Shown here: positions 1 to 64,000 of the stretch, in pieces
Layout: each line of letters begins with the position of its first letter
Position numbering within the stretch: the first letter of the stretch is position 1
From: a phage
Direction: 5' to 3' (one strand)
NCBI GenBank assembly: GCA_032986305.1
Contig: GCA_032986305.1_3672.1
Length of the DNA: 64,000 bases
The notes under the pieces: model-generated
Databases searched by the model: none
What the model was told of the DNA's origin: nothing
The model's input: only the letters and a program-made list of their open reading frames with translations
Position numbers and translations under genes: made by a program

Positions 1-1
1 G

Positions 2-289
2 TTGCGCCGGATGGCTGACTATTTGGAGAAAGACTACAGCGACTTCCCGCTCCACAAAAACTACAGAGATGATATGACAAAGTTCTTGAGGAGATGCTCT
101 AAAGCTACGATTATTGCACGAGCAGAATCAGATCTCAATCTTGTCATTAATCCGGAGTGCACCAAGCATGAGGCTATTGAGTTCTACATGCAGGAGTTTA
201 TAAAGAAAACTGAGGAGAGAGATTTCTATGGGGATGAAAAAGGTATTCAATCCTTGCGACTCAGTCCTGATCAGGATGAAATACCGTAA
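2..289 (+). CDS. hypothetical protein (no in-window start evident; may be 5' truncated at window edge)
   Basis: Open frame running from window edge; co-directional with neighbours. Confidence 0.3.
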   Translation: MRRMADYLEKDYSDFPLHKNYRDDMTKFLRRCSKATIIARAESDLNLVINPECTKHEAIEFYMQEFIKKTEERDFYGDEKGIQSLRLSPDQDEIP

Positions 290-449
290 CTGGAAAGGTG
301 TTGTTGCAGATCGCTGCGTTACTGAGCCTAATTTATGGTTTGGCTCTACAGAGTATCATAAAGAAGAGCAGTGGTTGATGCGTGCCTTCGATGTAGACAA
401 GGGCGAATATCGTGACTTCGCTTTAAAAGACATTCTTCAGTTTTACTAA
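228..449 (+). CDS. hypothetical protein
   Basis: 73-aa ORF, ATG start, overlaps previous ORF end in another frame. Confidence 0.3.
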   Translation: MGMKKVFNPCDSVLIRMKYRNWKGVVADRCVTEPNLWFGSTEYHKEEQWLMRAFDVDKGEYRDFALKDILQFY

Positions 450-461
450 GGAATCTTAACG

Positions 462-1445
462 ATGATGACAAAGTTAACTCTTGAGCAAATTTTAACACTA
501 AAGCAACAGGGATACACTAATAGACAAATTGCTCGTGAATTTTTAGGCCGTGAGTCACGTGAGAGCTGGATCCGACTACAGCTTAAACGTGCACAAGAGA
601 ATATGTCAGAGATTGTAGGAGAAGCAACGGAGCGCTTCCTTGAAGAGCACAAAGGTGCTAAAGTTTGGGTGTATGATACAGAGACATCCCCAACAAACGG
701 CTGGTTCTTTGGGCACTATAAGACCAACATTCAAACCTGTGGTATTGAAGTTATGCCTTATATGCTAACTTTCGCAGGTAAGTGGTTAGACAGCCCTAGT
801 GTGGTTGACTGCGCTCTTCCAGATTACAAAATGTGGGATGAGGATATTCACAATGATCTCGAATTGATTCAGGATTTGTGGTATTATCTGGATAAATGCG
901 ATGTCGCAGTAGCCCACAATTCAGGTTTTGACTGCGGGTGGGCCAACCAACGATTTGCATTTCACGGGTTGCCTCCAACAAGCCCCTACAAAGATGTTGA
1001 CACCCTTAAAATGATCAAAAAGGCATTCCGTTTGAATGCAAACACTTTGGAGTATGCATGCAAATACTTCCAACTGGCCCGACAGAAACTGATTGATCAC
1101 ACATTTGAAATGTGGATCAAGTGTGTCCATGGCGATCTTGAGGCATTTAAACAGATGCGGGAGTATAATGTTGGTGATATCCTGTCTCTGGAAGGACTGT
1201 ATTTGCTGGCTCGCCCGTTTGCTAAGCAGCACCCAAACATGTCATTGTACTACCAGGACGAGGAGCCAAAGGTTCGTTGCCCACGCTGTGGTGGAGAACA
1301 CTTTCACGAGGAAGAAGCTTTGGCATATACTCAGCTGAGTGCATTTAAAACATACCGCTGCGAAGGTTGTGGATCTGTTGTTCGTGACCGTAACAACATC
1401 CGTACCAGAGAAGAAATGAAAAACACCCTGATTCAGATAATCTAA
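462..1445 (+). CDS. DEDD-family (DnaQ-like) 3'-5' exonuclease with C-terminal zinc ribbon
   Basis: Motifs VYDTETS (Exo I D-x-E) and VAHNSGFDCGW (Exo II HN..FD), C-terminal CPRCG...CEGCG. Confidence 0.55.
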   Translation: MMTKLTLEQILTLKQQGYTNRQIAREFLGRESRESWIRLQLKRAQENMSEIVGEATERFLEEHKGAKVWVYDTETSPTNGWFFGHYKTNIQTCGIEVMPYMLTFAGKWLDSPSVVDCALPDYKMWDEDIHNDLELIQDLWYYLDKCDVAVAHNSGFDCGWANQRFAFHGLPPTSPYKDVDTLKMIKKAFRLNANTLEYACKYFQLARQKLIDHTFEMWIKCVHGDLEAFKQMREYNVGDILSLEGLYLLARPFAKQHPNMSLYYQDEEPKVRCPRCGGEHFHEEEALAYTQLSAFKTYRCEGCGSVVRDRNNIRTREEMKNTLIQII

Positions 1446-1453
1446 CAATTATA

Positions 1454-1481
1454 GGGAGGCTTGCGCCTCCCTTTTCCTTTT
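1454..1481 (+). terminator. rho-independent terminator
   Basis: Perfect stem GGGAGGC/GCCTCCC, loop TTGC, followed by TTTTCCTTTT; directly after stop of exonuclease gene. Confidence 0.6.
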
Positions 1482-1490
1482 GGAGGCACT

Positions 1491-2309
1491 TTGAGCAAGA
1501 AAGAGTCCAACGACAAATATTACACAAACCCTGAGTATGCAGAATATCTTGTTGGTAAAGTAAAAGACAAGTATGGGAATTGTGCATACGTTGAGCCTTC
1601 TGCTGGAAGGGGTTCTTTTTCAAAACTATTTTCAAAGATACTGTCGTACGATCTAGTACCAGATCCTGAATTTGAAGGACCAACACAGTGCATTCAGGCA
1701 AACTTCTTGGAGGTGCATCCCAAGGCAGATGTCTTCATAGGTAACCCACCATTTGGCAAGAATTCATCTTTAGCTTGCAAATTCTTTAACCATTGTGCAT
1801 CATTGCTAGAGCTTGGCGGGGCTATAGCCTTCATATTGCCACGGACATTTGAAAAAATATTTTTTGCAAACAAACTGGACATGTCTATGCACCTTGTCTA
1901 CAGCGAAAGGTGCCCTAAGAACTCGTTTTTACTTAATGGCAAACCTTACGACGTGCCATGTGTTTTCCAAATTTGGGAGAAAAAGGCGTGCAATAGGGAT
2001 CCTGTAGAGATTGGAGAGAATAAGTTATTTTCTTTTAGCACTCCAGATGACTACGACTTCTGTGTAAGACGTGTTGGGTATAATGCTGGAAAAGTATTGG
2101 GGGATGATGACCCAAAATCTGAAGAATCGACATATTTCATAAAATCTTTAGTTGACGGTGTTGACAGAGTGTTTGCCGAATGCTATTCTTCTTTTCAAGA
2201 AGAAGCAGGTAAGACTGCTGGAATGAAGAGTATAGGCAAGAAAGAACTACAATACATTTTGGAGACCCGGTATGATCAAAAGCATAGACTTGACCAAAGA
2301 ACTTACTGA
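1491..2309 (+). CDS. DNA N6-adenine methyltransferase (start uncertain, probably TTG 1491 after GGAGG)
   Basis: AdoMet motif EPSAGRGSF and catalytic motif IV GNPPFG; track ORF begins 1461 inside the terminator hairpin. Confidence 0.6.
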   Translation: MSKKESNDKYYTNPEYAEYLVGKVKDKYGNCAYVEPSAGRGSFSKLFSKILSYDLVPDPEFEGPTQCIQANFLEVHPKADVFIGNPPFGKNSSLACKFFNHCASLLELGGAIAFILPRTFEKIFFANKLDMSMHLVYSERCPKNSFLLNGKPYDVPCVFQIWEKKACNRDPVEIGENKLFSFSTPDDYDFCVRRVGYNAGKVLGDDDPKSEESTYFIKSLVDGVDRVFAECYSSFQEEAGKTAGMKSIGKKELQYILETRYDQKHRLDQRTY

Positions 2310-2730
2310 TGCAAAAGCTTTTGGTGAGACAGCGGTACAAAGAGGCCAGGCGATGGGACTGGCACTACCTTTCGTCTTAAAAGAGCACTTTACAGATTTT
2401 CAACTTATCAAAGGTGATAAGGGAATGCTTATCCTGGAGCATAAGTTGAGTAAGAAACGCTACAAAGTTGTTTTTAATTCTAAAGCCCCAACAAAACTTG
2501 GATTCAGAACTTACAATCTCAACCCATCCTATACTAAGGGTGTTGGAAGGGTAGAACAACAGCATTTCAGTGCTAGAGCTTCTTTAGCCCCTTTGATGCT
2601 AAATTTCTCAGGGGTGGCTTTAGGATACCTTGATAAGAAAAGAGTTCTTCATGTCCGTTTCACAGACTTTGTAACGCTTTTAGCTAACAACGAAGTTGAT
2701 GAAAAGGGACGTGTAAAAACAAACTTCTAA
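2272..2730 (+). CDS. hypothetical protein
   Basis: 152-aa ORF in co-directional operon. Confidence 0.4.
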   Translation: MIKSIDLTKELTDAKAFGETAVQRGQAMGLALPFVLKEHFTDFQLIKGDKGMLILEHKLSKKRYKVVFNSKAPTKLGFRTYNLNPSYTKGVGRVEQQHFSARASLAPLMLNFSGVALGYLDKKRVLHVRFTDFVTLLANNEVDEKGRVKTNF

Positions 2731-2745
2731 TAACGCATAGTATGA

Positions 2746-2949
2746 TTGGAGACCGCAATGACACTAAAGTTAACAATTACAGACAGCTTTTCAGAAAACT
2801 TTATCCCAGAAATGATGGGTAAGATGCGATCATTGCTTGATCAGATTGAGGAAGCTGTTTGGGAAGACGATGCTGTAGTGGCTAACGAGCTAGTAGATAA
2901 GTGTAAAAGTATTATTGATGCAGTTGAAGAATATCACGGAGGTTTTTGA
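2746..2949 (+). CDS. hypothetical protein
   Basis: 67-aa ORF; stop overlaps next start (ATGA). Confidence 0.4.
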   Translation: METAMTLKLTITDSFSENFIPEMMGKMRSLLDQIEEAVWEDDAVVANELVDKCKSIIDAVEEYHGGF

Positions 2950-3563
2950 TGGATATTATTGTTCTTAACGCCCCACCTAGCAGCGGCAAGGATCACATTG
3001 CAGATCTCTTGTTGGAAGCTATTCCTAACTCACACCACCGTGAGGTTAAGGAGATGCTCTTCAGTGTGGCAATTAAGGCAGCTGGTGTAACTCCTCAACT
3101 CTGGAATGCACTTTATGACCGCCACTACAAAGAAGAGCCTTGCCCTTTCTTAATGATAGACGGCAAGCATGTTTCTCCGCGAGAGTGGATGATCCATTGT
3201 AGTGAAAATCTGATTAAACCTATCTTTGGTGAAGATGCTTTCGGTAAGGCCGCAGTCACATCCTTGAAGAAAGATTTCCCTAAAGGTAAAGGGGTTGTTG
3301 TTTACTCCGATGGTGGATTCAAAGAGGAGCTGGCATGCCTTAGTGAGTACGCATACAGCACAGGTGGAGATCTGTTGTTGTTCCGTATTCACCGTGTCGG
3401 ATATGACTGGGGAAATGATTCCAGAACCTATCTAAGCCTGGAAAAGAACGGAATAAAAGGGATTGAGTTCGATGTTGTAAATCCTGAAGGTGCACCTTGG
3501 GAATGTGCATCGGAGATTGTGTGCAAGTATATTGATGCTAAAGAGGCCCAAGAAGAATGTTAA
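2949..3563 (+). CDS. deoxynucleoside monophosphate kinase-like protein
   Basis: N-terminal P-loop-like NAPPSSGKDHIAD resembling phage dNMP kinases (T4 gp1 type); SD GGAGG upstream. Confidence 0.5.
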   Translation: MDIIVLNAPPSSGKDHIADLLLEAIPNSHHREVKEMLFSVAIKAAGVTPQLWNALYDRHYKEEPCPFLMIDGKHVSPREWMIHCSENLIKPIFGEDAFGKAAVTSLKKDFPKGKGVVVYSDGGFKEELACLSEYAYSTGGDLLLFRIHRVGYDWGNDSRTYLSLEKNGIKGIEFDVVNPEGAPWECASEIVCKYIDAKEAQEEC

Positions 3564-4150
3564 TCGGAATTGATGTAGATTTGACACTGGTAGATTCAGG
3601 AACAGCATGGTGGGAGTGGTTGGAGCGTTTGTATGGTCCAGCCAGTAAGACAGTCGTTAAACCTTCTAATGGGCTGATGTATTACGATCTGTCAAAGTAT
3701 TGGCCTGATCGCCCCAAAGAAAACATCATAGGACCTTTTGATTTCTGGAGTGATCCGTTCCTCTACGACTTTCTTAAGCCTGAAGAGGGGGCTATTGAGG
3801 TTATGAAAGATTTGGTGGCTCGCGGTCACAAGCTCGCATTTATCTCGGTATGCAAGAAAGGTCACCTTGCATCTAAATCAAGGTTCTTAAAGCGCTGGAC
3901 CAGTGATTTTATGGATCTGGATGATCACACCCAGGGTCACGGCTTCTACGCCACACATTTCAAAGGTAATGTGGCTGTAGATGTTATAATTGATGACAGG
4001 CATGAATACCTGAACCAATTCGCTTCACGACCTGAAGTTATTAAAATCCTAAAAGACACGCCTTATGAGCAATTCGAAGAGTTAAAGGTCAGTGTTGACT
4101 ATACCGCTAATAGCTGGTATAAAATAGGAAAGTTTTTAGAAGGTATTTGA
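3557..4150 (+). CDS. HAD-superfamily phosphatase, 5'-deoxynucleotidase-like
   Basis: N-terminal HAD motif I IGIDVDLTL (DxDxT); context with nucleotide metabolism genes. Confidence 0.45.
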   Translation: MLIGIDVDLTLVDSGTAWWEWLERLYGPASKTVVKPSNGLMYYDLSKYWPDRPKENIIGPFDFWSDPFLYDFLKPEEGAIEVMKDLVARGHKLAFISVCKKGHLASKSRFLKRWTSDFMDLDDHTQGHGFYATHFKGNVAVDVIIDDRHEYLNQFASRPEVIKILKDTPYEQFEELKVSVDYTANSWYKIGKFLEGI

Positions 4151-4151
4151 A

Positions 4152-4352
4152 ATGGGCAGATGTTCTAAAGGTGGCGATCCTGTAGTCAGATACGGTGACT
4201 GGCTAGAGGTGTATGATCTGGGAGGTAAGCTGGTGTATGCCTCCAGGATCACCCAAGACATGTGCTCCGATATGTTCAACAGATACCTTGCATTTAAGGC
4301 TAACATAAACCCAGACGAAATTTCCAAAATTAAAACAAGGAGAGCTAAATAA
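4152..4352 (+). CDS. hypothetical protein
   Basis: 66-aa ORF, tight packing. Confidence 0.35.
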   Translation: MGRCSKGGDPVVRYGDWLEVYDLGGKLVYASRITQDMCSDMFNRYLAFKANINPDEISKIKTRRAK

Positions 4353-5335
4353 TGCTAAAACTGTGCACTGCAAAGATCATTGCTGACAGCATTTCCGAGA
4401 AAGGTAAGCGTATCACCACTTTTGAGCTAGAGTATCCTCGAATTATTCACTCAGAGCTTATGACACATCGAGTGTTCAGCCGAAACGCCATGTCTTCCCG
4501 TGCAGTGCCTGTAGGCAAGATGCTACAACAGATTGTGGAGAATCCGGCAATGCCAGTTCGCTTCGGTGTAAATAAGCGAGGGATGGAAGATGGTGGGAAG
4601 CACGATCAAAAGATCCGTGTAGAGTACACCGACATGGAGCTAACTCCTGAAGAGTTTTGGAAAGAAGCTGCAAAAAACGCCGCTTGGCATGCAGAGAAGT
4701 TCGCCCTTGCTGGTTACCATAAGCAAGTATGTAACCGCTTAGTGGAGCCGTTTCAGCGCATGAAAACAGTTGTAACAAGCACAGAGTGGAATAATTTCTT
4801 CCATCTCCGTTGTTGGCACGATGCTGACCCTACTATTCAGATGTTGGCTAATTGCATGTGGGAGGCTCTTATGAATAGCACTCCTGAAATCCTTAAACCG
4901 GGTCAATGGCACACTCCATATGTAGAGCACGTTTATTTGGACGGAGAGTTTAACTACGCTGTACGTGACACAGAAGGAAAGCTCTGTATTCTCGATACTA
5001 AAGAAGCTCTGTCTATTAGTGCTAGTTGCTGTGCACAAGTATCTTATCGAAATATTGACAGCACGTTTGAAAAGGCAGATAGTGTGGCTAAAAAATTGAT
5101 TGGTGGGGATCGTATTCATGCAAGCCCTTACGAGCACCAGGCAACACCTATGGATCACGATAACGCAATGGAACGTTTAAACTACTATCTATCTTCATGT
5201 GAAATCACACAAGACAGCTGTGTTTGGCAGGAAGGTGTAACCCATCAAGACCGTGATGGTAAATTCTGGTCTGCCAACTTTTGTGGGTGGGTTCAGCACA
5301 GACAACTGCTTAATAACCACTTTGTGAAAGGTTAA
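4352..5335 (+). CDS. thyX: flavin-dependent thymidylate synthase ThyX
   Basis: ThyX-type signature HR-x7-S-x-R (MTHRVFSRNAMSSRA); SD AAGGAG upstream. Confidence 0.6.
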   Translation: MLKLCTAKIIADSISEKGKRITTFELEYPRIIHSELMTHRVFSRNAMSSRAVPVGKMLQQIVENPAMPVRFGVNKRGMEDGGKHDQKIRVEYTDMELTPEEFWKEAAKNAAWHAEKFALAGYHKQVCNRLVEPFQRMKTVVTSTEWNNFFHLRCWHDADPTIQMLANCMWEALMNSTPEILKPGQWHTPYVEHVYLDGEFNYAVRDTEGKLCILDTKEALSISASCCAQVSYRNIDSTFEKADSVAKKLIGGDRIHASPYEHQATPMDHDNAMERLNYYLSSCEITQDSCVWQEGVTHQDRDGKFWSANFCGWVQHRQLLNNHFVKG

Positions 5336-5364
5336 TCCTATCACAGCGATAGGTAACTTTTGTG

Positions 5365-5393
5365 TTGACTAATAGTATCAGATAGTCTATAAT
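5365..5393 (+). promoter_or_regulatory. sigma70-type promoter (TTGACT-17-TATAAT) followed by 5' UTR hairpin 5397-5417
   Basis: Near-consensus -35/-10 with 17-bp spacer; stem GGCTCAC/GTGAGCC immediately downstream. Confidence 0.55.
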
Positions 5394-5433
5394 AATGGCT
5401 CACTTTGTTGGTGAGCCAGAAATGGAGACAGAT

Positions 5434-5895
5434 ATGAGTAATGTTATGATTCCTAAAAAGACATTTATTTCAGTTACTTTAGATTTCCTAGCTACCGTCC
5501 CTGGGTTTAACGTTCGCACACGAAACGGTCTCCGAGCTGCACTCTTCACCGTAGGGTTTGATTTAAAAAATATTGATGTTCTTCGTGGAAAAAACGTTAG
5601 ATGCAAAAATAAGCCAACCCATTATCGAAAGGCAGATGTATTTGCTGGTGTCATGCGTGCAGACTTTAGATACCCACAAATGTATAACGGTGTAGATATT
5701 TTAGATGTAGATAAAGCACCTGGTGAGGCAATGCTTGTTCAAGATCTTCCGTATGATATCTCTGTAGAGGATCGTGTTAATGTAAGAAAGTATACAAAAC
5801 AATCTGAAAAGGCTGAAGATATTCATATTGTTGATGAACCTTTCAATTTTGAAGATCTGCATCGCCTGGAAAAATTATTCGGTATTGAAAGCTAA
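5434..5895 (+). CDS. hypothetical protein
   Basis: ORF with SD GGAGACA 7 nt upstream of ATG 5434; track start 5395 lies at predicted TSS. Confidence 0.45.
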   Translation: MSNVMIPKKTFISVTLDFLATVPGFNVRTRNGLRAALFTVGFDLKNIDVLRGKNVRCKNKPTHYRKADVFAGVMRADFRYPQMYNGVDILDVDKAPGEAMLVQDLPYDISVEDRVNVRKYTKQSEKAEDIHIVDEPFNFEDLHRLEKLFGIES

Positions 5896-5905
5896 GGTGG
5901 TGAAG

Positions 5906-6136
5906 ATGAGTCATAACTCCAAGTGGAAGGATCTTGGTTTTGCAAGTCGGGCAGAATATGTTGGTTGGCTTTGGTTCAACGGCCTGACAAACGATATTAA
6001 AATGTATGATGATGTTTATTATGATGAGTATACAGGTAAAATTATAAATATCTCTGTAGAAGAGGATACCTTTATTCAGCAAGATACTGATACCTGCCTT
6101 GATAAATACGTTAATGAAGTGGAGGAAGCAAATTGA
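5906..6136 (+). CDS. hypothetical protein
   Basis: SD GGTGGTGAAG before ATG 5906. Confidence 0.4.
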   Translation: MSHNSKWKDLGFASRAEYVGWLWFNGLTNDIKMYDDVYYDEYTGKIINISVEEDTFIQQDTDTCLDKYVNEVEEAN

Positions 6137-8448
6137 TCACCAAGGTAATTAAAAGCAACGGATGTGAAGTGGCATTCGACCCAGAACGTTTAAATAAGGC
6201 AGCTATTTTCGGTGACGACGGTAACGGCAATTGGTCACACATTGCACTGGATGCATACAAACGACTGTATGATGGATGTACAACCAAAGAAGTTAACCAA
6301 GCTATCATAGACTCCTGTGTTAGCCGTAAAGACGAAGCACATTCCCGTATGGCTGGTCGTGTTCTTATTGGTCAGATTTATAAAGAGGCTTTTGGAGGGT
6401 TTACAAAGATCCCTTCCTTACCATCATTTTACAACGACATGGTTGAGAAAGGGTATTGGGAGGATATGGGTTATAGCTTTACCGAGCTAAATACTTTAGA
6501 CGCTGTTATTGACCACAGCAAAGATCTCGGTTACGGCTATGCAGTCCTTAAACAGTTTCGCGACAAATACGGGATCAAGGATACTCTTAAAGACACCCTG
6601 TTTGAATCTCCCCAGATGATGTTTATGGGGATAGCAATGGCTGTCATGAAGAATATGCCGAAAGAACGTCGTATCAACGATGTTGTAAAATTATACACTT
6701 ATCTGTCCGACTTAAAGATCAATGCTCCGACACCGTACTTAAACGGGCTGCGCACAGGTAAGACAGGGTATGCATCTTGTTGTGTAATAAAAGCGGATGA
6801 TACAGCAAAATCTATTGGTGTGGCACGTGAAGTTGCGTACACAATGACGGTTAACCAAGCAGGTATCGGCTACTATTTATCATCAAGATCTGCAGGCGAT
6901 GGTGTTCGTGGTAACACTATTAAACACATGGGTAAGATTCCATATTATCGAGGTATTGATGCTGGGGTTAAGGAGAACAGACAACAATCGCGTGGCGGTT
7001 CTGCAACAGTATCATTCCTTGCACTAGACCCGCAGATTGATGAGCTAATCCGTTTGAGAAACCCTATGACTGTTGCTTCAAAAAGAATCAACACCATGGA
7101 CTACTCTATAGGTATTAATAGGTCGTTTATCAACCGTGTGGCTAAGAATTTAGATTGGATGCTTGTTTCTTATAAGCACGCTCCTCAACTGCATGAAGGT
7201 ATCTTCACCATGTCTATGGAGGAGTTTGATGCAGAGGTTGATCGTATCGCTAAAGATGACAGTATTCCTAAAACATGGATCCGAGCTAGAGATCTTGCTG
7301 TTGAGCTGATCACGCAGCGTACCGAAGTGGGGAGGCTGTACGTATACTGGACAGATGAGATGAATAGACATACACCTTTTAAAGATGTGATCTACTCAAG
7401 TAACCTGTGTGCAGAAATAGCCCTCCCGACAAAAGGCTATTCAGATATGCGTAATATCTTCAAGTACGATGCTGATGATGGCGAGGTTGCATTGTGCTTC
7501 CTGTCATCTCTTGTAGCTGGAAGGGTTACCCCAGAGGAGTATGAGGATGTTGCATACTACACGGTGCTTATGATTGACAATGTTATGGAAATCATGACAT
7601 ATCCGTATGAAAATATGGAGAGCACTGTTAAAAAACGCAGATCCATCGGGGTTGGCCTTACCAATGTTGCACATTTTATTGCCAGCCACAAGGTTACTTA
7701 CGGATCTCCTGAAAGTAAACAGCTTGTTCACGATCTTGCAGAACTTCACAGCTACAGCTTGCATAAGGCAAGTTTACGGTTGGCAAAAGAGCGTGGTGTC
7801 TGCGAGTGGATGCATAAAACAAAATATCCAGAAGGTTGGTTACCAATCGACACCTATAACAAAGAGGTAGATAGCGTGGTGAAAGATCCTTCTCTTAAAC
7901 AGGATTGGGAAGGGTTACGTAAAGAAATCATTGAAAATGGTGGGCTACGTAATAGCGTTCTTGAAGCATATATGCCTAATGAAAGCTCTTCGCTGGCAAC
8001 AAACACCACTAATGGGGTTTATCCTGTCCGTGAGCACATTATCTTTAAAAAATCGCCACAAGGGCAGGTGCTGTTTATCGTTCCTGACTATGATGAGTTG
8101 AAAGAGTATTACACCTCGGCTTGGGACGTTGATACTAACGACATGATCGATATGTATGCTGTGATTCAAAAATTCACAGGTCAGGCAATCAGCGCGGATT
8201 TATACATAGACTACACCAAGTTGAAAGATGGTAAAATTTCAATGAAGGAGCAGCTAGGGTACCTTATCCGTGCCACTAAATTCGGGATGAAGACATGGTA
8301 TTATTTAAACTCTAGGGTTGGTGCTGGTGACTCCTTGGCAGAGGAACTTCATGCCAAGAAACAGGCTGAAGATGAAACCAGAAAGAACTACCCTTTGATT
8401 GCAGATAGTTCAGTTGAAGATCCGTATTGCGAAAGCTGTGCACTATAA
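6133..8448 (+). CDS. nrdA: ribonucleoside-diphosphate reductase large subunit NrdA (class Ia)
   Basis: ATP-cone N-terminus, motifs SNLCAEIALPT, NESSSLATNTTNG, C-terminal CESCAL; 771 aa; TTG start after GGAGGAAG. Confidence 0.9.
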   Translation: MITKVIKSNGCEVAFDPERLNKAAIFGDDGNGNWSHIALDAYKRLYDGCTTKEVNQAIIDSCVSRKDEAHSRMAGRVLIGQIYKEAFGGFTKIPSLPSFYNDMVEKGYWEDMGYSFTELNTLDAVIDHSKDLGYGYAVLKQFRDKYGIKDTLKDTLFESPQMMFMGIAMAVMKNMPKERRINDVVKLYTYLSDLKINAPTPYLNGLRTGKTGYASCCVIKADDTAKSIGVAREVAYTMTVNQAGIGYYLSSRSAGDGVRGNTIKHMGKIPYYRGIDAGVKENRQQSRGGSATVSFLALDPQIDELIRLRNPMTVASKRINTMDYSIGINRSFINRVAKNLDWMLVSYKHAPQLHEGIFTMSMEEFDAEVDRIAKDDSIPKTWIRARDLAVELITQRTEVGRLYVYWTDEMNRHTPFKDVIYSSNLCAEIALPTKGYSDMRNIFKYDADDGEVALCFLSSLVAGRVTPEEYEDVAYYTVLMIDNVMEIMTYPYENMESTVKKRRSIGVGLTNVAHFIASHKVTYGSPESKQLVHDLAELHSYSLHKASLRLAKERGVCEWMHKTKYPEGWLPIDTYNKEVDSVVKDPSLKQDWEGLRKEIIENGGLRNSVLEAYMPNESSSLATNTTNGVYPVREHIIFKKSPQGQVLFIVPDYDELKEYYTSAWDVDTNDMIDMYAVIQKFTGQAISADLYIDYTKLKDGKISMKEQLGYLIRATKFGMKTWYYLNSRVGAGDSLAEELHAKKQAEDETRKNYPLIADSSVEDPYCESCAL

Positions 8449-8454
8449 TTTTAA

Positions 8455-8476
8455 AGGGGCTTCGGCCCCATTTTAG
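8455..8476 (+). terminator. GC hairpin with UUCG tetraloop between nrdA and nrdB (terminator or attenuator)
   Basis: GGGGC-TTCG-GCCCC followed by ATTTTAG. Confidence 0.4.
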
Positions 8477-8486
8477 AGGTAGAATA

Positions 8487-9575
8487 ATGGCTGTATTTAA
8501 TGCTGAGAACACCGCTCATAAAACTGGTGACTATCCGCTGTTTCTGGGACAGCAAATGGGTATGTACGACTCTATCAACAAAAAATATCCACAACTGTTC
8601 GAACTGTACAAAAAACAAAAAGAACAAGACTGGGCAGAGGATGAAGTGGATTTGTCGCAATCTATTTCAGATTTTGTAACATGCTCCAAGTCAACTTATG
8701 ATGTGATGGTGCAGACCTTGATGTGGCAATGGGAGGCTGATAGCGTTGCGGCAAGATCGATCATCTGCCTCTTTTCACCATTCATCACTAATAGTGAGCT
8801 TTTCACTCTATTGATGAAACAGTCAGAGATTGAAGTTCTTCACGCGCTAACTTACTCAGAGATTGTTAGACAATGCCTCCCCAATGCCCGTGAGATTATA
8901 GAAGAGATTCAGGAAAACCAAAACGTTCTGAGCAGATCTGGCGTTATTGTCAAATACATGCAAGAGCTTGAGGTTATTGGTGCAAAATACCGACTGGATC
9001 CTTCTAGTGTTGAAGAAGATATTGTGCGGAAATGCATTCTTAGAGCGCTTTTTGCACTTTTAGCCCTGGAAAGTATTGAGTTTATTGCAAGTTTTGCATG
9101 CACTTTCGCAGTAGCTGAACAGGGTATTTTTGTTCAGGTGGCGCAGCTTGTTCAAAAAATCATGCTTGACGAAATGCTACATTCGAAAGGTGATTTTGCC
9201 ATCATTGATATCCTGCTTAATGATCCGGCATGGGAGAAAAGCTTCCTTGAGATAAAAGGGGAGTTAAAAGAGATTCTTGATGAAGTACGAACCAAAGAGT
9301 ACGGTTGGAGTGACTATATTTTCAGCGAAGGAAGAGCGATTATAGGTCTTAACTCACCATTGCTTAAAGAATGGGTTGACTATAACTGCTCACCGATTTA
9401 TGATTACTACGGCATCGACAAAGACTTTGTGCCGCCAACAAAGGACCCTCTACCGTTTATGCAGGTGTGGATGAAACCTTCATTGCAACAGACGGCGAAC
9501 CAAGAAATGTCGAACACTGACTACCGCGTCAACACAACTGTTAATGACGCTGAAGAAGAAATTTGGGAGTTTTAA
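8487..9575 (+). CDS. nrdB: ribonucleoside-diphosphate reductase small subunit NrdB
   Basis: Typical NrdB N-terminal region (WAEDEVDLSQSISDF) and length; SD GAGG before ATG 8487. Confidence 0.85.
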   Translation: MAVFNAENTAHKTGDYPLFLGQQMGMYDSINKKYPQLFELYKKQKEQDWAEDEVDLSQSISDFVTCSKSTYDVMVQTLMWQWEADSVAARSIICLFSPFITNSELFTLLMKQSEIEVLHALTYSEIVRQCLPNAREIIEEIQENQNVLSRSGVIVKYMQELEVIGAKYRLDPSSVEEDIVRKCILRALFALLALESIEFIASFACTFAVAEQGIFVQVAQLVQKIMLDEMLHSKGDFAIIDILLNDPAWEKSFLEIKGELKEILDEVRTKEYGWSDYIFSEGRAIIGLNSPLLKEWVDYNCSPIYDYYGIDKDFVPPTKDPLPFMQVWMKPSLQQTANQEMSNTDYRVNTTVNDAEEEIWEF

Positions 9576-9578
9576 TAC

Positions 9579-9857
9579 ATGAGCTGTGAAAAATCTTTTT
9601 TCTTTATTATTTACGGTAAAGATAACTGCCCACATTGTGTAAGAGCAAAAGAATTTGCAGTCAGTAAAGGTCTGCCTTTTGTATATAAGACACTTGGCGA
9701 GGGTTACACAAAAGAAGAGCTTATTGAGAAGTGCAGTCCAATCGTACCCAGAACGTTGCCGCAGATCTTCTTAGAAAGCAATCTTGAAAGTGCCCATATA
9801 GGCGGTGCCGACGATTTCATCTCTTTTGTTAAGAATGGTTTTGGAGAGAAAAAGTGA
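9579..9857 (+). CDS. glutaredoxin/NrdH-like redoxin
   Basis: 92 aa with CPHC active-site motif in thioredoxin-fold context, adjacent to RNR genes. Confidence 0.65.
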   Translation: MSCEKSFFFIIYGKDNCPHCVRAKEFAVSKGLPFVYKTLGEGYTKEELIEKCSPIVPRTLPQIFLESNLESAHIGGADDFISFVKNGFGEKK

Positions 9858-10714
9858 AAGTTGTAAAACGGGACGGTAGAGAAGAGGTCTATAACGGAAT
9901 TAAGGTGATCAAGGCGGCAGAGTCCGCCTTACTTGAGTCTGGACATACTGAAGAAGAAGCTTACCGGATCGCCTGCGCGGTTAATGAAGTTGTTGCTAAC
10001 AATCTACCAACCGACCAGTGCACGATCTCTGTAAAAAATATCCATATCCTTGTTGAAGACGCTCTTATGGATATGGGTTTAAAATGTGCAGCCAGAGAAT
10101 ACATCCAGTATAGGCAGACAAGAGATAATAACAGAGAGGCAGGTGGAAAACTGCTTGCAGATATTAGTGGCTTCTTGGATCGCACTTGTGATGAATTTAC
10201 AAAAGAAAACGCAAATAAGCCTACCAATCATGTACACACTCATCGTGACCTGCTTGCAGGCATCCTTAGCAAACACCTTGCATCAACACAGATCCTGCCA
10301 GACCGTGTCTCAGAAGAGCACAATAAAGGCTTCATCCATGTGCATGATCTTGACTACTTGATCAGTCCGTTAACAAACTGTTGTTTGGTAAATTATCCAG
10401 ATATGTTGGAAAACGGATTCAACATTGGTAACGCCCATGTCAGTAAGCCGAAGTCAATAGGGGTTGCAACAACAATCCTTAGCCAAATTTCTAGTGCAGT
10501 AGCTAGTGCTCAGTATGGGGGTCAGACTATGAGCCATATTGATCATTATCTGGCACAGTATGCTGAGGCGACCTATGAGAAGAATCTTAAATTTTGCCAG
10601 GAACACTGGTTGCCAGATGCTGAGACTGTTGCAATGCAAATGACAGATAAAGACGTATTTGACAGCATGCAGACTTTGCTCTATCAAATCAATACGTTAA
10701 CCTCTGTCAACGGT
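9854..10714 (+). CDS. nrdD: anaerobic ribonucleotide reductase NrdD, exon 1
   Basis: ATP-cone start MKVVKRDGREE..., conserved NCCLVNY; frame stops at TAA that begins intron-like sequence. Confidence 0.8.
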
Positions 10715-10962
10715 TAACAAACTGGCCGTTTTAAAACTCTGCTAACCTCAGTATGAGGGGTCAGCTGATCGCTGGCTAACGGGGAACGCTAAGGCGAAAG
10801 CTATGCCAATCCCGTGACTAGCTTCACAAGGAGTGAGGCGGTTGTAACGACTAACCTTTTGGTGTAGGGATTATGGAAGATTCCGAAACGCAGAGGTCTG
10901 ATTAAGAATCACACGGTGTGATTTCAGGCAAGAGATAGTCTGGCCTTGTGGAAACATAAGGG
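10715..10962 (+). mobile_element. group I intron 1 in nrdD (ORF-less; boundaries approximate)
   Basis: Contains CUAACGGGGAAC...CAAUCCCGUG core resembling P3-P7 of T4 td/nrdB/sunY-type introns; flanking frames are NrdD-like. Confidence 0.55.
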
Positions 10963-11271
10963 TGGGGACCGCAAACCCCTTTTATCACATTAAGTTTAGG
11001 TCTGGACACCTCAGTATTTGGTAGAATGATTACCAAAAACTACTTGAAAGTCCACAAAATGGGTCTTGGTGAAGAATGTATCACACCTGTGTTCCCTAAA
11101 GTGCTGTTCTTCCTAGAAGAGGGTGTCAACATGAACCCTGGAGATCCTAACTATGATTTGAAACGTTTAGCTCTGGAATGCTCTGCAGAGCGGATTTATC
11201 CTGACTTTGTTTCTGTTCCACTAAATCGTAAAGTGACAGGCTCGACAGATGGCAAAGTAACGAGCATGGGT
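10963..11271 (+). CDS. nrdD: NrdD exon 2 (inferred)
   Basis: In-frame segment (…GQTPFITL…ITPVFPKVLFFLEEG…YDLKRLALECSAERIYPD…) completing an approx 710-aa NrdD when joined to exons 1 and 3. Confidence 0.55.
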
Positions 11272-12033
11272 AAACTATAACTGCTCATGTAAAATCTATC
11301 TAAACGGGGAAACTCCAGAACGGACAATCCCGTGCTAAACGTAACAGAACTCCTGACCAAGAGGAGTCCTGAAATGAGAAAACAAATTCGTGATTTTGAA
11401 GGTTATGAAATTGACGAGATGGGCAATGTTTATTGCACCCGCTACGAAAATGAAAGAATTATTCATTCGTGGGAAGAGATAAACACAGGTTACCGTCTTG
11501 TTAGGATACGCAAGAACAAAAAGACTGTTTGCCTAAGGGTTCACAGACTTGTTGCTGAAGCGTTCTTACCAAATCCAGACAATTTACCCTATGTTAAGCA
11601 CAAAGGGGACAACAGGAAAGATAACAGTGTATACAACCTTGAGTGGGGAGCTTGCCCAGACAATACGCAAGAAGGATACAACAACAACTGTTATGCTTTT
11701 TACACAAGATGCCACGGTGTGAAAGCCACCAACAAATTAACTGGTGAGGTTTTCCACTTTAAAAGTCTGAGATGTTGTGCTGATGTTTTAGGAGTGGATA
11801 GAAAAAGAATATCTGCTATCCTGAAACGTGGTGCGCCTAATAACTATGATTACGAGTTCTGTTACGAAATGCCTAACGACTAACCGTGATGAATGTAGCG
11901 GTGTAGGGTGTAAGCCGATGACACTCGAAATGGTAGACACACTAAGTGTGAAGATATAGTCTGATCTGCATGGGAACATGCAGCAGCACGTAAAGGTGCG
12001 GGGGTGGACTTGCGAACCACCCTGAACATAATG
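11272..12033 (+). mobile_element. group I intron 2 in nrdD carrying HNH endonuclease ORF
   Basis: 5' part AAUCUAUCUAAACGGGG...CAAUCCCGUGCUAAA and 3' part GAUAUAGUCUGA...GCAUGG...CAUGCAG...AUAAUG strongly resemble T4 td-type group IA2 intron core. Confidence 0.65.
11374..11883 (+). CDS. intron-encoded HNH homing endonuclease
   Basis: HNH_3-type motifs GYRLVRIRK...VHRLVAEAF...HK.G...DN...NLEW; SD AAGAGGAG before ATG. Confidence 0.8.
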   Translation: MRKQIRDFEGYEIDEMGNVYCTRYENERIIHSWEEINTGYRLVRIRKNKKTVCLRVHRLVAEAFLPNPDNLPYVKHKGDNRKDNSVYNLEWGACPDNTQEGYNNNCYAFYTRCHGVKATNKLTGEVFHFKSLRCCADVLGVDRKRISAILKRGAPNNYDYEFCYEMPND

Positions 12034-12996
12034 TGTAGAAGTTTCTTATCGAAATATAGCGACCCTGTAACAGGCGAGGAGAAATACCTTGGCAGATTTA
12101 ACTTAGGCGTTGTTAGCCTTAACCTGCCAATGATTGCGGCAAAAGCCAAGACGGAAGGTGTTGATTTCTTTGCAGTTCTTGACGAATACTTGGATCTTGC
12201 ATACGAGGCTCACCTTGTAAGGGTTAATCGTCTAAAAGGAACAAAGGCAGGGCAGAACCCCATCATGTGGTGTGAAGGCGCTCTTGCTCGCCTGGATCCT
12301 GAAGAGAGTGTTGATAAACTCTTCTATGACGGGTACGCTTCCATCAGTATTGGGTATATTGGTGTGTATGAAACCTGTCAGATTTTGGGTAGAGAGGGTG
12401 ACAAGGCTTTAGCTCTTGGAATCCTTCAGCACATGAGAGATGCTTGTGAGCGATACAAGAAGGAAAGTAGACTAGCGTTTAGCTTGTACGGCACTCCTTC
12501 TGAGAGTCTATGCTATAAAGCTGCAACCTGTCTGGATCGTGAATATCCGGAAGTGTTGAAGCACGAGCATGAATATCTCACCAACAGTTTCCATCAGCCA
12601 GTATGGATAAATAGCTCTCCTTTTGATAAGTGGGAGTATGAGGAAGGTTTTGCTATGATCTCCTCTGGTGGCAACATCGGATACGTAGAAACACCTAACC
12701 TGAAAAACAACCTGGATGCTTTAGAGGCTCTTGTTGACTTCGGGTATAAACATATTATGTACTTCGGTATAAACCAGCCTGTTGACCAATGCTTCAAGTG
12801 CGGTTTCCAGGGAGAATTTAAAGCCTCTCCAAGAGGTTTTATATGCCCTTGTTGTGGAAACCATGAGGAGGGAACGATCAGTGTAATTAGACGTGTGTCT
12901 GGATACCTTTCCAGTCCTAACTCCCGTCCTTACAATAAAGGTAAGCAAGCGGAAGTTATAGAACGGGTTAAGCACTATGGAAGTTGTAGTTGCTGA
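12034..12996 (+). CDS. nrdD: NrdD exon 3 (glycyl radical domain)
   Basis: C-terminal zinc site CFKCG...CPCCG and glycyl-radical motif RRVSGYL. Confidence 0.8.
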   Translation, partial: CRSFLSKYSDPVTGEEKYLGRFNLGVVSLNLPMIAAKAKTEGVDFFAVLDEYLDLAYEAHLVRVNRLKGTKAGQNPIMWCEGALARLDPEESVDKLFYDGYASISIGYIGVYETCQILGREGDKALALGILQHMRDACERYKKESRLAFSLYGTPSESLCYKAATCLDREYPEVLKHEHEYLTNSFHQPVWINSSPFDKWEYEEGFAMISSGGNIGYVETPNLKNNLDALEALVDFGYKHIMYFGINQPVDQCFKCGFQGEFKASPRGFICPCCGNHEEGTISVIRRVSGYLSSPNSRPYNKGKQAEVIERVKHYGSCSC

Positions 12997-13062
12997 TACT
13001 TGACAGAAGCCACAAGGATGTGGCATACTTGGCTAATCTATGAGAACCAAGAGGGATCAAAG

Positions 13063-14019
13063 ATGCCTAGAGGAAAACAACTTACAACTGAAGAATTTAC
13101 AAAAAGAGCTAGAGAAGTACATGGCGATAAATATGACTATTCAAAAACCGTATATAAAACTGCTAAAAGTAAGGTTGTAATTGTATGCCCTGTTCATGGT
13201 GAGTTTACGCAGATCGCTGGACATCATATCCTTGACGGTAGTGGGTGTCCTAAGTGTGGTAGAGTGCCAGTAGGCAATAAGCTTAGAAACGATTCTAGTG
13301 ATATTATCAAAAAATTTGTAAAAATCCACGGTGACACCTATGATTATTCTAAGGTTGAATATGTTAACTATAAAACTCCTGTAAAAATTGTATGCCCTGA
13401 GCACGGAGTGTTCTTGCAATCCCCATCTAACCATTTGAAAGGCCAAGGGTGCCCTGAGTGTAGTAAACTCATTAGCGCAGCAAAAAGGAATAAAGGCCCT
13501 GAATTCATAGAAAGAGCCAAAGAAATCCATGGCGATAAATATGACTACTCTTTTGTAGATTATATGACTTGCGAAGATAAGGTAGAGATAATCTGCAACA
13601 CTTGTGGAAATCACTTCACCCAGACACCTTCTTGCCACCTGTCTGGTCGTGGATGCCCTAAATGTGCCAAAAACGGTTTCTTATCTCACAACTATGGGAA
13701 GCTTTACCTCATGGTTGATAACTTAGAAGCGCCAACACTTATGAAGATTGGTGTGAGCGTCAATGTAGAAGCGAGGAAGGGAAGGATATTAAGAGCATCC
13801 AAGAAGGCTGGTGCAGGTATTTATGATCTCCACATAGTAAAAACATGGGGCGGATCGACTGAAAACATGCTGAGTGTAGAAAAATCTGTGCATGAAGCCT
13901 TCAATAAGTATAAAATAAACTTCTCTAAAGTATTTAGTGGAAGCACTGAATTCTTTCACTACAGACCTGAAGTGTTTAGCATAGTGGAAGCAGTATACAA
14001 AGAGATCTGTGGTAAATGA
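13063..14019 (+). CDS. free-standing homing-endonuclease-like protein (Zn-ribbon repeats plus T5orf172/GIY-YIG-like C-terminal domain)
   Basis: Three repeats of HGDKYDYS...CP.HG.F......H..G.GCP.C, C-terminal KLYLMVD...MKIGVS....R motif. Confidence 0.55.
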   Translation: MPRGKQLTTEEFTKRAREVHGDKYDYSKTVYKTAKSKVVIVCPVHGEFTQIAGHHILDGSGCPKCGRVPVGNKLRNDSSDIIKKFVKIHGDTYDYSKVEYVNYKTPVKIVCPEHGVFLQSPSNHLKGQGCPECSKLISAAKRNKGPEFIERAKEIHGDKYDYSFVDYMTCEDKVEIICNTCGNHFTQTPSCHLSGRGCPKCAKNGFLSHNYGKLYLMVDNLEAPTLMKIGVSVNVEARKGRILRASKKAGAGIYDLHIVKTWGGSTENMLSVEKSVHEAFNKYKINFSKVFSGSTEFFHYRPEVFSIVEAVYKEICGK

Positions 14020-14071
14020 TCGTAGAAAGATACACATGTCTTAAATATGCTATTAACTAAGGAGGTGCAGT

Positions 14072-14188
14072 ATGTCATCGGGTATCTATAAAATCTGCAA
14101 GTGCGGTTGTCATTGTAATCTTCGTTGGTGCAAGGCACTGGACGATTTTATTTGGCATTGCCCTAAATGTGATGCGGAGTATCTATGA
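14072..14188 (+). CDS. small zinc-ribbon protein (38 aa)
   Basis: SD AAGGAGGTG before ATG; CKCGCHC...CPKC; stop overlaps nrdG start (ATGA). Confidence 0.4.
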   Translation: MSSGIYKICKCGCHCNLRWCKALDDFIWHCPKCDAEYL

Positions 14189-14658
14189 ATATTGCCGGAT
14201 ACACAGAAATATCTTACACCGAAGGGCCAGGTATTAGAACTGCCTTATGGGTATCTGGGTGCCCACACGCTTGCCCTGGTTGCTTTAATCAGGCATTTTG
14301 GTCAAAAGATAAGGGGAGAGAGTTTACTGAAGAAGACTTGCAAAAAATCTTGTCAGATTTAGATAACCCGTCTGTGTGCGGTATCTCTCTGCTGGGTGGA
14401 GAACCCTTAGCATACTATAATGAGCCAGATATTATTAGCCTGATGGAGAAAATTAAGGAAAAATTTGGTGACAAGAAAACTATTCTTGTATATACTGGGT
14501 TCACATTTGACCATATCTCTAGTGATGTTCTTAAACTGGCTGATATCATCATTGACGGTAAGTATGTAAAAGATTTACCAACCAAGAAACCGTTCCGAGG
14601 TAGTGATAACCAAAGAATGTTTAAAAAAGTATCAGGCGGTTGGGTTCAGGTAGACTAG
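14185..14658 (+). CDS. nrdG: anaerobic ribonucleotide reductase activating protein NrdG (radical SAM)
   Basis: Radical-SAM cluster motif CPHACPGC near N-terminus, approx 157 aa. Confidence 0.85.
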   Translation: MNIAGYTEISYTEGPGIRTALWVSGCPHACPGCFNQAFWSKDKGREFTEEDLQKILSDLDNPSVCGISLLGGEPLAYYNEPDIISLMEKIKEKFGDKKTILVYTGFTFDHISSDVLKLADIIIDGKYVKDLPTKKPFRGSDNQRMFKKVSGGWVQVD

Positions 14659-14662
14659 TTGT

Positions 14663-14691
14663 TGACAAAGCTTTGTTAAGTTGGTTATAAT
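14663..14691 (+). promoter_or_regulatory. consensus sigma70 promoter TTGACA-17-TATAAT
   Basis: Perfect -35 and -10 hexamers with 17-bp spacer. Confidence 0.55.
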
Positions 14692-14720
14692 TGTCGTAAT
14701 GAAAGCAGAGGAGGTGCCAA

Positions 14721-14834
14721 ATGGCTAAAAAAGCCTTGAAGAAGGCGTACAAGAAAGAGATTGCGCTTGAGCTTAAGAAAAAACACAAGCGTGAAAAGAA
14801 ACATCATGAGGATGAAGAGGGGGTGCAACAGTGA
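14721..14834 (+). CDS. small lysine-rich protein (37 aa)
   Basis: SD GAGGAGGTG before ATG; stop overlaps next GTG start. Confidence 0.4.
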   Translation: MAKKALKKAYKKEIALELKKKHKREKKHHEDEEGVQQ

Positions 14835-15181
14835 CACAAGAACGTATCGATTTGGCTAATAAGTTTGTAGATCTCATTTTGCCACGGTTAGTTACTCAAC
14901 ATGCAGACGCTATTTCTACTAATCTTGATGGCTTACGCCTAATGCTGAATCGCACAGATGACCCTCGTATTCGGGCTGATTTAGAAGCCTCTGCCAACAA
15001 ACTGGAAAAGTTCTTGCAAGTAGATACGCAAGAGGCCTTACACAAGATTATGGTGGAAGGTTTCTCTAAAGAATTTACCATTAAAGAGCTTAAGGAGCTG
15101 ATCCACCAAGAAGAGATGAATATCCGAGTTCAGGCTGTTGCAAGCAGCATGGAAGCGGCTATTGAAAAACTGTTGCAGTAA
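14831..15181 (+). CDS. hypothetical protein
   Basis: GTG start after GAGGGGG. Confidence 0.45.
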   Translation: MTQERIDLANKFVDLILPRLVTQHADAISTNLDGLRLMLNRTDDPRIRADLEASANKLEKFLQVDTQEALHKIMVEGFSKEFTIKELKELIHQEEMNIRVQAVASSMEAAIEKLLQ

Positions 15182-15219
15182 AAGTGCTTGGTACATCTCA
15201 ATCTGAAAGGAGTCCCAAC

Positions 15220-16008
15220 ATGGGTCGAGCTAAAGAAACAAAACGCATGCGTGATGAAGCTAGAGAGGCTCGCAAATCTGATCGCCTGCGTAAGGCTGCT
15301 GAGAAATTTGCTGACGAACGAGAGCACACCGCTCCAGCTCTCCGACCAATGAATAAGAAGCAGCAAAAGTATCTTGATTATCTAGGGTCACGTAAGATTA
15401 TTATTGTAAACGGTGTGTTTGGATCCGGTAAGACATTCATGGCATCTGCATATGCAGGTGATCTTCTGCGTAAGAACGAGATTGATAAGATCATTGTTGC
15501 ACGTCCTTATGTACAGACCGGAAAATCAAGCGGATACAAACCGGGAACGTCAATGCAGAAGCTTTGGCCTTACCTTCGTAGTATGATGGACACTATTTGT
15601 CGTCGTGTTGGCAAAGGTGCTTTTGCCGCAATGCTAGGAGACGGTCAGAACAGCCGTATCGAGATTTGTGAAGTTGAAAGCATTCGTGGTCGTAGTTTCG
15701 ATGAGCGATGCTTTGTCCTGATTGACGAGGCACAGCAAACTAACCCTGAAGAAATGTTGTCAATTATCACAAGGATCTCTGATCAGGCAACCCTTGTAAT
15801 TATGGGCGATAATAGCCAACGTGACATCCCTGGTAAATCTGGCCTTGCATGGGTGACGGATTTCTTTACTCGTCATCCAGATCCTGAGGTTGGAATGATC
15901 AGCTTTGATAGTCCAGACGATGTCGTTCGTTCCGGGTTGGGTCGTCAGATTGCACTCAATCTTATTGAGGATCGTGCAAATCATATTTGGACCCCTGTTT
16001 CCGAGTAA
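15220..16008 (+). CDS. phoH: PhoH-like ATPase
   Basis: Walker A GVFGSGKTF and typical PhoH length/organisation; SD AAAGGAG. Confidence 0.85.
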   Translation: MGRAKETKRMRDEAREARKSDRLRKAAEKFADEREHTAPALRPMNKKQQKYLDYLGSRKIIIVNGVFGSGKTFMASAYAGDLLRKNEIDKIIVARPYVQTGKSSGYKPGTSMQKLWPYLRSMMDTICRRVGKGAFAAMLGDGQNSRIEICEVESIRGRSFDERCFVLIDEAQQTNPEEMLSIITRISDQATLVIMGDNSQRDIPGKSGLAWVTDFFTRHPDPEVGMISFDSPDDVVRSGLGRQIALNLIEDRANHIWTPVSE

Positions 16009-16052
16009 TACAGAAGGGTGGTTATTCCACCCTTAAATATCTAAAACAGTTG

Positions 16053-16081
16053 TTGACAAATAGGCAAGCTTTAGATATTAT
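16053..16081 (+). promoter_or_regulatory. sigma70-type promoter TTGACA-17-TATTAT
   Basis: Consensus -35, 17-bp spacer, near-consensus -10. Confidence 0.5.
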
Positions 16082-16109
16082 TATCGGACAAAACAAGGAG
16101 GAGGACAGT

Positions 16110-16421
16110 ATGGCTACAATACAAGAGAAACTGAATAAAATATACTGCCTGTTTGTCTATAACGGCGAGACAATTTTGGCAAATAAAGGATCCAAGAATG
16201 TGTGGATCAAGGACAGTGGTGGTAATATAATCAACTTAGCGTTGCTACGTGAGCGCCGACACAGATTCTTTATCGAGTCTCGGATTATTGAAAGCAGCAC
16301 CTGCTACAGAACAGGCGATAAAGTAATTGTTGACAATGATACGTGGTATGTGGTAGACTGGCAATCATTGAGTTGTGATGCTTCTGACAATCGTAAGTAT
16401 TCCATAGTGATTGCTAAATAA
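16110..16421 (+). CDS. hypothetical protein
   Basis: SD AAGGAGGAGG before ATG 16110. Confidence 0.45.
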   Translation: MATIQEKLNKIYCLFVYNGETILANKGSKNVWIKDSGGNIINLALLRERRHRFFIESRIIESSTCYRTGDKVIVDNDTWYVVDWQSLSCDASDNRKYSIVIAK

Positions 16422-16481
16422 AGGTAAATGTGAATCAGGTTTAAATAAATAGCTTTCAACTTCCAATATTAAGGATTTCTC

Positions 16482-17531
16482 ATGAATTTAACACCTCGCA
16501 GCACCATGGTACACGGCATGAAAGAAAAACAGAACGGTTTCGAACCTATGAGTAATAAAATGTTTGGTATGCCGGGCGGTATCATGGAAACATACAGCTA
16601 CCCAACACCTGTTGTTGACCACGTTCTTTATATCGACGATTTGGAAGACCTACAGGATCATATGTCTCGTCTGCAGACGATCCGTATGGCTCAGCCGGAA
16701 GAAAGCATTCGGGTAATCATCAATAGCCCTGGGGGTTGCGTGCACATTGCAATGGCTTATCTGCAGGCATTCCGCGAGTCTCAGGCAAGCGTTGTTGCAC
16801 ATGCTGAAGGGATGTGCTGCTCTGCTGGAACAATCCTATGGCTGGGTTGCAAAGAACGCACCGTGGCTCCGGACACAGAGTTTATGTTCCACTACTATCA
16901 AGGCGGCACTTATGGTAACGGTGTGAACATGAATACTCAGGTCAGCTACTGGAAAAAACGTTTCGAACGCCTGATCGAAAAATACTACGGTGGGGTGCTT
17001 ACAGAAGATGAGATCGCATCCATCACAGCTGGTGGCGAAGTGTGGTTGGACGGAGAAGAGCTGGCAGCACGCACTGGAGCTATTATTCTGGATGAAGGCA
17101 ACATACAACGCATCCAGAACGGACAAAAACCGAAAAAGCTTCTGGCAAAAGGTGATGAAGAAGGCGTGTTAGGTGAAGCAGGTCTTCCGGAGATTCACCA
17201 GTGCACATCTTTAGATGAGTTAGTTCATGCTGTTGAATCTGCAAAAGCGGGTGGTTCGAAAGGTGATGTTCACACTGTGTTCCTGAATCTGCAGATGGAG
17301 AGTGGCGAGACCGTCAGAATTGCCCTGGGTGAGATTACTTCAGAAGATCTGCAGAGATTCTCTGTCGTTGAACTTCAGGATATTCTGTCTCAATTGAAGA
17401 CTACTCTGAACGGCGGTGAAGAGGTTAAGGTGAAAGATAAGACTCGCAAGCGTCTGGTGGACAATATTATTAAAACAGCAAAAGAGCTCAATGAAAAAAT
17501 CCTGGGTGCAGGAATTGTCGAAGAAGCTTAA
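16482..17531 (+). CDS. ClpP-family serine protease-like protein with C-terminal extension
   Basis: Motifs IINSPGGCV and GMCCSAGT resembling ClpP INSPGG and active-site serine region. Confidence 0.55.
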   Translation: MNLTPRSTMVHGMKEKQNGFEPMSNKMFGMPGGIMETYSYPTPVVDHVLYIDDLEDLQDHMSRLQTIRMAQPEESIRVIINSPGGCVHIAMAYLQAFRESQASVVAHAEGMCCSAGTILWLGCKERTVAPDTEFMFHYYQGGTYGNGVNMNTQVSYWKKRFERLIEKYYGGVLTEDEIASITAGGEVWLDGEELAARTGAIILDEGNIQRIQNGQKPKKLLAKGDEEGVLGEAGLPEIHQCTSLDELVHAVESAKAGGSKGDVHTVFLNLQMESGETVRIALGEITSEDLQRFSVVELQDILSQLKTTLNGGEEVKVKDKTRKRLVDNIIKTAKELNEKILGAGIVEEA

Positions 17532-17543
17532 ACATTAATTCTA

Positions 17544-17567
17544 AAGCCCTCTTCGGAGGGCTTTTAT
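17544..17567 (+). terminator. rho-independent terminator (UUCG tetraloop)
   Basis: AGCCCTC-TTCG-GAGGGCT followed by TTTATGAT. Confidence 0.55.
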
Positions 17568-17582
17568 GATCTGGAGATTTGC

Positions 17583-18116
17583 ATGACTTGTGCTAGAAAA
17601 CCTGATGAACAACGTAACGCCTACGATGAGTATGTGACACCGGAGTGGTGTGCAGAAGGGCTGTATGACCTTATTCCGTTCCCAGAAGACTGGACCTACT
17701 TAGAGCCTTGCAGGAATAGTGCCTCAGGTGTGTTCTACTCCCGTATGCCGTTAGGATCTGCATGGGGAGAAATCCAAGAAGGTGTTGACTATCTGAATAC
17801 AGAATACAACCATGTTGACTGTATTATCACCAACCCACCATACAGCCTGGCTCGTGAGTTTGTAGACAAGGCGTTGAAAGATGCTGACGTAGTTATTATG
17901 CTTTTGCGTCTTAATTTTCTGGAAAGCAAAACCAGATTCGAATGGTGGCTTGATAATGCACCTACCACTGTGATCACAATATCTAAGCGCCCGTCATTCC
18001 AATCCAATGGTAGAACGGATGGGCAGGCATATGCATATTTTGTATGGGACAAGAAAAACCGTCTAGACTTGCCGCCATTTATGTGGTTGGCACCACCAGA
18101 GGCAGACTTGAAATGA
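17583..18116 (+). CDS. DNA N6-adenine methyltransferase (small, NPPY type)
   Basis: Catalytic motif CIITNPPYS. Confidence 0.55.
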   Translation: MTCARKPDEQRNAYDEYVTPEWCAEGLYDLIPFPEDWTYLEPCRNSASGVFYSRMPLGSAWGEIQEGVDYLNTEYNHVDCIITNPPYSLAREFVDKALKDADVVIMLLRLNFLESKTRFEWWLDNAPTTVITISKRPSFQSNGRTDGQAYAYFVWDKKNRLDLPPFMWLAPPEADLK

Positions 18117-18397
18117 AAATGAGTGCTAAGGACAAGTTGCACCAGTTAGCGCTAAAACGTCCTGTAACGCTCCCTGACGAGCTTAACTCCATTTATGATG
18201 CGATTGTAGGGGAGATACAAAATAAAGCGTTAGCAGGCTTTCTGGGATGCGGATTTTCGATAAATCTACCCTCACATCTCTCAGATTACTTCCCACACAT
18301 TGTTGGGGATTTGAGGGCAGGAGGTCTGCAGGTGGATGTTGTTGGCATCTCTCCGGAGAAAAATAACACAGTTGCCTACTTGACAGTGACCTGGTAG
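18113..18397 (+). CDS. hypothetical protein
   Basis: ATG overlaps upstream stop (ATGA). Confidence 0.4.
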   Translation: MKMSAKDKLHQLALKRPVTLPDELNSIYDAIVGEIQNKALAGFLGCGFSINLPSHLSDYFPHIVGDLRAGGLQVDVVGISPEKNNTVAYLTVTW

Positions 18398-18434
18398 TAG
18401 TGTATTTTGTTTTCAACAAGAGGGGGGGTCATCC

Positions 18435-18674
18435 ATGTATAAGTCATTTTCAATTTACTCAAGACAGGCAAAACACTACACAGAGATTCTGATCACTCAG
18501 AAAAAATCTGTAGAAGGTGAGTGGGAATATCATCATAAAATGTTGCGTCCAGACTGGGTTTTTGATAGACTTATTGCTATGATCCCTCTTGGAGAAGTAT
18601 ACCCTATGACAGGCCATAGGGATGCTTGGGATTTAATTGACTATATAGATTCATTTAAGGAGCCCAGTGTATGA
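18435..18674 (+). CDS. hypothetical protein
   Basis: SD GAGGGGGGG before ATG. Confidence 0.4.
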   Translation: MYKSFSIYSRQAKHYTEILITQKKSVEGEWEYHHKMLRPDWVFDRLIAMIPLGEVYPMTGHRDAWDLIDYIDSFKEPSV

Positions 18675-19069
18675 AGATTGAGATCACTAAAGAAGGTAAG
18701 AAAGTGTCTGGAGACTATGCAACAGTAATTCGAGATTTAATGTTTGAAACCACCAAGTTCGGCACATCTAAAGTTGGTCAAACTGTTAGTGTGCAAGGTA
18801 ATATCGTCTCAGGAGAGAAGATAATCATCGTAATAAAAGGCCAGGACCCTGTAGAAGGGACAGTGGGCCGAGGAGGCTACCTGTGTATCTCTGAAGAGCC
18901 TCGTATGCTAGTTGCTGATAACTCTACAGGTAAAAAGCGGGTATGTAACACGGACGAGGTGATGATTATCTATCCAGTCAACCCAGATGATCCGGCAACA
19001 TGGATTGTGGGAAATGAAATCTTCTCTTTAGAAGAGTTATCCTTCCCAGCTCCGCGCTCTGTTCAGTAA
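18671..19069 (+). CDS. hypothetical protein
   Basis: SD AAGGAG; overlapping stop/start. Confidence 0.4.
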   Translation: MKIEITKEGKKVSGDYATVIRDLMFETTKFGTSKVGQTVSVQGNIVSGEKIIIVIKGQDPVEGTVGRGGYLCISEEPRMLVADNSTGKKRVCNTDEVMIIYPVNPDDPATWIVGNEIFSLEELSFPAPRSVQ

Positions 19070-19108
19070 TAATTTATCTTACCAGGGACGGTAGAAGTAG
19101 GAGGTAGC

Positions 19109-19342
19109 ATGAAAGTTAAATTTCTTACAGATTTAGGGTACCCTTCCTTGGTTGACTGCATTGGTAAAATTGTGGAAGCAAAACGGCTATCTGCAAACGA
19201 TAATGTTGTCATGGTTAAGGGAAAAGATTTATTAGCTGCAGGTGCAGAGTCTGGCAGGATCTCTCCTGACTATACATATTACCTATCTTTAAGTAATCTA
19301 CCAGAACGAGGTGGCAAAGGCCTTGAAGTTGTGGAGGAGTGA
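19109..19342 (+). CDS. small protein, MKVK.../DLLAAGA paralog family
   Basis: SD GTAGGAGG; shares N-terminal MKVK and K.KDL(I/L)AAGA motif with ORFs 22783 and 22997. Confidence 0.45.
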   Translation: MKVKFLTDLGYPSLVDCIGKIVEAKRLSANDNVVMVKGKDLLAAGAESGRISPDYTYYLSLSNLPERGGKGLEVVEE

Positions 19343-19347
19343 CAGGT

Positions 19348-19872
19348 ATGCTTCTTATTAACTGGGAAGACCTCTATGGGGACAAAGACCCTGTTGCGTT
19401 TGTTGATCGTAGATGGAGATATACTGAAGAACAACTGGCTGCAAAAAATTTAACTGCGAAACGCAGAAAGATCATCCAGTGCAAGTATAAATACGCACAG
19501 TTTGCTGCAAAAGTGTCTCCACAAATCGAGAGCTTTGTGCTTAAATTGTATGACGAGTACCTCAAATTCAGATTGGATTTTGTACAGGTATACCGTACAC
19601 AGTTGCGCCCAGATACTAGCATTTGTAGATGGAAGGTTGTTTGTGACGGTAAAGATTTGCCGCTCAGCTTGACAATTGAGCAGCGTTGTGGGTATCATGA
19701 GTGCGGTCTGTATGAGACTTGGGATGTCATTGTAGATCCTGCTAAGTACCTGAACACGGAGGAGCTGGAATATATCAATAAGGTTATTCTAGATATGTTT
19801 TTCAGCTACACCTGTGAAAACTCCAAGAAAGAACGGGATACTTTTCTTGACACCATAAGCAACCATCTGTAG
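19348..19872 (+). CDS. hypothetical protein
   Basis: SD GGAGGAG before ATG 19348. Confidence 0.45.
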   Translation: MLLINWEDLYGDKDPVAFVDRRWRYTEEQLAAKNLTAKRRKIIQCKYKYAQFAAKVSPQIESFVLKLYDEYLKFRLDFVQVYRTQLRPDTSICRWKVVCDGKDLPLSLTIEQRCGYHECGLYETWDVIVDPAKYLNTEELEYINKVILDMFFSYTCENSKKERDTFLDTISNHL

Positions 19873-19902
19873 TATACAATTTAACCTACAAAGGGAGGGC
19901 TA

Positions 19903-20139
19903 ATGAGTATAAATGTTGTGTTAATAGGTTACCTGGTAATATCCGTTATAACAGCGGTATTCTTGACAGGTATATGCATCGTGTCCAGACGAAGGGTGAA
20001 GTTTGATGATTTTATCACCATCATCACTGCTGCACCTTTTTGGCCTGTTGTTATCTTCATAGTGATAATGTGTCTGGTTGATTACTACAAGAATATCCGT
20101 AAGGAGAAAAAGGAGAGTAGAGATGGATACCGCACCTAA
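19903..20139 (+). CDS. small membrane protein
   Basis: Hydrophobic N-terminal half; SD AAGGGAGGG. Confidence 0.4.
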   Translation: MSINVVLIGYLVISVITAVFLTGICIVSRRRVKFDDFITIITAAPFWPVVIFIVIMCLVDYYKNIRKEKKESRDGYRT

Positions 20140-20275
20140 AACTATCTATGCTGTTCTTAAAGAGATTGCGTTCTACGCAGATCTTAGCAAGGCACCTTTA
20201 TGGGAAAAGAGCATGTATTTAAAATGGTGCGTTAATTTAGGGAGACCTTCTAGTGTTTCAAGCCATGTTTATTGA
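20123..20275 (+). CDS. hypothetical small protein
   Basis: SD GAGAGTAGAG before ATG 20123. Confidence 0.25.
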   Translation: MDTAPKTIYAVLKEIAFYADLSKAPLWEKSMYLKWCVNLGRPSSVSSHVY

Positions 20276-20358
20276 GATGCTATCCGGGGTATTGTTACTG
20301 GTAGCCATCTTAGGTGGTGCAGTTCTGATGTATAACTATCTTGAAAAAGGAGACAGCA

Positions 20359-20544
20359 ATGGTAAAAAATAAATCTTTAGAGCAGGCTGAAAACCTTCTC
20401 CACGAGCTGGTAAAGGAGTGGAAAGTTGAATACTCAGATTTTAATGCACGAGAGGGTGAAGATTATTGGCCTACGGAGCGCTCAGAGGGAGAGTGGTATC
20501 AAGATTTTATAGAATGGCTATATCAGACGTGTGATGAGGGGTGA
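20359..20544 (+). CDS. hypothetical small protein
   Basis: SD AAAGGAGA before ATG 20359. Confidence 0.35.
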   Translation: MVKNKSLEQAENLLHELVKEWKVEYSDFNAREGEDYWPTERSEGEWYQDFIEWLYQTCDEG

Positions 20545-20546
20545 CG

Positions 20547-21002
20547 ATGTTTGTTAAATATGTAAAAACGTGCCTCAACAATCTTGGTAGAGAGCATTGG
20601 TACACCTTGCTTGAAAAAGGAGAAATTTTAACAAAATCTGGAAAGATAACTTTGATACCCTTGGACGATAAAGATCCGTCACTACTTATCATAGATGATT
20701 ACGTTACAGGTGTGTCGTACGAGGTCTCTGTGGAGAGGTTAATACGTAGATCTGGAGGTCCTTATGACCGAAGAGAGTATGTTTTCGATTCTGTTACAGA
20801 GAAGGAAGATCCGTCTCTAATGTTTAGGATGGTAATCAGGGATATGAAATCATCTATAAATAGGATCGTAAAGGACATTAAGGAGCCTTTTAGGGTAAAA
20901 GTTAAGAAGTTTTTTGATTCTAAGATTAACATACTTGCCGTTGTGCTAGGCGTAATTCAACTTCTGTTAATTTTGCACTATCTTGAACTGTTGTTTAAGT
21001 AG
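20547..21002 (+). CDS. hypothetical protein with C-terminal transmembrane segment
   Basis: SD GAGGGG before ATG; hydrophobic C-terminus. Confidence 0.4.
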   Translation: MFVKYVKTCLNNLGREHWYTLLEKGEILTKSGKITLIPLDDKDPSLLIIDDYVTGVSYEVSVERLIRRSGGPYDRREYVFDSVTEKEDPSLMFRMVIRDMKSSINRIVKDIKEPFRVKVKKFFDSKINILAVVLGVIQLLLILHYLELLFK

Positions 21003-21062
21003 CGTGCAATAAGGCACAAAGGATGTGCCATAATTAAATAGGTTAAGAAAGAGGTAGAGAGA

Positions 21063-21428
21063 ATGACAAATATTAAATCGATATTAAAATGGGTAGCTGC
21101 TATGGGGCTGGTAACCGTCGTGGCTTTTATAGGGTACTGGGTTTGGGAAACTGAATTAAAAGATATCGGATATACCAGTCTTGAGAGCAAGGCGTGTATT
21201 GGCATAACCGATGCATTCAGGCAAAATGCCATGGATCACGAATGTGTCGATGCAGATATAGATGAGAAACTGTCTAAGGACAAAGATTTTTACCATGGTC
21301 ATGCCTTGCTTGATAGTGGTGACACTGTAGAATTCTGGTCGTGGTTCCGTGAAGATGGAACAATAAAGACAGCAGTAAAGATTTCCAACAAAGAGTTAAT
21401 GCTGTTGCAGCAGAAGGAGGTGCAATGA
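21063..21428 (+). CDS. membrane-anchored protein
   Basis: N-terminal TM helix; SD AAGAGGTAGAGAG. Confidence 0.4.
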   Translation: MTNIKSILKWVAAMGLVTVVAFIGYWVWETELKDIGYTSLESKACIGITDAFRQNAMDHECVDADIDEKLSKDKDFYHGHALLDSGDTVEFWSWFREDGTIKTAVKISNKELMLLQQKEVQ

Positions 21429-21712
21429 TTTGGATATCCTACACTGATGGCACCATGCTGTATACTGCAGGTACTAGGTATGAAGTCCAGGAGGACGATA
21501 AAAAATTTATCGTAAAAACATTTGACAAGGACGACAACCTTTTGTTAGAATTGACTTACAAGGTTGGGGAGGTATCTAGCATCCAATTGGATTGCGGTCA
21601 TAAAGATAACCCGCTCAAGAAACCTGGGGTAGGTAAAGCTTCAGAAGAACGCCTGTCTCGTATTGCAGAAAGCGTTTCTGCACAAAAATCTAAGAAGGGG
21701 ACTAGAAAATGA
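21425..21712 (+). CDS. hypothetical protein
   Basis: SD GAAGGAGGTG; overlapping stop/start. Confidence 0.4.
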   Translation: MIWISYTDGTMLYTAGTRYEVQEDDKKFIVKTFDKDDNLLLELTYKVGEVSSIQLDCGHKDNPLKKPGVGKASEERLSRIAESVSAQKSKKGTRK

Positions 21713-21903
21713 AAAACTTACGTTTTAACACTTATTACTACAACACTTTGAATGATTTGTATTATATTATTCGAAGTAAAAGTCCTGAAACAGTCCTATT
21801 CTGCCGCGAACCTTTCAAAGGAGAGGAAGTAGAGTCTGAGATGAATGTTAGCCATATTACCTCTTTGTTGCTCTCAGGTGCAATGGAAGAAGCAATATTC
21901 TAA
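21709..21903 (+). CDS. hypothetical protein
   Basis: Overlapping stop/start coupling. Confidence 0.35.
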   Translation: MKNLRFNTYYYNTLNDLYYIIRSKSPETVLFCREPFKGEEVESEMNVSHITSLLLSGAMEEAIF

Positions 21904-21920
21904 ACCGGGCGGGAGGGTTT

Positions 21921-22106
21921 ATGAAGCACTATTGCCTGTTTGGTAGGATGGGTGTAGAGTGTGATTGGGTTTTCTTAAAACTTGTCAGCATCCGAGAGTC
22001 AATCCCAGAGGAAGAGCAAGAAAGTGAGCTGATGTCATGGATCAACTATTACGGCAACACTTTCCGGTATGTCAAAATGGAAGGGCTGCCAAGCGAGGAT
22101 GATTGA
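21921..22106 (+). CDS. hypothetical protein
   Basis: SD GGGAGGG before ATG. Confidence 0.35.
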   Translation: MKHYCLFGRMGVECDWVFLKLVSIRESIPEEEQESELMSWINYYGNTFRYVKMEGLPSEDD

Positions 22107-22108
22107 TT

Positions 22109-22198
22109 ATGATTGCATCAATATTAACGTTTATGGGTGGCGTGGCAGTCGGATTCATTATTTGCCTGTTTATAGTGATTATGTCTATGCGAGGCTGA
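22109..22198 (+). CDS. small hydrophobic peptide (29 aa)
   Basis: Single TM-like segment; below ORF-track threshold. Confidence 0.25.
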   Translation: MIASILTFMGGVAVGFIICLFIVIMSMRG

Positions 22199-22201
22199 CT
22201 T

Positions 22202-22486
22202 ATGAAACTGTTCGAGTGGTTTAAAAAGTTTAAATATCGGGCCGTTGCTGTATCGAAATGGACCGTCCGCTGGGTGGACAATGATGGAACACAAATTCCC
22301 GGTGATCAGGATACCGGATACTGGGTTATGATGGAGAACGGATTTGGGAAAAGGAAGTTTAAATGTGTTGGTGCTCCTACTCTTTTAAATGTTAGAAGTG
22401 TGCCAGGGTACAGCACTATGGTTGTTTGGGAGCTATCCGGTGTTCCTCCTGCCAATGTGCAATATCTGCCAAACCCAGAAAAATAA
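22202..22486 (+). CDS. hypothetical protein
   Basis: 94-aa ORF in operon. Confidence 0.4.
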   Translation: MKLFEWFKKFKYRAVAVSKWTVRWVDNDGTQIPGDQDTGYWVMMENGFGKRKFKCVGAPTLLNVRSVPGYSTMVVWELSGVPPANVQYLPNPEK

Positions 22487-22498
22487 AAGGAGAAGATA

Positions 22499-22783
22499 AT
22501 GAGCAATGGTGTTAGCAATAGTGCTGCAGAGTTTAAAGTGATCTGTGAAGGAACTTATTGGATAGTGAAACAGAAAGTGTACCTATTCGGTTTCATACCG
22601 TTTTGGCAGAGATTTTGCTGGGGAGCTAACGAGCTTAAAAGATACGCCACCAAGTCTATGGCACTTATTGGTATAGCTGAATACATTGCTGCCAGAGACA
22701 GAGAGGGGAAAACTTGTTACTACACTGCTGACGAGATTCGTAACAGTGTTTACGTTCCACAGCCGCCCGATGGAGACCGCTGA
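22499..22783 (+). CDS. hypothetical protein
   Basis: SD AAAGGAGAAG. Confidence 0.4.
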   Translation: MSNGVSNSAAEFKVICEGTYWIVKQKVYLFGFIPFWQRFCWGANELKRYATKSMALIGIAEYIAARDREGKTCYYTADEIRNSVYVPQPPDGDR

Positions 22784-23007
22784 TGAAAGTGAAAGTTTTA
22801 GATTCAAACTTCTATATTGGTCAAGAGCCTTTAGTTGGAAAAGTGTTTACCGCTATCCCTAACGAAGATTATCCTGACCTTTTAAAAATAAAAGGGGCAG
22901 ATCTTATTGCCGCTGGCGCGTCTCAGGAATGCTTTGACAGTCAGTGGGCCTACAACTTTGCCCTAGGGGAGGATGTGGAGATAGTGGAGGACGATTATGA
23001 AGGTTAA
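22783..23007 (+). CDS. small protein, MKVK.../DLIAAGA paralog family
   Basis: Paralogous to 19109 and 22997 ORFs. Confidence 0.45.
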   Translation: MKVKVLDSNFYIGQEPLVGKVFTAIPNEDYPDLLKIKGADLIAAGASQECFDSQWAYNFALGEDVEIVEDDYEG

Positions 23008-23251
23008 AATTCTTGACTCTAACGTCTACTTGGGACAATCATTCCTGAAGGGAAAGGTAGTACCTGCTGTATACTTCGAAGGGTTGCCGTGGGATGATCC
23101 TGTGCGGCAAAATCACAGCTATGTAGGCCACAATGTGGTGTTCATTTTGGGATCAGACCTGATCGCGGCTGGTGCTCCGGAATATTATTTCGGAGAGGAC
23201 TCGTATTATGCCTTTGGGGTAGGGTCAGATGCAGATATTTTAGAGCCGTGA
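22997..23251 (+). CDS. small protein, MKVK.../DLIAAGA paralog family
   Basis: Paralogous to 19109 and 22783 ORFs; SD GAGGA. Confidence 0.45.
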   Translation: MKVKILDSNVYLGQSFLKGKVVPAVYFEGLPWDDPVRQNHSYVGHNVVFILGSDLIAAGAPEYYFGEDSYYAFGVGSDADILEP

Positions 23252-23662
23252 TTGGGGACTGTTGTGAAAAATAAACTGTTCAAAGTTACAATGAAAATTC
23301 GCGGAGCTTGGAGCGTAAAGCAAGGGCGTATCCCAGAGTTTGAGAAAGACTTCTACGTAGTCTCCACCTCTAAAGAGGCTGCATGCTGGCAGGCTGGATA
23401 TGCCTATGCAAGAACCTGGTACGAAGGATACCAGACTGGAGGCTATGACGGAGAAATTGTCAGCAAGGGTGTGGAAGAAATTAATGTGTTGACAAGTGAA
23501 AAAGTTTTTGTTATAGTGCATCCTGATTCCAGAGTGAAGCATTACTGGAATGCCAGAACAAAAACTTGGACACCGTTTGCAGATTCTGCTACACCACTTT
23601 TAAACCAAAAAGCTCTTGACTCTGCCCCGAGCTATGGGGTTGTTGAAGAAAAGCTAGACTGA
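23252..23662 (+). CDS. hypothetical protein (paralog of 25472..25867; start uncertain)
   Basis: Shares HP.S...YW...TK.WTP region with ORF 25472. Confidence 0.45.
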   Translation: MGTVVKNKLFKVTMKIRGAWSVKQGRIPEFEKDFYVVSTSKEAACWQAGYAYARTWYEGYQTGGYDGEIVSKGVEEINVLTSEKVFVIVHPDSRVKHYWNARTKTWTPFADSATPLLNQKALDSAPSYGVVEEKLD

Positions 23663-23679
23663 AACAGTGAGGTGCCACT

Positions 23680-23970
23680 ATGATGGATTTAGTTCTGAAT
23701 ATTGATAACGCAGGAGAGGTTAAAGACGATGGTGTAACAAGCATGGACCAACCATGCCCTGCCAAGATTGACTCAAAATGGACATATAAGTTTGACGGAG
23801 AGATCTTTGCAAATGATGAAAAGGTTGTAGATGCTGCAGCCATTTTGAACGCTCTAGGGTACGACCCTGTGAATTCTTTGATCAAGGATCCTGTTGAGTT
23901 TGCAGAGTATGTTCGAAAAATGGCAGATCTTGCTGTAGATATTTTAGATACTATCGACAACAATCTGTAA
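23680..23970 (+). CDS. hypothetical acidic protein
   Basis: SD GTGAGGTG. Confidence 0.4.
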   Translation: MMDLVLNIDNAGEVKDDGVTSMDQPCPAKIDSKWTYKFDGEIFANDEKVVDAAAILNALGYDPVNSLIKDPVEFAEYVRKMADLAVDILDTIDNNL

Positions 23971-23976
23971 AAACTG

Positions 23977-24005
23977 TTGACACAACGCTTCAGCTATAGT
24001 ATTAT
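23977..24005 (+). promoter_or_regulatory. sigma70-type promoter TTGACA-17-TATTAT followed by 5' UTR hairpin (24015-24033)
   Basis: Consensus -35; stem AGAGGG/CCCTCT before SD AAAGGAG. Confidence 0.5.
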
Positions 24006-24052
24006 TGTTTTCAAAGAGGGTTTGGTTCCCTCTTCTTTAAAAGGAGCACGTT

Positions 24053-24370
24053 ATGCAAATTGAAATCACTGGCAACGTAGAAATCACTGAAGGCATGGTG
24101 TCTTTCATTTCCCACAAAATGTCAAAACTGGAGCGTCTACATCCTTCTGTAAATCATGCACGTGTAAGTGTAAAAGTTGAAAATGACCACCAGGAAGTTA
24201 TGGCGTTCATTTTTGACAATTCTGGAAAAGAAGTTATTGCCAAAGCTAAAGGTAGTGATGCTTACGAGGCAACTGACCGTATGGTAGATGTTGCAGCACG
24301 TCAGCTGGCTAAGTGCGGTGGAAAGAAAGGTAAGGGGAAAGGCAAAGTAAAGATTGACTTTGGAGAATGA
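24053..24370 (+). CDS. hypothetical protein
   Basis: SD AAAGGAG; lysine/glycine-rich C-terminus. Confidence 0.45.
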   Translation: MQIEITGNVEITEGMVSFISHKMSKLERLHPSVNHARVSVKVENDHQEVMAFIFDNSGKEVIAKAKGSDAYEATDRMVDVAARQLAKCGGKKGKGKGKVKIDFGE

Positions 24371-24379
24371 GGTGCTATA

Positions 24380-24481
24380 ATGGGAGTGATTAAGAAATTA
24401 GTCCCAAATGTAGAGATTGCATGCTTTGAAATTATGTTTGCAATCGCAGTTGTAGTTAATGTGTTAGGTTACGGCTATTAA
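24380..24481 (+). CDS. small hydrophobic peptide (33 aa)
   Basis: SD GAGGTG; below track threshold. Confidence 0.25.
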   Translation: MGVIKKLVPNVEIACFEIMFAIAVVVNVLGYGY

Positions 24482-24507
24482 TATCAAATAATTGAGGAGA
24501 CCTCTAA

Positions 24508-24777
24508 ATGAAAATTAAATTATTCAAAACTGAGCTGGCAGACAAAAACTGTGGACTGGTTGAAGGCATGATTGTTGAAGCACAACCAGTGGACTATATG
24601 AAGGTGGTTCGTGATGCACTGGGTGAAGGCTTTGATCTGATGGAGCCAGCTCTGCGAGAAGATGTTATCGAGATGGCTAAAAAGCACACACCTGAAGGCT
24701 TGGTGGTGTTTGTTGCACCAGGTAACGGAGAAGAGTTGATTGTAACTCCTGATGTGTATGAGATTGTAGAAGGGTAA
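24508..24777 (+). CDS. small acidic protein
   Basis: SD GAGGAGA. Confidence 0.4.
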   Translation: MKIKLFKTELADKNCGLVEGMIVEAQPVDYMKVVRDALGEGFDLMEPALREDVIEMAKKHTPEGLVVFVAPGNGEELIVTPDVYEIVEG

Positions 24778-24871
24778 TCCTGCTTGGATTAGCATACTCC
24801 CTCAATAAAAAGAAAAGTTTGTAATTATTTGTGGGAAAGGAATCCCCATCTCTTGCCAGAGGTGATACTAT

Positions 24872-25135
24872 ATGATTGTTTATTTTAAAACTTCAGGTGG
24901 ATACCCTGATTCTCAAAGCTTGATCGGAAAAACGTGCACAGCATACTCACCTCTTGATGAGGAGGTAAGCGATATCCTACGAGATATGTATCGGATTGAT
25001 CCCCAAGAAGCTTTTGATCAAAACCTTGTATTTGTCAAGGGCTCAGACATGAAGTCTTTGGGAGCATTTCCTGAAGCAGATGATGATGCCGTTTATTCGT
25101 TCATGACCCCTTTTGAAGCTATGGTTGTTGGGTGA
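24872..25135 (+). CDS. small acidic protein (second copy of duplicated three-gene module)
   Basis: SD GAGGTG; resembles 22783/22997 family (VKGSD...GA). Confidence 0.4.
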   Translation: MIVYFKTSGGYPDSQSLIGKTCTAYSPLDEEVSDILRDMYRIDPQEAFDQNLVFVKGSDMKSLGAFPEADDDAVYSFMTPFEAMVVG

Positions 25136-25139
25136 GAAT

Positions 25140-25472
25140 ATGAAAGTACGATTTATTGGTGAAACAATTCCTGTGCATCTCCGGTCTCCTGAAGATTCTG
25201 CAGATCTTGCATCTCAGAAGGCGAGAGGTTATGATAAGAAAGTAATCTCAACCGATGTAGAACTTGAGGCTACTAGTTTACCTGACCCTGCTGCATTCTT
25301 TAATCATTATGGATACTATTTCAGCAATCTTATGAATATCGGTGAGCTTGTGTTTATTAGTGGTGGAGAAATTGTTAGCAAGCTTGGCGGCGATCCGGAT
25401 ATCTTTCATGAAACCTGTCCTTTTGCATTTGTGGTGGGTTCAGATGTGGAAGTTATTGAGGAGGTGCGGTAA
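25140..25472 (+). CDS. small acidic protein
   Basis: SD GGGTGAG before ATG 25140. Confidence 0.4.
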   Translation: MKVRFIGETIPVHLRSPEDSADLASQKARGYDKKVISTDVELEATSLPDPAAFFNHYGYYFSNLMNIGELVFISGGEIVSKLGGDPDIFHETCPFAFVVGSDVEVIEEVR

Positions 25473-25867
25473 TGGTAAGCCTATACCGTGTTGAGTATAG
25501 CTCAGATACTGTATACAACGTAAGAAGCAAAGATCGCAGCGACAGAGTGCAAGAAATGTATGTTCTTGCCGACAGTCCGTTATCTGCAGCGTTCAAGGCA
25601 GGGGCTCTTGCATCTCGTTGGAAATTTGAAGGCGGATCTTTCTATGAAGAAACCCTTGAAGATTCTGTTGTTATTTCTTCTGTAGAGGTTTCAGATGACT
25701 ACGAAGGGAAAAAGTTCGTAATGCGGCACCCACACAGCAACATTGCGTACTACTGGGATGTTCTGAACAACGAGTGGACCCCAGATCTTCAGAAGGCTAC
25801 TGTGCTAACACCGTTTTTGGCAGATAAGTTTCCACCAGAAGGTAATTTATCCGCACTGTTTCAGTAA
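25472..25867 (+). CDS. hypothetical protein (paralog of 23252..23662)
   Basis: Shared HP.S...YW...EWTP motif; SD GAGGAGGTG. Confidence 0.45.
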   Translation: MVSLYRVEYSSDTVYNVRSKDRSDRVQEMYVLADSPLSAAFKAGALASRWKFEGGSFYEETLEDSVVISSVEVSDDYEGKKFVMRHPHSNIAYYWDVLNNEWTPDLQKATVLTPFLADKFPPEGNLSALFQ

Positions 25868-25946
25868 TTTTCTTGCACACAGGTGTTGACAACGCCAACC
25901 CTGTGTGAAATAATACCTTCATCTTAACAAGACAGGAGACCGATTG

Positions 25947-26204
25947 ATGAAGATTAAATTGAAAAACCTTGAAACGGCAGAGATTCAGGACGGTGTGGAT
26001 TTCCGTTCTAAAGATGGTGACATCTTAGAGGTAAATATTCCAACCTACGAGCTGATCAAAGGTTTTGGCAACGTCCCCGAGGAAGGTATCGCAGACGTTC
26101 TTCTAATGTTAATCGTTAGTGGGACAGTGTTCTTGGGGGAAGGTGAGAACGCTATTGCAATCCCAAGCCATTTTTATGAAGTAGTTGACGAAGAGGTGCT
26201 GTAA
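25947..26204 (+). CDS. small acidic protein
   Basis: Promoter-like TTGACA at 25891 upstream; SD GGAGA. Confidence 0.4.
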   Translation: MKIKLKNLETAEIQDGVDFRSKDGDILEVNIPTYELIKGFGNVPEEGIADVLLMLIVSGTVFLGEGENAIAIPSHFYEVVDEEVL

Positions 26205-26555
26205 ATGAAAGTAGAAATTACTGGTTTTGATGTGAATGTGGTTCCGGAAGATATTTTAGCTAAACTCCCGGAAGGTTTTGGTAACGGTGTTGTGGTGGAT
26301 GCTGTTCCTCCTACCAAAGACATTCTGCTGCAGTATGGTGTAGCAGAGGAAGATGTTGATAAAGTTCTTACAATGATGGCAATCGATCGTGTTGTCGTTG
26401 TTAAGGGTCTCGATAATTTTGAGAGTGATCCCCTGATTATTCGTGGAGATGACTACAAAGTCATCGATAATGAAGGCCAAGAGTTCTATGAGCCTTGTGC
26501 AGAAGATATTCTTAACTTATTACTGGAAGCAGGCACCGAAGAGGAGGACGAATAA
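26205..26555 (+). CDS. small acidic protein
   Basis: Tight packing, SD GAGG. Confidence 0.4.
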   Translation: MKVEITGFDVNVVPEDILAKLPEGFGNGVVVDAVPPTKDILLQYGVAEEDVDKVLTMMAIDRVVVVKGLDNFESDPLIIRGDDYKVIDNEGQEFYEPCAEDILNLLLEAGTEEEDE

Positions 26556-26884
26556 TGAAGATTGACCAGTTACTGAAGGCTCGTGCAGAAAAAGCTTACA
26601 CCATTAAGCTTACCAACCTGGTCCCTACTTGTCATCCGGATGTAGGTTGGCCCGAAGGTTTGGTGGAGGGAACTGTAACAGCTGCATACCTTCCTAACAT
26701 CAAATACCTCATGGAGATCTTAGAGATGGATGAGGAAACTGCAGAACAGTTCCAGTTGGATATGAAACAGAGTGGGACTCTGGTTATTCACGGGTGGTAT
26801 AATACTAAAGATGCAGAAGACCCTCTGGTAACTTCTAATCTGGCATATGAAATCTTAGGGCCTTTGAACCTGGAGGAAGACTAA
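26555..26884 (+). CDS. small acidic protein
   Basis: SD GAGGAGG. Confidence 0.4.
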   Translation: MKIDQLLKARAEKAYTIKLTNLVPTCHPDVGWPEGLVEGTVTAAYLPNIKYLMEILEMDEETAEQFQLDMKQSGTLVIHGWYNTKDAEDPLVTSNLAYEILGPLNLEED

Positions 26885-27171
26885 TGAAAGATCTGGTTAA
26901 GATTAAGATTAAAGATACCAATGGGGAGCTCAGCCATTTTGGAATTAATGATGGTGACGAGCTGATCGCACACCTGCCTACCAAGGAGGTTGTAAGCAAA
27001 GCAGTTGCCGGAGAAGAAGCTGCAATGCAGGCTGCAGGTGTGGATGAAAACTATGTAGCTATGTGCATGTGCCGAGATCAGGTTGTTCTGTATAAAGCGT
27101 ATCGACCAAGCGGAGCCACGGAGTGGCTTGTATTCCGACCCGAAGGGTATGAAATCTTAGAGGCACTATGA
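26884..27171 (+). CDS. hypothetical protein
   Basis: SD GGAGGAAG. Confidence 0.4.
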   Translation: MKDLVKIKIKDTNGELSHFGINDGDELIAHLPTKEVVSKAVAGEEAAMQAAGVDENYVAMCMCRDQVVLYKAYRPSGATEWLVFRPEGYEILEAL

Positions 27172-27260
27172 TAAATCTTGCCAAGGTTGCAACGGCACTG
27201 CTAATTATTTGCTGGTCAGTAACCTTAACACTGTGTCTTGTATTTCAGTGAGGTGCTTGT

Positions 27261-27524
27261 ATGAACATCCTGATGTGGGTTATAGCAGTGGCGTTTGTTG
27301 CATGTTTTTGCTGCTGGGTTGCGGTGAGGATTTCTGTAGCTACCCTTCGGAAGTTAGGGTTCTCAGAATGGGATATTAATATCCTTTCTTTTCGCAATGA
27401 GACAATATCAGCCGCCCTGCTTTGTAAGAAATTCAAGTGGGAACCTTGTGAGGTCATGAACTATCTAAGAACTGGAGATATCCCTGAAAGATTTAAAAAA
27501 GTTCTTGACGGTAAGGATAAATGA
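27261..27524 (+). CDS. membrane-anchored small protein
   Basis: N-terminal TM helix; SD GAGGTG. Confidence 0.4.
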   Translation: MNILMWVIAVAFVACFCCWVAVRISVATLRKLGFSEWDINILSFRNETISAALLCKKFKWEPCEVMNYLRTGDIPERFKKVLDGKDK

Positions 27525-27552
27525 TAGTATAGTGACTAACAAGAGGTGAGGA

Positions 27553-27693
27553 ATGACAGATTTTACTGAAGCTTTAATGATGGCCTTGTCTGTTTTAGCG
27601 CTATCGGTGTGTTTTGGGGCGTTATTCACATCTCTGGTTAAAGTTTTACATACAGTATTATTACCCAAGGAGCGCAGTAATGACGAAGATTGA
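27553..27693 (+). CDS. small hydrophobic peptide (46 aa)
   Basis: SD AGAGGTGAGG; below track threshold. Confidence 0.3.
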   Translation: MTDFTEALMMALSVLALSVCFGALFTSLVKVLHTVLLPKERSNDED

Positions 27694-27931
27694 CTTGAAT
27701 GCTGGCGACCATGTTGTTGTCAAATGCATCGGAGATTATCTTGGATTCACAATCGGCAATACTTACGAGGCGGTAGTGGCGAAGGTTTATCATGATAAAG
27801 TCCTCAGTCTTGTATTTGACTGCGATGATGATGGGGATGACCGATACGTTTGTGAGGTGCTGGCACGAGACGATAGTGAAGACCAGAAATTCCTGGTTAT
27901 TGAACTGAACGGTATTTTTGTAGAACGTTAA
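27680..27931 (+). CDS. hypothetical protein
   Basis: ATG 27680 within operon; acidic. Confidence 0.4.
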   Translation: MTKIDLNAGDHVVVKCIGDYLGFTIGNTYEAVVAKVYHDKVLSLVFDCDDDGDDRYVCEVLARDDSEDQKFLVIELNGIFVER

Positions 27932-27959
27932 TTTAAAACAACATAAGGAGACTCTTACT

Positions 27960-28265
27960 ATGGCTAAATCTAAAGTTGAACTGTTCACCTCTCTTCCTTC
28001 TGACACTGCAGAGCGTGATCGCCTTCGCAAGACAATCGAAGAACTGGTTGAACTCCAACTTCAGATTAAAGATCTGAAAGATGCCATTAAGGATATCATT
28101 CTCGTTGAGAAGCAGGATCATCTGTATTCTCCTAAATTCATCAAATCTCTGGTGGCTACCGAGTTCGATATTCGCTATGAGGCTGAAAAACGTCGAGCTA
28201 AAATCGAAGAAGAGGTTGAGCACATGTCTGAGGCAGACATTCTGTTCAAACGCTCTGTAGAATAA
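27960..28265 (+). CDS. hypothetical protein
   Basis: SD AAGGAGA. Confidence 0.45.
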   Translation: MAKSKVELFTSLPSDTAERDRLRKTIEELVELQLQIKDLKDAIKDIILVEKQDHLYSPKFIKSLVATEFDIRYEAEKRRAKIEEEVEHMSEADILFKRSVE

Positions 28266-28271
28266 TGACAA

Positions 28272-28298
28272 AGAGGGGCTTTGACCCCTCTTTTTACT
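28272..28298 (+). terminator. rho-independent terminator
   Basis: AGAGGGG-ctttga-CCCCTCT followed by TTTTTACT. Confidence 0.6.
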
Positions 28299-28318
28299 AT
28301 CTATGAAGGAGATTTGAG

Positions 28319-28645
28319 ATGGGTATACCGGTCACTGTAAAAGAATTGAATGAACGTGATGCAGGTGGTCTATGGCCTGCACGAAAAATACGCTGCGTCT
28401 ACATGAAAGAGAACCTTGAACATCTTGATCAACAGATCAAGGTCGGTGATATTTTCGAGGTCTTCTATTCCAATCGTCGCAACTGGGAAACCATTCAGCC
28501 TTCTGGTTTTGTTCTTGCCAAACTTGACACTGGAGAAGTGATTATTCCAGGGTTGGATATTGTCTTCGAAATTATCCAGGAGTGGGATCCGGATAAGATT
28601 AGATACGAAGAGTTATTCGGTAAAGGTATTATCAAACCTGTGTGA
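28319..28645 (+). CDS. hypothetical protein
   Basis: SD GAAGGAGA. Confidence 0.45.
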   Translation: MGIPVTVKELNERDAGGLWPARKIRCVYMKENLEHLDQQIKVGDIFEVFYSNRRNWETIQPSGFVLAKLDTGEVIIPGLDIVFEIIQEWDPDKIRYEELFGKGIIKPV

Positions 28646-28653
28646 GGTGGATT

Positions 28654-28953
28654 ATGTCTACAAAGGCGGCTAAATACTCTTACATGCCATCAACCTCTGC
28701 AGAGGTAGACTTTAGTTTTGATGTGTTTCCACTGTTCGAGGTGGTTCTGGCATACCCAACAATACTATCTACCCCTGAATCACTTGTGCCTGTTAAGTTG
28801 CAGAACGCTATGCATTCTATGCATTACAACAATAAATGTAGGCACAGATGGTGTCAGGACGAGGAAAAGGATCTGGACAGTTTGAGAGATTTTGACAATC
28901 ACCTTTTGACACCTTTCAGCTACTCCAACCTTGATAAGCCCTCATGGATATAG
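28654..28953 (+). CDS. hypothetical protein
   Basis: SD GAGGTGG before ATG 28654. Confidence 0.4.
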   Translation: MSTKAAKYSYMPSTSAEVDFSFDVFPLFEVVLAYPTILSTPESLVPVKLQNAMHSMHYNNKCRHRWCQDEEKDLDSLRDFDNHLLTPFSYSNLDKPSWI

Positions 28954-28978
28954 CAAAATATCAAATTTAAGACACCTA

Positions 28979-29009
28979 GGACGCTCTGTGGCGTCCTTTT
29001 CTTTATTTA
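28979..29009 (+). terminator. rho-independent terminator
   Basis: AGGACGC-tctgtg-GCGTCCT followed by TTTTCTTTATTT. Confidence 0.6.
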
Positions 29010-29165
29010 GTGCACGATTGCATACCTTGGACAGATAATCTCATTACAGAGCGTTTAAGAGCTTCCTGCAAACAACTCCATATTTCGAGCGTAGCGAGAA
29101 CGCACGTCCGTTTTGACCAAAATCACCATACGCTCGGATTTTAACCAAACCCTCGCGGCGTTTAT

Positions 29166-29194
29166 GTTGACACATTACCGCTCTCGTGATAGTA
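29166..29194 (+). promoter_or_regulatory. sigma70-type promoter TTGACA-17-TAGTAT
   Basis: Consensus -35 with 17-bp spacer. Confidence 0.45.
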
Positions 29195-29227
29195 TCCACA
29201 CATAGTTTGTAGAATATGGAATACACA

Positions 29228-29320
29228 ATGAAAACATTGTCCGAAGTTTTGGTAGTGATCCTGATGATCATTACGTCCATAGCAGCTGTTGCCGGAATAC
29301 TCACGGGTGGAACATGATCA
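29228..29320 (+). CDS. small hydrophobic peptide (30 aa)
   Basis: Downstream of promoter; TM-like sequence. Confidence 0.3.
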
Positions 29321-29526
29321 ACACACATGTATCTGAAGAGACATCCAAAGGGGTGACCATCTGTCACTTGGCTGAGCCAGTGCAAGAGGAAAACTTCGAT
29401 TCTGAAGATTCTCCATCTTCGCTACAGGTAGATCCTGAGGCTGATGACCTGACGTGGGAGGACATCGTAGATATCTGGTTCTCTATTATGCCTGAGCACG
29501 AAGAGTTCAGGGGTGGTAGACTATGA
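29314..29526 (+). CDS. small acidic protein
   Basis: ATGA overlap with preceding peptide. Confidence 0.35.
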   Translation: MINTHVSEETSKGVTICHLAEPVQEENFDSEDSPSSLQVDPEADDLTWEDIVDIWFSIMPEHEEFRGGRL

Positions 29527-29565
29527 AGCACCGAGCCCACACAGGTTCCTCATGCTAAAGCATGG

Positions 29566-30754
29566 CCTGAAGAGGCAAACGTGCATAATTCCTGTGCATT
29601 GGAACGTATGAAACCCTGTTCACACTCTCATTTCCAGAGGAGATTTCATGAAGATAGAAATATTTGGTGGAGCTGACAACACTCGTGGCCTGATTTACCT
29701 TGAATTCGATGAATCATACCTGCCAGAGGTGTTAAATATAAACTCTGTTGCTGAGGCTTTGGGAGTAAACCCTAAAGAACTCCACTCTTGTGCTGAGATC
29801 GATGGTTGGGAAGAGACCATGAACATTGATTTCAGTGAAGTAGAGGATGAACCGCTGGACTGACACACAATTAGCTGCCCGGCTAAAGTGCTGGAAGCAC
29901 CTATAACACATCTTTCAACTAAATTTCCCACCACCACAATCACTTACCTCCCACACATGACTGTTTGCTTGTTTAGTGAGCAGTCATGCCTTGACATTCT
30001 TGCCTATCCTGATAAAATTAAGTTCTTCTCTTTTCTTTTACCGAGTAATTCGGGTTTTCTGTTCTCTTCGGTTTGAAGAGGTATGGAGATACACCTGAGT
30101 GAACAGGGTGAACAACCGAACCATTGGCTATGGCATTAGCATGGCGAAGCGGACGGGTGACGAAAGAGGGGCCGGAGGACACCAGTCACTGCCATATGAT
30201 ATACGGGTGATAACCTGAAGAGTCTGAATAAGTGTTTAAGTACCAGTCAGAGGAAAAGGTGAATGGTAGCCGAAGGGGGAGGGGGGTTTCTTGTATCTTT
30301 AATTTGTATATTATGTATACACTTGTAAACCAATCTCATCTGAATCTGTTTACTACACAAAGCTGATAGGGACAAATATTACCTATTAAACTTGAATTAT
30401 TTATAGAAAATACCACAACACAACTTAAGTCTTTGATTTTACACACAAATCCTGCAGATATTCACCCTCCATATTTAACATACTTGTAACATATTCCATA
30501 CTCTACCTACCTGATCAATTTACCCACCAACATCCTCCATATTTTCCCTGTCTGTACCACCCCTGCCCCGCCGGGAGTCCCGTCATATCTGGCTTTCCAG
30601 CAAATATCACACCCACAAATATCATTGCCTGAAGAGGATTTCATCTCATAATACATGCCTTGCCTGAAGAGCGCTTCATACACCACGTAAATTTTTTAAT
30701 TGACCCCCTCCCCGCCGCCGGAGAGGTTGGCTTTTCCCACACAGACCTGAAGAG
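29566..30754. repeat. five dispersed copies of 9-mer CCTGAAGAG
   Basis: Exact copies at 29566, 30214, 30628, 30663, 30746 within non-coding DNA. Confidence 0.6.
29648..29863 (+). CDS. small acidic protein
   Basis: SD GAGGAGA; last plus-strand gene before noncoding region. Confidence 0.4.
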   Translation: MKIEIFGGADNTRGLIYLEFDESYLPEVLNINSVAEALGVNPKELHSCAEIDGWEETMNIDFSEVEDEPLD

Positions 30755-31279
30755 TCAGCCAGAAATATCTGAATGGACCCAATTCTGCCCTGTTATGAGC
30801 CGTAGCTACTGGAGTGCTGCCAGGCGGACGAAATGGGAATACTTCTCATTCTTATAACAATTCTCAAATATCAAGGCAGTGAGTCAAATTAATAGGCGAG
30901 GCCGTTCACACAGTGGCACAACATTTGCAACCTATCTTGTGGGGGTGAATGAGAATACCTATCATTGTGAGAATAGTTATCATTACGGGCAATTTAACAT
31001 AATACCCATTATGCGCACCACTGGCGATACATACAGGGATTGATAACATGAGTTACTGTTTACGCATATAACAATTATATTTCTTACTATTTGTGTGGGA
31101 TATAGTTAGCAGCCAATAGATTAGATATTGACCTGTAGACTTCCAACCGTCTAGACGTCTAAACGCCCACACAGCAAGGGTTATACATACACTTCTGAAT
31201 GTAAACAGGGCCGCAAAAATGCTACCATACCAGTTTGTAAATTTTTCATGCAGCACTTGACAAAGAGGAGAAAAACTTG

Positions 31280-31440
31280 TCTGACACTTTAGACACAATA
31301 GTGACATACTATGACACCTTTGACACTTTTGCATACCTGATTGTTTGCATGTCTAATAGTTTACATGGATAACTGTTCACATACTTATCATTTACATGAT
31401 TGACTGTTTACACAAATATGATAAGCCATGACATTCGTTT
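31280..31440. repeat. iteron-like direct repeat arrays (TGACAC(T)TT x3; GTTTRCAY x7 at about 16-bp period)
   Basis: Read directly: tttgcat, gtttgcat, gtttacat, gttcacat, atttacat, gtttacac, gtttgcat in series. Confidence 0.55.
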
Positions 31441-31500
31441 GCATGAAAACAATTAACAAGATAACAATTGACAAGCTAACAGCCAACAAGCTGACAATTA
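31441..31500. repeat. four tandem 15-bp repeats (consensus NTAACAATTRACAAG)
   Basis: aaaacaattaacaag / ataacaattgacaag / ctaacagccaacaag / ctgacaattaacagg. Confidence 0.55.
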
Positions 31501-31517
31501 ACAGGTTAATAATATAT

Positions 31518-31687
31518 GACATAATATAAAAGCAGGGCAACTATTAGCAGATCTATAGTTGCCTTGCTTGTTATGTCATGATTAACTAAATACAAGGCAA
31601 CTATGATCTGATTAATAGTTTGCAGACAAACTATCACGGGGGTGATTGTTACTGCTTTTATATTATGTCGCGACTCCGTCGCGACAT
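31518..31687. repeat. nested inverted repeats (18-bp IR GACATAATATAAAAGCAG, inner palindromes, GTCGCGAC x2)
   Basis: 18-bp perfect inverted repeat at 31518-31535 and 31654-31671; GGCAACTAT-n-ATAGTTGCC; ATAGTTTG-caga-CAAACTAT. Confidence 0.55.
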
Positions 31688-32307
31688 GTCATTCGTTTGC
31701 ATAGTTGCCTTATTGTTACGGATAAAATAATTGTATTGTTAATTATTTCTTATCTTTCTCTTAGTCATCTAATGATTCCAGTCAGTATAGTAATGTACAG
31801 TAAACATTAGACGACTAAATATTTCTCTGATTATAGTAACCTATCGTGACAATTTCGGACTGTTTACGAAAAATGTTGACACCTGGGCAGGTTTATGTTA
31901 TGCAGTTTGTACGAATAATTATTTTATACAGGTATTGACTATTCCGTTATTCTGTGGTTGGAATAAATACTTTGCAGGCTATAGAATGATGTTCGTACGT
32001 GAATTCTGAGATCTGTCGGCTATAGTTACACCCGATTTTTCACGTAGGACACGCTTTTTGGTTTGTGTAAGTGTATGACTTATAAGGGTTTTTAATTGTT
32101 GACAGTATGCTGAAAATGTGCATCAGGTTAAATTTTGTGCAATAGCTGCATTACGTGCGTTTTTGGAAGGAAAAACGTGTAAAAATGACCCTGCTACCAC
32201 AAGATGAAAGATTATGCAATAGTTATTTTATATGTATATTTGTACAGTGTGCGGGATTAATGGCTCGTCAATTATTCCACTTGCCAGGTAGGGCCGTTTA
32301 TGGTAGG

Positions 32308-32344
32308 AAAAGAGCAAACAAAAAGAAAGGGGCCTAAGCCCCTT
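32308..32344 (-). terminator. rho-independent terminator (minus strand; potentially bidirectional)
   Basis: AAGGGGC-ctaa-GCCCCTT with U-run on minus strand, immediately downstream of minus gene stop at 32356. Confidence 0.55.
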
Positions 32345-32355
32345 GATAATGTTTA

Positions 32356-32703
32356 TTATTTGTTTCTCATCCAGCTTTCCCAAGCTGCCTGATAATCTGC
32401 CTCACTGCGGCGGATCTCTTCTTGCTCTTCAAGCCGGATCTCTTCTTCCAGGTACCCCAGGATATCAGCCTTTTTGGTCTGGCGTAACATCCAATCATCT
32501 TTTTTACGAGTAAAGATCTTGTACGCTTTCTCGCAAACCTCCTTTTTACTACCTTTTTGGACTTCAATAACTTTGTAGGCCATGTACTGAACTAGTTTGA
32601 GCTGATCAAGGCGTTTCATGATGTTTTCCTCTTTATGGGGTTCTGGTTTGGTGGGCCTTTTGGCCCGTGTCATTATCTTATTACTTACGGCGGCAAAATT
32701 CAA
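32356..32703 (-). CDS. hypothetical protein
   Basis: 115-aa ORF followed by terminator. Confidence 0.45.
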   Translation of the reverse strand: MNFAAVSNKIMTRAKRPTKPEPHKEENIMKRLDQLKLVQYMAYKVIEVQKGSKKEVCEKAYKIFTRKKDDWMLRQTKKADILGYLEEEIRLEEQEEIRRSEADYQAAWESWMRNK

Positions 32704-32953
32704 GTGTTTTTAATTGATAATCTTCTTCAGCCTGAAGTACAACCGCTTCAATCATTTCGTTGGCATTGTTGAAGCCATACCCTTGAGCGAACTCATCCGC
32801 GCCACCTTTGTGATCATGTTCTGCGTTCATCGCTTCCACAAAATGGAATTCAAGATTATTGAGGTAAGGGCTTGATGTTCCGTCCTCTTTTTCGATGAGA
32901 TCCCAGATAGCATTAAAACGTGATTCAACTTTTTGATTAATCCAGCTTGACAT
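32681..32953 (-). CDS. hypothetical acidic protein
   Basis: Own promoter (TTGACA-17-TAACAT at 33008-33036) and 5' UTR hairpin. Confidence 0.45.
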   Translation of the reverse strand: MSSWINQKVESRFNAIWDLIEKEDGTSSPYLNNLEFHFVEAMNAEHDHKGGADEFAQGYGFNNANEMIEAVVLQAEEDYQLKTLEFCRRK

Positions 32954-33062
32954 AATGTTTTCCTCTCTTCTGGTTGTTGTGTGGGCACTTTTGCCCCTTC
33001 AAGATAAATGTTACCTAACCACCTGGCAGATGTCAACTGTTTTTATAGTTTTTATATAACGG

Positions 33063-33100
33063 GCACCCCCGGTGATTGTCTCCCCCCCGTCGCCAGGTGC
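33063..33100 (-). repeat. conserved GC-rich element (GGGAGACAATCACCGGG-GTGCCCGTTAT), copy 3
   Basis: Reverse-complement match to elements at 41484-41520 and 41625-41660; here just upstream of a minus-strand promoter. Confidence 0.5.
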
Positions 33101-33156
33101 CACCCGTGAGATAAGTATAACAAAAAACAGGACCATTGCAAGCCCTGTTTATTATC

Positions 33157-33291
33157 TTAAAACCAGTTGCCAACCGTTTCCAATAGATCACTGACTATCA
33201 GGACAATACTGATCAGCACATACCTAACCATAAAGGGAAAGATCGCCAACATTGCCGCCACGATCCCTATGGTGATAATTATCTTTCTCAT
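33157..33291 (-). CDS. small membrane peptide (44 aa)
   Basis: Hydrophobic; followed by hairpin plus U-run terminator (33117-33150). Confidence 0.3.
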   Translation of the reverse strand: MRKIIITIGIVAAMLAIFPFMVRYVLISIVLIVSDLLETVGNWF

Positions 33292-33381
33292 GTTTTTGTA
33301 TTCTCTTTCTGTTGCGTTCAAGGCGGTCACCGCCGCCTGCTTATGCTTTGTTAGTTAATGGGGCGTACGGTATAGATTAAA

Positions 33382-33597
33382 CTATGCTGTACGCTCAACT
33401 ATAACAACGGCTTGAGGGATCTCACCTTCCACCACTATCAAGGCTTTTTTCTGCGTGATAGATATCTTTACCCGCTTCAGCGTGGCGGTAAAATCTTTCA
33501 TTTCGTCACGTGGTGTTTTAGTGCAATACCAGATCTCAGGCTTACCTATTTGCAAGCCGCGTAAAAATTCCGTTTTGCCTGTTTTGTTCGTGATCAT
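33382..33597 (-). CDS. hypothetical protein
   Basis: SD GGTG before ATG 33597. Confidence 0.4.
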   Translation of the reverse strand: MITNKTGKTEFLRGLQIGKPEIWYCTKTPRDEMKDFTATLKRVKISITQKKALIVVEGEIPQAVVIVERTA

Positions 33598-33607
33598 TTG
33601 TTTCACC

Positions 33608-33712
33608 TTACCCGATACCGTGGGGAGATAGGATCATGTTAGCCATAGTTGCAACCACTCCAACCGATAATGCCATGCCAACTACTACAACCGTGAAAAT
33701 TTTTTCTAACAT
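33608..33712 (-). CDS. small membrane peptide (34 aa)
   Basis: SD GAGGGTGG; hydrophobic. Confidence 0.3.
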   Translation of the reverse strand: MLEKIFTVVVVGMALSVGVVATMANMILSPHGIG

Positions 33713-33784
33713 GATTCCACCCTCATTAATGGGCGTTGCCTTATTGCCCCGCCCTATGTCGTACACTTTTCTTCTGATCCTCTG

Positions 33785-34048
33785 TTAGCATACGATAGCG
33801 ATCACGCCGCCACAAATAAAAGGTAAATCAAAACGGTCTACCTTGCAAGCTATTTTTAAACGAAAGGCAACATAAAAGAAAAGTTGCAAACAATCGATCA
33901 TTGTGTTAGCTGTTGAAACACTGCCAGCATTAAACACCACCCCGCCCACGGCGTTAAACGTTGCGTTACTCACGAAAGCGAAAAGGCAAGCGATCACGGT
34001 GGCGATCATGATGTTGCGTTTTGTCAATCTGTAAATGATGTTTTTCAT
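33785..34048 (-). CDS. small membrane protein
   Basis: Two predicted TM segments. Confidence 0.4.
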   Translation of the reverse strand: MKNIIYRLTKRNIMIATVIACLFAFVSNATFNAVGGVVFNAGSVSTANTMIDCLQLFFYVAFRLKIACKVDRFDLPFICGGVIAIVC

Positions 34049-34118
34049 TCTGTCATGTTGGCGGCATCGCTGCCGCCTTATGTATTATGCTTTGTAAGAT
34101 GGCTGTTGTCAAACTATT

Positions 34119-34298
34119 TTAACGATAATCATCGTACGCTTTATTAACCTGGCGGATATAACATTCAAAAGCCAGATCAATGGATTTATATTCACGGGTA
34201 TATTCACCATAGGAAACTACATACATTTCTATAGCTTCCTCATATGCGAGGAGAATAGAATCCAAGCCTACGATCTCAGTCTTTGCAATAATAGCCAT
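34119..34298 (-). CDS. hypothetical protein (59 aa)
   Basis: SD GAGGATAAAA; own promoter TTGACA-16-TAATAT and 5' UTR hairpin GGGGC-aacaa-GCCCC. Confidence 0.35.
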   Translation of the reverse strand: MAIIAKTEIVGLDSILLAYEEAIEMYVVSYGEYTREYKSIDLAFECYIRQVNKAYDDYR

Positions 34299-34373
34299 GA
34301 TTTTTTATCCTCTTTGTGGTTGGTGGGGCTTGTTGCCCCCTTGATTTATATATTACAGTCTTATATGGTCATG

Positions 34374-34607
34374 TCAACTATTTTCAAAAAATTTTTCTGC
34401 TGTGATATTCTTCCCGGTAGGGTTCGCTACTTTCAAAATTTTATCATGCACTGGACGCCCAAAAGAATAAGCGCCGTACACAGTAAACCAATAATCGCCG
34501 TCAGGTTGTACTATTACTGCCGCATATGGTACGCCTTTTTCGTTTTTGCTGACAGAATAGATCACGTTGCCATTAATAGCCTCGGCGCGTTTAATTTGTT
34601 CCATCAT
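34374..34607 (-). CDS. hypothetical protein
   Basis: 77-aa ORF. Confidence 0.4.
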   Translation of the reverse strand: MMEQIKRAEAINGNVIYSVSKNEKGVPYAAVIVQPDGDYWFTVYGAYSFGRPVHDKILKVANPTGKNITAEKFFENS

Positions 34608-34662
34608 GATGATTTGCCTCTCTTTATTTTCATAATTGGGGGCCTTTTCGGCCCCGCCAGGT

Positions 34663-34947
34663 TTATTTATTGATAGCGTGCAGCGGGAAAGGTACGCCAG
34701 GTTGATAGATAACTTTTACAACCTCATCAGGGCAAAAGAAGTTGCAGAACTCACCGCAATAGGCCTCATCCTCTTTCAACTCTTCATCAACATACTCAAA
34801 AAAGTAGTCGATGCTTGGATAATCTTGCCCTGGGTTATAGTCAACCATTGTCAGGACTAGTTCAAGATCGTTGCGTAGGATATGCATACCCGCTTTTAAG
34901 TATTTTGCTTCCATTTCTACTACATCGCCAACGGTAACAATAGCCAT
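34663..34947 (-). CDS. hypothetical acidic protein
   Basis: SD GGAG; 94 aa. Confidence 0.45.
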   Translation of the reverse strand: MAIVTVGDVVEMEAKYLKAGMHILRNDLELVLTMVDYNPGQDYPSIDYFFEYVDEELKEDEAYCGEFCNFFCPDEVVKVIYQPGVPFPLHAINK

Positions 34948-35172
34948 GATTTTAACTCCTATCTATCCGGTTAATGATTGGGGGCCGCCCCCCTGACACG
35001 TCCTATTATCCATATTGTAGGGCTTGATGCAAGTACTTCTTTAAAAATTTTTTAAGCGCCTTGGGGGCCGCTGTAGCGCCAAAATAATAAAGGCCATGCA
35101 ACCGCATAGCCTTTATGTGATTATATCGCTGCAGGCCCTGCCATGGGCCTTATTTTGCATCATTTGCTGGAA

Positions 35173-35493
35173 TTATTCAGAGAAAACATCGTTCACAATA
35201 GCGATCACAATGCCGCCCACCTTGTCACGGTCAACAATGCACAAATCACCATAGATCATGTGGTAGTCTGGATGATCTTTCACGGAATAGTCAATGAGTG
35301 TTTTCTTATCGTCCAGCTTCGTAACTTCCATTCTCATAACGATATGAGAATCATCAAAGGCATTATTGCGAAAAGTCATAGCCTGACCGCCAGGGCACCC
35401 GGTGATCTCCACTTCCACACCGTCTACGATCTGACCATCAAAGAAATAAAGATTATTGGCGGGTATAAACATGATCATTACTCCTTTTTGCAC
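35173..35493 (-). CDS. hypothetical protein
   Basis: SD AAAGGAG; preceded by palindromic element. Confidence 0.45.
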   Translation of the reverse strand: MQKGVMIMFIPANNLYFFDGQIVDGVEVEITGCPGGQAMTFRNNAFDDSHIVMRMEVTKLDDKKTLIDYSVKDHPDYHMIYGDLCIVDRDKVGGIVIAIVNDVFSE

Positions 35494-35514
35494 TGATTAT
35501 TTTAACAGGGTTTA

Positions 35515-35567
35515 AATTTACTTTATTGATGGCCTTGGAGTCAAGGCCATCTAAAAATAAATTTTAC
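35515..35567. repeat. about 50-bp repeated intergenic element with 24-bp perfect palindrome GATGGCCTTGGAGTCAAGGCCATC (copy 1)
   Basis: Near-identical copies at 39235-39287 and 39827-39876. Confidence 0.6.
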
Positions 35568-35764
35568 AGGCCTACAATCTCTTTGATTCGTTTTACTGCT
35601 GCCTCAGCGCCTTGAGGGTAGAAATTATGATAACCAATCACGCGGGTAATACTGATCGCCGCTTGGTGGTCCTCGTAGTCGCCTTTGAATATTTCTTGAC
35701 CATCAACCAGCACAGCAATTTTTTCTTCTTTTTTGAAGTTAATAACGCGGATATTGTTGCTCAT
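35564..35764 (-). CDS. hypothetical protein
   Basis: SD AAAGGAGAAA. Confidence 0.4.
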   Translation of the reverse strand: MSNNIRVINFKKEEKIAVLVDGQEIFKGDYEDHQAAISITRVIGYHNFYPQGAEAAVKRIKEIVGL

Positions 35765-35859
35765 TTTGTTTCTCCTTTGGAACTTTGTCTGTGTGGTGGG
35801 GAGTGTCTCCCCGTTGATTGTTATTATCCATATTCAGGACCGGATTGCAACACCCCGGA

Positions 35860-35905
35860 AGAAAAATTTTTTTGAAAAAAGTTAGGCCCCCAGGGATCGG
35901 GGGCC
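35860..35905 (-). terminator. rho-independent terminator (minus strand)
   Basis: GGCCCCC-agggatc-GGGGGCC; U-rich on minus strand. Confidence 0.5.
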
Positions 35906-35909
35906 GTTA

Positions 35910-36029
35910 TCAGGTGCGTACAGCGATAAAATACATCCCTACGCCTAACAATATTTCAAGGGCGATAATCTCCAGCCATACCATAACACGGCGCGCCTTA
36001 TCGGTGCGGGGCTTATCCTTGGGTGTCAT
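35910..36029 (-). CDS. small membrane peptide (39 aa)
   Basis: Hydrophobic C-terminal half; followed by terminator. Confidence 0.3.
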   Translation of the reverse strand: MTPKDKPRTDKARRVMVWLEIIALEILLGVGMYFIAVRT

Positions 36030-36049
36030 CGTCTCCCCCTTTCCTCCTG

Positions 36050-36271
36050 TTAGTAGTGACGTGGTTTACAATGGTCCCCAGGAGTACTATCGCCACGCAC
36101 ATTACGAGAAAAATTATTTCTTCCGTTGTTCGGTCCATTGTTATAAAACCTCTCAAGATCAGGTCTAAAAGTAAATCTTTCGTTATTGAATCCGTCACGC
36201 CAGGCGGCTGGCTTCAAATCTTCACTAAATGGATTAATTAACGTGGCATTATTTAAACGGTTGGCCCACAT
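36050..36271 (-). CDS. hypothetical Asn-rich protein
   Basis: SD GAGAGG before ATG 36271. Confidence 0.3.
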   Translation of the reverse strand: MWANRLNNATLINPFSEDLKPAAWRDGFNNERFTFRPDLERFYNNGPNNGRNNFSRNVRGDSTPGDHCKPRHY

Positions 36272-36620
36272 ATTTTCTATTCCTCTCAAATAGGCGATCC
36301 GCCTCAGTTAAACATATCTCATGGGCGTGATCTCTGGTTTTAGCTTCATCGAAAACCTGTTGTGCAAGGCTGCAACGTAGGGAGACTGGAAGATCACTAT
36401 AATAGGCGTTGACAAACGTTTGAGCGTCGTACAGGTCTGAAAATACTTTACCCTTTCTATTATTTCCCTTGTCAACAATTGCAAGGATAACCAATACAAT
36501 AGTTGCAACCACCCCCAGGAAAATAGATATAATAAACCATAAAAAGGCGGATCTCCCCATCTTGCCAGCGATCCAGGCGTTAAACAAGGCAACCAATATA
36601 GCCAAAATAATAAATTCCAT
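36249..36620 (-). CDS. membrane protein
   Basis: SD AAGAGG before ATG 36620; two TM helices. Confidence 0.4.
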   Translation of the reverse strand: MEFIILAILVALFNAWIAGKMGRSAFLWFIISIFLGVVATIVLVILAIVDKGNNRKGKVFSDLYDAQTFVNAYYSDLPVSLRCSLAQQVFDEAKTRDHAHEICLTEADRLFERNRKYVGQPFK

Positions 36621-36684
36621 TCTATGTACCTCTTTTACAGTTCTGATTAACAATAAGGCGGCAAATATGCCGCCTGTTACCTGA

Positions 36685-37065
36685 TTAAAAATTATCGCCG
36701 TAAATCTTTCCGCTTTCTACCCATACCACCACGCGAGGCATACTATCCCACACGTCTTGTTTTAGATTGAGCGCGTGCAATTCTTCGGTGGTGCTCATAC
36801 CGGGCACGGGCTGATTGTATACTGCAAAACGACCGCCTGCATAATCATAGGCCAGGGTTAAATCACACTGGATCATCTTTTTGATCATGGCATTAAGCAT
36901 GGCGTTAGCCGCATATTGATCACGTTTTAAAGGCAACTCTTTGATTAGTTTGCGATAGTTTTCGATATGGTCGCACACTGTTTCACGAGGAAGATCTTTC
37001 ATATCCTCGCGAAAGGTAACCAGGTTAAACATAACGGTGTCAATGGCCTTGGTAGTGTTTTTCAT
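36685..37065 (-). CDS. hypothetical protein
   Basis: SD GAGAGGA before ATG 37065. Confidence 0.45.
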   Translation of the reverse strand: MKNTTKAIDTVMFNLVTFREDMKDLPRETVCDHIENYRKLIKELPLKRDQYAANAMLNAMIKKMIQCDLTLAYDYAGGRFAVYNQPVPGMSTTEELHALNLKQDVWDSMPRVVVWVESGKIYGDNF

Positions 37066-37154
37066 AATGTTATCCTCTCTGTTTTGTGTTGGGCAAGTCA
37101 TCTCGCCCCTTGAGTTTTAATATAGCAGGTTTTTAGATTATTGCAACACTTTAT

Positions 37155-37778
37155 TTATGAAAAACTCATCTCCCCATATTCATCCACATCAAACCGCCAA
37201 TCATTGGCTTCAATAAGGCCGATCAGGTTTTCGGTAGTAAACTGTTCAAGATAGGCCCCCTCCAGGTCTACGTAAACCTTGCGGGATAGCTCCCGTACCG
37301 TCTCGGTGATCAGCTCTTCCAGCTCTTCAACTTTATCCTCTTGCTTGGTGGTCAGGTCTAGCCAATTAGTATCGATGCACCCTCCTATTGTGTTTTCGTG
37401 GTGATAATGGCTAAACGGGATACGTTCAACACTAGCTGATAACTCGCCATCGTGCATTGTGCCGAACAAGTGACGAATTGATCGGAACTTGGTCAGGGCC
37501 TTGACTTTACGCAAGAATTTTTCTAAATCCACGTTTTCAGCACTGATTGACGCGCCATCGCCTTGACACCAAAAGCCGGACCAACGTACTTCGGTATCTT
37601 CAAGGCCGTACTCTGGAAAGACATATTCTTTATAGTGTTCAATTACGCTTTCTGCAAAAAAATTATCCCCGCTGTGTTCTTCTCTTTCGCGTACCATTTC
37701 AATGGCTTTTTCTTTTTGTTCGTCGGTCAGCACATCGAAAGATAAATTGTAACCTGTGGTAATGTTAACGGTGGTCAT
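37155..37778 (-). CDS. hypothetical acidic protein
   Basis: 207 aa, strongly acidic; SD AGGAGAAAAT. Confidence 0.45.
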   Translation of the reverse strand: MTTVNITTGYNLSFDVLTDEQKEKAIEMVREREEHSGDNFFAESVIEHYKEYVFPEYGLEDTEVRWSGFWCQGDGASISAENVDLEKFLRKVKALTKFRSIRHLFGTMHDGELSASVERIPFSHYHHENTIGGCIDTNWLDLTTKQEDKVEELEELITETVRELSRKVYVDLEGAYLEQFTTENLIGLIEANDWRFDVDEYGEMSFS

Positions 37779-37799
37779 GATATTTTCTCCTGTTTTCTT

Positions 37800-37864
37800 T
37801 GTTAGTGGCGGGAAGTTTTCCCGCCTGTGTGTTTAATTATACTTATTGAGATTTACTTGTCAAC
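37800..37864 (-). promoter_or_regulatory. promoter (TTGACA-16-TATAAT) plus 5' UTR hairpin GGCGGGAA/TTCCCGCC cassette
   Basis: Minus-strand consensus hexamers at 37858-37863 and 37836-37841; palindrome 37807-37825. Confidence 0.55.
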
Positions 37865-38113
37865 ACTATTTTTTAAATTATTGTGGCGCAAAATGTTTAA
37901 AATCTCTTCAACGTCATCAACACGGCGGCAATTTTTAAACGCTACCAATTGCCCCATGATTTTAATCACTGGGCGGCCTTGCCAGTGCCCTTGGAGAAAG
38001 CGCGCCTTGACTTTATCGGTGGAACTATCACGCCACCAAATAGCCTTGTTGTTGCAGTAGTAAAAATTATTCAGGATAACATCAACTTTATCAAAATTTT
38101 TTAATTTACGCAT
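37853..38113 (-). CDS. hypothetical protein
   Basis: SD AAGGAG. Confidence 0.45.
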   Translation of the reverse strand: MRKLKNFDKVDVILNNFYYCNNKAIWWRDSSTDKVKARFLQGHWQGRPVIKIMGQLVAFKNCRRVDDVEEILNILRHNNLKNSVDK

Positions 38114-38292
38114 GGCGTTTACTCCTTCCTCTCTTTGATGTGGTTAGTATAGCTAACCTGTTGACGATGTCAATGATATTTTTAACGCCATAAAACGGCC
38201 CTGGGCGATGTTTTCAGGTTAAAGGGGGCGATTGCATAGGTGGGGGCCTTTTTGGCGCTTACAGGGCCAACCAGGGGCGCTATTCGTATGAT

Positions 38293-38323
38293 AGAAATAA
38301 AAAGCCCCGCACAATGGCGGGGC
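38293..38323 (-). terminator. rho-independent terminator (minus strand)
   Basis: GCCCCGC-acaatg-GCGGGGC then U-run on minus strand. Confidence 0.55.
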
Positions 38324-38331
38324 GTTGGTTG

Positions 38332-38529
38332 TTATTTGTCTTTATGGCGGTATCGTTCTGCCTGTCGTTCACGTTCCAAAAGTAGGCCGGGCAATTTACG
38401 ATCATAATGATTACGCCAGATCTTCCCAAACCTTTTTGGCTTATTCAGTTTATTGTTACGCTGGCGGCGTTCTGGCAGCTCTTCGGAATCATGAGGGCGC
38501 TTTACAATTTTCTCGAAATTAATTTTCAT
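38332..38529 (-). CDS. small basic protein
   Basis: Arg/Lys-rich 65 aa; terminator immediately downstream. Confidence 0.4.
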   Translation of the reverse strand: MKINFEKIVKRPHDSEELPERRQRNNKLNKPKRFGKIWRNHYDRKLPGLLLERERQAERYRHKDK

Positions 38530-38873
38530 ATATTCCCCCCCTTGCTAACTTCAATATTGGCCTGAATAGCTCGGATACGGCGCTTTATAACTTCCTGATC
38601 TGTGTGGTCGTATCCCCAAAAGTCTACAATTTTTGCGCCCCCCGCCTCCAGGCGGTATAGTGTTTCCTGCATTTTGTAAGCCGGGATCGGGCGCGGTGTT
38701 ACTTGGTCACCTTCTTTATTTTTATACTTTATAATATAATCTTCGTTATCGTTGAATGCCCAAAATGGATATTCTGCAAGGGCGGTACTTCCTCTTTCCT
38801 TTTTATCCTGGATCTTATTTACAATTAAAGCCGTAGCAATAGCGCCAATAATAAAACTAGCCCCGCTAATCAT
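38526..38873 (-). CDS. membrane-anchored protein
   Basis: N-terminal TM helix. Confidence 0.45.
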   Translation of the reverse strand: MISGASFIIGAIATALIVNKIQDKKERGSTALAEYPFWAFNDNEDYIIKYKNKEGDQVTPRPIPAYKMQETLYRLEAGGAKIVDFWGYDHTDQEVIKRRIRAIQANIEVSKGGNI

Positions 38874-38949
38874 GTGTACTTTCTCCTTTCATGGTGTTAA
38901 TAAATTATCTTTATAGATGGCCCTGCAACCAGGACCACCGAAAAAATAA

Positions 38950-39195
38950 CTATTTCACAATGCCTACAAAACAGATCCCGCCTTCACCTATGTAAGCAAT
39001 ATCGGTAACTTTATAATTTGTCAAGATCTGTTTATTTAGTTCATTAATAAAATCGGTCATTGCGTTGGTGTAGTTGTCTTCCATATCTAAGGCATAATCC
39101 CAGGCGTAAACCTTTTTACGTCCGAAGCCTTTTACCATGATACGGGCGCTTTTGGTGTTGGTGGGCGCATAATATTTTGTGATTAGTGCTGCCAT
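38950..39195 (-). CDS. hypothetical protein
   Basis: SD GAGGAG. Confidence 0.45.
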   Translation of the reverse strand: MAALITKYYAPTNTKSARIMVKGFGRKKVYAWDYALDMEDNYTNAMTDFINELNKQILTNYKVTDIAYIGEGGICFVGIVK

Positions 39196-39234
39196 GGTTT
39201 TAACTCCTCATTAGTTCAGTGTTAACAGTGTAAA

Positions 39235-39287
39235 GTTTACTTTATTGATGGCCCTGGAGTCAAGGCCATCTAAAAATAAATTTTACT
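39235..39287. repeat. repeated palindromic intergenic element (copy 2)
   Basis: gatggccctggagtcaaggccatc with one mismatch in stem. Confidence 0.6.
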
Positions 39288-39594
39288 CGTTTTCTTCCAG
39301 CTCTGTCTGCAATTCCTGGTATTCTTCATCGTCCTCAATATCCAGGCTGTCGATGTAGTCGCTAAATCCGCAGCGGTAAGCGATAGGATCTAACTCCTTG
39401 AGGATACGCGACGGAAGAAAAGAAATGTTTCCGATCATAATTTCGCCGTAGATCTCGTCTAGCCATTCGTCATAGTTTTCGTCGTACTTGTCCTCGTCGA
39501 TTTCAAAGTTATCGATCTTGTTCTCAAGGTCTGCGATCTGTTTTTTCAGCGCGGCGATCTGCATAGCTTTTTCTGCGGCGGTCATAGTAGTCAT
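39283..39594 (-). CDS. hypothetical acidic protein
   Basis: SD AAAAGGAGAAA; Asp/Glu-rich. Confidence 0.45.
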   Translation of the reverse strand: MTTMTAAEKAMQIAALKKQIADLENKIDNFEIDEDKYDENYDEWLDEIYGEIMIGNISFLPSRILKELDPIAYRCGFSDYIDSLDIEDDEEYQELQTELEENE

Positions 39595-39675
39595 GGTGTT
39601 TTCTCCTTTTGTGTGTTCTGGGAAGTTTTCCCGTTTACGTGTTTAAGTATACCGATTTGGGTTAGCTTGTCAATT
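39595..39675 (-). promoter_or_regulatory. promoter (TTGACA-16-TATACT) plus 5' UTR hairpin cassette
   Basis: Same architecture as 37800-37864. Confidence 0.5.
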
Positions 39676-39793
39676 AAAAATTTAAGAAAAATTTTGCAAA
39701 ACTGTTGGCGCTACTCATTAACATTTGCGCCAGGATGTAACCGACAACGCAAACGATAATAGTTACCTTTGTGTATTGGCGTGTAGTGCTCAT
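39674..39793 (-). CDS. small membrane peptide (39 aa)
   Basis: SD GGGGG; hydrophobic. Confidence 0.3.
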   Translation of the reverse strand: MSTTRQYTKVTIIVCVVGYILAQMLMSSANSFAKFFLNF

Positions 39794-39826
39794 CTTAAAG
39801 CCCCCTTTTCGCTTAGTTGAGACTAG

Positions 39827-39876
39827 TTTACTTTATTGATGGCCCTGGAGTCAAGGCCATCTAAAAATAAACTTAA
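39827..39876. repeat. repeated palindromic intergenic element (copy 3)
   Basis: Identical core to copy 2. Confidence 0.6.
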
Positions 39877-40277
39877 TAAGTTTTCAGTACTTTACCGTCC
39901 AACCTGTCAAGCTGGATCTCAATAGCTGCAGAAAACCTATTGTACACCACGTCGCCCATAGAATCCAACCAATCTATGACGTTATATACCTGCTCTTTAT
40001 TCTTACAGGTCCGGATCCGTTTCATGATGTAAGCCGGATCAATATTGGTACTCTCGTTGGTGTTCCCCTGTACCTGGTTTGCCGTATTAGTTACATCTTT
40101 AATGGCCTTTACCACCACCTGGAATGGCTTTAAGGTGCCTTTTGCGTTCATCTCACGCGCTTTTGCGGCGCGGTTGTTATATGTTACACAACGGCGGCAA
40201 ATATTGATCAAATGCATGTCAATAATTTTTTCATCGTTTGCCAACTCGTTCATGATGCGGCGTACGTTCTTATTCAT
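39873..40277 (-). CDS. hypothetical protein
   Basis: 134 aa; own promoter/hairpin cassette at 40278-40352. Confidence 0.45.
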   Translation of the reverse strand: MNKNVRRIMNELANDEKIIDMHLINICRRCVTYNNRAAKAREMNAKGTLKPFQVVVKAIKDVTNTANQVQGNTNESTNIDPAYIMKRIRTCKNKEQVYNVIDWLDSMGDVVYNRFSAAIEIQLDRLDGKVLKTY

Positions 40278-40352
40278 GGTCTTTTTCCTTTATGTTGGCG
40301 GGAAACATTCCCGCCTTTTGTGCCCAGTTTACTTGAATTTTGCAGCGTGTCA
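40278..40352 (-). promoter_or_regulatory. promoter (TTGACA-16-TAAACT) plus 5' UTR hairpin GGCGGGAA/TTCCCGCC
   Basis: Palindrome 40296-40314, SD AAGGAAAAAG. Confidence 0.5.
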
Positions 40353-40359
40353 ACAATTT

Positions 40360-40758
40360 TTATTCATGGGCGCATGTTACAATGTGCTTTTTATAGCCCA
40401 GGCGGTCAGCAAGTGCCGACAAAAACTCTTCTTCGTAGATCCAGCCGTCGGCAGTGATCCCCATAGTATTTAATGCGCTCTCAAGTGCTGCGTTGGCCTT
40501 ATCATAACCGTGACCGCTCGCCTTGCCGCCAGTATAGCCGTACTTATTGTTCTTGTTGTCGTGTATCCAAAAAACGCAGTAGTAAGTGTTCCCGCTGGCG
40601 GCGGCATAGTACCGGATCTCCGCTACTTCGTGCAAATTATTATCATCGTCCAGGCCAACCAGATTATAAGCCTTGTAAAATCCACGATCACGGCGGCAAT
40701 TTTTAACATCAGAAAAAGAGAAGTCGGCATTGTCAAAATTAAAGGTTGTGGTTTTCAT
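40360..40758 (-). CDS. hypothetical protein
   Basis: SD GAGAGGATAAA. Confidence 0.45.
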   Translation of the reverse strand: MKTTTFNFDNADFSFSDVKNCRRDRGFYKAYNLVGLDDDNNLHEVAEIRYYAAASGNTYYCVFWIHDNKNNKYGYTGGKASGHGYDKANAALESALNTMGITADGWIYEEEFLSALADRLGYKKHIVTCAHE

Positions 40759-40822
40759 GATTTTATCCTCTCAGTGTCTTTTTTGATTTCAGTATATTTT
40801 GTGTCAGGCCATATGTCAATAC

Positions 40823-41020
40823 TTATTTTTTATTAAACCAGTGGTTGATCTGGCCTTTTGTCAGGGCGCAACGATTAAGTTGGTGCCGTGTATAGCTCTG
40901 ACCGCGACGGAATTTATAAAGGCCTTGCCCGTTGTTGATGGTTACATCCACCCGGCAAACCATTTGATCGGTGACCACCTGGCGAGTGTTGCGACGTACT
41001 TTGATTCCGTAGGCGTTCAT
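40823..41020 (-). CDS. small basic protein
   Basis: SD AGAGAGGATAAAAAAT. Confidence 0.4.
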   Translation of the reverse strand: MNAYGIKVRRNTRQVVTDQMVCRVDVTINNGQGLYKFRRGQSYTRHQLNRCALTKGQINHWFNKK

Positions 41021-41105
41021 GATTTTTTATCCTCTCTGTTAATTGGTGTGGTGTTGTTCACCTTGCGAGGATAAGAATAACAATAACTGTACGAGCTGTC
41101 AACCA

Positions 41106-41282
41106 TCAGTTAAAATTATTTTTTGGGTAGAATTCTCCAGCCGCCGCCCCTGCCAGGTTAACCATCATTTTTTCGTACTCTTCTTTATGTTCCAACGCTC
41201 CCGCCATAGCCTTTTCAACCAGGGCGATAGCCTCAGCGTCATTAATAGCTACATTTTCCAGGGGGATCATGTTACCTTTCAT
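41106..41282 (-). CDS. hypothetical protein (58 aa)
   Basis: SD AGGAGG before ATG 41282; below track threshold. Confidence 0.4.
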   Translation of the reverse strand: MKGNMIPLENVAINDAEAIALVEKAMAGALEHKEEYEKMMVNLAGAAAGEFYPKNNFN

Positions 41283-41440
41283 TTTTGTACCTCCTCTTCA
41301 ATTGTTACCTATCCTATAGCATAGGCCCACCAGGTTTGCAAGCCTTCATTCTCTCCTACCTGGTCAGTTAGGTCCTACCAGGCTGGCCCCGCCAGGTTGC
41401 AGCGGTTAGCGCATCAGGTTAGAAAATTTTTTTGAAAAGT

Positions 41441-41580
41441 GTTGACAGCGGCCCAGCCAGGTGGCACAATATACCTATCGAAAGGACGGCAGGCACCGGT
41501 GACGGGGGAGACAACCACCGGGGATGGGCGCTGCATAAAATGAGAACGGTTATCATTATCCTTTAAAAATTTATGCAAAA
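41441..41580 (+). ncRNA. candidate small RNA unit 1 (promoter TTGACA-17-CACAAT plus structured GC-rich transcript)
   Basis: No ORF; contains conserved element GGGAGACAACCACCGGGG and GAGAACGGTTATCATT. Confidence 0.35.
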
Positions 41581-41589
41581 ATCCTTGCT

Positions 41590-41720
41590 TTCTTTGTCCT
41601 GTGTGATACTATAATAACAAGCCGGGGCAACAGGGGCCGGGAGACAATCACCGGGCCTGCCCGTTATTCTGCAAACGAGAATGATTATCATTCAAAATTC
41701 TAAATGAGAACTCCTCGCAT
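41590..41720 (+). ncRNA. candidate small RNA unit 2 (promoter TTGCTT-16-TACTAT plus structured transcript)
   Basis: Paralogous to unit 1: GGGAGACAATCACCGGG ... GAGAATGATTATCATTC (AU hairpin). Confidence 0.35.
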
Positions 41721-41814
41721 TTAATAAATTTAATTAGCATGCTAATTACCCTCCGTAACAATTTCCTATAAAACAGTATCCCATAAAATATTCCCATACA
41801 GAAATTTTAAAAAT

Positions 41815-41990
41815 CCATTTCTGAAAACGAAAAATCGATTTCGTCCCCAAAAATTTCAGGTCGAGATCCGGAACGATTTCTAGAAAATCCGATTTAGAAA
41901 ACGAAAAACAGATCGAGTACTGAGAAATTTATCGAGAAAAATTTTCAGAAAATTCAATCTTTGAAACGAAAAACAGATCGAGTACCTGGA
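41815..41990. repeat. tandem direct repeats (about 66-73 bp period) containing GAAAACGAAAAACAGATCGAGTAC
   Basis: Three copies at about 41824, 41897, 41963. Confidence 0.55.
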
Positions 41991-42298
41991 AAGCTGCACT
42001 GCAACTTCAAGATAGTGGTTAGATTATTACCATAGAAGGTCAAGGGTAAGTGGAGGAAGTTCTAGTAGAAGGATGTGAGCATGTGTGGGAAATCTGTAAT
42101 GGTGGCCTGAAATATGGTGCAAACGATAGGATGAGTGATTCAGCTTGTCGCGCCTACTCTGAAAAAATCCATTTTAGTTTTCGATCCATTTTCTGATTTT
42201 CTAAGGATTTTAAAATATCCGGCCCGGTGAAATATCAAAAGGAGGAAATCCATTTTAGAAATCCCCCTTATACTTGATATGCCAGGAATTTTCAAGTA

Positions 42299-42628
42299 TC
42301 AGCTGTCTTTGTTTTTAGGTTTGTACATGCGCAGAGGTATGGTCTTTGTAACATTCCATTTCCTCAACCCTTCCCAGCTCCAGTTGTGGGCGTGATACCC
42401 GGTTATGCATGCACTGCTGGCGTGATCATAAGCATAAGAGAACGCTATGTGCACCAGGTGGGGCCAGTCCTTCCACGGCTGTGGACCGTAAGCCTTTCTC
42501 CAACACCGACACAAACTAATTGTCTCAAGAATAGGGAGAATAACAATTCCATATACCACCACCAGAATGGTCAGTGCAATGATTGTCAGGAACACATACC
42601 CTGCAGTTGAAATGATGATCTCTGTCAT
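42299..42628 (-). CDS. membrane protein
   Basis: N-terminal TM helices. Confidence 0.4.
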   Translation of the reverse strand: MTEIIISTAGYVFLTIIALTILVVVYGIVILPILETISLCRCWRKAYGPQPWKDWPHLVHIAFSYAYDHASSACITGYHAHNWSWEGLRKWNVTKTIPLRMYKPKNKDS

Positions 42629-42828
42629 TTGTCGTCCCCTTTCTTACGAATATAGATGTGAGAGCCTGCCTGTATATAAATTTCTCGACCATCCTCTGCA
42701 AAGATATGAAATACACGATCACCTTCGTACTCGATACGAGATATCTTCATAATGGTCTTTCCACCTGGGGTACGGATCTCGTCCCCCACAGCGATGTTCC
42801 ATGCAGATTTAAGCTTAAACATCTGCAC
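42625..42828 (-). CDS. hypothetical protein
   Basis: 67 aa, coupled overlaps. Confidence 0.4.
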   Translation of the reverse strand: MQMFKLKSAWNIAVGDEIRTPGGKTIMKISRIEYEGDRVFHIFAEDGREIYIQAGSHIYIRKKGDDK

Positions 42829-43060
42829 CCTCCTTTGGGAACTTGAACTCTGGCATAGCCATATACGCTACAACAGGGTTGTGATCAAAGTAGAACTGAC
42901 CGTTAATTATCCCGGTTTTGTCCACATAGTTACCAGATCCTGCAAGAACAACCTCACAAGCTCCGAAATCTACATTGCCATCCTCATCAGCCATGGCTAC
43001 GATATACTTTCCAAGAGGCATGTTTTTAACGCCGTCTACAAATGTCCACCCTTTGCTCAT
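42815..43060 (-). CDS. hypothetical protein
   Basis: 81 aa. Confidence 0.4.
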   Translation of the reverse strand: MSKGWTFVDGVKNMPLGKYIVAMADEDGNVDFGACEVVLAGSGNYVDKTGIINGQFYFDHNPVVAYMAMPEFKFPKEGADV

Positions 43061-43080
43061 ACTTTATCTCCTGCGCTTTC

Positions 43081-43413
43081 TTAAGGTAACCAGTAAACAA
43101 TCTCGCCTTTCAGCTTCATGTCGTTTCCAACATAAATTTCCCAGCCATCCATCTTAGCAACTGTAGGCCCAAAGTCATCCGCACCCCTTACCTCTTTCCA
43201 GGCTCCGTAGTCAGGTTGCCAGATATAGAATCCACCTTCTTTGTCCCATGCTCCGTACACTACGTTTAACAGGTTTCCCATTGCAACAATGGTGGGCCGT
43301 GGGAATAATACATCTACAGATGCGCCACAATTTCGAGTATCTTTTAAGTTGCAATCCCAAAAGATGTCTGCCAGTGTGGCGGCAATAGCTTTACGTCTTT
43401 CCAATGTTACCAT
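43081..43413 (-). CDS. hypothetical protein
   Basis: 110 aa. Confidence 0.45.
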   Translation of the reverse strand: MVTLERRKAIAATLADIFWDCNLKDTRNCGASVDVLFPRPTIVAMGNLLNVVYGAWDKEGGFYIWQPDYGAWKEVRGADDFGPTVAKMDGWEIYVGNDMKLKGEIVYWLP

Positions 43414-43423
43414 GGCACGATAC

Positions 43424-43615
43424 TCACTTGTTGTTAATAAGTTCTAAAACTTTCTGTCTTACTTTGTCAAGGTCTGTTGATTCAAAAACTGTGCGATATC
43501 CCCAACTTTGCCCATAAGAGTGACTGCAATCCCCGTAGCACCATTGCTCAATTTGATAGTATTCAAGGAATGGGTGCTGCCTGACTATGATACCGTCTCG
43601 ATTAAAAATTACCAT
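43424..43615 (-). CDS. hypothetical protein
   Basis: 63 aa. Confidence 0.4.
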   Translation of the reverse strand: MVIFNRDGIIVRQHPFLEYYQIEQWCYGDCSHSYGQSWGYRTVFESTDLDKVRQKVLELINNK

Positions 43616-43678
43616 AATATATCCCTCTCTGCTAGTTTATGTTTGTACTATACCCCGCAGTTTTCAGATGTCAACCTC

Positions 43679-43873
43679 TTACAGATTGCTCCAGTACAAT
43701 CGGCATTTACATTTTGGGCAATGAGGTTCTTTTATGTAATAACCGTCAGTCTTTGGAACACTTTTTGGTGCAGTTTTAAGATTGTACCTGGTAAAACATC
43801 GGAAGCAGGTTACCTCTCCCACCTGTTGATCGTTGATCCACTCACCAGAGTAAAGCTCTTTCTTGTTTCTCAT
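43679..43873 (-). CDS. small zinc-ribbon protein
   Basis: SD GGGAGAG before ATG 43873; CxxC...CxxC. Confidence 0.4.
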   Translation of the reverse strand: MRNKKELYSGEWINDQQVGEVTCFRCFTRYNLKTAPKSVPKTDGYYIKEPHCPKCKCRLYWSNL

Positions 43874-43899
43874 AATTCTCTCCCAAATCCTCTGCAATC

Positions 43900-44070
43900 T
43901 TATACCAAAATCTCCAGCCAGAAAGCACACGGGAACACCTTGAGGATTGAATCTTTACTTGGCTCGGAAGTTCTTTTTCCGTATGGTAGGTAGAAATACC
44001 CCCCTGCAGATTCGAATATAGCTCCTTCGGTTGTATCTACCACAGCAAGAATTAAGATTTTAGTCTCCAC
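43900..44070 (-). CDS. hypothetical small protein (56 aa)
   Basis: GTG start after AGAGAGGAGAG; below track threshold. Confidence 0.25.
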   Translation of the reverse strand: METKILILAVVDTTEGAIFESAGGYFYLPYGKRTSEPSKDSILKVFPCAFWLEILV

Positions 44071-44124
44071 AGTGCTCTCCTCTCTTAGTTGTTGTGGAAA
44101 CTATATCACCTCAGAAGATGGTCG

Positions 44125-44589
44125 TCAACACTTTTTGTACTCTACTACAACCACATCAATATCTGTGGTTGCAAGATTAATTACATCTTCTACATGTTCC
44201 CACTTTAGACCGCCAATACCGCATCCAATTTTAGGAATGTAGAACGGCAATGACACACCTTTGAATACCTCGTTGACTCGCTCAAAACCTTTCATTATTG
44301 AGAAGTATTCAGCATTGGGCCCTGGGTAGAACTGGGTATACAGGTTGATTCCATATACGACCCTGTTCTTGGCAAAATGCTCCCAACAAGAAAACATACC
44401 CAGCTTGTCCAGATTACCATAGGCAGTCTCTTTGTCGGCTGCCAGTGCTTGAGGGAACTCACGGGCAATATCTTTCGCTATGCCTGCACCCATTGTATGA
44501 AAGCAGTTACAACCGTGGATCAGGTGACCAGCACCGCTCTTAAAAAGGGAGATTAAATCTCCCGCTACAGTATCAATAATCGCGGTATG
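44125..44589 (-). CDS. TARG1/OARD1-like macro domain protein (N-terminus extends upstream of first ATG; no canonical start codon)
   Basis: Motif GDL...GHLIHGCNCFHTMGAGIA resembles OARD1 GDLF...AHCISEDCRMGAGIA; open frame 44493-44589 lacks ATG/GTG/TTG. Confidence 0.5.
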   Translation of the reverse strand, partial: HTAIIDTVAGDLISLFKSGAGHLIHGCNCFHTMGAGIAKDIAREFPQALAADKETAYGNLDKLGMFSCWEHFAKNRVVYGINLYTQFYPGPNAEYFSIMKGFERVNEVFKGVSLPFYIPKIGCGIGGLKWEHVEDVINLATTDIDVVVVEYKKC

Positions 44590-44998
44590 TCAGCTCCTCT
44601 TCCGCAATTTCAAAAAACTCATCCCAACCTTGTGGCATATTTGAGTTGCCGAAGTGGCTTTCATAGTAAAGGTTCTCACCACTTGGGAGATAGAAATCTG
44701 TTACCTCGTAGAATCCACAATCGTCGCACTCGCCTTCTTCAAACTTGGCCTCAACCTTAATACCTAGGAAGGTGAAAAGTTTATGGATATCTTCAGTTTC
44801 GAACTCCCAGCAGATATTGTTTTCCGCATCGGTGTAGAACTGGATCAGCAGACCATTATCCAGTTTACCAAAATATTCTGTGAAGTAACTACCTTCCCAG
44901 AAATCTTTATGACAAATAATATCCATGCGCTTGCCCATGATAAAGGTGTGGGCGTTTTGGGCATCGTCACGAATCAGTTTTGGCATTTCATAGATCAT
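44573..44998 (-). CDS. hypothetical protein
   Basis: 141 aa; 3' end overlaps macro-domain frame. Confidence 0.45.
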   Translation of the reverse strand: MIYEMPKLIRDDAQNAHTFIMGKRMDIICHKDFWEGSYFTEYFGKLDNGLLIQFYTDAENNICWEFETEDIHKLFTFLGIKVEAKFEEGECDDCGFYEVTDFYLPSGENLYYESHFGNSNMPQGWDEFFEIAEEELTYRDY

Positions 44999-45066
44999 CT
45001 TAGTTCTCCGGGTTCAACAGGTGGTGGTGCTACAGGAAGATCATAAAACATAGCTATCACAGTCTC

Positions 45067-45264
45067 TTACACAGGAATTGCTTCAAACAGGCCGTTATCT
45101 ATACCGTCCTTCAGATAGAGATTATATTCTATGTCGGTATCTGTATAAAGGGCAGCATCCAGCATTCTATCTGTGAGTCCATCCATTGGGTGGAGAAACC
45201 ACCACCCACGCCAGTCAAAGTAACAGCCTGGTGCATCTTCTCTTACACGGATTCGATAAATCAT
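45067..45264 (-). CDS. hypothetical protein
   Basis: 65 aa. Confidence 0.4.
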   Translation of the reverse strand: MIYRIRVREDAPGCYFDWRGWWFLHPMDGLTDRMLDAALYTDTDIEYNLYLKDGIDNGLFEAIPV

Positions 45265-45360
45265 GGGCAGTGGCCTCCTGTTAGTTATACATCCCAGTTT
45301 TCTTCGTTCATCACGTCCTCCCGTTCTATGAAGTTATAATTGCACACCTTTCCACCTGTG

Positions 45361-45777
45361 TCAACAGAAAACTTCAACAAACTCTTCCACAGTTTTAATG
45401 TCGTGGGAAAAAGGTTTACGGCTATAACGGGCAATAGCACTATCAACCACCGCCCGGTACTCCAAATCTTCAGAATATTTCATGAAGCATTGCAGCGTCT
45501 CTGGGCAGATAGCTAAATAGCTCCACCACCCTTCTTCAGATTGGTAGTCGAATCCCATACTTTCCAACCATGAAGCATATACTCCTGCACCCTCAAGCCA
45601 GTGAGTATTTTCATCCAGAAACTTGTTAATAGACATGTGAGCTTCTAAGCATTTATCCAGCTCTTTTCCGTTAACCAGCCACGCACTGACCGTGGCGCAT
45701 CCAAGGTCTACAGATTGAGTTGACAGGTTGTATTGGTCATAGTTCTCAGGTTTAACAATGATATCTTCTAATGTCAT
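45361..45777 (-). CDS. hypothetical protein
   Basis: SD AAGGAGA. Confidence 0.45.
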   Translation of the reverse strand: MTLEDIIVKPENYDQYNLSTQSVDLGCATVSAWLVNGKELDKCLEAHMSINKFLDENTHWLEGAGVYASWLESMGFDYQSEEGWWSYLAICPETLQCFMKYSEDLEYRAVVDSAIARYSRKPFSHDIKTVEEFVEVFC

Positions 45778-45792
45778 TTTTCAGATCTCCTT

Positions 45793-45824
45793 ATACAAAA
45801 ATGCCCCACCCTTTCGGGCAGGGC
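45793..45824 (-). terminator. rho-independent terminator (9-bp stem, GAAA loop), duplicated at 56862-56895
   Basis: GCCCTGCCC-GAAA-GGGTGGGGC then UUUUUGU on minus strand. Confidence 0.55.
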
Positions 45825-45839
45825 TATGTTAACTAATTG

Positions 45840-47066
45840 TTAAAAAGGGATGTCATCATCAAAGGAGTACTGTGCTGGATTCTGATCCATCGGGTCATCT
45901 TCCCCATCATTTACAGGAGGAGCGTCTACAGTGTTTTGCTGTGGAGCTGCTTCCTGTTTGGCAGCCTTAGGTTCTTGATGGTCAGTTGACCCAGCACCGT
46001 TCTTGATCCAATCGTACAACGGCTCAGCCAGATTAGTCAAGACATCTTTTGCTTCTGCAGTAATTGCCGCTGCAAAATCATCAACTTTCGTTTTCTTGTC
46101 AATACGGCGACAAGCGTTCAACACCGCATTACCGACACTGGCACCTACTTCATCTTCAGTTCGGTTGGTGGCTTGAGCATACTCTTTCTTAAGCTCAATG
46201 GTGACTACGTGCAGTGTTTTAGCCACGCCCAGTGGGTCGTCTACCTTAAACCCGCGATCCAGGATGATCTGCAACGCATTGATGCTATGCCCCGTTTCCA
46301 CACCGATAGGGTCGTAAGAGGATTTACGCTTGCCACCAGAGCCTTGAGTGCCGTTCTCTGCCTTAGGAGGATAGGCCTTGAAACCACTGATAATGTTTCC
46401 GGTGTCTTTGTCAACAATGGCTGCAACACGACCACCTACCACCAGGTCTTTAAGCTGCTCATCAGTTACAACCATAGCACCTTCGCCAATCTTGTGGTCA
46501 TTAACAGTAACCACGTTGCCAACAATCTGAGTCACATCACCATAGATGCGTAAAACGTCCTGATTGGCATTCTGCTGAGGTTTCTGCTTCTGGCCTTGTG
46601 ATTGTGCACCTTGTTGCTGTTTTTGCTGCTGAGTCGCTGCTGGAGCCTCTCCTGCACCCAGCTTGACCATCTTAGCCAGTGAGCCTTTGTAATAGGTCTT
46701 ACCGTTATGCTCGTTTGCCTTCAAAGGAATATTTACGATCCATCCCGGCGTTACGGTTTCCCACTTGTCATCAATTTTAACAGAGACAGAGTCTTGATGA
46801 CCAGGTTTAAGCAGCTTATCACCCATGCTGATCCAAACTTCTTCACCACCTTGAAGCAGGTTATCAGAGGAATCCAGTTCAGAAATCAGTAAAGAGATGG
46901 TGTGGCTGGATTCAATTTTCTTACCTTGCCACACAGTGGTTTTAATACCTGTTGTAGGATCAGCACCTTTGATAGGCTTGATGCTGACACGTTTAATCAT
47001 GCCGTGAGCCAGTAAAACAGTTTCACGCGGATTCATCGGGTTAGCGAATTGTTGAATAACGCTCAT
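45840..47066 (-). CDS. putative ssDNA-binding protein with C-terminal acidic tail ending DDDIPF
   Basis: C-terminus ...SFDDDIPF is the E. coli SSB tail motif; Q-rich linker. Confidence 0.45.
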   Translation of the reverse strand: MSVIQQFANPMNPRETVLLAHGMIKRVSIKPIKGADPTTGIKTTVWQGKKIESSHTISLLISELDSSDNLLQGGEEVWISMGDKLLKPGHQDSVSVKIDDKWETVTPGWIVNIPLKANEHNGKTYYKGSLAKMVKLGAGEAPAATQQQKQQQGAQSQGQKQKPQQNANQDVLRIYGDVTQIVGNVVTVNDHKIGEGAMVVTDEQLKDLVVGGRVAAIVDKDTGNIISGFKAYPPKAENGTQGSGGKRKSSYDPIGVETGHSINALQIILDRGFKVDDPLGVAKTLHVVTIELKKEYAQATNRTEDEVGASVGNAVLNACRRIDKKTKVDDFAAAITAEAKDVLTNLAEPLYDWIKNGAGSTDHQEPKAAKQEAAPQQNTVDAPPVNDGEDDPMDQNPAQYSFDDDIPF

Positions 47067-47431
47067 TATTTGTCTCCTTGTTCTTCGTTAGTGTTTGCCG
47101 TGTGTGCAAACCCTGCTTGAATTAATTTGTCCTGAACTTGAGCCAACAGCCCCATTGCAAAACTTGTGGTCCCAGAGAGGGCCATCAGCATATCTCGTTG
47201 TTGAGCTACCCAACCTAAGGCATAGTCCAAACGACGATATTTTTCTTCTTCACGCAGAGCTTGAAATAATTGTTCAGCCTCTGGTTGTTGTGTGAGCTCC
47301 TGAAGTCTTCCCATGAAAGAAGAAAGCACTAGTAGAAGAGACACTTGATCTTTACTTAACCCTAAGAAAAATTCTTGAGGTTGTTCTTGCTCGTTCATCG
47401 CAACCGACGCTTGATCGTTCATTTGTTCCAT
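47066..47431 (-). CDS. hypothetical protein
   Basis: 121 aa, coupled to downstream gene. Confidence 0.4.
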   Translation of the reverse strand: MEQMNDQASVAMNEQEQPQEFFLGLSKDQVSLLLVLSSFMGRLQELTQQPEAEQLFQALREEEKYRRLDYALGWVAQQRDMLMALSGTTSFAMGLLAQVQDKLIQAGFAHTANTNEEQGDK

Positions 47432-47514
47432 TATGGAATCTCCGATTTTATTTGAACAACATAGAAGGAGACACTATTTTAGCATCCCCTTCTGCAAATT
47501 ACAATAGGTATTTG

Positions 47515-47760
47515 TTAGCCAATCACTTCGAAAGTTCCCCAATTCCCGTCCAGCAGGCAGGTGATCGGATCCCCATCGTCGTCAAAGATTTCAAAGTTTT
47601 CAGCATCCAGGATGTGGCCCTCGAACACAATACTTTCGTCGCCACCACCAGAAATAACAGCGTATTCCTTACCTTCAGTCAAGTTTTGACACCCTTTGCC
47701 ACCAAAACCTACTTCAACACAACGTACTTTCTGTCCTGCGCGAGCAACTACTTCAGTCAT
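47515..47760 (-). CDS. hypothetical protein
   Basis: 81 aa. Confidence 0.4.
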   Translation of the reverse strand: MTEVVARAGQKVRCVEVGFGGKGCQNLTEGKEYAVISGGGDESIVFEGHILDAENFEIFDDDGDPITCLLDGNWGTFEVIG

Positions 47761-47777
47761 CTTAAGGTCTCCTGATA

Positions 47778-48098
47778 TTAATCGTCAAGTTCAAAATAGA
47801 TTTTAACAGCTTCATCAAAGATTGGAATCCCAATGTTGTTGATAAGCTGCCAAACTACCATATCTTTACCTGGATCTGGGAGAATGTCAACCTTTCTCCA
47901 TGCGCTGTATATCCAGTTCGGACCACCTTCTGCACTAACTGGCAGATTTTCACCAGCCTCCTGCAGATACTTATACAGCAAAAGATATTCTGGATACTCT
48001 AGAACACTGTCCTCTGTAGTATATAGCAGTTCACGGTATACTTTTAAGAACCCTGCTGGGGTAATGTTTTCAGTCTTCATTTGCCGCTTCTCCTGCAT
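47778..48098 (-). CDS. hypothetical protein
   Basis: 106 aa. Confidence 0.4.
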   Translation of the reverse strand: MQEKRQMKTENITPAGFLKVYRELLYTTEDSVLEYPEYLLLYKYLQEAGENLPVSAEGGPNWIYSAWRKVDILPDPGKDMVVWQLINNIGIPIFDEAVKIYFELDD

Positions 48099-48462
48099 TC
48101 ATCAGGTCTGCCATAGCGTCACCTACGAAGAGAACAACCACATCGTTGACAGCGTCAGCATCATCTTTATTGACGTTGCTGAATTTAGGACACACCGCAA
48201 TGATCATATAGACACCGTTACCAACCTGAACTGTCCGTGTGGTGCACATCATGGCGGTATTTGTGCCTTCTTTGAAGGCGAAGCCTTGAAGACGCTCCTC
48301 TAAAGTGTTACCGGTAGATTTCAGAAGCGCCAGCTCGTCCAAGGCATAGATGATATCTCCGGAAGTTAGTGTTGCCTTGCCATCAGACACCATAATAACT
48401 CCATCAGCACCGTCAAGCTTAGAGGCTTCAAAGATATCAATATCCCAAATATTTTTCATCAC
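48070..48462 (-). CDS. hypothetical protein
   Basis: 130 aa. Confidence 0.4.
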   Translation of the reverse strand: MMKNIWDIDIFEASKLDGADGVIMVSDGKATLTSGDIIYALDELALLKSTGNTLEERLQGFAFKEGTNTAMMCTTRTVQVGNGVYMIIAVCPKFSNVNKDDADAVNDVVVLFVGDAMADLMNAGEAANED

Positions 48463-48779
48463 GCTTCCTCGTCGTCTAAAGAGTTGAAGATTTCACCGAA
48501 GTATTCTAAGACTTCTAGCTCCCGTGTGGTGCAGAAAACACAGTCACCGTTGTCATCCTCGATAACGGCCTCTTTACCCAGCACATCTACTTCAAGTTTA
48601 TCGTTCAACAGGACAGCCCCTGTGTAAACTTTGTCGGCTGTGCAGTCCCGAAAAGCAGAGTCTTTCTCCAGATAGTCTGGCTTAACCTTGGCTTTAATTC
48701 GTTGGTATTGTTTGGTCATTGCTGTGGTCCCCTTTCGTTTTGATAGGGCCATTATATTAGGCCCCATCACTGTTGTCAA
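48459..48779 (-). CDS. hypothetical protein (tandem paralog of 48783..49037)
   Basis: Shared motifs DCT...Y and DDNGDCVFCT / DDEGDSVWCT. Confidence 0.4.
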   Translation of the reverse strand: MTTVMGPNIMALSKRKGTTAMTKQYQRIKAKVKPDYLEKDSAFRDCTADKVYTGAVLLNDKLEVDVLGKEAVIEDDNGDCVFCTTRELEVLEYFGEIFNSLDDEEA

Positions 48780-48782
48780 GTA

Positions 48783-49037
48783 TTAATGTTCAGGTTTTAC
48801 AAAAACTACTTCATTAACAGTGCACCAGACAGAGTCTCCTTCATCATCTTTAAAGGTAAGGCACTGTGCTGAGTTTTCCAGCTCATCAATCTCTTCTTGT
48901 GATAAAGGGGCCCCTTCTTCCAAAAGGGCTTTTACCAAAGGGTTCTCACAAAACTCTGCTTCATAAATAGTGCCAAGTGTGCAATCTTTAAAAGCTCGGT
49001 CGTTTGCAACGCATTCTGGTTTCAACATGATTTTCAT
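48783..49037 (-). CDS. hypothetical protein (tandem paralog)
   Basis: See 48459..48779. Confidence 0.4.
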   Translation of the reverse strand: MKIMLKPECVANDRAFKDCTLGTIYEAEFCENPLVKALLEEGAPLSQEEIDELENSAQCLTFKDDEGDSVWCTVNEVVFVKPEH

Positions 49038-49113
49038 CTTGGAGGTCTCCTTAATTATTTAACAATCAATACTCTGTTTGTGGGGAGTATCTTACATCTA
49101 ACCTTACTTCTTG

Positions 49114-49512
49114 TCAACGACTATTTTCAATCATCCACCAAGGATCAAGGTAGGTTTGTTGACTTTTTGCCCACTGGCAAACATCTTCGTACATCTGAAC
49201 TTCGTTTTCAGTCAGTTCACGAATAGGCTCATCTATACCCTCATTTTTGTGGTAATCCCAGTCGGCATCGATCTCCCACAACCACGACTTGTTGTCACCA
49301 CGCTTACGCACACAGAAGTCACCGGGACGGCCTGCCAATGCATTTAAGAACTCGTTCTCCGCTCGCTCCTGAAGAATACTAAGGAGCAAAACGTTGGAGC
49401 ATGACCGTAAAATATGCTTCAGCTCACAATCATCAATCTCAACTTCAATACGTTGTTTGACTGTGTGGGTACCTTTTACTAACATCCTACCTCCTCTAAA
49501 CGAACTCTGCAA
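49114..49512 (-). CDS. hypothetical protein
   Basis: 132 aa. Confidence 0.4.
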   Translation of the reverse strand: MQSSFRGGRMLVKGTHTVKQRIEVEIDDCELKHILRSCSNVLLLSILQERAENEFLNALAGRPGDFCVRKRGDNKSWLWEIDADWDYHKNEGIDEPIRELTENEVQMYEDVCQWAKSQQTYLDPWWMIENSR

Positions 49513-49690
49513 GAGTTGTGTTGTTCACTGCACCGCAGTAAATGGAGTATCCCAGCCCATTAGAGTGCAGAAACCACGGCGTGCCGAAATTATCTTTCAC
49601 GTAGACATCGCCGTTGTTTGTAAAGGGCCAATATTCTTCACCAAGGGTAAAATACCTATTCATATCTTCAGCAAGATACTTTACTTTCAT
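49496..49690 (-). CDS. hypothetical protein
   Basis: 64 aa. Confidence 0.35.
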   Translation of the reverse strand: MKVKYLAEDMNRYFTLGEEYWPFTNNGDVYVKDNFGTPWFLHSNGLGYSIYCGAVNNTTLAEFV

Positions 49691-49914
49691 AGGTCCTCTT
49701 CAACAACTACAAACTTGGCAAGCAAAGTGGTTCCGTAGATATGATACTCACCGTTTGCCAGGTGAGAGATATACCAGGCAACCCCTTCCTCGTCTTTAAT
49801 CATTTTGTTTGCACGAGCTTTATCGTAATAAACCTCGTAGGTCTTTCCTTCTTTAAAGAAGGACAGGTCTGTCATCTTTTCTTCTACAAAAGTAGCTTTA
49901 ACCAAAGTTGTCAT
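49687..49914 (-). CDS. hypothetical protein
   Basis: 75 aa. Confidence 0.4.
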   Translation of the reverse strand: MTTLVKATFVEEKMTDLSFFKEGKTYEVYYDKARANKMIKDEEGVAWYISHLANGEYHIYGTTLLAKFVVVEEDL

Positions 49915-50285
49915 TGATCGGTCTCCTTCTTGTTAAGTCTGAATACTGCAATAATAGCATTCCCAAGGTGCAGTGTCAAATCATTTCCAAGATACCACAA
50001 CATTCCACGGTCATCTTTAATGAAAGGGTAACAATCTGGTGCCTTCCAGACATTGTACACTTTCCCAACCTGAAAGAAATCAGGCCCTGTTGGGATTTTG
50101 GTGCCAGGCCACACTTGAGATACCTGAACACACTCCACCTGCATAATAACAGGAATGGTCATGGATGTAAATGTTTTTGTTGGCTCTACTACCATAAAAG
50201 TCTCCTCTTTGCTCAACAACACTTCCATGTGTTGATAGTTTACATTAGTGACAATCACCCCAGTTACGACCACACAAGTATTCAC
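49911..50285 (-). CDS. hypothetical protein
   Basis: 124 aa. Confidence 0.4.
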   Translation of the reverse strand: MNTCVVVTGVIVTNVNYQHMEVLLSKEETFMVVEPTKTFTSMTIPVIMQVECVQVSQVWPGTKIPTGPDFFQVGKVYNVWKAPDCYPFIKDDRGMLWYLGNDLTLHLGNAIIAVFRLNKKETDQ

Positions 50286-50601
50286 CTGTGATCTGGAACG
50301 GGACTCCCATCATTTTAGAAGCTTGCCAGAAGCAATGCACCACCATTTCACCCACAGGGCTCCAGATAAGTTCAAGCTTTCCGTCATCGTTCAGGATAGG
50401 ATCGTACACCGTGTTTCCGTCTCTGTCAACCACCTCGTTTCCGTTTTCATCCTTGCGTGCCTTTTTGTACTTATGACCGTCGAACACATGAAGTTTGGCT
50501 TCCTGCTCTGCCTTAAATGCTTCCAGTTCTTCAATTGTGTCGAAGGTGTACACAGTCTTATACTTAGGTGTGTCAGGGACCTGAAGTTGGTACTCATCCA
50601 A
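50245..50601 (-). CDS. hypothetical protein
   Basis: 118 aa. Confidence 0.4.
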   Translation of the reverse strand: MDEYQLQVPDTPKYKTVYTFDTIEELEAFKAEQEAKLHVFDGHKYKKARKDENGNEVVDRDGNTVYDPILNDDGKLELIWSPVGEMVVHCFWQASKMMGVPFQITGEYLCGRNWGDCH

Positions 50602-50868
50602 TAGTTCAGGTAGGTCGTTAAGCTACCCCGCACCATTACGTGCATAGCCATACGTTTTCACGTAGGATCGGACCATCTCATATTCCTATGATAAGCAACC
50701 ACAGGAATCCTCCCATTTCGACCGCACTTGCTGGTCTACTTCCTTTCGGAATGGCCTCTGAGCGTTCGCTCTTTTGAGCGCTTCGTTGCGGATTACCTTG
50801 CCATAAGGTTTAGGCTTCCCGCAGTTAAAGAGGTTATTCGACATAGATTACTCTATGAAGCCACAATG

Positions 50869-53298
50869 TTATTTATGGTAATAAATAATACGACGAACAC
50901 CTTCATCGTACCACCCACGCTTCACCATTTGGTGGTGCATGAGTATCCCAACTAAGTCACACAGCGATGCACCACCATTCTGTTGGTATGCATTAAGTAA
51001 AGAGTGTTTAGATCGGGTCCAGATGGCATGACCATCAAAAGAGTAGATAAACTTCTTACCCGTTGCTTCCCAGAATTTCTCCAGATCCTCTTTACGCCCC
51101 TTAAGACCAGGGTTGGCATCCCAAAGTGCATCGATTACCCTTTGTCCCAACTCTGGAGAGATGTCCAGCATATCTGCAACTTTATCTTTTTGTGCCCCGT
51201 ACATAACCCCATACGTGATAGGTTTACCGTCGTTACGGGACACCTCTCTGCCTGCTACTTTTGTATATGCCTCAGCATTGTTTTGGTGTGCGTCTCCGTT
51301 ACTTACAACATCGTAATACAGGCCGTTGTCGAACTCAAAGGCACCCCAAGCCCCGATAAGCTGCTCTAAGTTGGACCCGTCGATACCGATCTCAAAGTAT
51401 CCTGGAGGAACACCCCACAAGCTACGCATCTCTTTACCCATAACCACTTTAGGAGAGGGTTTAGGCATGTTTGCACAAATACTGTGTTTCTGTCTGGAAG
51501 TGTTTGTTAATCCAGAGCTTTTAGCAGGAAGCTTATGGTCAATCTTCAAGCGTGGGTGATTAAGAAGACCAGTATCAACCTTATCCTCCTTGATCGGATC
51601 AAGGACCGATCTGCGGTTTCGCAATGATAACCACAAGACGATATCTTTAGCCATCTCTCCGTTCAATTTTTCAAGATTCGGACATAGGTGTCCAAACGTA
51701 TCTTTCAGTTGCGGAGAAGTAATAAGTGCCCTAGCTTTTCTACGTATTTTCCTGAATACTTCCTTTTTAATCCTTTCGGAGTTAGGAAAGCTTCGGAACT
51801 TGTGCACAGTTGTCTGGAACTTAGCATCAGTTTTGTTCCAGAAGTTGATAATTAGGTCACAATACTCTGACTCCAAAAGCTCGTCCATATATGCATATAC
51901 TCGTGCATCAACATCTGCATCAGGTAAAGCTTTCTTCTTGCTGTCTTTAGTTACATCCTTAGTTCTCCACATTGTCGGAAGCCAGCCAGCACTGATCAGG
52001 TATCGCTTAATGTCGTCCTGGTTGCTGATTTTCATAGGTATCTTGCAGTCCGGCATTCGCTTCTGCTGTAGATCACTTATTGCCTGATCCATCAACTCTT
52101 TAGGTAAAGGGTGTGGTGTGGAAGTGCCCTTAATATAGCCTCTCAAGAAATCAGCCATCTTATCGGGGTCTTTGCATCCCATCTCTTCACACCATTTTAT
52201 CCCCATCTTGCTGACATCTCCTGTAGAGGTAAATGCTCTCTTAGGCGGGGCTTTGAACTCTAAAGCGCTCATGTCTACAGGATATCCAAGCTTATCTTTT
52301 AACCATTTCCAACCATTATTAGAGATTGTCCCGTCTTGGTTAAACGGCTTTTCAGGGAACTTGGGCCGCTGAGACATTGACAGCTCTTTTAAAGGCAGTT
52401 GTGGTTCAACACGATCAGCGATTTCTTTCATCCACGCATCGCAACGGTCACGTAAAGCAATAGCTCCATCTATGTCGAAATATACGCCCTGACGGGCCTG
52501 CAGCTCCATCAGGAAGTGCTGCAGCATACCTCGGCGCAATGCGTTCTTCCAGGTGATCTTCTTGAACCCTTTTGGCTTCTCTTTGGCAGGATCGTACATA
52601 AAGTTCTGCATGTCAGATTTGCCGTAGAATACACCTTTTGATTCCGCTACCAGCTCTTTCCAGAGCAACTCCTGGATGATAACGTCCTCGAATACACGAT
52701 CCACATACTTCCACAACGGAAGATCGCGCCAGTCATCAATTTGAACTTTCTGGTTACCAAGGGCGTAGCCCCATGCCATAAGGCCGTGAGGACCAACAGG
52801 CTGCATTTTCTTAGTAACCGGGTTGAATACAGCGTCCGGACAACCTTTTGGTAAAGGGCGATCAGGCCACAAGATTCGGCTCATCGCCAACGTATCAAAC
52901 AGGTTAACCTGGTGGTCGTTGATAGTCCCCATACATTTAGGATCACGGAACATATCAAAATGAATACCGGATAATCTCTCCATCAGCATAAAGTCATAAC
53001 TATAGCAGTTATGGCAGTTCAAAGCTGTTGGTGACCAGTCGGAATTGCCTGTAAGCCAACCTTCCAACTCCGAAAAATCTGCTATGCGAACTTCAAAATC
53101 TTTATAAAGAGCTTTCTTTGCCAGAATAAAGTTCTTAGCCTTCTCTATATCCTCCTCGGAGTAGTGTGTGCGGTCATTTAGAGGGAGGAACAGCATAAAA
53201 CGGTTCTTATTCAGCTCTTTAAACAGGCCGCAGTGATAATAAAGATCTGGGTCTTCCAAAAGCCCGGAGGCCTCAAAATCGAAGCTATACATGCTCAT
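50869..53298 (-). CDS. family A DNA polymerase (T7 gp5-like) with 3'-5' exonuclease domain
   Basis: Exo I FDFEASGL; motif A GIDGSNLEQL (cf. T7 DASGLELR); motif B RNDGKPITYGVMYG; SD AAGGAG. Confidence 0.75.
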   Translation of the reverse strand: MSMYSFDFEASGLLEDPDLYYHCGLFKELNKNRFMLFLPLNDRTHYSEEDIEKAKNFILAKKALYKDFEVRIADFSELEGWLTGNSDWSPTALNCHNCYSYDFMLMERLSGIHFDMFRDPKCMGTINDHQVNLFDTLAMSRILWPDRPLPKGCPDAVFNPVTKKMQPVGPHGLMAWGYALGNQKVQIDDWRDLPLWKYVDRVFEDVIIQELLWKELVAESKGVFYGKSDMQNFMYDPAKEKPKGFKKITWKNALRRGMLQHFLMELQARQGVYFDIDGAIALRDRCDAWMKEIADRVEPQLPLKELSMSQRPKFPEKPFNQDGTISNNGWKWLKDKLGYPVDMSALEFKAPPKRAFTSTGDVSKMGIKWCEEMGCKDPDKMADFLRGYIKGTSTPHPLPKELMDQAISDLQQKRMPDCKIPMKISNQDDIKRYLISAGWLPTMWRTKDVTKDSKKKALPDADVDARVYAYMDELLESEYCDLIINFWNKTDAKFQTTVHKFRSFPNSERIKKEVFRKIRRKARALITSPQLKDTFGHLCPNLEKLNGEMAKDIVLWLSLRNRRSVLDPIKEDKVDTGLLNHPRLKIDHKLPAKSSGLTNTSRQKHSICANMPKPSPKVVMGKEMRSLWGVPPGYFEIGIDGSNLEQLIGAWGAFEFDNGLYYDVVSNGDAHQNNAEAYTKVAGREVSRNDGKPITYGVMYGAQKDKVADMLDISPELGQRVIDALWDANPGLKGRKEDLEKFWEATGKKFIYSFDGHAIWTRSKHSLLNAYQQNGGASLCDLVGILMHHQMVKRGWYDEGVRRIIYYHK

Positions 53299-53356
53299 AA
53301 AGTGTTCTCCTTAAAGGGGAGGCGGTTGTACTACCCCTCCCACTCTTGGTTAAACA

Positions 53357-55435
53357 TTAAAAAGGCGTTTCATCATCCTCAAAACCAGGGACAGGGTCAG
53401 AGGACGGATCATCGTACTGGAGGTCTTCCTGCGTGTCAACAGGCTTAACAGTAGGAGTTACAACCTTATCAGCCACAACCTTGCCCATAGGTGTTTCTAC
53501 AACTGCATGCTCCTGATCCTCAAACATAGCCTGAGGTCTCCAAACAACCTCCCCACCTTCTCCATCTGTAAACATTTGCATTTCTTTGTCCCAGTACCAA
53601 TTACTGGCATCATGGAACTTACCTGTATGTGGGTCCATAACCAAAGTGTCTGCAATACCCAATGTTTTTGCTGGGCGGTTTTTAAGACCTACTAAACGGA
53701 CACGCCCACGAGAACGATCCACCATTTCTTCGGCCTCAACACCTATGACTACCCAACTCAACTGTTCAAGCCCAGCCGATCCTCGCAAATTCTCTTTTCG
53801 CACAGGATACCAGAAAGGTAATGGGTTACCATCCTTGTCCTTAGGAGGCACAATCTCTGTACGTTTGAGGTGAGCGATCACCAAGATAAACACGTTAAAC
53901 TGCTTACAAAACGCAGCCAGCTGAGTCATAGCCATGTCCAGTTCTTTTCGCTCATCTTTAACATTAAGCCCTGAAATTACCATAGACAGGTGATCCAGCA
54001 CAATATAGCGACAATGATACAGGCAGACCATTTGCTTAAGCTTGGTAATCAACTCGTCCACTGGAATAGACCCGAAATGTTTGAACACTTTGATTTTTCC
54101 AGCTTTTGCCCATGATTGGTGAATCTCTGCGTGTTCTTGATCAGTTAAAAACTGGCTAGGATCTTCAACAAACTCTTTAACATCAAACCCTAGCTGGTTT
54201 GCATACAAGGAGTTAATTGCTTCCTCTGGGTCCTCCTCAAGATGGATCATGCATAGACGATCATCCTCTTCATAGTCATCGGCCTTCGGGCATGTCGGGT
54301 CCATCAAGTATCTTGCAATACAATGTTCCAGTTTTTTAGCTACAGTTGTTTTACCGCCCCCTGATGGCCCTGTAAGCATTACGAGTGTCCCTTTGTGCAA
54401 GCCTTTTAGCATTTTTTGCAGTTTTGGAAACTCTGCGCTGATATCTACCCCGTTGGAAGTCTTTTTCCGCAAAGATTCGATAGAGAAGTCTTCTAAATCC
54501 GACACAGCATCCGGCACATACTTAACAGGATGCCGGAACATGTTTACAATATCTTCCAGCTTTTTAGCCTTCAGCATGTCACGGATATCTTTTACACCAT
54601 CAGGGTCGTTTACCTCGCCAGGATATTCCACGTGGTAAACGTTGTCAGCCATCAAAAATGCTGCGATATTATGTGTGGCTTCAACACCTTTGATAACGTG
54701 TTTTTGCTTCTCTACCTCGTTAGCTGCATCGTTGTCCATTGCAAGGACCACTGTTCCGTAGCTACGGATAAATTTCTCATTGTTTGCAAAAGTGTCTACT
54801 GCGTTTGCACATCCACAGTTAATTCCAACAAAAGGCAGGCAGGGTTTTCCTGCCAGATCACCCCCGTTGATAACTGCATCGATCCCGTCCTGAACCTCTT
54901 TAGCCCACTGTTTCACCTTTGCCGGGGCTTTAGCGTTGGTGAGAATCCCTTTTACTTGTATCTGATATGCAGCCTGCCATGCTGCAATAACATCACCTTC
55001 CCCCTCACAAACGTTAATCTGCTTACGGTTGTTGGAAGATGCACACAGCTTTTGACCAAACATCTGGGAGTTAGCCTTTACGATGCCTACTACAGACCAG
55101 TGTCCTTTTTGCTCTTTCGGCTTAGACCAATCACGCTTTTTGAAACCGGACAGATTCCCGTATCGGTCGTAATATGGGAAATATGTTGCAGTAACTGTCA
55201 CACCGTCTTCTTGGGATAATGCTGATCGCACACCAAAATATTGTGCAGCCATCAGACCGATATTCTGTTGTGGAACAGGGACAATTTTAGTATTTTCTAA
55301 AACAGTCTCTACAGTTTCAACCTCTTTTTCATCACGATAGTCTCGTTTCATACTGCCCCCACTTTTGTATCTTGTTGCAACCGGGTTAGGTTCTCCATAG
55401 CGGCTATATGCAGAGGATATAAACTTATTCCCCAT
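53357..55435 (-). CDS. primase-helicase (TOPRIM primase plus DnaB-like helicase, T7 gp4-like)
   Basis: TOPRIM CEGEGD and AMDNDAAN; Walker A LTGPSGGGKTT; C-terminus ...FEDDETPF; SD GAGGAG before ATG 55435. Confidence 0.8.
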   Translation of the reverse strand: MGNKFISSAYSRYGEPNPVATRYKSGGSMKRDYRDEKEVETVETVLENTKIVPVPQQNIGLMAAQYFGVRSALSQEDGVTVTATYFPYYDRYGNLSGFKKRDWSKPKEQKGHWSVVGIVKANSQMFGQKLCASSNNRKQINVCEGEGDVIAAWQAAYQIQVKGILTNAKAPAKVKQWAKEVQDGIDAVINGGDLAGKPCLPFVGINCGCANAVDTFANNEKFIRSYGTVVLAMDNDAANEVEKQKHVIKGVEATHNIAAFLMADNVYHVEYPGEVNDPDGVKDIRDMLKAKKLEDIVNMFRHPVKYVPDAVSDLEDFSIESLRKKTSNGVDISAEFPKLQKMLKGLHKGTLVMLTGPSGGGKTTVAKKLEHCIARYLMDPTCPKADDYEEDDRLCMIHLEEDPEEAINSLYANQLGFDVKEFVEDPSQFLTDQEHAEIHQSWAKAGKIKVFKHFGSIPVDELITKLKQMVCLYHCRYIVLDHLSMVISGLNVKDERKELDMAMTQLAAFCKQFNVFILVIAHLKRTEIVPPKDKDGNPLPFWYPVRKENLRGSAGLEQLSWVVIGVEAEEMVDRSRGRVRLVGLKNRPAKTLGIADTLVMDPHTGKFHDASNWYWDKEMQMFTDGEGGEVVWRPQAMFEDQEHAVVETPMGKVVADKVVTPTVKPVDTQEDLQYDDPSSDPVPGFEDDETPF

Positions 55436-56096
55436 CTTTAAACTCCTCAATCTCTTTCATCACTCTATCTCTTACAGCTTTTGCTTCTTCTAAAGTATTG
55501 TAAGTGCCATAGCTCTTTCTCTTTTTGCCGCTTTGCACTCTAACTCTCCACCTTCCAGAGCTCGGCACATAGAACACCCCTGTTACACCGCTAGTGTTTC
55601 TAACATCCAAATCTTGCGGGACGAATTTTCCCTTCTCCCATAACTTTCTGCATGCAATTGCATCTTCTTTTGTCTTAAAACACCCTAAGTATATGTCTCC
55701 AACAGATGCAATCCATCTTTTTATACCTCTAGGGTAGCGTACACCTCGACACCCTGAGGTATTGTTAATGCTCAGTTTGTCACTGTAGATCATGTCTCGT
55801 GCATTATCGCCCTGTGTACCTAGGACTAAGTTCTCTACCCTATCATCGCCTGCTATGTCGTTCTTGTGCCGCACAACAAGTCCTTCTGGTATCTCCCCGT
55901 AATGCATCTCCCAAACTATTCTATGCCTACGAACACTCCCAACACCTGACACATATATCACTCTATAGCCATTTTTATCTGTACCTGTGGCCTCCTCACC
56001 TGCGTAATGTATAACCCTGCCCCTTCCGGCTTTTGCAGTGTACGCCCAGAACAGTTTGCCGTCACTGTAGGTGAAATACTTGCTCCAGTCAACCAT
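55425..56096 (-). CDS. HNH homing endonuclease with two AP2 DNA-binding domains (free-standing)
   Basis: HNH_3 motif HRIVWEMHYGEIP...RHKN...DDRVENL; AP2-like SGCRGVRY... and SGVTGVFY... repeats. Confidence 0.75.
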   Translation of the reverse strand: MVDWSKYFTYSDGKLFWAYTAKAGRGRVIHYAGEEATGTDKNGYRVIYVSGVGSVRRHRIVWEMHYGEIPEGLVVRHKNDIAGDDRVENLVLGTQGDNARDMIYSDKLSINNTSGCRGVRYPRGIKRWIASVGDIYLGCFKTKEDAIACRKLWEKGKFVPQDLDVRNTSGVTGVFYVPSSGRWRVRVQSGKKRKSYGTYNTLEEAKAVRDRVMKEIEEFKDGE

Positions 56097-56850
56097 TGGC
56101 CCTTCTCCTTACTACAGGCTCGTTTGCTAAGAATACAGCTTTTGCCCAACCACGTGGTGTGAGGCTTCGAATCATCTTTGTTCTTGCACTCTTTCCACCC
56201 AGCTTGGCGTGTTGCATGGAATACCCGCTAACCGCGTCAACTATTTGCGGGACAGGTTTTGTGGCCGGGATTATAAATCCATTACCTATCCAGCCGCAAG
56301 TTATTTTTGGATAGGCATCGCGTGGAGCTATAAATTCAGGAAACCAAGGGTTTACATCATCCTCCGGTAAATACCCGCCATAGTCAGAAGGATGAAAACG
56401 GTAATCAGGTTTGCGCCACAGTGTGGACATAACACCCACAGGATTTTCTACATGCCACGGGCAATCGTAAATCTCTCCCAGCTCTTCAGCAACCCGAGCA
56501 TCCTTTACAGCATTAATTTGGATCATAGGGTCCTTATCCAGCTTTTTCTTAAAATGTGCAGCACCTGATACCGCTAAATGCGTGCACGGAGGAAATGCAA
56601 GAATAAAGTCTGGAGCTGGGTACATGCAAAAAGTTTCCTGAGGGAACCATGGGTCAATCCAATAATCCACATAGTGAATGTTGGGATGATCGGTTATCAC
56701 CTCTGCATAACTGCCGTGGTCAGCACCTTCTGCGTTAAAGCACAGGCACAGATATCCAGCTTTTGCCCAGTCAATGACTGCACCGCCAGATCCGTCAAAT
56801 AGACTCCACACAACACCTTTGTGGTAGTGTTCTTTATAGATAAATTTCAA
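56089..56850 (-). CDS. putative DNA methyltransferase (cytosine-5-like motifs); start probably TTG 56850
   Basis: Motif I-like SLFDGSGG, FPPC, ENPVG in correct order; track start at 56880 lies inside terminator hairpin. Confidence 0.4.
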   Translation of the reverse strand: MKFIYKEHYHKGVVWSLFDGSGGAVIDWAKAGYLCLCFNAEGADHGSYAEVITDHPNIHYVDYWIDPWFPQETFCMYPAPDFILAFPPCTHLAVSGAAHFKKKLDKDPMIQINAVKDARVAEELGEIYDCPWHVENPVGVMSTLWRKPDYRFHPSDYGGYLPEDDVNPWFPEFIAPRDAYPKITCGWIGNGFIIPATKPVPQIVDAVSGYSMQHAKLGGKSARTKMIRSLTPRGWAKAVFLANEPVVRRRANG

Positions 56851-56861
56851 TTTGCTGTCTC

Positions 56862-56895
56862 CTAATGCAAAAAGCCCCACCCTTTCGGGCAGGGC
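56862..56895 (-). terminator. rho-independent terminator (second copy of 22-bp hairpin)
   Basis: Identical GCCCCACCCTTTCGGGCAGGGC to 45803-45824. Confidence 0.55.
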
Positions 56896-56901
56896 CTAGT
56901 G

Positions 56902-57384
56902 TTAAACCCGGATACCTATTGTATACTCGGTGGATACCAATGTCAAATCTAAATTTAAAATTTCTTGCATCTCATAGTATGCGTCCAGGGTGAGATACAT
57001 TTCCCCATCCTTTTCTACATACTTGTCCAAGTGCTTGAGGCATTTCGGATAACTATCAAGTGCAGCTTTCAGGCACTCAAACTCTGTGCTGTTGATGAAT
57101 CCTTCCATCTTGGCTACCCGTTCTGGGGTAACGATAGCACTGTAGTGAGATTTAGCTTCCTGAATGCAATGGGTCCAAGCATCAACTTTCTCTTCGAAAA
57201 GTCCGAAGAATTTCTTTTTGGTGAGCTTCAGATTCTTTAAGTGCTTAAGCACTCGGTTGCCGATCACAGCCACATCACGAAACTTAAGGATCACTTTGTC
57301 GATATCCTCGCGGCCTATTTTCACAAAGCAAGCCTCACACATTTCAGGAGCTGCGTAACCTACTTTCCACATAAAATCTGACAT
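56902..57384 (-). CDS. hypothetical protein
   Basis: 160 aa. Confidence 0.45.
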   Translation of the reverse strand: MSDFMWKVGYAAPEMCEACFVKIGREDIDKVILKFRDVAVIGNRVLKHLKNLKLTKKKFFGLFEEKVDAWTHCIQEAKSHYSAIVTPERVAKMEGFINSTEFECLKAALDSYPKCLKHLDKYVEKDGEMYLTLDAYYEMQEILNLDLTLVSTEYTIGIRV

Positions 57385-57396
57385 AACACTATCTCC

Positions 57397-57795
57397 TTAT
57401 TCTTCCTGAAAAGCAACGATATCATATGAACTTGCAGACGATCCTGGTGAAGAATGACTCCAGTCTAGGTCATCAGAGTAGTCAGCGTACTGTGCACCAC
57501 TACGTAGTTTATATTTTACCCACTTACCTGGTGCAGGGTTTTCACCACCTTCCCATACTTCCCAGCCTTCTGGCAGGCCGTCCTGGGGATAGTCCTCCAC
57601 CTCACTAATAATCTTAGGGTTTGGCACCAAGATCCCTGCAGGCTCTTCCTTCCGGATAAGTGTCCACACAACGTAGGTGTCTGAGCAGGCGCATGATAGC
57701 AAAGTATATCCCCTATTCAGAACTTCTGCAAGCTCTTTTTCAGCATCTTCCAATTTGGTTAAGTGGTATTGGATAACCTTCACACCTGTAATCAT
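57397..57795 (-). CDS. hypothetical protein
   Basis: 132 aa. Confidence 0.4.
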   Translation of the reverse strand: MITGVKVIQYHLTKLEDAEKELAEVLNRGYTLLSCACSDTYVVWTLIRKEEPAGILVPNPKIISEVEDYPQDGLPEGWEVWEGGENPAPGKWVKYKLRSGAQYADYSDDLDWSHSSPGSSASSYDIVAFQEE

Positions 57796-58097
57796 CAGAA
57801 ACCTCCCACTTCTTCAGCAAATGCAGCTGCTGTCGTCGCTGCATCCAGATAGGACTCTAGTTCACGGGCTGCACGTTTGTAAATTGAGTGGCGAATATCG
57901 TTTGGCAGTTGGTGGAAGTCAACCTCTTCACCGTTGCGGTAAACATGCACATCAGTGATCTGTCTAAATCCGTAATAGTCAACATCAGAATCACGGCACT
58001 CCGGGTCTGGCAACTGGACAACTGCCTGAGCTTCTACAGTGAACATATCGTCAAGTTCGAAATCGATTTCAAAAGTGTATGGTTTATAACGTTTCAT
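57795..58097 (-). CDS. hypothetical protein
   Basis: 100 aa. Confidence 0.4.
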   Translation of the reverse strand: MKRYKPYTFEIDFELDDMFTVEAQAVVQLPDPECRDSDVDYYGFRQITDVHVYRNGEEVDFHQLPNDIRHSIYKRAARELESYLDAATTAAAFAEEVGGF

Positions 58098-58157
58098 CGT
58101 TTAGGGCTTCCTTAGTTTTTGTGGGGAGGAGTGCCTCCCCTTTAGACTCACATCTTA

Positions 58158-58499
58158 CTACTGAAGGTCTTCAGAGTCAAGCTCAAAAAGAATCAAACTG
58201 TGCATGCCTGCAGAGAGATCAACACACCCTGCAACAATAAGGGTCTGATAGTAAGGTTCAGCACCCTCGATGTCTTCGTTAAAATCTACAACAAGGTAGT
58301 CACCTTTGTTAAAGGTGTATTTGTCCGATGTAAACGCAAAACCTGCCCAGTCCCCTACTGCAGGATCTTTATCAGTCACCTTTGTCAGCAGTAGATCTTT
58401 TTCACGAGATCTTTTAGTAAAATCGTGAATCACAACATCCTTCTCTTCCGGAGTTGGATTGCCACACACGTAGTTAACTATATTTCTCCACAAACTCAT
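58158..58499 (-). CDS. hypothetical protein
   Basis: 113 aa. Confidence 0.4.
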   Translation of the reverse strand: MSLWRNIVNYVCGNPTPEEKDVVIHDFTKRSREKDLLLTKVTDKDPAVGDWAGFAFTSDKYTFNKGDYLVVDFNEDIEGAEPYYQTLIVAGCVDLSAGMHSLILFELDSEDLQ

Positions 58500-59866
58500 A
58501 CGTCCCCCTCTTCTGCTCTGGTTTCAAAATCTTTCCTGACAATCTTGTCTAAGTCAGGGAATGTTGTATTGTAAAACTCTACGACTCGCGGGTCAACAAT
58601 AATGTCAACTTCTCTTAGTGGACGCAACAAGTTTATTCCTTGTATTGTCTTAACTCGACTCAAAGCAACATACGTCATCCCAGGAGAGAAAGCTCCGTTC
58701 TTTCCAAGGTCCAGGTTGTAACAATCTAGCGTAAGTCCTTGACTTTTATGAGATGTTACGGCGTACCCAGATTTCAGAGGGAGTTGCTTGTATGATCCAA
58801 TCACTACCCTCTCTATAAACTTCTCCATCTTCCTTTCTGCAATGTTGTATCTTTGAGATGGCTTATACTCGTTATTCTCCCACAACCTTTGCTCTATGTC
58901 AACCTGTGTTCCATCTTCAAGCTCCACCACCACCGCCTTGTTCTTAAATTTAACAATCGTGGCACGTGTTCCGTTAACATAATAAGGTACTTTGTGCGTC
59001 GGGTCAACATCGTTGGCGGTTATCATAACCTTCATGCCAATTTTCAACTTCATCTCCTGCTCAACTGGCAGGGTGGAGGGAAACTTACCTTTCATTTCCC
59101 CAGTGTATACCTTCTCTGGGGCGTTGATGGCATCATAGAACCTTCTGTTCACTTCCTCTGCTTGTTTATTGGTGGCGCAAATTGTGAGAGCGTCTGTTGG
59201 TACACCACCTTTGTAACAGCGAGCATTAAGTTCTGCTACAACCTCTTTTATGCGACGACCCTCACGAACACAGTTGAGCATTGTGGCAAATCGAATAGAC
59301 TCCTGTCGGAACTGATCTACTAGGGCTATGTTGTGGAGGTCAAGCTCTTTCCAAGATTCGGTATAGCAACACAGGTCCGTAGGGTAGAAGTTGAAGTAGG
59401 CTTCCTTCTCCATAGAAGAGACAACAGGAGGTGCCTGGTAAAAGTCGCCAAACAATATGACCTGTATGCCTCCGAAAGGTTTGTCATTTTTTCGAAGGAA
59501 GCGAAGTTTCCTATCCATCTCTATAAACTTATCAGCACGGATCATAGAGATTTCATCGATAATTAGGATGGTAAATGCCTTGCTTTTCAAAGGCTTTGCT
59601 GTTTTTGCCCTTATTGCGGTCCAGTCTGACTCCATGCTCACACCTGCTGCAAGATCGAAGGTTCGGTGTGCTGTTGCTCCATTAACGTTTAAAGCGGCTA
59701 CCCCTGTCGGGGCAACCGTTATGCAAGAGTCTCCATACATTGACTGGATCATGTTGATGAGGTACGTCTTCCCACAACCTGCGGGTCCTGAAACGAAGAC
59801 ATTCTCACCGCTCATGATTGCAACGAGGGCAGCATCTGTGCCTACATCATACTGCCCTTTTTCCAT
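58496..59866 (-). CDS. Dda/Pif1/RecD-family SF1 DNA helicase
   Basis: Walker A VSGPAGCGKTY, Walker B IIDEISMI, C-terminal motif YAVTSHKSQGLTLD. Confidence 0.8.
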   Translation of the reverse strand: MEKGQYDVGTDAALVAIMSGENVFVSGPAGCGKTYLINMIQSMYGDSCITVAPTGVAALNVNGATAHRTFDLAAGVSMESDWTAIRAKTAKPLKSKAFTILIIDEISMIRADKFIEMDRKLRFLRKNDKPFGGIQVILFGDFYQAPPVVSSMEKEAYFNFYPTDLCCYTESWKELDLHNIALVDQFRQESIRFATMLNCVREGRRIKEVVAELNARCYKGGVPTDALTICATNKQAEEVNRRFYDAINAPEKVYTGEMKGKFPSTLPVEQEMKLKIGMKVMITANDVDPTHKVPYYVNGTRATIVKFKNKAVVVELEDGTQVDIEQRLWENNEYKPSQRYNIAERKMEKFIERVVIGSYKQLPLKSGYAVTSHKSQGLTLDCYNLDLGKNGAFSPGMTYVALSRVKTIQGINLLRPLREVDIIVDPRVVEFYNTTFPDLDKIVRKDFETRAEEGDV

Positions 59867-61071
59867 TACGCCTCCTCGTAAAGAATGTCGATAGTGTTAC
59901 CGTCTCGGTCAACAACGTATTCAATCGGGTCTCCGTCCTTGCGTGCTTCCGGAGCTACCACAATCTCATAGCGGCATGCACGGCACTTAGCGCTATTGTG
60001 TTGGTATGGCACACTAACCACATCTGCAGGGTCAACCATGACAGTCATTACAGTGCCGTAGCTCTTTGCATACTCCTTGCTGGCGCAATGTAAGCCATAG
60101 GAGCACGCAGCTTCAGGATCATCCTCTACAAAGTTGCGAGGCATGGATACAAAAGCACCCTGGTACTGTGGAACTTTACCACTGTGCCAATCAACCCACT
60201 TGCTGCCGTTAAACTGAACCCCTTTGTAGCAAATGATTCGACCATCTTCTGCAATCTGGATATCGTTGGCCTGCATAAAATCGTAGAGCATGTTTACAGA
60301 TTTTGCAGAAGGATTGCGCAGCAGGCGAACGAGGAATTTCACATAGCGGTCATCCAGTGTTCCGTCTGCATAATCTTTCTCAATTTTCTTTGCAATGGTG
60401 GATCGCATCTCTACACCGTAGTAGTAGAGCTTACCATCTTTCATGATCAGGTTGTCTGCAAGTGTGGTGAACTCATTCTTGCGTTCCAGCCAGACAAGGA
60501 TTTCACCAATTGCCTCATCATATTCCTGAACAGAGATATGGTCGAAGACTTTCTGGTAAACTTCCTCACTTTCGCTGCGGCGAATCTCAAAAATGCCTTC
60601 GTTGCAGGTGATCTGGAGGAGTTCCCCGCAAATAACTACCAAAGGCTCGATGCTTCGAGTCTGTTGCTGAGACACACTGCTCACCACTTCCAGCACCGGA
60701 TCTTTGACTTCTACTAAAGGTTCTTCTGACTTGATTGCTACCCCAGTGAACCCCACACCGTGAACAACACACAGTGGGTATACCACGCCCCAACGTTTAA
60801 CGGAACCTTCGCCTAAGTCTAAGATCATGGCGTACTTACCATTATCTTCCAATCCATAGCGGAATAAACGGGCCTCTTCGCGGGTTTCAAAATCCTCACG
60901 GGTGTAGCAGACGCTGTCACGGTCAGGATCGAACAACTCTGGGGCACCCACTGCCAGTGTCCAGGTTGTGTCACCTTTCTCAATAGCACATGTGAAACCC
61001 TTCTTCTCAAGTTCTGCACGGCGGTCTCGTGCTTCTTTACGAGTTTTGAAATGTTCGTAGATGAAAATCAT
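59866..61071 (-). CDS. hypothetical protein with N-terminal tandem repeat
   Basis: Two approx 45-aa repeats (F.TR.EAR..R..LE..G) at N-terminus; 401 aa. Confidence 0.45.
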   Translation of the reverse strand: MIFIYEHFKTRKEARDRRAELEKKGFTCAIEKGDTTWTLAVGAPELFDPDRDSVCYTREDFETREEARLFRYGLEDNGKYAMILDLGEGSVKRWGVVYPLCVVHGVGFTGVAIKSEEPLVEVKDPVLEVVSSVSQQQTRSIEPLVVICGELLQITCNEGIFEIRRSESEEVYQKVFDHISVQEYDEAIGEILVWLERKNEFTTLADNLIMKDGKLYYYGVEMRSTIAKKIEKDYADGTLDDRYVKFLVRLLRNPSAKSVNMLYDFMQANDIQIAEDGRIICYKGVQFNGSKWVDWHSGKVPQYQGAFVSMPRNFVEDDPEAACSYGLHCASKEYAKSYGTVMTVMVDPADVVSVPYQHNSAKCRACRYEIVVAPEARKDGDPIEYVVDRDGNTIDILYEEA

Positions 61072-61081
61072 AGCTGTCTCC

Positions 61082-63064
61082 TTATTTGGTGTTATTCTTT
61101 GTGTCGATCAGTTCACGGTATTCAATCATAGCAGGAGTGTCCCAATATTTCAAGCCCACATGCTTCAAAAGTGGATATTTCTTTTCCAATCTTGCAATAT
61201 AGGCCTTCCCGCACTTGACTCGGTTGGCGATTAAGATTTTGGCACGATGATTTAGCTCACTGTGCTTCCACGCGGTATTACCTTCCCACTTGTGGAAATG
61301 TGGCCGATAATTTCCAAAATCTTGCATGGGGATAATTTTCCCTAATTGTCTATACAGGCTGTCATATGAAGTTTCATTTGCTGCGCGAGTCAGTAAGAAT
61401 TTCCAGGCGTCCTCTTTCAACAAATGTTCCACATTTTTCTCTGTAACATACTGGCAATCAGGATCAGTCCAAAGCAGACGGGATTCTGATACCAGATACA
61501 AGTCCTCCCCTTCAGGAATCTGGAGTGCCGCACGCACACGGTCATAATTTTGCTGGTAGATGTTACTCAGCTGTCCCAGCCAACAACTTCCACGTTGGAT
61601 ATCACCCTCATAAGGAATGCAGTGCTTAATCTTCTTGAACTCTGCCTTAGTAATACGCTCACGACGGAAGTAACCATCCTTCTCAAGTTTTTTAACCCAA
61701 TAACCTGGCTCATAACGAGTTTTGGTTTCACCTTTCTTCGCAGGTCGGCGTGGAAGCTCTGATAACAATTTGACTGTATCTGCAAAGAACGGATGGTGTG
61801 CCACCTCTTTAAACTCTTTCACCAGATCCATGTTCCGGCAATAGAAAACGTTGCGTCCGGTGATCTCGCTTAAGTAGTTACACTTATTTCGGTTATATTT
61901 GCCGTCTCCGTCGTTAAATACTAAGTAGACCCCCCGTAAGAACTCCGACTTTCCGTAGCAGGCGTAACCTATGCGGCCTTTATTTAAGCCTCCAGCGAAG
62001 ATCTCACAATCTCCCAAACTTCCTAGTCCTGTCTCTTCCCATCGATCCCACATAAAATTCTTACCGAAGATGTGCCCAAACACTCCACTGTTCTTCATCA
62101 TCTCACGTGCTTCTGAGGATGTTTTTGCTGTCTCCAATTCCGCAACAACTTCTGCCCCACGAAGACGGATACCCTCTTTGACAAAAGCCTCTAGGCGATC
62201 CTGGAATCCACCGTCGTCATGGCCCTCTATGGTCCATTCACGCCCAGGGTTAATATTGCAATCCCCAATAGGAATTTCCACGCAGATCGCAGGGTAATCG
62301 GTCAATGTCTCCAGGAACTTAGAGCGGTAAGGTTGGTGACCCATCACAACACGGCTCTCATCAGAACTGGTATAACCTTTCAGGATGGTCATTTTCCAGC
62401 CATCCTTCTCGTAATGATACTGTGCCTCAACCTTGTCACCTTCTAACATCTTACTGGTCATGGGATCGGTGACGGTGAACGGAAACTTCGCATAGCGTAG
62501 GCATGATGCAATAGCAGTGCGATATTTCAGAACATGCTCTTTCTCAACATGGAACTGAACTTTTACCCCGTTGTGCTCTTCAGTCTTCCGCTCGCGGATC
62601 TTGGTAACGTTTGGGATACCCTGATCCAAGAACAACAGATATGTGCTTTCAACACCGTTGTGCACACTGATCACATCGAAAGTGTCCACCATGCTGAACG
62701 GGGCCTTTGAACCTACACCTTTATTACCTACCAGAGCGTTGCTGTTGCGCTTGGTTGACTCCCCGAGGTTCATGAAAGTGTTGCGGACCATCTCTTCTGA
62801 CATGCCTAATCCAACGTCCTGCACAAAGAAGTATGGTTCAAGGTCTGTAGGGGAGTGAATAATGATCGGTACATCACCCCGTCCAGACTCAACATGGGAG
62901 TCCACAGCATTGAAGATTGGTTCACGGCAGCTTGCCAGCACCTTATCTTCGTAAATCCCTTTAATGATCAGCCCAAAAGTCTCTTTGTTCAGAGAAATTG
63001 AGCCCCGGGTAACCTCCATATTCCCGGTTAGTACTGCTTTAGTTTCATTACTGTTTACGATCAT
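61082..63064 (-). CDS. GHKL-superfamily ATPase domain protein
   Basis: Bergerat-fold motifs in order: E-PIF-NAVD (N box), DVGLG (G1), GNKGVG (G2). Confidence 0.5.
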   Translation of the reverse strand: MIVNSNETKAVLTGNMEVTRGSISLNKETFGLIIKGIYEDKVLASCREPIFNAVDSHVESGRGDVPIIIHSPTDLEPYFFVQDVGLGMSEEMVRNTFMNLGESTKRNSNALVGNKGVGSKAPFSMVDTFDVISVHNGVESTYLLFLDQGIPNVTKIRERKTEEHNGVKVQFHVEKEHVLKYRTAIASCLRYAKFPFTVTDPMTSKMLEGDKVEAQYHYEKDGWKMTILKGYTSSDESRVVMGHQPYRSKFLETLTDYPAICVEIPIGDCNINPGREWTIEGHDDGGFQDRLEAFVKEGIRLRGAEVVAELETAKTSSEAREMMKNSGVFGHIFGKNFMWDRWEETGLGSLGDCEIFAGGLNKGRIGYACYGKSEFLRGVYLVFNDGDGKYNRNKCNYLSEITGRNVFYCRNMDLVKEFKEVAHHPFFADTVKLLSELPRRPAKKGETKTRYEPGYWVKKLEKDGYFRRERITKAEFKKIKHCIPYEGDIQRGSCWLGQLSNIYQQNYDRVRAALQIPEGEDLYLVSESRLLWTDPDCQYVTEKNVEHLLKEDAWKFLLTRAANETSYDSLYRQLGKIIPMQDFGNYRPHFHKWEGNTAWKHSELNHRAKILIANRVKCGKAYIARLEKKYPLLKHVGLKYWDTPAMIEYRELIDTKNNTK

Positions 63065-63561
63065 TTATTGCGCTCCTTGTAGTAGATATGACTCCCGAAT
63101 TGAGCTGTCCTCTGCATCTTTTTTGCCCATTTCGGTCGTACTTTGGTTGTATGGTAGTGTGTTGCTCCACCTGTTATGTCCATAGCCATGTATGCAACAT
63201 GGTTGTTATTATAGACCTTTAGAAGCATCTTTGCAAGACTTTTAGCGTGATCCCATGAATCTTTTTCTGTCACCTTAAAAGTTTTGCCGTGGTTTGTCCA
63301 CGAAAACTGGTTAGGTTGGTAGACAATCTTTCTTATAGTGTCTGGGTATTTGGGGTGAGCTTTCCTGTTTAGTGTGGCAAACCCGGATGCCAGCATACCC
63401 ATCGTGCCATCCCCTCTAGCCTCCCTGTAGATATTGCATGCCAGAATGTTTTCCTTAGTATCTGAGGGCTTGCAAGTATGATATACTTTTTGTTTTGGTG
63501 CTGCAACAACAGGCAGCGATAAAAATGCGCTCAAAATAATAGCAAAGATCTTAATTTTCAC
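63061..63561 (-). CDS. secreted cell-wall hydrolase (SleB/Hydrolase_2-like)
   Basis: N-terminal signal peptide; motif NIYREARGDG...QFSWT; GTG start after GGAG. Confidence 0.55.
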   Translation of the reverse strand: MKIKIFAIILSAFLSLPVVAAPKQKVYHTCKPSDTKENILACNIYREARGDGTMGMLASGFATLNRKAHPKYPDTIRKIVYQPNQFSWTNHGKTFKVTEKDSWDHAKSLAKMLLKVYNNNHVAYMAMDITGGATHYHTTKVRPKWAKKMQRTAQFGSHIYYKERNK

Positions 63562-63569
63562 AATAACTC

Positions 63570-63598
63570 CAAATAGAAAATCCCCGCCGAAGCGGGGG
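63570..63598 (-). terminator. rho-independent terminator (minus strand)
   Basis: CCCCGC-cgaa-GCGGGG with U-run on minus strand. Confidence 0.5.
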
Positions 63599-63610
63599 AG
63601 GTATTAGAAA

Positions 63611-63991
63611 TTAATCGTAGTGTGCCAAAATCTCTCCATCGTTGCAAGTTCCCTCTACAAAGTTATGAAGATTCATGCACTCATCTTGATAGAAGAATTT
63701 ACCGCTTTTCAGCCGTAAGCCAAACAACTCCGCATCTCCACGATGGCAAGCTTCTACAAGTTCATAGATTTCATACGGCAACTCTCCGTCGTCATGGAAG
63801 AACCCAGCTTTATCGTTGACATAGATGAAGAAATAATCACTGCTGTCGCAAGCGTCTAGTATTTTAAACCAGATTTCATCTACATCTTTTTCTCGGATAT
63901 CGATCACGCAAGTGGAGCTGCATTCGTACTCCTTCTCTGGCTCCTCGGTCAATACCACCAGGTAGTTTCCCCGCTTACCTACTTTAGCCAT
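63611..63991 (-). CDS. hypothetical protein
   Basis: 126 aa, ATG at 63991. Confidence 0.4.
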   Translation of the reverse strand: MAKVGKRGNYLVVLTEEPEKEYECSSTCVIDIREKDVDEIWFKILDACDSSDYFFIYVNDKAGFFHDDGELPYEIYELVEACHRGDAELFGLRLKSGKFFYQDECMNLHNFVEGTCNDGEILAHYD

Positions 63992-64000
63992 ACGACCTCC

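Follow-up and report, generated by a model that had tools for sequence, protein, structure and literature searches.

A single T>C transition appears to have turned the GTG start codon of a phage macro-domain gene into GCG, and we consider this a likely case of ordinary, recent knock-out or knock-down of a dispensable AdfM-like gene that involves no new mode of translation. The gene lies on the minus strand of the window, by which we mean the whole 64,000-nucleotide stretch of phage DNA analysed here. Both the family and its role have been described before, and novelty is confined to the private start-codon SNP, be it real or artefactual. The original prediction had offered three explanations for a conserved N-terminus devoid of a canonical start, namely non-canonical AUU initiation, a programmed frameshift and a recent inactivating mutation. 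The last of these is favored by the private GTG>GCG change; AUU initiation as a designed feature and the frameshift did not hold.

The macro-domain frame and its missing start

The neighboring genes around the locus are all encoded on the minus strand, as are the features that bear on the missing start:

44573-44998, minus strand: upstream 141-aa ORF, homologue of rV5 gp205 (phrog_8157, function unknown), with its stop TGA at 44575-44573
44594-44599, minus strand: Shine-Dalgarno (SD) sequence GAGGAG, 10 nt before the ancestral GTG, where the Murica record annotates an RBS
44590-44592, minus strand: in-frame TGA closing the macro frame upstream, from the translation and the codon listing
44125-44583, minus strand: conceptual macro gene of 152 codons, with GCG as codon 1 (GTG in relatives) and its stop TGA at 44127-44125
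44582, minus strand: private T>C (minus-strand sense) that changes the GTG start at 44583-44581 to GCG, from the alignment with four relatives
44575-44580, minus strand: ATT ATT (Ile2 and Ile3), 13 and 16 nt from the SD GAGGAG
44547-44563, minus strand: hairpin GGGAGAT-TTA-ATCTCCC of 7 bp followed by TTTTT, spanning codons 7-14, about 20 nt past the ancestral start
44506-44508, minus strand: AAC codon of Asn26, the invariant active-site Asn (82/82 sequences), upstream of the first ATG
44491-44493, minus strand: first ATG, corresponding to Met31 of the MGAGIA motif, which would give a 122-aa product
44332-44334, minus strand: CAG codon of Gln84, invariant, aligned with the catalytic Lys of TARG1 (K84) and DarG

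Translation of 44125-44607 on the minus strand reads ...S(stop)HTAIIDTVAGDLISLFKSGAGHLIHGCNCFHTMGAGIA...KKC(stop), and 32 open codons (44589-44494) precede the first ATG at 44493-44491. These codons spell HTAIIDTVAGDLISLFKSGAGHLIHGCNCFHT and lead directly into MGAGIA...KKC. Two claims made from the sequence alone were confirmed at this point: a codon-by-codon listing found no ATG, GTG or TTG among the 32 open codons upstream of ATG 44493, and the macro frame, which is +1 relative to the ORF at 44573-44998, overlaps the 3′ end of that ORF, the final 11 nt of the ORF being shared with the ancestral macro CDS. Given the in-frame TGA at 44592-44590, no start is possible farther upstream. If about 5% of sense codons could serve as starts, we estimate that a start-free run of 32 codons would occur by chance with a probability of ~0.2; the stretch is noteworthy because it encodes a conserved protein, the length of the run itself not being rare.

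This conservation is apparent from an alignment of 82 family members, in which G24, N26 and C27 never vary and conservation of G8, H23, C25 and F28 reaches at least 90%, in agreement with the proposal that the start-less stretch encodes a conserved N-terminus. All of the family invariants (G24, N26, C27, M31, G34, A36, D50, N80, Y82, Q84, P117, G120 and G122) are present in the window protein, and M31, which the first ATG encodes, is thus an invariant internal residue of the family across the 82 sequences. An AlphaFold2 model built from 82 homologues (pLDDT 96.7, pTM 0.91) displays the three-layer alpha/beta/alpha macro fold, with strand 1 at residues 2-8, helix 1 at residues 10-15 and strand 2 at residues 20-25.

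A macro-profile search, which had been suggested along with the original prediction, matched the 152-aa extended protein to Pfam Macro (PF01661) with 25.9 bits, above the gathering score of 22, as compared with 18.3 bits, below that score, for the 122-aa ATG product. The 152-aa protein also matches phrog_335 with an E value of 1.4e-59. The top Foldseek matches of the model (ranks 1-16) were TARG1 (4j5r), Poa1p (6lf entries) and DarG (5m31 and 5m3i), with TM scores of 0.73-0.77 and E values of 1e-9 to 3e-8, and those listed among the 173 PDB matches at E <= 1e-3 are macro domains or designed proteins of the same fold. By sequence, the closest solved proteins are the Mycobacterium tuberculosis DarG macrodomain (5m3i), Poa1p, SCO6735 and TARG1. 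The NCBIfam DarG profile (NF048014) gave 47.3 bits against a cut-off of 250 and aligned over positions 4-144 of 338, which is the macro part only, the C-terminal DarT-binding domain being absent from the 152-aa protein by this profile. The product would accordingly be a stand-alone macro domain rather than a DarG antitoxin, judging from these profile and sequence matches.

Assignment to the TARG1/OARD1 type was borne out for the fold and the binding motifs by the Foldseek and PDB sequence comparisons, but not for the catalytic dyad. The Lys84/Asp125 pair of TARG1 appears to be missing, Gln84 and a Gly standing at the aligned positions in the window protein and also in T4 Tk.4. In the alignment with DarG (5m3i), ...LYTQF... 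of the window protein likewise faces ...FPTKK... of DarG. The Gln is invariant across the T4-type Tk.4/AdfM family, in contrast to the catalytic Lys of TARG1 and DarG, and the AdfM of PhiKZ keeps the Lys. The catalytic mechanism of T4-type AdfM may thus differ from that of DarG.

A private GTG>GCG change in a mosaic Vequintavirus

At the position corresponding to 44583-44581, GTG was found in six of the six GenBank relatives that were fetched, and the window reads GCG. A 459-nt CDS (152 aa) is annotated at this same position in Murica, rV5, JLBYU08, WalterGehring and phiWec189, and in these five records it opens 11 nt before the upstream gene ends. Over ~1.4 kb (43746-45194), T>C at 44582 is the sole difference between the window and WalterGehring; the change is a transition and is synonymous in the overlapping upstream ORF (CGT>CGC, Arg). 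When codon 1 is left aside, the macro gene is base for base the same as in Murica, JLBYU08, WalterGehring and MiataMamis. None of 50,697 phage records matched a 61-mer centered on 44582 at 100%, and for the best 60 of the 118 records retrieved by blastn with an 80-mer ending in ...CCGCG, every alignment breaks off at query base 78, so that the C is left out. Among the distant homologues in IMG/VR, 38 of 39 have an ATG or GTG that coincides with the homologous N-terminus or lies a few codons from it at most, and the exception, the T4-like IMGVR_UViG_2706796257_000001, has a 1-nt deletion just after ATGATTAAA (at about 1485-1505), as a result of which its start and the macro domain are in different frames. 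Taken together, these alignments argue that a GTG or ATG start is ancestral and that GCG is a private change, which would be very recent because the CDS is otherwise identical to those of four relatives.

The window itself is a mosaic Vequintavirus, one of the E. coli myoviruses of the rV5 type. For the 1.4 kb surrounding the macro gene, identity is 95-99.9% with 44 Vequintavirus records in GenBank and 80-95% with 77 more. Across 25 kb (32000-56999), identity to any single GenBank record is ~91-96%, with short segments reaching 99.9%, and the mosaic phage itself is absent from the August 2025 phage collection. Within the macro gene, rV5 and the window differ at 10 of codons 2-30 and at none of codons 31-152, a contrast that points to an abrupt mosaic or recombination breakpoint within the gene, close to Met31. 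Sixteen unannotated "Campylobacter phage" records (MG0656xx, host C. jejuni) also match window positions 43900-45300; the eight of them that were listed are 95-97% identical to E. coli Vequintaviruses, and the C. jejuni host label of these records seems doubtful.

An exact look-up with the 122-aa protein returned a single other carrier of GCG, the 133-kb Logan contig SRR26490851_49, which is 100% identical over 6,369 bp. It does not constitute independent confirmation because it is fully identical to the window and very probably its source. The exact GCG pattern had no other carrier in IMG/VR or in the JGI metagenomes, collections that hold few close relatives. This absence weighs little because the control GTG pattern was itself recovered from 0 contigs in IMG/VR and only 2 in the metagenome collection, and the GenBank phage searches are the stronger evidence that GCG is rare.

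The same data bear on whether the phage really carries GTG and a normally expressed 152-aa gene, the C being either a minority variant or a mistake fixed in an automatic (Logan) assembly that had not been polished. The variant is known from one assembly, apparently the window's own origin, is absent from GenBank phages and from the metagenome and IMG/VR scans, and sits in a gene whose body shows no other sign of decay, all of which would fit an artefact. However, the absence from those two scans carries little weight given the nearly empty GTG control, the change is a substitution in non-repetitive sequence rather than a homopolymer indel, and genuine disruptions of the same gene occur in relatives such as V18. 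Consensus contigs seldom carry substitution errors in non-repetitive sequence, and we regard an artefact or minority variant as unlikely.

Translation signals, competing readings and gene decay

The GAGGAG element forms a duplex of -8.3 kcal/mol with the 3′ end of the 16S rRNA. No SD was found upstream of ATG 44493 (Met31), the best duplex there reaching -2.8 kcal/mol. A protein initiated at Met31 would be poorly made and non-functional because it has no SD and because the conserved N-terminal core is absent; this 122-aa product would miss strand 1, helix 1, strand 2 and Asn26. The ATT codons 2 and 3 are the only near-cognates placed for a near-full-length product, by leaky initiation or by termination-reinitiation, and the second one runs into the TGA that ends the upstream ORF (AUUGA). 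In E. coli reporters, canonical starts yield 10-100% of AUG, AUU yields 0.1-3%, and non-near-cognates such as GCG-type codons yield 0.01-0.2% (bioRxiv 10.1101/063800). E. coli itself is known to start infC and pcnB with AUU.

According to the reading that we favor, the ancestral GTG start would have become GCG by one recent transition at 44582 that is silent in the upstream gene. In homologues, the enzyme shields the replication of phage DNA from DarT2, presumably by stripping ADP-ribose off thymidines in DNA. Full-length protein would then arise only through leaky use of ATT 2 or 3, since GCG differs from AUG at two positions, a stop lies three codons upstream and Met31 has no RBS; its level would be about a tenth to a hundredth of normal, or less. 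The allele would thus be a null or a strong hypomorph caught before further decay, and we infer from the sequence that expression of the macro gene has been lost.

Weak, leaky AUU initiation is possible, and the gene might even remain functional if ribosomes loaded at GAGGAG, or terminating at the upstream TGA, started at ATT 2 or 3 and made enough enzyme for counter-defence. The placement of two in-frame ATTs behind a strong SD, the second one overlapping the upstream stop, the precedents of infC and pcnB with the reporter yields given above, and the intact macro ORF all lend themselves to such a scheme; coupled re-initiation is conceivable at ATT ATT, and the enzyme may suffice at low dose. 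On the other hand, the ATTs are the ancestral Ile2 and Ile3 and reveal no adaptation, all relatives use GTG or ATG, the spacing from the SD exceeds that of the ancestral start, the yield to be expected is some 10- to 100-fold under that of GUG, and the C variant was conserved in no other genome in the GenBank phage searches. We therefore hold a gene that functions through AUU to be quite unlikely. An evolved AUU start was rejected, the ATTs being ordinary Ile codons in relatives, which start with GTG or ATG one codon upstream. Initiation at the ATC of codon 11 behind GGGAG at 44563 was also discarded: this codon and the SD-like element are both contained in the stem of the hairpin, and strand 1 would be missing from the protein. 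It is very unlikely that the start loss represents a selected or engineered clean knock-out or knock-down sparing the upstream gene, for example as an escape from a host defence that senses the macro protein or is set off by it, or as a switch to IF3-sensitive AUU initiation with traces of enzyme left.

A programmed +1 (or -2) frameshift at the end of the ORF at 44573-44998 would instead join the upstream protein to the macro domain in a fusion of ~290 aa. In its favor, the macro frame is +1 to the upstream ORF with a 17-nt two-frame overlap between both stop codons, and a hairpin stands 9 nt downstream of the upstream stop. The sole stretch where a shift could occur, however, is ACA TAC CGC GAT TAT TGA, where a tRNA-Tyr paired to UAU is unable to slip onto AUU. 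A prfB-like arrangement, CUU-UGA with an SD 3 nt ahead of it, is absent as well: GAGGAG sits 15 nt (CTGACATACCGCGAT) upstream of the TAT codon, and a prfB-type shift needs ~3 nt. Moreover, the macro gene of relatives is a cistron of its own, with its own SD and GTG or ATG, sometimes behind a different upstream gene; among IMG/VR homologues with another upstream context, one displays an ATGA overlap and three have their own intergenic SD. The homologues listed span 92-245 aa, none being of fusion length. With no slippery site in the 17-nt overlap, independent cistrons in relatives and no fusions listed, the frameshift fusion was rejected and appears extremely improbable.

The start loss by a single T>C, which remains our preferred reading, has parallels in the decay of the same gene elsewhere. 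Escherichia phage V18 (KY683736.1, 1201-1950) contains an unannotated macro copy that, when compared with the window, has lost 55 nt and 150 nt in two internal deletions, an independent pseudogenisation of this gene. In the 1.7-kb Logan contig SRR24600047_92653 (about 375-385), the T5 that follows the hairpin is T6; the gene is identical apart from this, but its N-terminus is thrown out of frame, be it by another natural lesion or by an error in the homopolymer. From these sequences, and from the T4-like copy with the 1-nt deletion, the macro gene looks dispensable and seems to decay repeatedly; no second, compensating macro gene was found in the window by tblastn. Accessory anti-defence genes thus flicker on and off, here by start loss, in V18 by deletions, and in two assemblies by frameshifts.

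The hairpin at 44547-44563 is present in the centroid fold and is recorded as a "terminator" in the GenBank record of Murica. This terminator-like element might dampen transcription that continues into the macro gene, or might influence initiation; its signal is confounded with the conserved G-D-L-I-S-L-F peptide and is inseparable from coding constraint.

The 122-aa ATG form is called in MiataMamis (PP925834.1, 1308-1676) and in JGI Ga0495776_073173 (3001-3369) although the GTG is intact in both. Gene callers thus silently give a 122-aa "phosphatase" here, even where the GTG is intact, which amounts to start mis-annotation.

The phage is predicted to be without, or poor in, an AdfM-type enzyme, and hosts with DarTG2 may restrict it, unlike its near-identical relatives. 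Compared with WalterGehring or Murica, it would offer a natural isogenic-like control for the role of Vequintavirus Tk.4 against DarTG2. Neither a new translation mechanism nor a new gene family is involved.

Relation to AdfM, DarG and known AUU starts

T4 tk.4 was identified as the single T4 gene needed against DarTG2, its knock-out being sensitised, and was named adfM, for anti-DarT factor Macrodomain (bioRxiv 10.1101/2025.11.20.689424). T4 Tk.4 (NP_049723) shares 39% identity and 65% positives with the window protein over residues 2-150 (E value of 8e-43). Both have the motifs HGCNCFHTMG(A/S)G(I/V)A and NLYTQFxPGPNxEY, including the Gln at the position of the catalytic Lys, and both are stand-alone macro domains of ~150 aa encoded amid small early or accessory genes of large virulent E. 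coli myoviruses. The family is widespread, with 2,742 phage records retrieved by tblastn, and in T4-like phages the gene adjoins vs. The similarity in sequence points to the window gene being the Vequintavirus orthologue of T4 Tk.4/AdfM, a known anti-DarT2 counter-defence family.

A more remote phage macro domain, gp104 (AdfM) of PhiKZ, strips DarT2-made ADP-ribose from DNA in vitro, rescues DarT2 toxicity and is imported into the phage nucleus; mutation of its N23, described as the "conserved asparagine in the catalytic site", lowers de-ADP-ribosylation (PMC13309987). N26 of the window protein corresponds to this residue, with equal spacing from the MGAG motif. PhiKZ AdfM is, like the window protein, a stand-alone DarG-like phage macro domain with a conserved Asn before MGAG, but the two are only ~24% identical, and PhiKZ AdfM retains the DarG-type "PTK" Lys where the window family has Gln. 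The anti-DarT counter-defence that had been put forward for this gene is thus established for homologues, genetically in T4 and biochemically in PhiKZ, and would extend to the Vequintavirus copy by analogy; a DarT2-related function is what we infer for it on that basis.

The nearest solved folds are those of DarG (5m31, 5m3e and 5m3i), human TARG1/OARD1 (4j5r) and yeast Poa1p (6lfq-u); DarG carries a C-terminal DarT-binding domain, and the window protein lacks one. In E. coli infC and pcnB, AUU lies downstream of an SD and is positioned to start translation, as are the ATTs here. The infC AUU is conserved and regulatory, however, whereas in the window a private mutation has exposed ATTs that are nothing but codons 2 and 3 of the gene. 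The closest counterparts are rV5 gp204 ("tk.4"), Murica, WalterGehring (bas51_0094) and JLBYU08, where the same gene occupies the same position and is flanked by the same neighbors on either side. With codon 1 excluded, the Murica group and the window are 99.8-100% identical over the CDS, the former having GTG and the latter GCG. The T4 gene belongs to Straboviridae and that of the window to Vequintavirinae, and it is only in the window gene that the start codon has been destroyed.

Follow-up and report, generated by a model that had tools for sequence, protein, structure and literature searches.

The window, i.e. the whole 64,000-nt stretch of DNA analysed, belongs to a Vequintavirus (rV5-like) phage that is 99% identical to Escherichia phage Murica. 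On its plus strand, the 22-mer GCCCCACCCTTTCGGGCAGGGC occurs exactly twice over the whole window. The exact match at both sites bore out the initial annotation, which had described one 22-bp element used twice (copies A and B, Table 1). All of the genes flanking both copies are on the minus strand. Copy A follows the stop codon TAA (45842-45840) of a gene for a 408-aa protein, which is labelled as a putative SSB in the record of phage JLBYU08, and precedes a gene for a 138-aa protein with its ATG at 45777. Copy B follows the stop codon TAA (56904-56902) of the 160-aa ORF and precedes the methyltransferase gene. The order of stop codon, hairpin, U-run, and SD was mapped at both sites, in agreement with the earlier placing of each copy between a gene stop and the next SD. 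The distance from the stop codon to the hairpin start is 15 nt in A and 6 nt in B. The roughly 11 kb between the copies hold the methyltransferase gene and, downstream of it, genes for the HNH endonuclease, the primase/helicase, and a DNA polymerase with a group I intron, together with small ORFs and the putative SSB gene. The description of this region as a replication block was therefore appropriate.

Table 1. Features at the two hairpin sites of the window.
Feature	Position	Strand	Remark
Hairpin copy A (rV5 t213 equivalent)	45803..45824	-	9-bp stem, 2 G.U
Copy A tail, A + UUUUU + G	45796..45802	-	U-run 45797-45801
Copy A 39-nt shared cassette, hairpin + A + TTTTTGTATAAGGAGA	45786..45824	-	SD AGGAG at 45787-45791
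Gene upstream of copy A, 408-aa protein	45840..47066	-	rV5 ORF214 family, phrog_4477
Gene downstream of copy A, 138-aa protein	45361..45777	-	rV5 ORF212 family, phrog_8967
Hairpin copy B (rV5 t232 equivalent), same 22 nt	56874..56895	-	stem extendable to 10-11 bp, 56872-56897
Copy B U-run, UUUUU	56869..56873	-	directly after stem
Copy B 38-nt shared cassette, hairpin + TTTTTGCATTAGGAGA	56858..56895	-	SD AGGAG at 56859-56863
Gene upstream of copy B, 160-aa protein	56902..57384	-	rV5 ORF232 family, phrog_12900
Gene downstream of copy B, Dcm-like C5 cytosine DNA methyltransferase	56089..56850	-	TTG start at 56850
Sigma70-type promoter (rV5 P231), TTGACA-17-TACAAT	56918..56946	-	11/12 consensus

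The minus-strand RNA, GCCCUGCCC-GAAA-GGGUGGGGC, folds into a 9-bp stem closed by a GAAA loop with a dG of -17.6 kcal/mol (z = -3.6 against shuffled sequences). The stem is composed of seven G-C pairs and two adjacent G.U pairs. The dG of the plus-strand RNA of the 22-mer is only -11.4 and its fold contains two internal mismatches, and the G.U pairs work in the minus (coding) sense only. The stem is directly followed by UUUUU in copy B and by A and UUUUU in copy A, both tracts being short (5 U). The computed fold agrees with the earlier description of a 9-bp stem with G-U pairs, a GAAA tetraloop, and a U-run. Copies A and B are the top two minus-strand terminator sites between 40 and 60 kb, and a d'Aubenton-Carafa-type score was only +5.9 for A against +31 for B. 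This low score, the shortness of the U-runs, and the A between stem and U-run in copy A speak against a terminator. No Rfam 15 family came near its gathering score at either site. The best match was snoR38 at site A (21.5 bits, E 0.29, gathering score 45), and that at site B reached 15.9 bits (E about 1). The GC-rich hairpin, the U-run, the intergenic position after a stop codon, and the G.U pairs restricted to the minus sense support the prediction that both elements are rho-independent terminators on the coding strand, co-oriented with the flanking genes. A literature search for 3'-end mapping, Term-seq, or a transcriptome of any rV5-like Vequintavirus found none.

Both hairpins are already known as predicted terminators. 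Kropinski et al. 2013 (Virol J 10:76, Table S4, Additional file 4) listed the predicted rho-independent terminators t213 and t232 of rV5, called by ARNold/MFOLD. As listed there, their sequences are identical to the window copies (GCCCTGCCCGAAAGGGTGGGGC followed by ATTTTT or TTTTT). They lie on the same strand, after ORF213/214 and after ORF232 as in the window, and P231 is located upstream of t232 as at copy B. One difference is the endonuclease VII gene (ORF213), which precedes t213 in rV5 and is absent in the window, Murica, and FV3. This gene is also found directly upstream of hairpin A in ECML-10, 10C2, EmilHeitz, and V18. In the available parts of Kropinski et al. 2013, no remark was found on t213 and t232 being identical. 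Copy A is annotated as a terminator in the GenBank records of HdK5 and EdH4, and copy B in that of Murica. The observation is real, ordinary, and already known; new here are the extent of the repeated cassette, its copy number, the pairing-preserving variation, the leakiness, and the spacing between P231 and copy B.

The identity of the two copies continues for 16 nt past the hairpin (TTTTTGYATWAGGAGA), except for one extra A in copy A. The repeat is a 38-39-nt cassette composed of the hairpin, the U-run, and the SD. The common tail TTTTTGNATNAGGAGA has no other occurrence in the window, and the similarity between the downstream flanks of A and B was greater than in all of 5000 shuffles. The likeness of the upstream flanks (TTTAACA) was not significant (p about 0.1). 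Further copies were then searched for, as the initial annotation had advised. With up to 3 mismatches allowed, no third copy of the 22-mer was found in the window or in the complete Murica genome, which gives two per genome. Dinucleotide-shuffled controls contained no match (0/100). In IMG/VR, the exact 22-mer was found in only two Vequintavirus contigs, twice in each, and protein-anchored searches returned the same two contigs only. In 596 Gb of scanned bacterial genomes there was one exact match, in Lichenibacterium, which is at chance level, and none in E. coli. Considering this single match and the two copies per Murica genome, an origin from the host or a mobile element was rejected. A degenerate pattern preserving the structure matched 29 unrelated contigs in IMG/VR carrying generic GCCCC.CCC-GAAA hairpins with unrelated flanks, and these do not form a family.

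Nineteen of about 118 Vequintavirus genomes were read for conservation. Copy B was invariant in all of the 16 genomes read at this site, and 112 of 118 records carry its 34-nt cassette with 100% identity. FV3 has both copies unchanged at an overall identity of only about 91%. Around copy B, only 5 of 135 columns are variable, in contrast with about 15-28% in the neighbouring coding DNA. Across 14 genomes, the 3'-terminal ~80 nt of the 160-aa ORF hardly vary, and with hairpin B they make up a nearly invariant block of 135 nt. Copy A showed four types of substitution (C-G to U.G, G.U to G-C, U.G to U-A, and G.U to A-U), all of which keep a standard pair and none of which is in the loop, although the sample is small and all four are transitions, a class favoured anyway. 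The change in Murica keeps the pairing in the minus-sense RNA only. Since all four types preserve minus-sense pairing, the structure rather than the exact sequence appears to be selected.

The initial annotation had proposed duplication or selection for a specific terminator or processing site to explain the exact reuse. The first proposal is supported, since the repeat as a whole is a 38-39-nt cassette unique in the window, and the copies probably arose by duplication. Selection for the exact terminator sequence was not supported by the copy A variants. A processing site is a weaker proposal than duplication; the stem is too short for RNase III. Frequent gene conversion between the copies was rejected, because A-specific flank differences are found in every genome read, and it is further contradicted by lineage-restricted variants that persist in copy A only. 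The hairpin pair was found only in the genus Vequintavirus. In SSBI34 the genes are arranged in another order, the methyltransferase gene has no hairpin in front of it, and there is no related 22-mer. A different terminator follows the gene for a distant 408-aa orthologue in SalP219, and none was found after the orthologue in K54_rec2 and EspYZU14. Positional conservation outside the genus could not be shown from these genomes.

The pairing-preserving variation would fit any function of an RNA structure. The hairpins might act post-transcriptionally only, as a barrier against 3'-exonucleases after endonucleolytic cleavage or as an RNase E or RNase III site. Read-through is needed for the genes further downstream, and an AU-rich single strand (UUUUUGCAUUA) beside a stem-loop is a typical RNase E context. 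However, RNase III needs about 20 bp or more of (interrupted) double-stranded RNA, far above the 9-11-bp stem, and no longer helix appeared in folds of 50-75 nt. The U-run is conserved at both sites as a part of the duplicated cassette and would be superfluous for a pure stability hairpin. In addition, terminator finders call both sites, as listed for rV5. A purely post-transcriptional role is therefore improbable.

Site B, and only site B, has a promoter closely followed by the terminator. P231 sits within the 3' end of the 160-aa gene, with 21 nt separating the end of its -10 element from hairpin B. Transcription is predicted to start about 14 nt ahead of the hairpin, so that P231 transcripts would meet it at about +15 to +45. 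The window contains 19 promoter matches of this quality, all on the local coding strand, compared with about 2 in shuffled sequences. Other strong promoters of the window also have a stable hairpin within about 10 nt downstream, e.g. at 37863 and 34112. No promoter of 9/12 or better was found within 180 nt upstream of hairpin A. From hairpin A to the ATG of the 138-aa gene, and from hairpin B through the primase/helicase gene, no sigma70 match reached 10/12. The stretch from B to A contains no further strong terminator on the minus strand, which makes A the first one downstream of B. With no promoter between either hairpin and the next gene, both terminators must be leaky, and termination at both would have to be partial.

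For a simple terminator, it is unusual to have a strong and conserved promoter 21 nt ahead of it, as B does. Hairpin B could mainly be a promoter-proximal regulatory element of the P231 transcript, with A as the matching 3' end of the same unit. It would be either an attenuator overridden by a phage factor through antitermination, as in lambda PR'-tR'/Q, with most P231 transcripts ending as an RNA of about 45 nt, or a stem-loop in the 5' leader that stabilises the mRNA of the replication genes. The 11/12 sigma70 match, annotated in the rV5 and ECML-10 entries as well, the nearly invariant block, the short distance from the predicted start, the hairpins close to other strong promoters, and the position of A downstream of B agree with such an element. 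On the other hand, no antiterminator fold competing with hairpin B was found in folds of the P231 leader, and the attenuator would call for a dedicated Q-like or N-like antiterminator protein and its loading site. A single-stranded 5' end of 14 nt would not protect the leader against RNase E. Moreover, copy A is the same element without a promoter upstream, and the function shared by both copies is therefore that of a terminator part. The regulatory reading is unlikely on this evidence. In its attenuator form, which we regard as distinctly unlikely, most P231 transcripts would stop after about 45 nt, and read-through depending on the phage or host would dose or time the methyltransferase, primase/helicase, and polymerase. 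The read-through RNA would then extend about 11 kb to hairpin A and carry the same stem-loop near both of its ends.

The best explanation, which we hold with good confidence, is a duplicated cassette providing partial rho-independent termination at the edges of the replication block. We infer that an intergenic cassette of about 39 nt was duplicated before the genus Vequintavirus diversified. Both copies would end a part of the minus-strand transcripts of the host sigma70 RNA polymerase, and transcription would step down at both edges of the ~11-kb block. The ORF232-like message and the probably abundant message of the SSB-like 408-aa gene, each upstream of a hairpin, may gain a stable 3' stem-loop. 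At site B, P231 would supplement the transcription entering the replication genes.

T7 T-phi, between genes 10 and 11, is a leaky intra-operon phage terminator. The window hairpins resemble T-phi and canonical E. coli-type terminators in the GC-rich stem, the stable tetraloop, the 3' U-run, a probably abundant upstream product, and the need for read-through. However, their U-run is short (5 U) and is separated from the stem by an A in copy A. The polymerase is also different, T-phi acting on that of T7 and the window hairpins, by assumption, on the host sigma70 enzyme.

The PeSL cassettes (promoter-early stem-loops) of T4-type phages are also short repeated intergenic cassettes, having a stem-loop terminator or attenuator and an SD at the 3' end (Arbiol 2010, PMC2839356; Comeau 2014, PMC4122927). 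At site B only, the likeness extends to a near-consensus sigma70 promoter preceded by an AT-rich region. In contrast to PeSLs, the window has two copies only, and P231 lies at B outside the sequence shared with A, which has no promoter. The stem-loop is 21 nt downstream of the -10 element, whereas in PeSLs it lies over the promoter hexamers or between them. The copies border a conserved replication core and not ORFan-rich hyperplastic regions with many copies and indels; one indel, the endonuclease VII gene, abuts A. Repeated promoter/stem-loop cassettes are known to mediate shuffling in T4-type phages, two direct repeats bracket the replication block here, and the endonuclease VII gene is inserted beside hairpin A in some relatives. 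These points would fit a function at the DNA level, such as a protein-binding palindrome, a PeSL-like recombination or module-boundary site, or a homing-endonuclease target. However, the palindrome is imperfect, with 2 of 9 positions mismatched in DNA that become G.U pairs in one RNA sense, and the Murica variant keeps the RNA pairing only. Recombination between the two copies would remove essential replication genes, and no rearrangement between them was seen in the genomes examined. A DNA-level function is very improbable.

The importance of partial termination at the two hairpins goes little beyond annotation. The hairpins would mark the transcriptional edges of a replication-gene block in Vequintavirus, a genus whose members are widely isolated for use against E. 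coli O157 in biocontrol and therapy, and the duplicated terminator and RBS cassette is a small example of the reuse of regulatory parts by a phage. The conserved promoter 21 nt before B implies a deliberately leaky terminator or a regulated attenuator ahead of essential replication genes.

A terminator after the tRNA/rnaC region of T4, AGCCCCGACCGAAAGGTTGGGGCTTTTTGG, is identical to the window element at 25 of 28 nt, sharing the GCCCC..CC stem, the GAAA loop, the G.U pair, and the TTTTTG tail. It differs at three stem positions and has unrelated flanks, and the match has an E-value of about 0.1. The likeness most likely reflects convergence on good terminator design and not homology.

The 22-mer GCCCCACCCTTTCGGGCAGGGC (plus strand) occurred exactly twice in the window, as copies A and B. 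No further site with three or fewer mismatches was found there, and 100 shuffled sequences gave no such match. The genes around both copies all lie on the minus strand. The minus-sense RNA, GCCCUGCCC-GAAA-GGGUGGGGC, forms a stem of 9 bp, including two G.U pairs next to each other, capped by a GAAA tetraloop (dG -17.6 kcal/mol, z = -3.6), and the plus-sense RNA carries two C/A mismatches with a dG of only -11.4. From the matches, the fold and the layouts listed in the table, the initial annotation of an identical hairpin with a U-run, used twice between a gene stop and the next SD, was accurate. The anatomy is that of a predicted intrinsic terminator for the host polymerase, and both copies scored positive (A +5.9, B +31) on a d'Aubenton-Carafa-type score. 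The two copies are t213 (A) and t232 (B) of phage rV5. The rV5 genome paper (Kropinski et al. 2013, Virol J 10:76) tabulates, in Additional file 4, the rho-independent terminators identified by ARNold and MFOLD, among them t213 at 121343..121370 (minus strand, GCCCTGCCCGAAAGGGTGGGGCATTTTT, -22.3 kcal/mol) and t232 at 132395..132422 (minus strand, GGCCCTGCCCGAAAGGGTGGGGCTTTTT, -22.3). GenBank records annotate a terminator at copy A in HdK5 and EdH4 and at copy B in Murica. The repeated hairpin is real and was rightly interpreted, as a predicted terminator; it is also ordinary, and both the literature and database annotation already record it.

Coordinates of the hairpin sites and of other elements in the window
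Feature	Coordinates	Strand	Detail
Hairpin copy A	45803-45824		t213 equivalent
Stop of 408-aa ORF, upstream of A	45842-45840	minus	TAA
AGGAG downstream of A	45791-45787	minus	follows A+U5
Start of 138-aa ORF after A	45777	minus	ATG
Hairpin copy B	56874-56895		t232 equivalent
Stop of 160-aa ORF, upstream of B	56904-56902	minus	TAA
AGGAG downstream of B	56863-56859	minus	follows U5
Start codon after B	56850	minus	TTG
P231, sigma70 promoter	56946-56918	minus	TTGACA-17-TACAAT, 11/12; inside 3' end of ORF232-like gene (160 aa)
135-nt block around B	56858-56990	minus	nearly invariant
Group I intron at DNA polymerase gene	50649-50884	minus	Rfam RF00028, 64.7 bits
HNH + AP2 homing endonuclease ORF	55425-56096	minus	between primase/helicase and methyltransferase genes
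~61-nt repeat, four copies	35515-35575, 38903-38963, 39234-39294, 39825-39885		early region
Promoter-hairpin repeat, two copies	37798-37863, 39608-39673
Similar promoter-then-hairpin arrangement	34112-34084

The shared identity runs beyond the hairpin, which is followed by A and TTTTTGTATAAGGAGA in copy A and by TTTTTGCATTAGGAGA in copy B. The tail pattern TTTTTGNATNAGGAGA occurs in the window only at these two sites, and the likeness of the downstream flanks exceeded all 5000 shuffles. These observations indicate that the repeated unit is a putative 38-39-nt 'terminator + RBS' cassette; the upstream flanks showed no significant likeness (p about 0.1, shuffle test). Duplication, already suggested from the exact reuse and borne out by the shared cassette and flanks, is the parsimonious origin of the pair, because independent hairpins would not agree over 22 nt including both wobble-pair positions. 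The whole-genome search proposed for further copies returned these two only in the complete Murica genome. In IMG/VR, the 22-mer was present only in two Vequintavirus contigs, twice in each, and 596 Gb of bacterial genomes gave a single match, at chance level. The pair was not found outside the genus Vequintavirus: in SSBI34 the genes are ordered differently and no related hairpin is present, and among distant orthologues of the 408-aa gene, that of SalP219 is followed by a different terminator and the others by none.

Escherichia phage Murica matches the region at 99.3% identity, and about 117 other Vequintavirus (rV5-like) genomes match it at 91-99%. Copy B did not vary in the 16 genomes read at both sites, and 112 of 118 records carry its 34-nt cassette at 100% identity. 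Both copies are exact even in FV3, whose overall identity is only about 91%. Around copy B, only 5 of 135 columns (spanning the final ~80 nt of the ORF upstream, hairpin, SD and first codons) varied among 14 genomes, against about 15-28% of columns in the flanking coding DNA. Copy A is less strictly kept (94 of 116 records match its 38-nt cassette at 99% identity or more). Its substitutions are C9 to U in Murica (C-G to U.G), U17 to C in A112b and C9 (G.U to G-C), G18 to A in 10C2 (U.G to U-A; 366V inferred from identity only) and G6 to A in ECP26, ECP2303 and D# (G.U to A-U); HdK5 has one extra, unpaired C in the 5' arm. All four substitution types leave standard pairing intact in the minus-sense RNA and spare the loop. 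Of the 66 possible single substitutions, just 11 would retain pairing, so we calculated the chance of four out of four as between roughly 0.001 and 0.01, according to the transition bias assumed. Selection thus appears to target pairing, not the precise sequence, and wobbles as such would not be required. The proposed selection for a specific terminator sequence is not supported by these variants, which change the sequence yet keep pairing. The variants confined to copy A and the A-specific flank differences in every genome read speak against ongoing gene conversion between the copies.

The ~11-kb interval between the copies holds genes for a Dcm-like C5 methyltransferase, an HNH-AP2 homing endonuclease, a primase/helicase and a DNA polymerase split by a group I intron; it also has some 15 small ORFs and the 408-aa gene (putative SSB in the annotation of one relative). 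The placement of the hairpins in a replication block is therefore upheld. rV5-like phages carry many near-consensus sigma70 promoters; the window has 19 matches of at least 11/12, every one on the local coding strand, compared with about 2 in shuffles. Promoter matches of at least 10/12 are absent from the stretch that runs from hairpin B through the primase/helicase gene and from the gap that separates hairpin A and the 138-aa gene, nor is there another strong minus-strand terminator between the two hairpins. Termination at the two predicted terminators cannot be complete, and we read both as putative leaky terminators or attenuators because no such promoter match lies between either hairpin and the next gene and no other strong terminator intervenes. 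They would lower transcription at both borders of the replication block, and the messages upstream would end in a protective 3' stem-loop. The logic is comparable to that of T7 T-phi.

Promoter P231 is placed at the equivalent position by the table in Additional file 4 and is also annotated in the rV5 and ECML-10 records. As the sole unusual feature, its -10 ends 21 nt before hairpin B, so its transcripts have a predicted start about 14 nt ahead of the hairpin and would reach the terminator at about +15 to +45. P231 lies within the nearly invariant block (14 genomes), with an AT-rich stretch upstream. A GGTATCC-N15-GGTATCC direct repeat surrounds the -10; the block or this repeat could be an operator or attenuator. 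No alternative fold competing with hairpin B was found. The arrangement is consistent with a leaky terminator that an internal promoter supplements. That hairpin B instead serves P231 as a promoter-proximal attenuator or the source of a short RNA of ~45 nt seems quite improbable. In HdK5 (L001 ~23400-23460), a 1-nt insertion in the -10 region (TATAACAAT) frameshifts the ORF232 homologue, so that the annotated CDS runs through hairpin B; the insertion could reflect a sequencing error or be genuine variation.

At the site of the group I intron, relatives' records show a split (joined) DNA polymerase gene with an inserted homing endonuclease. The HNH + AP2 ORF is present in EmilHeitz and absent from rV5, FV3 and Murica. 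In some Vequintavirus genomes (rV5 ORF213, L013 841-1464; same site in L016, L018 and L021), a putative homing endonuclease gene (endonuclease VII) is inserted immediately upstream of hairpin A; it is absent in the window, Murica and FV3. About 20 nt separate the end of the insert from hairpin A, with a similar, not identical, spacer brought in by the insert, and V18 (L023) shares the insert-type flank.

Rfam gave no match at the hairpin sites, and the stem is too short for RNase III. The nearest described class of repeated regulatory cassettes is the promoter-early stem-loop (PeSL) cassettes of T4-type phages (Arbiol 2010, PMC2839356; Comeau 2014, PMC4122927). The pair lacks the defining PeSL features: the cassette is present only twice instead of in many copies, copy A lacks a promoter, and the location is the conserved core, unlike PeSLs. 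A phage T4 terminator after the tRNA/rnaC region (AGCCCCGACCGAAAGGTTGGGGCTTTTTGG, L055 1500-1530) matches the cassette at 25 of 28 nt with unrelated flanks, probably by convergent design. The four-copy ~61-nt repeat, a stem-loop (GATGGCC..GGCCATC) with a -35-like TTGACT in the loop (minus strand), resembles PeSL cassettes. The two-copy repeat carries sigma70 promoters (one 12/12, one 11/12), each with a hairpin about 10-13 nt after the -10 and no U-run (GGCGGGAAAACTTCCCGCC in the 37798 copy; the weaker GGGAAAACTTCCC in the other), and a similar arrangement was seen at one further site.

Follow-up and report, generated by a model that had tools for sequence, protein, structure and literature searches.

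A Candidate Single-Stranded DNA-Binding Protein and a T7 gp4-Like Helicase with Acidic Pro-Phe Tails in an rV5-Like Myovirus

RESULTS

Replication genes of an rV5-like myovirus

The window (the whole 64,000-nt stretch of DNA that was analyzed) belongs to a Vequintavirus, an rV5-like myovirus of E. coli with a genome of ~137 kb, and is 96-97% identical to Vequintavirus genomes. An earlier reading made from the sequence alone (here, the sequence-only reading) had suggested a T7-type replisome in a much larger genome, and the size difference from T7 (40 kb) is borne out. The genes for the helicase, the polymerase, and an SSB-like protein lie in that order within 10 kb, and the order is kept in distant relatives. 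The features of the region are as follows.

45803..45824, minus strand: terminator-like hairpin (9-bp stem, 7 G-C pairs) and T-run, immediately past the stop codon of the SSB-like gene
45840..47066, minus strand: SSB-like gene, 408 aa (OB fold, small barrel, four-helix bundle, disordered acidic tail)
45843..46001, minus strand: disordered acidic C-terminal tail, residues 356-408, pI 4.05, with the tip FDDDIPF at 45843-45863
46002..46310, minus strand: four-helix bundle, residues 253-355, holding most of the family's invariant residues
46371..46556, minus strand: small beta-barrel, residues 171-232, strand order b1-b2-b3-helix-b4-b5
46653..47066, minus strand: N-terminal OB-fold domain, residues 1-138, pI 9.1
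50245..50598, minus strand: polymerase exon 2, 117 aa, DEYQLQV...GRNWGDCH (phrog_8888 DNA polymerase, positions 185-295)
50599..50874, minus strand: group I intron, 276 nt, in polymerase motif C (Rfam RF00028)
50875..53298, minus strand: polymerase exon 1, 808 aa, with the 3'-5' exonuclease domain, a thumb insertion, and motifs A and B, up to ...YYH
53357..55435, minus strand: gp4-like primase-helicase, 692 aa from ATG (Pfam DnaB_C and AAA_25; phrog_239 primase/helicase)
53360..53575, minus strand: acidic C-terminal tail of the helicase, ~72 residues, pI 4.05, ending FEDDETPF
55425..56096, minus strand: homing-endonuclease gene (Pfam HNH_3, E 5e-17; AP2, E 3e-9)

The homing-endonuclease gene is inserted just upstream of the helicase gene, is missing from the gene map of the sister genome RudolfGeigy, and is not part of the replisome. 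Neither a clamp nor a clamp loader was annotated or detected. A phmmer search of the window and of RudolfGeigy up to 130 kb found no homologue of canonical SSB or of gp2.5. The RudolfGeigy annotation has no SSB, clamp, or clamp loader; it includes a 5'-exonuclease, a DnaQ-like exonuclease, endonuclease VII, and an ATP-dependent ligase. Polymerase, helicases, and ligase are listed in the rV5 genome paper, and an SSB is not (PMC3606486).

An intron-split gp5-like polymerase and a gp4-like helicase

The sequence-only reading had recognized a T7-like family A polymerase from motifs A and B. We confirmed both motifs (DGSNLEQL at residue 640 and RNDGKPITYGVMYG at residue 688 of the unspliced open reading frame, 50869..53298 on the minus strand), but this reading had missed a group I intron that interrupts the gene. 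The Rfam match scores 64.7 bits against a gathering score of 50 and covers 50649-50884. Splice sites were placed by continuity of the reading frame (YYH|DEYQLQV). Motif C, YYH|DE, arises only on splicing and lies at residue 806 of the 925-aa spliced protein; in RudolfGeigy, the polymerase coding sequence is annotated as two joined pieces. T7 gp5 provided the only PDB matches (E 7e-16), and blastp aligned the polymerase with gp5 at 25% identity over the palm and fingers (E 3.5e-19) and also over the exonuclease domain (E 3.5e-5). After splicing, motifs A, B, and C align with those of gp5, and the C terminus aligns with gp5 ...GPNWAICH. An insertion of ~100 residues, with no similarity to the thioredoxin-binding domain of gp5, occupies the position of that domain.

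The open reading frame of the helicase spans 53357..55450 on the minus strand; in annotated relatives, the protein starts at the ATG at 55435. Its best PDB match is T7 gp4 (E 4e-16), followed by Twinkle. Numbered from the TTG start, it has the TOPRIM motifs CEGEGD at 148 and MDNDA at 238 and the Walker A motif GPSGGGKT at 361. EGEGD and DND are the TOPRIM motifs of this putative primase. It has no zinc finger, with zero Cys in the first 120 aa.

A 408-aa protein with a predicted OB fold and no functional name

Searches with the 408-aa protein against Pfam (E up to 0.01), PHROGs, and PDB sequences gave no functional name, and neither did the same searches with ten distant members of its family. 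The predicted structure contains the OB fold whose lack had been named as an argument against the sequence-only reading. This domain is the presumed single-stranded DNA (ssDNA)-binding module. Queries made from the HK75 and morffagbaw SSB OB domains did not match the 408-aa protein in phmmer searches. The small beta-barrel is missing from short-form homologues. The four-helix bundle carries the invariant residues G255, G259, H260, N263, G312, and L316, and fold and sequence searches with it returned no informative match. The linker that follows is disordered and rich in Gln, Pro, and Gly, with a pLDDT of <50 over residues 362-408. The terminator-like hairpin downstream of the gene is kept in an alignment of relatives.

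The family comprises at least 119 clusters at 50% identity. Homologues have already been named SSB by two automated annotations (in Eryne, and in the UniRef name of the EduardKellenberger homologue). We conclude from the predicted fold and the layout that the 408-aa protein, which would bind ssDNA, is most likely an SSB encoded by the phage itself: unannotated, with an OB fold, and not related to gp2.5.

Conserved Pro-Phe tails on the SSB-like protein and the helicase

As the sequence-only reading had claimed, the SSB-like protein ends in FDDDIPF (...NPAQYSFDDDIPF) and the helicase ends in FEDDETPF (...DPVPGFEDDETPF). The claim that the two proteins share a tail holds in that both ends are acidic and terminate in Pro-Phe (PF); they are not one motif, since position -3 differs consistently, being Ile/Val/Leu in the 408-aa family and Ser/Thr in the helicase. 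The respective consensus sequences are [FW]-D-[DE]-[DS]-I-P-F and D-x-D-[NSD]-D-[ST]-P-F. The difference at position -3 suggests receptors that differ in kind or in tuning.

Across 27 aligned homologues of the 408-aa protein, with identities down to 29%, P407 and F408 do not vary. The PF motif was present in 56 of 57 homologues, terminally in 44 and followed by a short extension in 12; the 57th is a fragment. To these can be added 108 cluster representatives collected with a profile of the N-terminal domain, which contained no tail sequence: PF is terminal in 81 of them, and another 14 carry it ahead of an extension. For the helicase, PF is terminal in 102 of 118 full-length homologues and extended in 4 more (106 of 118 in total). 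The same optional 15-aa extension follows PF in both tail families and in canonical SSBs. This extension is not always accompanied by a homing endonuclease: HK75, L027, and Klebsiella phage DP carry the extension but no endonuclease, while L013, L019, and L024 have an endonuclease but no extension.

Acidic PF ends are rare in these genomes. Among 367 window segments (stop to stop, at least 60 aa, all six frames), only 3 have a PF end, the SSB-like protein and the helicase among them. In the ~130 kb of RudolfGeigy (694 segments), acidic PF ends occur only on the same two proteins. When segments ending in Phe with at least 3 acidic residues among the last 8 were selected, the window yielded 3: the two tails and NrdB (ribonucleotide reductase [RNR] beta, ...DAEEEIWEF). 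We rejected NrdB as a third member of the system; its tail has a known partner in the RNR alpha subunit, and it is therefore unrelated to the replisome tails.

The tip of the SSB-like protein is universal in its family, whereas the helicase PF tail is clade specific: more distant relatives have a helicase without the PF tail, yet retain the SSB tip along with a polymerase of similar kind. Hence, one common receptor for the two tails is not required.

The tips resemble that of the host SSB

In T7, the front basic patch of gp5 (K587/K589/R590/R591) is the binding site of the gp2.5 tail and of a gp4 tail peptide (DTDF, PDB 6P7E) (PMC12339929); the precedent invoked in the sequence-only reading is thus found in the literature. 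The tails themselves are not of the T7 type. Those of T7, read from NC_001604, end in ...DGDF and ...DTDF, whereas the phage tails end in IPF and TPF and are closer to the E. coli SSB tip. The E. coli SSB C terminus is ...NEPPMDFDDDIPF (PDB 1eqq), and its last 7 residues, FDDDIPF, are identical to the tip of the 408-aa protein. Some homologues match the host SSB at 11 of 13 residues (...DEPPMDFDDDIPF versus ...NEPPMDFDDDIPF). The hexapeptide DDDIPF is a documented SSB C-terminal (SSB-Ct) interaction motif with many partners (PMC5872125, PMC3632105). For the HK620 SSB, the DDDIPF-like last six residues are needed to recruit its cognate partner, Sak4 (PMC5928155).

Basic segments of the polymerase

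GKK[FY]I is kept in the polymerase at the position aligned with gp5 R590/R591, and a second, very basic segment, RIKKEVFRKIRRKAR, is clade specific. Over this basic segment, the net charge ranges from +7 to +9 where the acidic PF tail is present on the helicase and from +1 to +6 where it is absent, a trend that is weak and confounded by phylogeny. The segment aligned with the gp5 front patch trends the wrong way for co-variation with the helicase tail: its charge is +2 in the rV5 clade and +5 in relatives whose helicase lacks the PF tail. The lower basicity in the tailed clade means that a gp5-type front patch is not favored as the receptor.

DISCUSSION

On balance, we lean toward a clamp-less, T7-style replisome in this rV5-like myovirus, in which the tails are docking peptides that tether helicase, polymerase, and SSB. 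Its three parts would be a hexameric helicase that resembles gp4 and has a TOPRIM domain, a family A polymerase that resembles gp5, and the phage SSB. Both tails would be short linear docking motifs, with the terminal Phe, its free carboxylate, and the acidic residues before it inserting in a hydrophobic pocket that has basic residues on its flanks. The most likely partner, by analogy with T7, would be the phage polymerase, and docking there would hold the helicase, the polymerase, and the SSB-coated lagging strand together. Which surface the tails bind, and whether it is one common surface, is a matter for speculation. The tip of the SSB may also bind host SSB-interacting proteins, as should follow from its identity with the host's tip. 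The proposal of a T7-type replisome is supported for the gp5-like polymerase, the gp4-like helicase domain, and the two Phe-ended tails, with no clamp annotated or detected, and it fails for the SSB, which is not of the gp2.5 family. Counted against the model are the difference between the tails at position -3, the distant relatives with no PF tail on the helicase, the lower charge of the front-patch segment in the rV5 clade, and the missing zinc finger, which T7 gp4 requires in making primers.

The identity with the host tip lends itself to another reading, which we regard as possible at a lower level of belief: mimicry of the host interactome may be the main role of the tails. The phage SSB would replace host SSB on ssDNA, and through its host-type tip, phage DNA would recruit or titrate the partners of that protein (chi-psi of Pol III, PriA, RecQ, ExoI, RNase HI, Ung, Topo III, and DnaG); the helicase tail would be a second bait, and binding to the polymerase would be compatible with this. 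The match of FDDDIPF to E. coli SSB, extended to 11 of 13 residues in some homologues, speaks for such mimicry, and the tip is universal in the SSB-like family whichever tail the helicase has. The documented partners of DDDIPF (PMC5872125, PMC3632105) and the recruitment of cognate partners by phage SSB tips, as for HK620 SSB and Sak4 (PMC5928155), point the same way. However, a phage with its own polymerase, helicase, exonucleases, and ligase may have little need for host replisome factors, and the helicase tail is polar (Ser/Thr) where bacterial-type tips and the 408-aa family keep Ile/Leu/Val.

Alternatively, the tails may act mainly within or between the proteins that bear them rather than on the polymerase, by autoregulation, in which they would fold back on basic DNA-binding surfaces as shown for gp2.5 and E. 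coli SSB, or by binding of the helicase tail to the OB cleft or helical domain of the SSB, which would load the helicase onto SSB-coated DNA. A basic OB domain (pI 9.1) and an acidic tail (pI 4.05) do occur in one protein, and the conserved four-helix bundle, with its invariant His and Asn, is a possible receptor. There are also precedents: an AlphaFold2 model of gp2.5 places the tail in the protein's own positive groove (PMC12339929), and the E. coli SSB tail weakly binds its own DNA-binding site (cited in PMC5928155). Autoregulation leaves the strict conservation of the terminal Pro-Phe unexplained, and known systems combine autoregulation with partner binding. We consider this explanation unlikely.

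We are similarly skeptical of a bolder version, in which both tails are true mimics of the SSB-Ct and serve as two kinds of bait for the host SSB interactome or dock in a common pocket of the phage polymerase. That pocket would have evolved to read the host-type tip, and the four-helix bundle would be a new tip-regulated module. If true, the rV5-type enzyme would be the first replicative helicase to be connected to the SSB-Ct network, and a large unannotated SSB family (the at least 119 clusters at 50% identity) would be defined.

The 408-aa protein has domains beyond those of a plain SSB, and T7 gp2.5 combines SSB and annealing functions (annotation of NC_001604), so that a recombination mediator or annealing protein, with a RecO-like OB and helical domain and an SSB-type tip that joins it to the SSB network, can be envisaged. 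This identity is very doubtful: neither the window nor ~130 kb of RudolfGeigy yielded another SSB candidate, the OB fold, disordered linker, and acidic tip form an SSB layout, and the gene lies within the conserved polymerase/helicase cluster. Finally, acidic C termini are common (11 window segments have at least 4 acidic residues among the last 8), but chance likeness of low-complexity ends is effectively refuted by the conservation data, with Pro-Phe invariant or nearly so in both families at identities down to 29-42%, the sole two acidic PF ends in ~130 kb, and one optional 15-aa extension in both families and in canonical SSBs.

With the assignment of the 408-aa protein as an SSB, rV5-like phages, including phi92-like and related myoviruses of 135-150 kb, would gain their missing SSB. 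Such myoviruses are used in phage therapy and are represented in the BASEL collection. The family would be a widespread one with a new domain layout, unannotated by Pfam and PHROGs. Our findings suggest that the T7 principle of acidic, Phe-ended tethers extends to large myoviruses, in the dialect of bacterial SSB tips. The tails may offer a handle on replisome assembly, on crosstalk between the phage and the host SSB interactome, and possibly on defense systems that sense phage SSBs. The paper on the Hna defense system has no bearing on SSB tails.

Comparison with known systems

Several features are shared with T7: the polymerase is related in sequence to gp5 and the helicase to gp4, the gene for the helicase is immediately upstream of that for the polymerase, no clamp or clamp loader was annotated or detected, and disordered acidic Phe-ended tails are found on both the SSB and the helicase. 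Two basic residues stand at the position of gp5 R590/R591, and a Tyr stands at that of gp5 Y526. In contrast to T7, the phage SSB is no gp2.5 homologue and has extra domains (408 aa versus 232 aa); its tail ends in IPF and that of the helicase in TPF, rather than in DF. The helicase has a tail of ~70 residues, longer than the 17-residue tail of gp4, and lacks the zinc finger. The polymerase, at 925 aa, has large insertions and a group I intron, and the genome is ~137 kb rather than 40 kb.

The likeness to E. coli-type SSB lies in the layout, a basic OB fold followed by a disordered Gln/Pro/Gly-rich linker and then an acidic tip, and in the same final seven residues. Unlike that protein, the 408-aa protein has no Pfam SSB match, its OB domain has no sequence similarity, and it adds a small barrel and a conserved four-helix bundle. 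The SSB of HK620, with its partner Sak4, is also phage encoded and has DDDIPF-like last six residues; however, that SSB belongs, as a distant member, to the canonical family and recruits an annealase, whereas in the rV5-like phage the helicase bears a related tail too.

Acidic, Phe-terminated tails on two putative replication proteins

The 408-aa SSB-like protein (open reading frame [ORF] 45840..47066, minus strand) ends ...NPAQYSFDDDIPF, and the gp4-like primase-helicase (ORF 53357..55450, minus strand) ends ...DPVPGFEDDETPF. Both C termini are acidic and end in Phe, in agreement with the sequence-only reading. In annotated relatives, the helicase starts at the ATG at 55435 and is 692 aa long. 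The window contains 367 stop-to-stop segments of 60 aa or longer; just three have PF at the C terminus, the SSB-like protein and the helicase among them. In the ~130 kb compared of RudolfGeigy, an annotated sister phage from the BASEL collection, these same two proteins, bas52_0087 and bas52_0075, are alone in having an acidic PF C terminus. The sole other acidic Phe-ended C terminus in the window is that of the ribonucleotide reductase (RNR) β subunit NrdB (8427-9575, plus strand; ...DAEEEIWEF). In class Ia RNR, this tail presumably binds the α subunit. Because the role of this tail is known and unrelated, NrdB was rejected as a member of the system.

Pro407 and Phe408 are invariant across 27 aligned SSB-like homologues with identity down to 29%, and a ...PF motif is present in 56 of 57 homologues, with a short extension after it in 12 of them. 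We also searched 1.8 billion proteins with a query free of the tail, a profile of the SSB-like N-terminal domain alone, which returned 119 cluster representatives. Among the 108 new representatives of at least 180 aa, PF is the C terminus of 81, and another 14 have PF plus an extension. A PF end was likewise found in 102 of 118 full-length helicase homologues. The SSB-like tip has the consensus [FW]-D-[DE]-[DS]-I-P-F, and the helicase tail has the consensus D-x-D-[NSD]-D-[ST]-P-F. Both proteins thus have conserved, acidic, Phe-ended tails, as read earlier from sequence, but the consensus differs, and the motifs are related rather than identical.

The SSB tip is universal within its family. On the helicase, an acidic PF tail occurs only in the Vequintavirinae-like clade and in some relatives, with identities as low as ~42%. 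Beyond these, the helicases have the C termini ...GSY, ...VEEY, ...GGRF, or ...HQEF, while the neighboring SSB-like proteins retain ...DDDIPF. We conclude that the two tails have different evolutionary histories and that a common receptor is not required.

Organization of the locus

The 9.6-kb region is 96 to 97% identical to many Vequintavirus genomes, e.g., those of PDX and RudolfGeigy. Members of Vequintavirus are rV5-like myoviruses of E. coli with genomes of 135 to 140 kb. The minus strand carries all genes at 43 to 58 kb of the window, and the gene order helicase, polymerase, SSB-like gene, within 10 kb, is found again in distant relatives. Three features adjoin these genes.

45803-45824, minus strand: strong terminator-like hairpin directly 3′ of the SSB-like gene, kept in relatives
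47066-47431, minus strand: 121-aa ORF, phrog_7310 (no assigned function), sharing one base with the start codon of the SSB-like gene (ATGA)
55425-56096, minus strand: 223-aa HNH_3 and AP2 homing endonuclease gene, overlapping the start of the helicase gene

The one-base overlap suggests translational coupling of the phrog_7310 ORF and the SSB-like gene, which, given the conserved hairpin, appears to close a transcription unit. RudolfGeigy lacks the HNH_3 and AP2 gene at this site; there, the helicase gene directly adjoins a gene for a Dcm-like methyltransferase. The RudolfGeigy annotation includes a 5′-exonuclease, a DnaQ-like exonuclease, endonuclease VII, an ATP-dependent ligase, and a PIF1-type helicase, with no clamp, clamp loader, SSB, or separate primase. 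No canonical SSB or gp2.5 homologue was detected in the window or in the 130 kb of RudolfGeigy.

Domains of the SSB-like protein

The SSB-like protein matched no Pfam family, had no PDB match by sequence search, and had phrog_4477 (no assigned function) as its sole PHROG match. Its homologues are labeled "hypothetical" in nearly all records; automated annotation names two of them SSB, that of phage Eryne and, in UniRef, that of EduardKellenberger. SSB is absent from the gene list of the rV5 genome paper (PMC3606486). Structure prediction with AlphaFold2, using 27 homologues, divided the protein into five segments.

Segments of the SSB-like protein predicted by AlphaFold2
Residues 1-138: all-β domain
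Residues 140-169: Gln-rich, disordered linker
Residues 171-232: small barrel (β1-β2-β3-helix-β4-β5)
Residues 253-355 (46002-46310, minus strand): four-helix bundle
Residues 362-408: disordered tail

Conservation within the family is higher in the four-helix bundle than in the N-terminal domain, which is predicted to have an OB fold. Most of the family-invariant residues (G255, G259, H260, N263, G312, and L316) sit in the bundle, within the motifs GVETGHxxN and GASVGNAVLNAC, and comparisons of fold and of sequence yielded nothing that would explain the bundle. When the PDB was searched with a profile, the sole match was E. coli SSB, via the tail only (...NEPPMDFDDDIPF). Thus, the phage tip equals the host SSB C terminus (SSB-Ct) over seven residues.

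Relationship of the helicase and polymerase to T7 gp4 and gp5

The best PDB match of the helicase was T7 gp4 (E value, 4e-16), followed by Twinkle. TOPRIM motifs are present in its N-terminal third (54400-55435, minus strand), with CEGEGD at residue 148 and MDNDA at residue 238. There is no Cys in the first 120 residues, and hence the zinc finger, which T7 gp4 requires for primer synthesis, is absent. Many helicase homologues (P0063 to P0065 and P0105 to P0152; 975 to 1,025 aa) are ~300 aa longer than the window protein and have the same tail; the excess probably represents inteins or similar insertions.

The polymerase gene is a hotspot for selfish elements. Its two exons (50875..53298 and 50245..50598, minus strand) are separated by a 276-nt group I intron (50599-50874, minus strand; Rfam RF00028, 64.7 bits); the Rfam match spans 50649-50884 only, with ~50 nt of the intron 3′ end outside the model. 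The intron site lies inside motif C, between ...YYH and DEYQLQV. The spliced product is 925 aa, and the RudolfGeigy coding sequence is likewise annotated as joined.

As noted from sequence earlier, the polymerase ORF contains DGSNLEQL and RNDGKPITYGVMYG. T7 gp5 was the sole PDB match of the spliced protein (E value, 7e-16), with 25% identity over the palm and fingers. In the alignment, gp5 Y526 is matched by a Tyr, and the C-terminal ends read GRNWGDCH (polymerase) and GPNWAICH (gp5). At loci in relatives, the polymerase ORF is uninterrupted (L012; 929 codons), is interrupted within motif B by ~300 aa of intein-like sequence (L009), or extends to 1,257 codons (L022).

An extension after the SSB tip and associated endonucleases

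Some SSB-like and some helicase homologues carry a 15-aa extension, [AS]P[IV]GLQY...I[YH]A[LI], after PF; the window is without it, and it also occurs in canonical SSBs of unrelated siphoviruses. In proteins with this extension, the carboxylate of the terminal Phe would be buried. DNA alignment of EmilHeitz and L016 revealed an inserted cassette whose 5′ end encodes the extension; a Cys-rich endonuclease ORF begins within the extension. This layout is repeated in morffagbaw.

Loci in relatives with the extension
L002 (EmilHeitz): 2501-3167
L016: 11180-11843
L035 (morffagbaw): 1501-1984
L003 (HK75): 1566-2072

At three other loci (L013, L019, and L024), related endonucleases lie directly after the stop codon. 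Hence, DNA coding for the SSB tip looks like a homing site, although the extension was also found without an adjoining endonuclease. The inserted cassettes suggest that a family of homing endonucleases has such DNA as its target.

Proposed role of the tails and comparison with known systems

The use of acidic aromatic tails as tethers is an established principle. Removal of the terminal Phe from gp2.5 gives a dominant-lethal phenotype. In T7, the front basic patch of gp5 is reached both by the tail of gp2.5, whose terminal Phe is essential, and by a peptide from the gp4 tail (DTDF; PDB 6P7E) (PMC12339929 and references therein). Many partners of E. coli SSB are documented to dock on its hexapeptide DDDIPF, for which DnaG and χ compete (PMC5872125, PMC3632105); among phages, SSB tips can bring in cognate partners (PMC5928155). 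On the best-supported reading of our data, the two tails would serve as docking peptides within a T7-style replisome. Because the SSB-like tail is written in the dialect of the host SSB-Ct, binding to partners from the host should be possible as well. Position -3 of the helicase tail is polar, and the receptor of this tail may be distinct or differently tuned.

The part of the polymerase that aligns with the front basic patch of gp5 (K587/K589/R590/R591) keeps GKK[FY]I family-wide; it is less basic, at +2, in the rV5 clade than in relatives with tail-less helicases (+5). The net charge of another polymerase segment, RIKKEVFRKIRRKAR, is +7 to +9 where the helicase has an acidic PF tail and +1 to +6 otherwise, a comparison confounded by phylogeny; the segment may be regarded as a lead.

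The helicase, polymerase, and SSB-like protein, with no annotated clamp, are a T7-style parts list within a large myovirus genome. The proposal of a T7-type replisome in a larger genome is supported insofar as the polymerase resembles gp5 and the helicase resembles gp4. However, the SSB-like protein lies outside the gp2.5 family and the helicase lacks the zinc finger; the system would be comparable to T7 in how it works, but it is therefore not a full member of the T7 type. The tails also differ, ending ...EDGDF and ...NDTDF in T7 (NC_001604) and ...DDDIPF and ...DDETPF in this phage. This SSB family and its architecture seem to be undescribed, as does a replicative helicase that ends in an SSB-tip-like tail. 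Compared with bacterial SSB, the SSB-like protein is alike in layout and tip but belongs to a different sequence family and has two extra domains.

Follow-up and report, generated by a model that had tools for sequence, protein, structure and literature searches.

Organization of the Locus

On the minus strand of the window, by which the whole stretch of 64,000 nucleotides analyzed here is meant, genes for a cell-wall hydrolase, rIIA, rIIB, and a helicase follow one another (Table 1). The rIIA ORF opens with ATG, has an AAGGAG ribosome-binding site ahead of this start, and overlaps the hydrolase stop codon with it (ATGA). The spacing between rIIA and rIIB is 10 nt, and the rIIB stop overlaps the start of the helicase gene (TAATG), and rIIA and rIIB form an adjacent, translationally coupled pair. 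The N-terminus of the hydrolase contains a hydrophobic signal-like segment (MKIKIFAIILSAFLSLPVVAAP). Just upstream of the hydrolase gene lies a GC hairpin followed by a T-run, at a position that matches a terminator annotated in the record of phage EdH4, and this hairpin is likely the 5' boundary of a hydrolase-rIIA-rIIB-helicase transcription unit.

Table 1. Positions of genes, protein regions, and the terminator-like element at the rII locus of the window.
Feature	Position	Strand	Extent or basis
Terminator-like GC hairpin + T-run, just upstream of hydrolase	63582..63597	(-)	Pattern scan
SleB/CwlJ-type cell-wall hydrolase with signal peptide	63061..63561	(-)	Pfam Hydrolase_2 E 1.9e-19
rIIA	61082..63064	(-)	Whole ORF, 660 aa
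GHKL (Bergerat) ATP-binding domain + N-terminal strap	62465..63064	(-)	rIIA residues 1-200
Transducer-like second domain with invariant R275-E276	62117..62464	(-)	rIIA residues 201-316
Lineage-specific C-terminal alpha/beta region	61082..62116	(-)	rIIA residues 317-660 + stop
rIIB, 401 aa, partner of rIIA	59866..61071	(-)	phrog_609, T4 rIIB BLASTP
Two tandem beta-alpha-beta-beta repeats (SPOR/RNP-like)	60766..61071	(-)	rIIB residues 1-102
Conserved rIIB core	59866..60645	(-)	rIIB residues 143-401
PIF1/Dda-like helicase	58496..59866	(-)	Pfam PIF1 E 1.5e-32, phrog_325 E 1.5e-111

Identity of the 660-Residue Protein

Judged from its sequence, the 660-aa ORF is rIIA and belongs to an rV5-like E. 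coli phage (Vequintavirus), in which it stands beside its usual partner rIIB. In a PHROGs search, the profile phrog_612 ('RIIA') matches the protein at E 1.1e-123, with residues 1-657 aligned to profile positions 1-723 of 725, and T4 rIIA (NP_049616; NC_000866) likewise matches this profile end to end (E 9e-250). A direct BLASTP comparison with T4 rIIA gives E 9e-22 and 28% identity over residues 1-198, starting from residue 1 in both proteins, and hhalign, given a profile built from 31 homologues, matches residues 1-316 to T4 rIIA (99.95% probability, E 1e-37), in an alignment that includes the motif PGRE/PSRE. The protein begins with a GHKL domain at residue 1 and continues into a variable C-terminal region, the architecture described for rIIA (PMC7824862), and a rIIB gene lies directly downstream on the same strand.

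The locus DNA is 95-96% identical to that of many Vequintavirus (rV5-like) E. coli myoviruses, and the full-length gene is present in 117 GenBank phage records, in most of which rIIB, a cell-wall hydrolase, and a helicase are annotated beside it. Because most of these 117 records name the gene rIIA, under labels such as 'rIIA lysis inhibitor', 'RIIA protector from prophage-induced early lysis', and 'membrane integrity protector', the feature is to be regarded as already known and annotated; the rIIA-rIIB pair is an ordinary one. The label 'lysis inhibitor', which both PHROGs and GenBank use, has historical origins and may be misleading. An earlier note on this DNA, made from the sequence alone, had recognized the motifs of the protein, its neighbors, and counter-defense as one option for its role, and had missed the name rIIA/rIIB.

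The pair of EdH4 (QBO61345/QBO61344) and those of the approximately 117 Vequintavirus records are orthologues of the pair in the window, with lengths and gene order identical in EdH4. Identity to EdH4 is 98.3% for rIIA (649/660) and 97.5% for rIIB (391/401), and none of the 11 rIIA and 10 rIIB substitutions falls in a GHKL motif. The flanks differ from those of EdH4 in that the window has an HNH-AP2 endonuclease gene and lacks an adenine methyltransferase gene. With T4, the window shares the order rIIA then rIIB on one strand and, in rIIA, a 316-residue N-terminal GHKL-plus-transducer module that starts at residue 1 and has the same motifs, (S/G)RE included. In contrast, the N-terminal domain is only 28% identical to that of T4 rIIA, neither BLASTP nor hhalign aligns the last 340 residues of the window protein with T4, and the genes next to the pair are topoisomerase gene 60 and denB in T4 but the cell-wall hydrolase and PIF1 helicase genes in the window.

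Sixteen unannotated GenBank records of the MG0656xx series (e.g. MG065662, 'Campylobacter phage A142'), with C. jejuni given as host, are also ~95-96% identical to the locus, which suggests that the phage was mislabelled in, or contaminates, those submissions.

Domain Architecture and the Predicted ATPase Site of rIIA

The three Bergerat motifs pointed out in the earlier note are located at E48-xxx-N52-A-x-D55, D83-x-G-x-G87, and G113-xx-G-x-G118, and Pfam HATPase_c_3 matches residues 50-147 with an E value of 1.8e-8, over the cut-off. Residues that are invariant among homologues as low as ~20% identity comprise Y38, R47, E48, N52, A53, D55, P72, D83, G85, G87, S103-T104-K105, G113, G116, G118, G166, Y246, R275, and E276. 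Since the catalytic set is intact, rIIA is likely to be an active ATPase. R275, which lies in the second domain, is put forward as a possible sensor of the gamma-phosphate because of the analogous switch Lys/Arg of GyrB, MutL, and Hsp90.

An AlphaFold2 (AF2) model of rIIA, built from a 31-sequence alignment, has a mean pLDDT of 81.9, with low confidence in residues 1-15 and also in 102-115, where the ATP lid is predicted and flexibility is expected. When this model was compared by Foldseek with predicted viral structures in BFVD, every named entry among the top 50 matches was an RIIA or a GHKL-type protein of a phage, and none of these 50 names a different family, though many of the entries are unnamed. 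The best match is from KVP40 (6.6e-32), followed by 44RR2.8t, Marfa, ST11, and others. These alignments span 600-800 columns with TM scores of just 0.4-0.54, as would be expected with multi-domain models. Between the C-terminal halves of rIIA and T4 rIIA, no homology was detected by BLASTP or hhalign; the end-to-end match to phrog_612 and the full-length, low-TM Foldseek alignments lend it indirect support only.

At the fold level, the N-terminal module resembles those of Hsp90/TRAP1, ParE/GyrB, MORC2/3, MutL, SMCHD1, and Topo VI-B, all of which match marginally, at 10-15% identity. However, rIIA lacks the TOPRIM domain, the Hsp90 middle and C-terminal domains, the MutL C-terminal domain, the CW domain and coiled coil, and the SMC hinge, and, unlike Hsp90/ParE/MORC-type modules, has as its partner rIIB, a protein with no solved structural relative. 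The earlier note had likewise seen no TOPRIM, kinase, or MutL C-terminal signature, and Pfam agrees, giving no Toprim, HisKA, HSP90, or MutL C-terminal match. No significant relative of rIIA or rIIB was found in a sequence search of the PDB, and no NCBIfam family scores over its cut-off for either protein.

It was proposed in the earlier note that the protein might be a divergent subunit of a topoisomerase, that is, the ATPase subunit of a phage type II enzyme (GyrB/ParE/T4 gp39-like). Structural matches end at the ATPase-transducer module, after which TOPRIM is absent, and the rIIA profile matches at E 1.1e-123. Moreover, no GyrA/ParC/gp52-type partner is encoded among the 53-64 kb neighbors, which are a primase/helicase, an HNH endonuclease, a methylase-like ORF, small ORFs, the PIF1 helicase, rIIB, and the hydrolase, and T4 possesses rIIA in addition to a separate topoisomerase. 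A topoisomerase subunit can be considered practically dismissed. The checks suggested in the earlier note, by profile HMM and by structure prediction with Foldseek, gave a GHKL-plus-transducer module in a protein whose named matches among the top 50 predicted viral structures are RIIA or GHKL-type proteins, with no assignment to topoisomerase II.

Another option raised in the earlier note, an Hsp90- or MORC-like factor, holds for the fold; membership in the Hsp90 family fails, its domains and score cut-off being missing, and membership in MORC is doubtful. A chaperone, DNA-compacting clamp, or repair factor of Hsp90, MORC, or MutL type acting outside counter-defense is very improbable: the NCBIfam HSP90 model scores 18 bits against a cut-off of 455 bits, Pfam HSP90, MutL_C, DNA_mis_repair, and MORC give no match, the C-terminal half of rIIA is unlike any of these families, and in EdH4 the knockdown phenotype is reported to be conditional on RexAB (PMC11879866).

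Membership in the Hsp90, MutL/MLH, and histidine kinase families was also considered and rejected. For Hsp90, TRAP1 reaches merely E 0.19 in the PDB sequence search, and no middle or C-terminal domain was identified; for MutL/MLH, there is no Pfam or NCBIfam match, and the structural match is confined to the N-terminal module. No HisKA/DHp domain of a histidine kinase was found, and with histidine kinases rIIA has only the fold in common. A search with PADLOC for components of known defense systems returned noise only (E 0.003-0.008, 13 bits).

rIIB and Its Pairing With rIIA

The 401-aa protein is matched by phrog_609 ('RIIB') at E 1.3e-61 in PHROGs, as is T4 rIIB (NP_049889), which BLASTP aligns to the core of the window protein with 37% identity over residues 172-371 (E 4e-39). 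Homologues of the protein carry the precomputed Pfam domain PF26926 (Phage_T4_rIIB), and its C-terminal core contains the motifs CSxGLH and (D/H)P(A/R)DVVS(V/I)P of the rIIB family. In the AF2 model (pLDDT 73), beta-alpha-beta-beta units at residues 2-43 and 54-102 are followed by a disordered linker (101-142) and then by the core, for which no fold relative was found. The N-terminal tandem repeat was also noticed in the earlier note, together with a nearby Dda-like helicase, and both are borne out, the latter by the profile matches in Table 1 and the former by a score of 44 between residues 5-25 and 58-78, compared with 20.4 +/- 4.2 in shuffled sequences, 1 of 2000 of which reached 44. Pfam SPOR matches rIIB at E 0.0014, under the cut-off, and the N-terminus of T4 rIIB does not align with this double SPOR-like repeat. 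Among 28 rIIB homologues, the invariant residues of the core include C323-x4-H328 and C363-x2-C366, a pattern that suggests a metal site or a catalytic dyad formed by C323, H328, C363, and C366; opposite C363 of the window protein, BLASTP places a Met of T4 rIIB.

The association of the two genes extends beyond close relatives. Where rIIA is 30-34% identical to that of the window, a PF26926 rIIB gene lies directly downstream of it, and in a contig with a 34%-identical rIIA (L006), the order Hydrolase_2, rIIA, rIIB, PIF1 helicase, DnaB-type helicase is conserved, with one small ORF separating the hydrolase from rIIA. Natural RIIA-RIIB fusions of ~1050 aa also exist, for example in Escherichia phage RB43 (Q56C47, 1049 aa), and fusions of this type contain the N-terminal module of the window rIIA and the core of its rIIB, which the window encodes as two separate genes. 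Because rIIA N-termini match positions 19-310 of phrog_609 and rIIB matches positions 751-1049, this profile is built from such fusions. The fusions provide Rosetta-stone support for joint action of the two proteins. As phrog_609 is labelled RIIB and yet is matched by rIIA N-termini, rIIA can be mis-annotated as rIIB.

Two side observations concern relatives of these genes. Just upstream of the hydrolase-rIIA-rIIB-helicase block of L006, at 2321-3580, there is an IS605 OrfB/TnpB-like gene (OrfB_IS605, Cas12f1-like_TNB). A 498-aa protein from a 3.3-kb ENA contig (P0036) combines N-terminal TPR repeats with a C-terminal part of rIIB that is 99% identical to that of the window, and is either a true fusion or a chimeric assembly.

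Abundance of the Family

A phmmer search of 1.84 billion representative proteins with the window rIIA recovered 14,033 clusters when the threshold was E<=1e-3; the number fell to 11,492 (50%-identity) clusters with E<=1e-10 and to 357 with E<=1e-30. The majority are 650-800 aa long and are matched just over residues 1 to ~200-340, with only about ten full-length matches, and the conserved-N, variable-C architecture of the rIIA family is confirmed. The rIIAB locus has been described as common among large myoviruses and N4-like phages, yet 'poorly understood' (PMC8594841), and rII is called 'poorly understood' elsewhere as well (PMC7824862; PMC11879866). According to a review, about 5% of the phages in databases have rIIB (PMC13434031). 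The earlier note regarded phage GHKL ATPases other than topoisomerase II as uncommon, a view contradicted by this frequency of rIIB and by the 11,492 clusters at E<=1e-10.

Probable Function and Proposed Mechanism

RexAB-type abortive-infection systems are encoded by lambda-like prophages. An orthologous pair, that of EdH4 (Vequintavirus murica), has been functionally tested against RexAB. In that report, RIIA or RIIB was knocked down by CRISPRi-ART in five phages, including EdH4, and knockdown of either gene in EdH4 reduced the efficiency of plating (EOP) on E. coli expressing lambda RexAB and had no effect without Rex; RexAB is described there as acting through membrane depolarization (Adler et al. 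2025; PMC11879866). In T4, rIIA and rIIB insertions were depleted only with RexAB (bioRxiv 2025.11.20.689424). It is very probable that the rIIA and rIIB of this Vequintavirus constitute a two-protein counter-defense module for growth in cells with a RexAB-type system that is dispensable elsewhere. The defense or counter-defense role listed in the earlier note has turned out to be the apt one, given the membership of the proteins in rIIA/rIIB and the RexAB-conditional phenotype reported for EdH4 (PMC11879866).

By analogy with Hsp90, MutL, MORC, and type II topoisomerases, ATP binding would cause rIIA to dimerize via its N-terminal domains. E48 would serve as the general base, N52 would bind Mg2+, and D83 would bind adenine, while the G113-G118 lid would close and the gamma-phosphate would probably be sensed by R275, an invariant residue of the second domain. 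rIIB would be bound to rIIA as its partner in a complex cycled by ATP, with partner or target specificity coming from the variable C-terminal half of rIIA and from rIIB. This complex may sequester the signal by which infection activates RexA, or may keep RexA/RexB inactive, and membrane depolarization and growth arrest would then be averted.

A different site of action is implied by the classical label 'membrane integrity protector', which records of T4 and BASEL phages carry as a database annotation: rIIA/rIIB would be peripheral at the membrane, where they would stabilize the energized inner membrane or plug or counter the RexB channel. In line with this proposal, the RB43 fusion is named 'membrane-associated', a secreted cell-wall hydrolase is encoded upstream in the same apparent operon, and depolarization is the reported mode of action of RexAB (PMC11879866). 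In addition, T6 RIIB expressed by itself is toxic to E. coli and triggers a CARD-gasdermin defense, which forms membrane pores (PMC10312443). However, no signal peptide and no transmembrane segment were predicted in rIIA or rIIB (maximum KD19 0.83 and 1.69, respectively), so any membrane association should be peripheral; no membrane-binding element was found in either protein, and modules of the GHKL-plus-transducer type typically belong to soluble clamps that work on DNA or on client proteins. Protection at the membrane is conceivable but rather doubtful. Because the module is of the soluble clamp type and both proteins lack a transmembrane segment, cytoplasmic masking of the infection signal or of RexA is favored over peripheral membrane action on RexB.

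In its own hosts, this phage may naturally direct the pair against a defense other than lambda RexAB. A stronger form of this idea, in which the Vequintavirus-type pair is a retargeted variant, its GHKL clamp directed to a ligand or defense other than lambda RexAB and R275 acting as gamma-phosphate sensor, seems unlikely; under it, the targeting parts could be the lineage-specific C-terminal half of rIIA and the N-terminal double repeat of rIIB. The preferred reading is still that of a counter-defense module for RexAB-type cells.

Benzer reportedly mapped the fine structure of the gene with rII, and Crick and colleagues are said to have established the triplet code with it. As an orthologue of this textbook pair, with more than 100 sequenced relatives, of which a 98%-identical one has been tested, the locus itself matters little. 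The remaining interest is in the unsolved biochemistry of the family, since rII proteins are still without a biochemical mechanism or a solved structure. Models of good confidence for both proteins may be a tractable way into a question that has stood for 70 years, namely how rII works, and they offer evident point mutants for probing the need for an ATPase cycle in anti-Rex activity.

Other Observations in the Window

At 55425-56096 (-), a 223-aa ORF combines HNH_3 (E 5e-17) and AP2 (E 3e-9) domains and resembles a homing endonuclease. It sits between a DnaB-type primase/helicase gene (53357-55450) and a methylase-like ORF (56089-56880), and it looks like a mobile insertion because these two flanking genes abut directly in phage isim. 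Both isim and EdH4 have a ~1.3-kb 'adenine methyltransferase' gene between ORFs of 100 aa and 113 aa; the window has just a 60-nt gap at 58097-58158, and the gene is therefore absent in this phage.

On a larger scale, coding strand and GC skew flip at ~28000-32000, between a plus block before ~28 kb and a minus block after ~31 kb. At 30-32 kb, GC content reaches its minimum for the window (0.388), ORFs are sparse at 29.9-32.3 kb, and only small ORFs (<140 aa) are present at 21-37 kb. No tRNAs were found within the 64-kb window.

Homopolymers of 6 nt occur in rIIA as T6 at 61688 and C6 at 61930, and none of this length occurs within rIIB. In T4 rIIA, a 6-A run has been described as a hypermutable contingency locus (bioRxiv 2025.10.21.683753).
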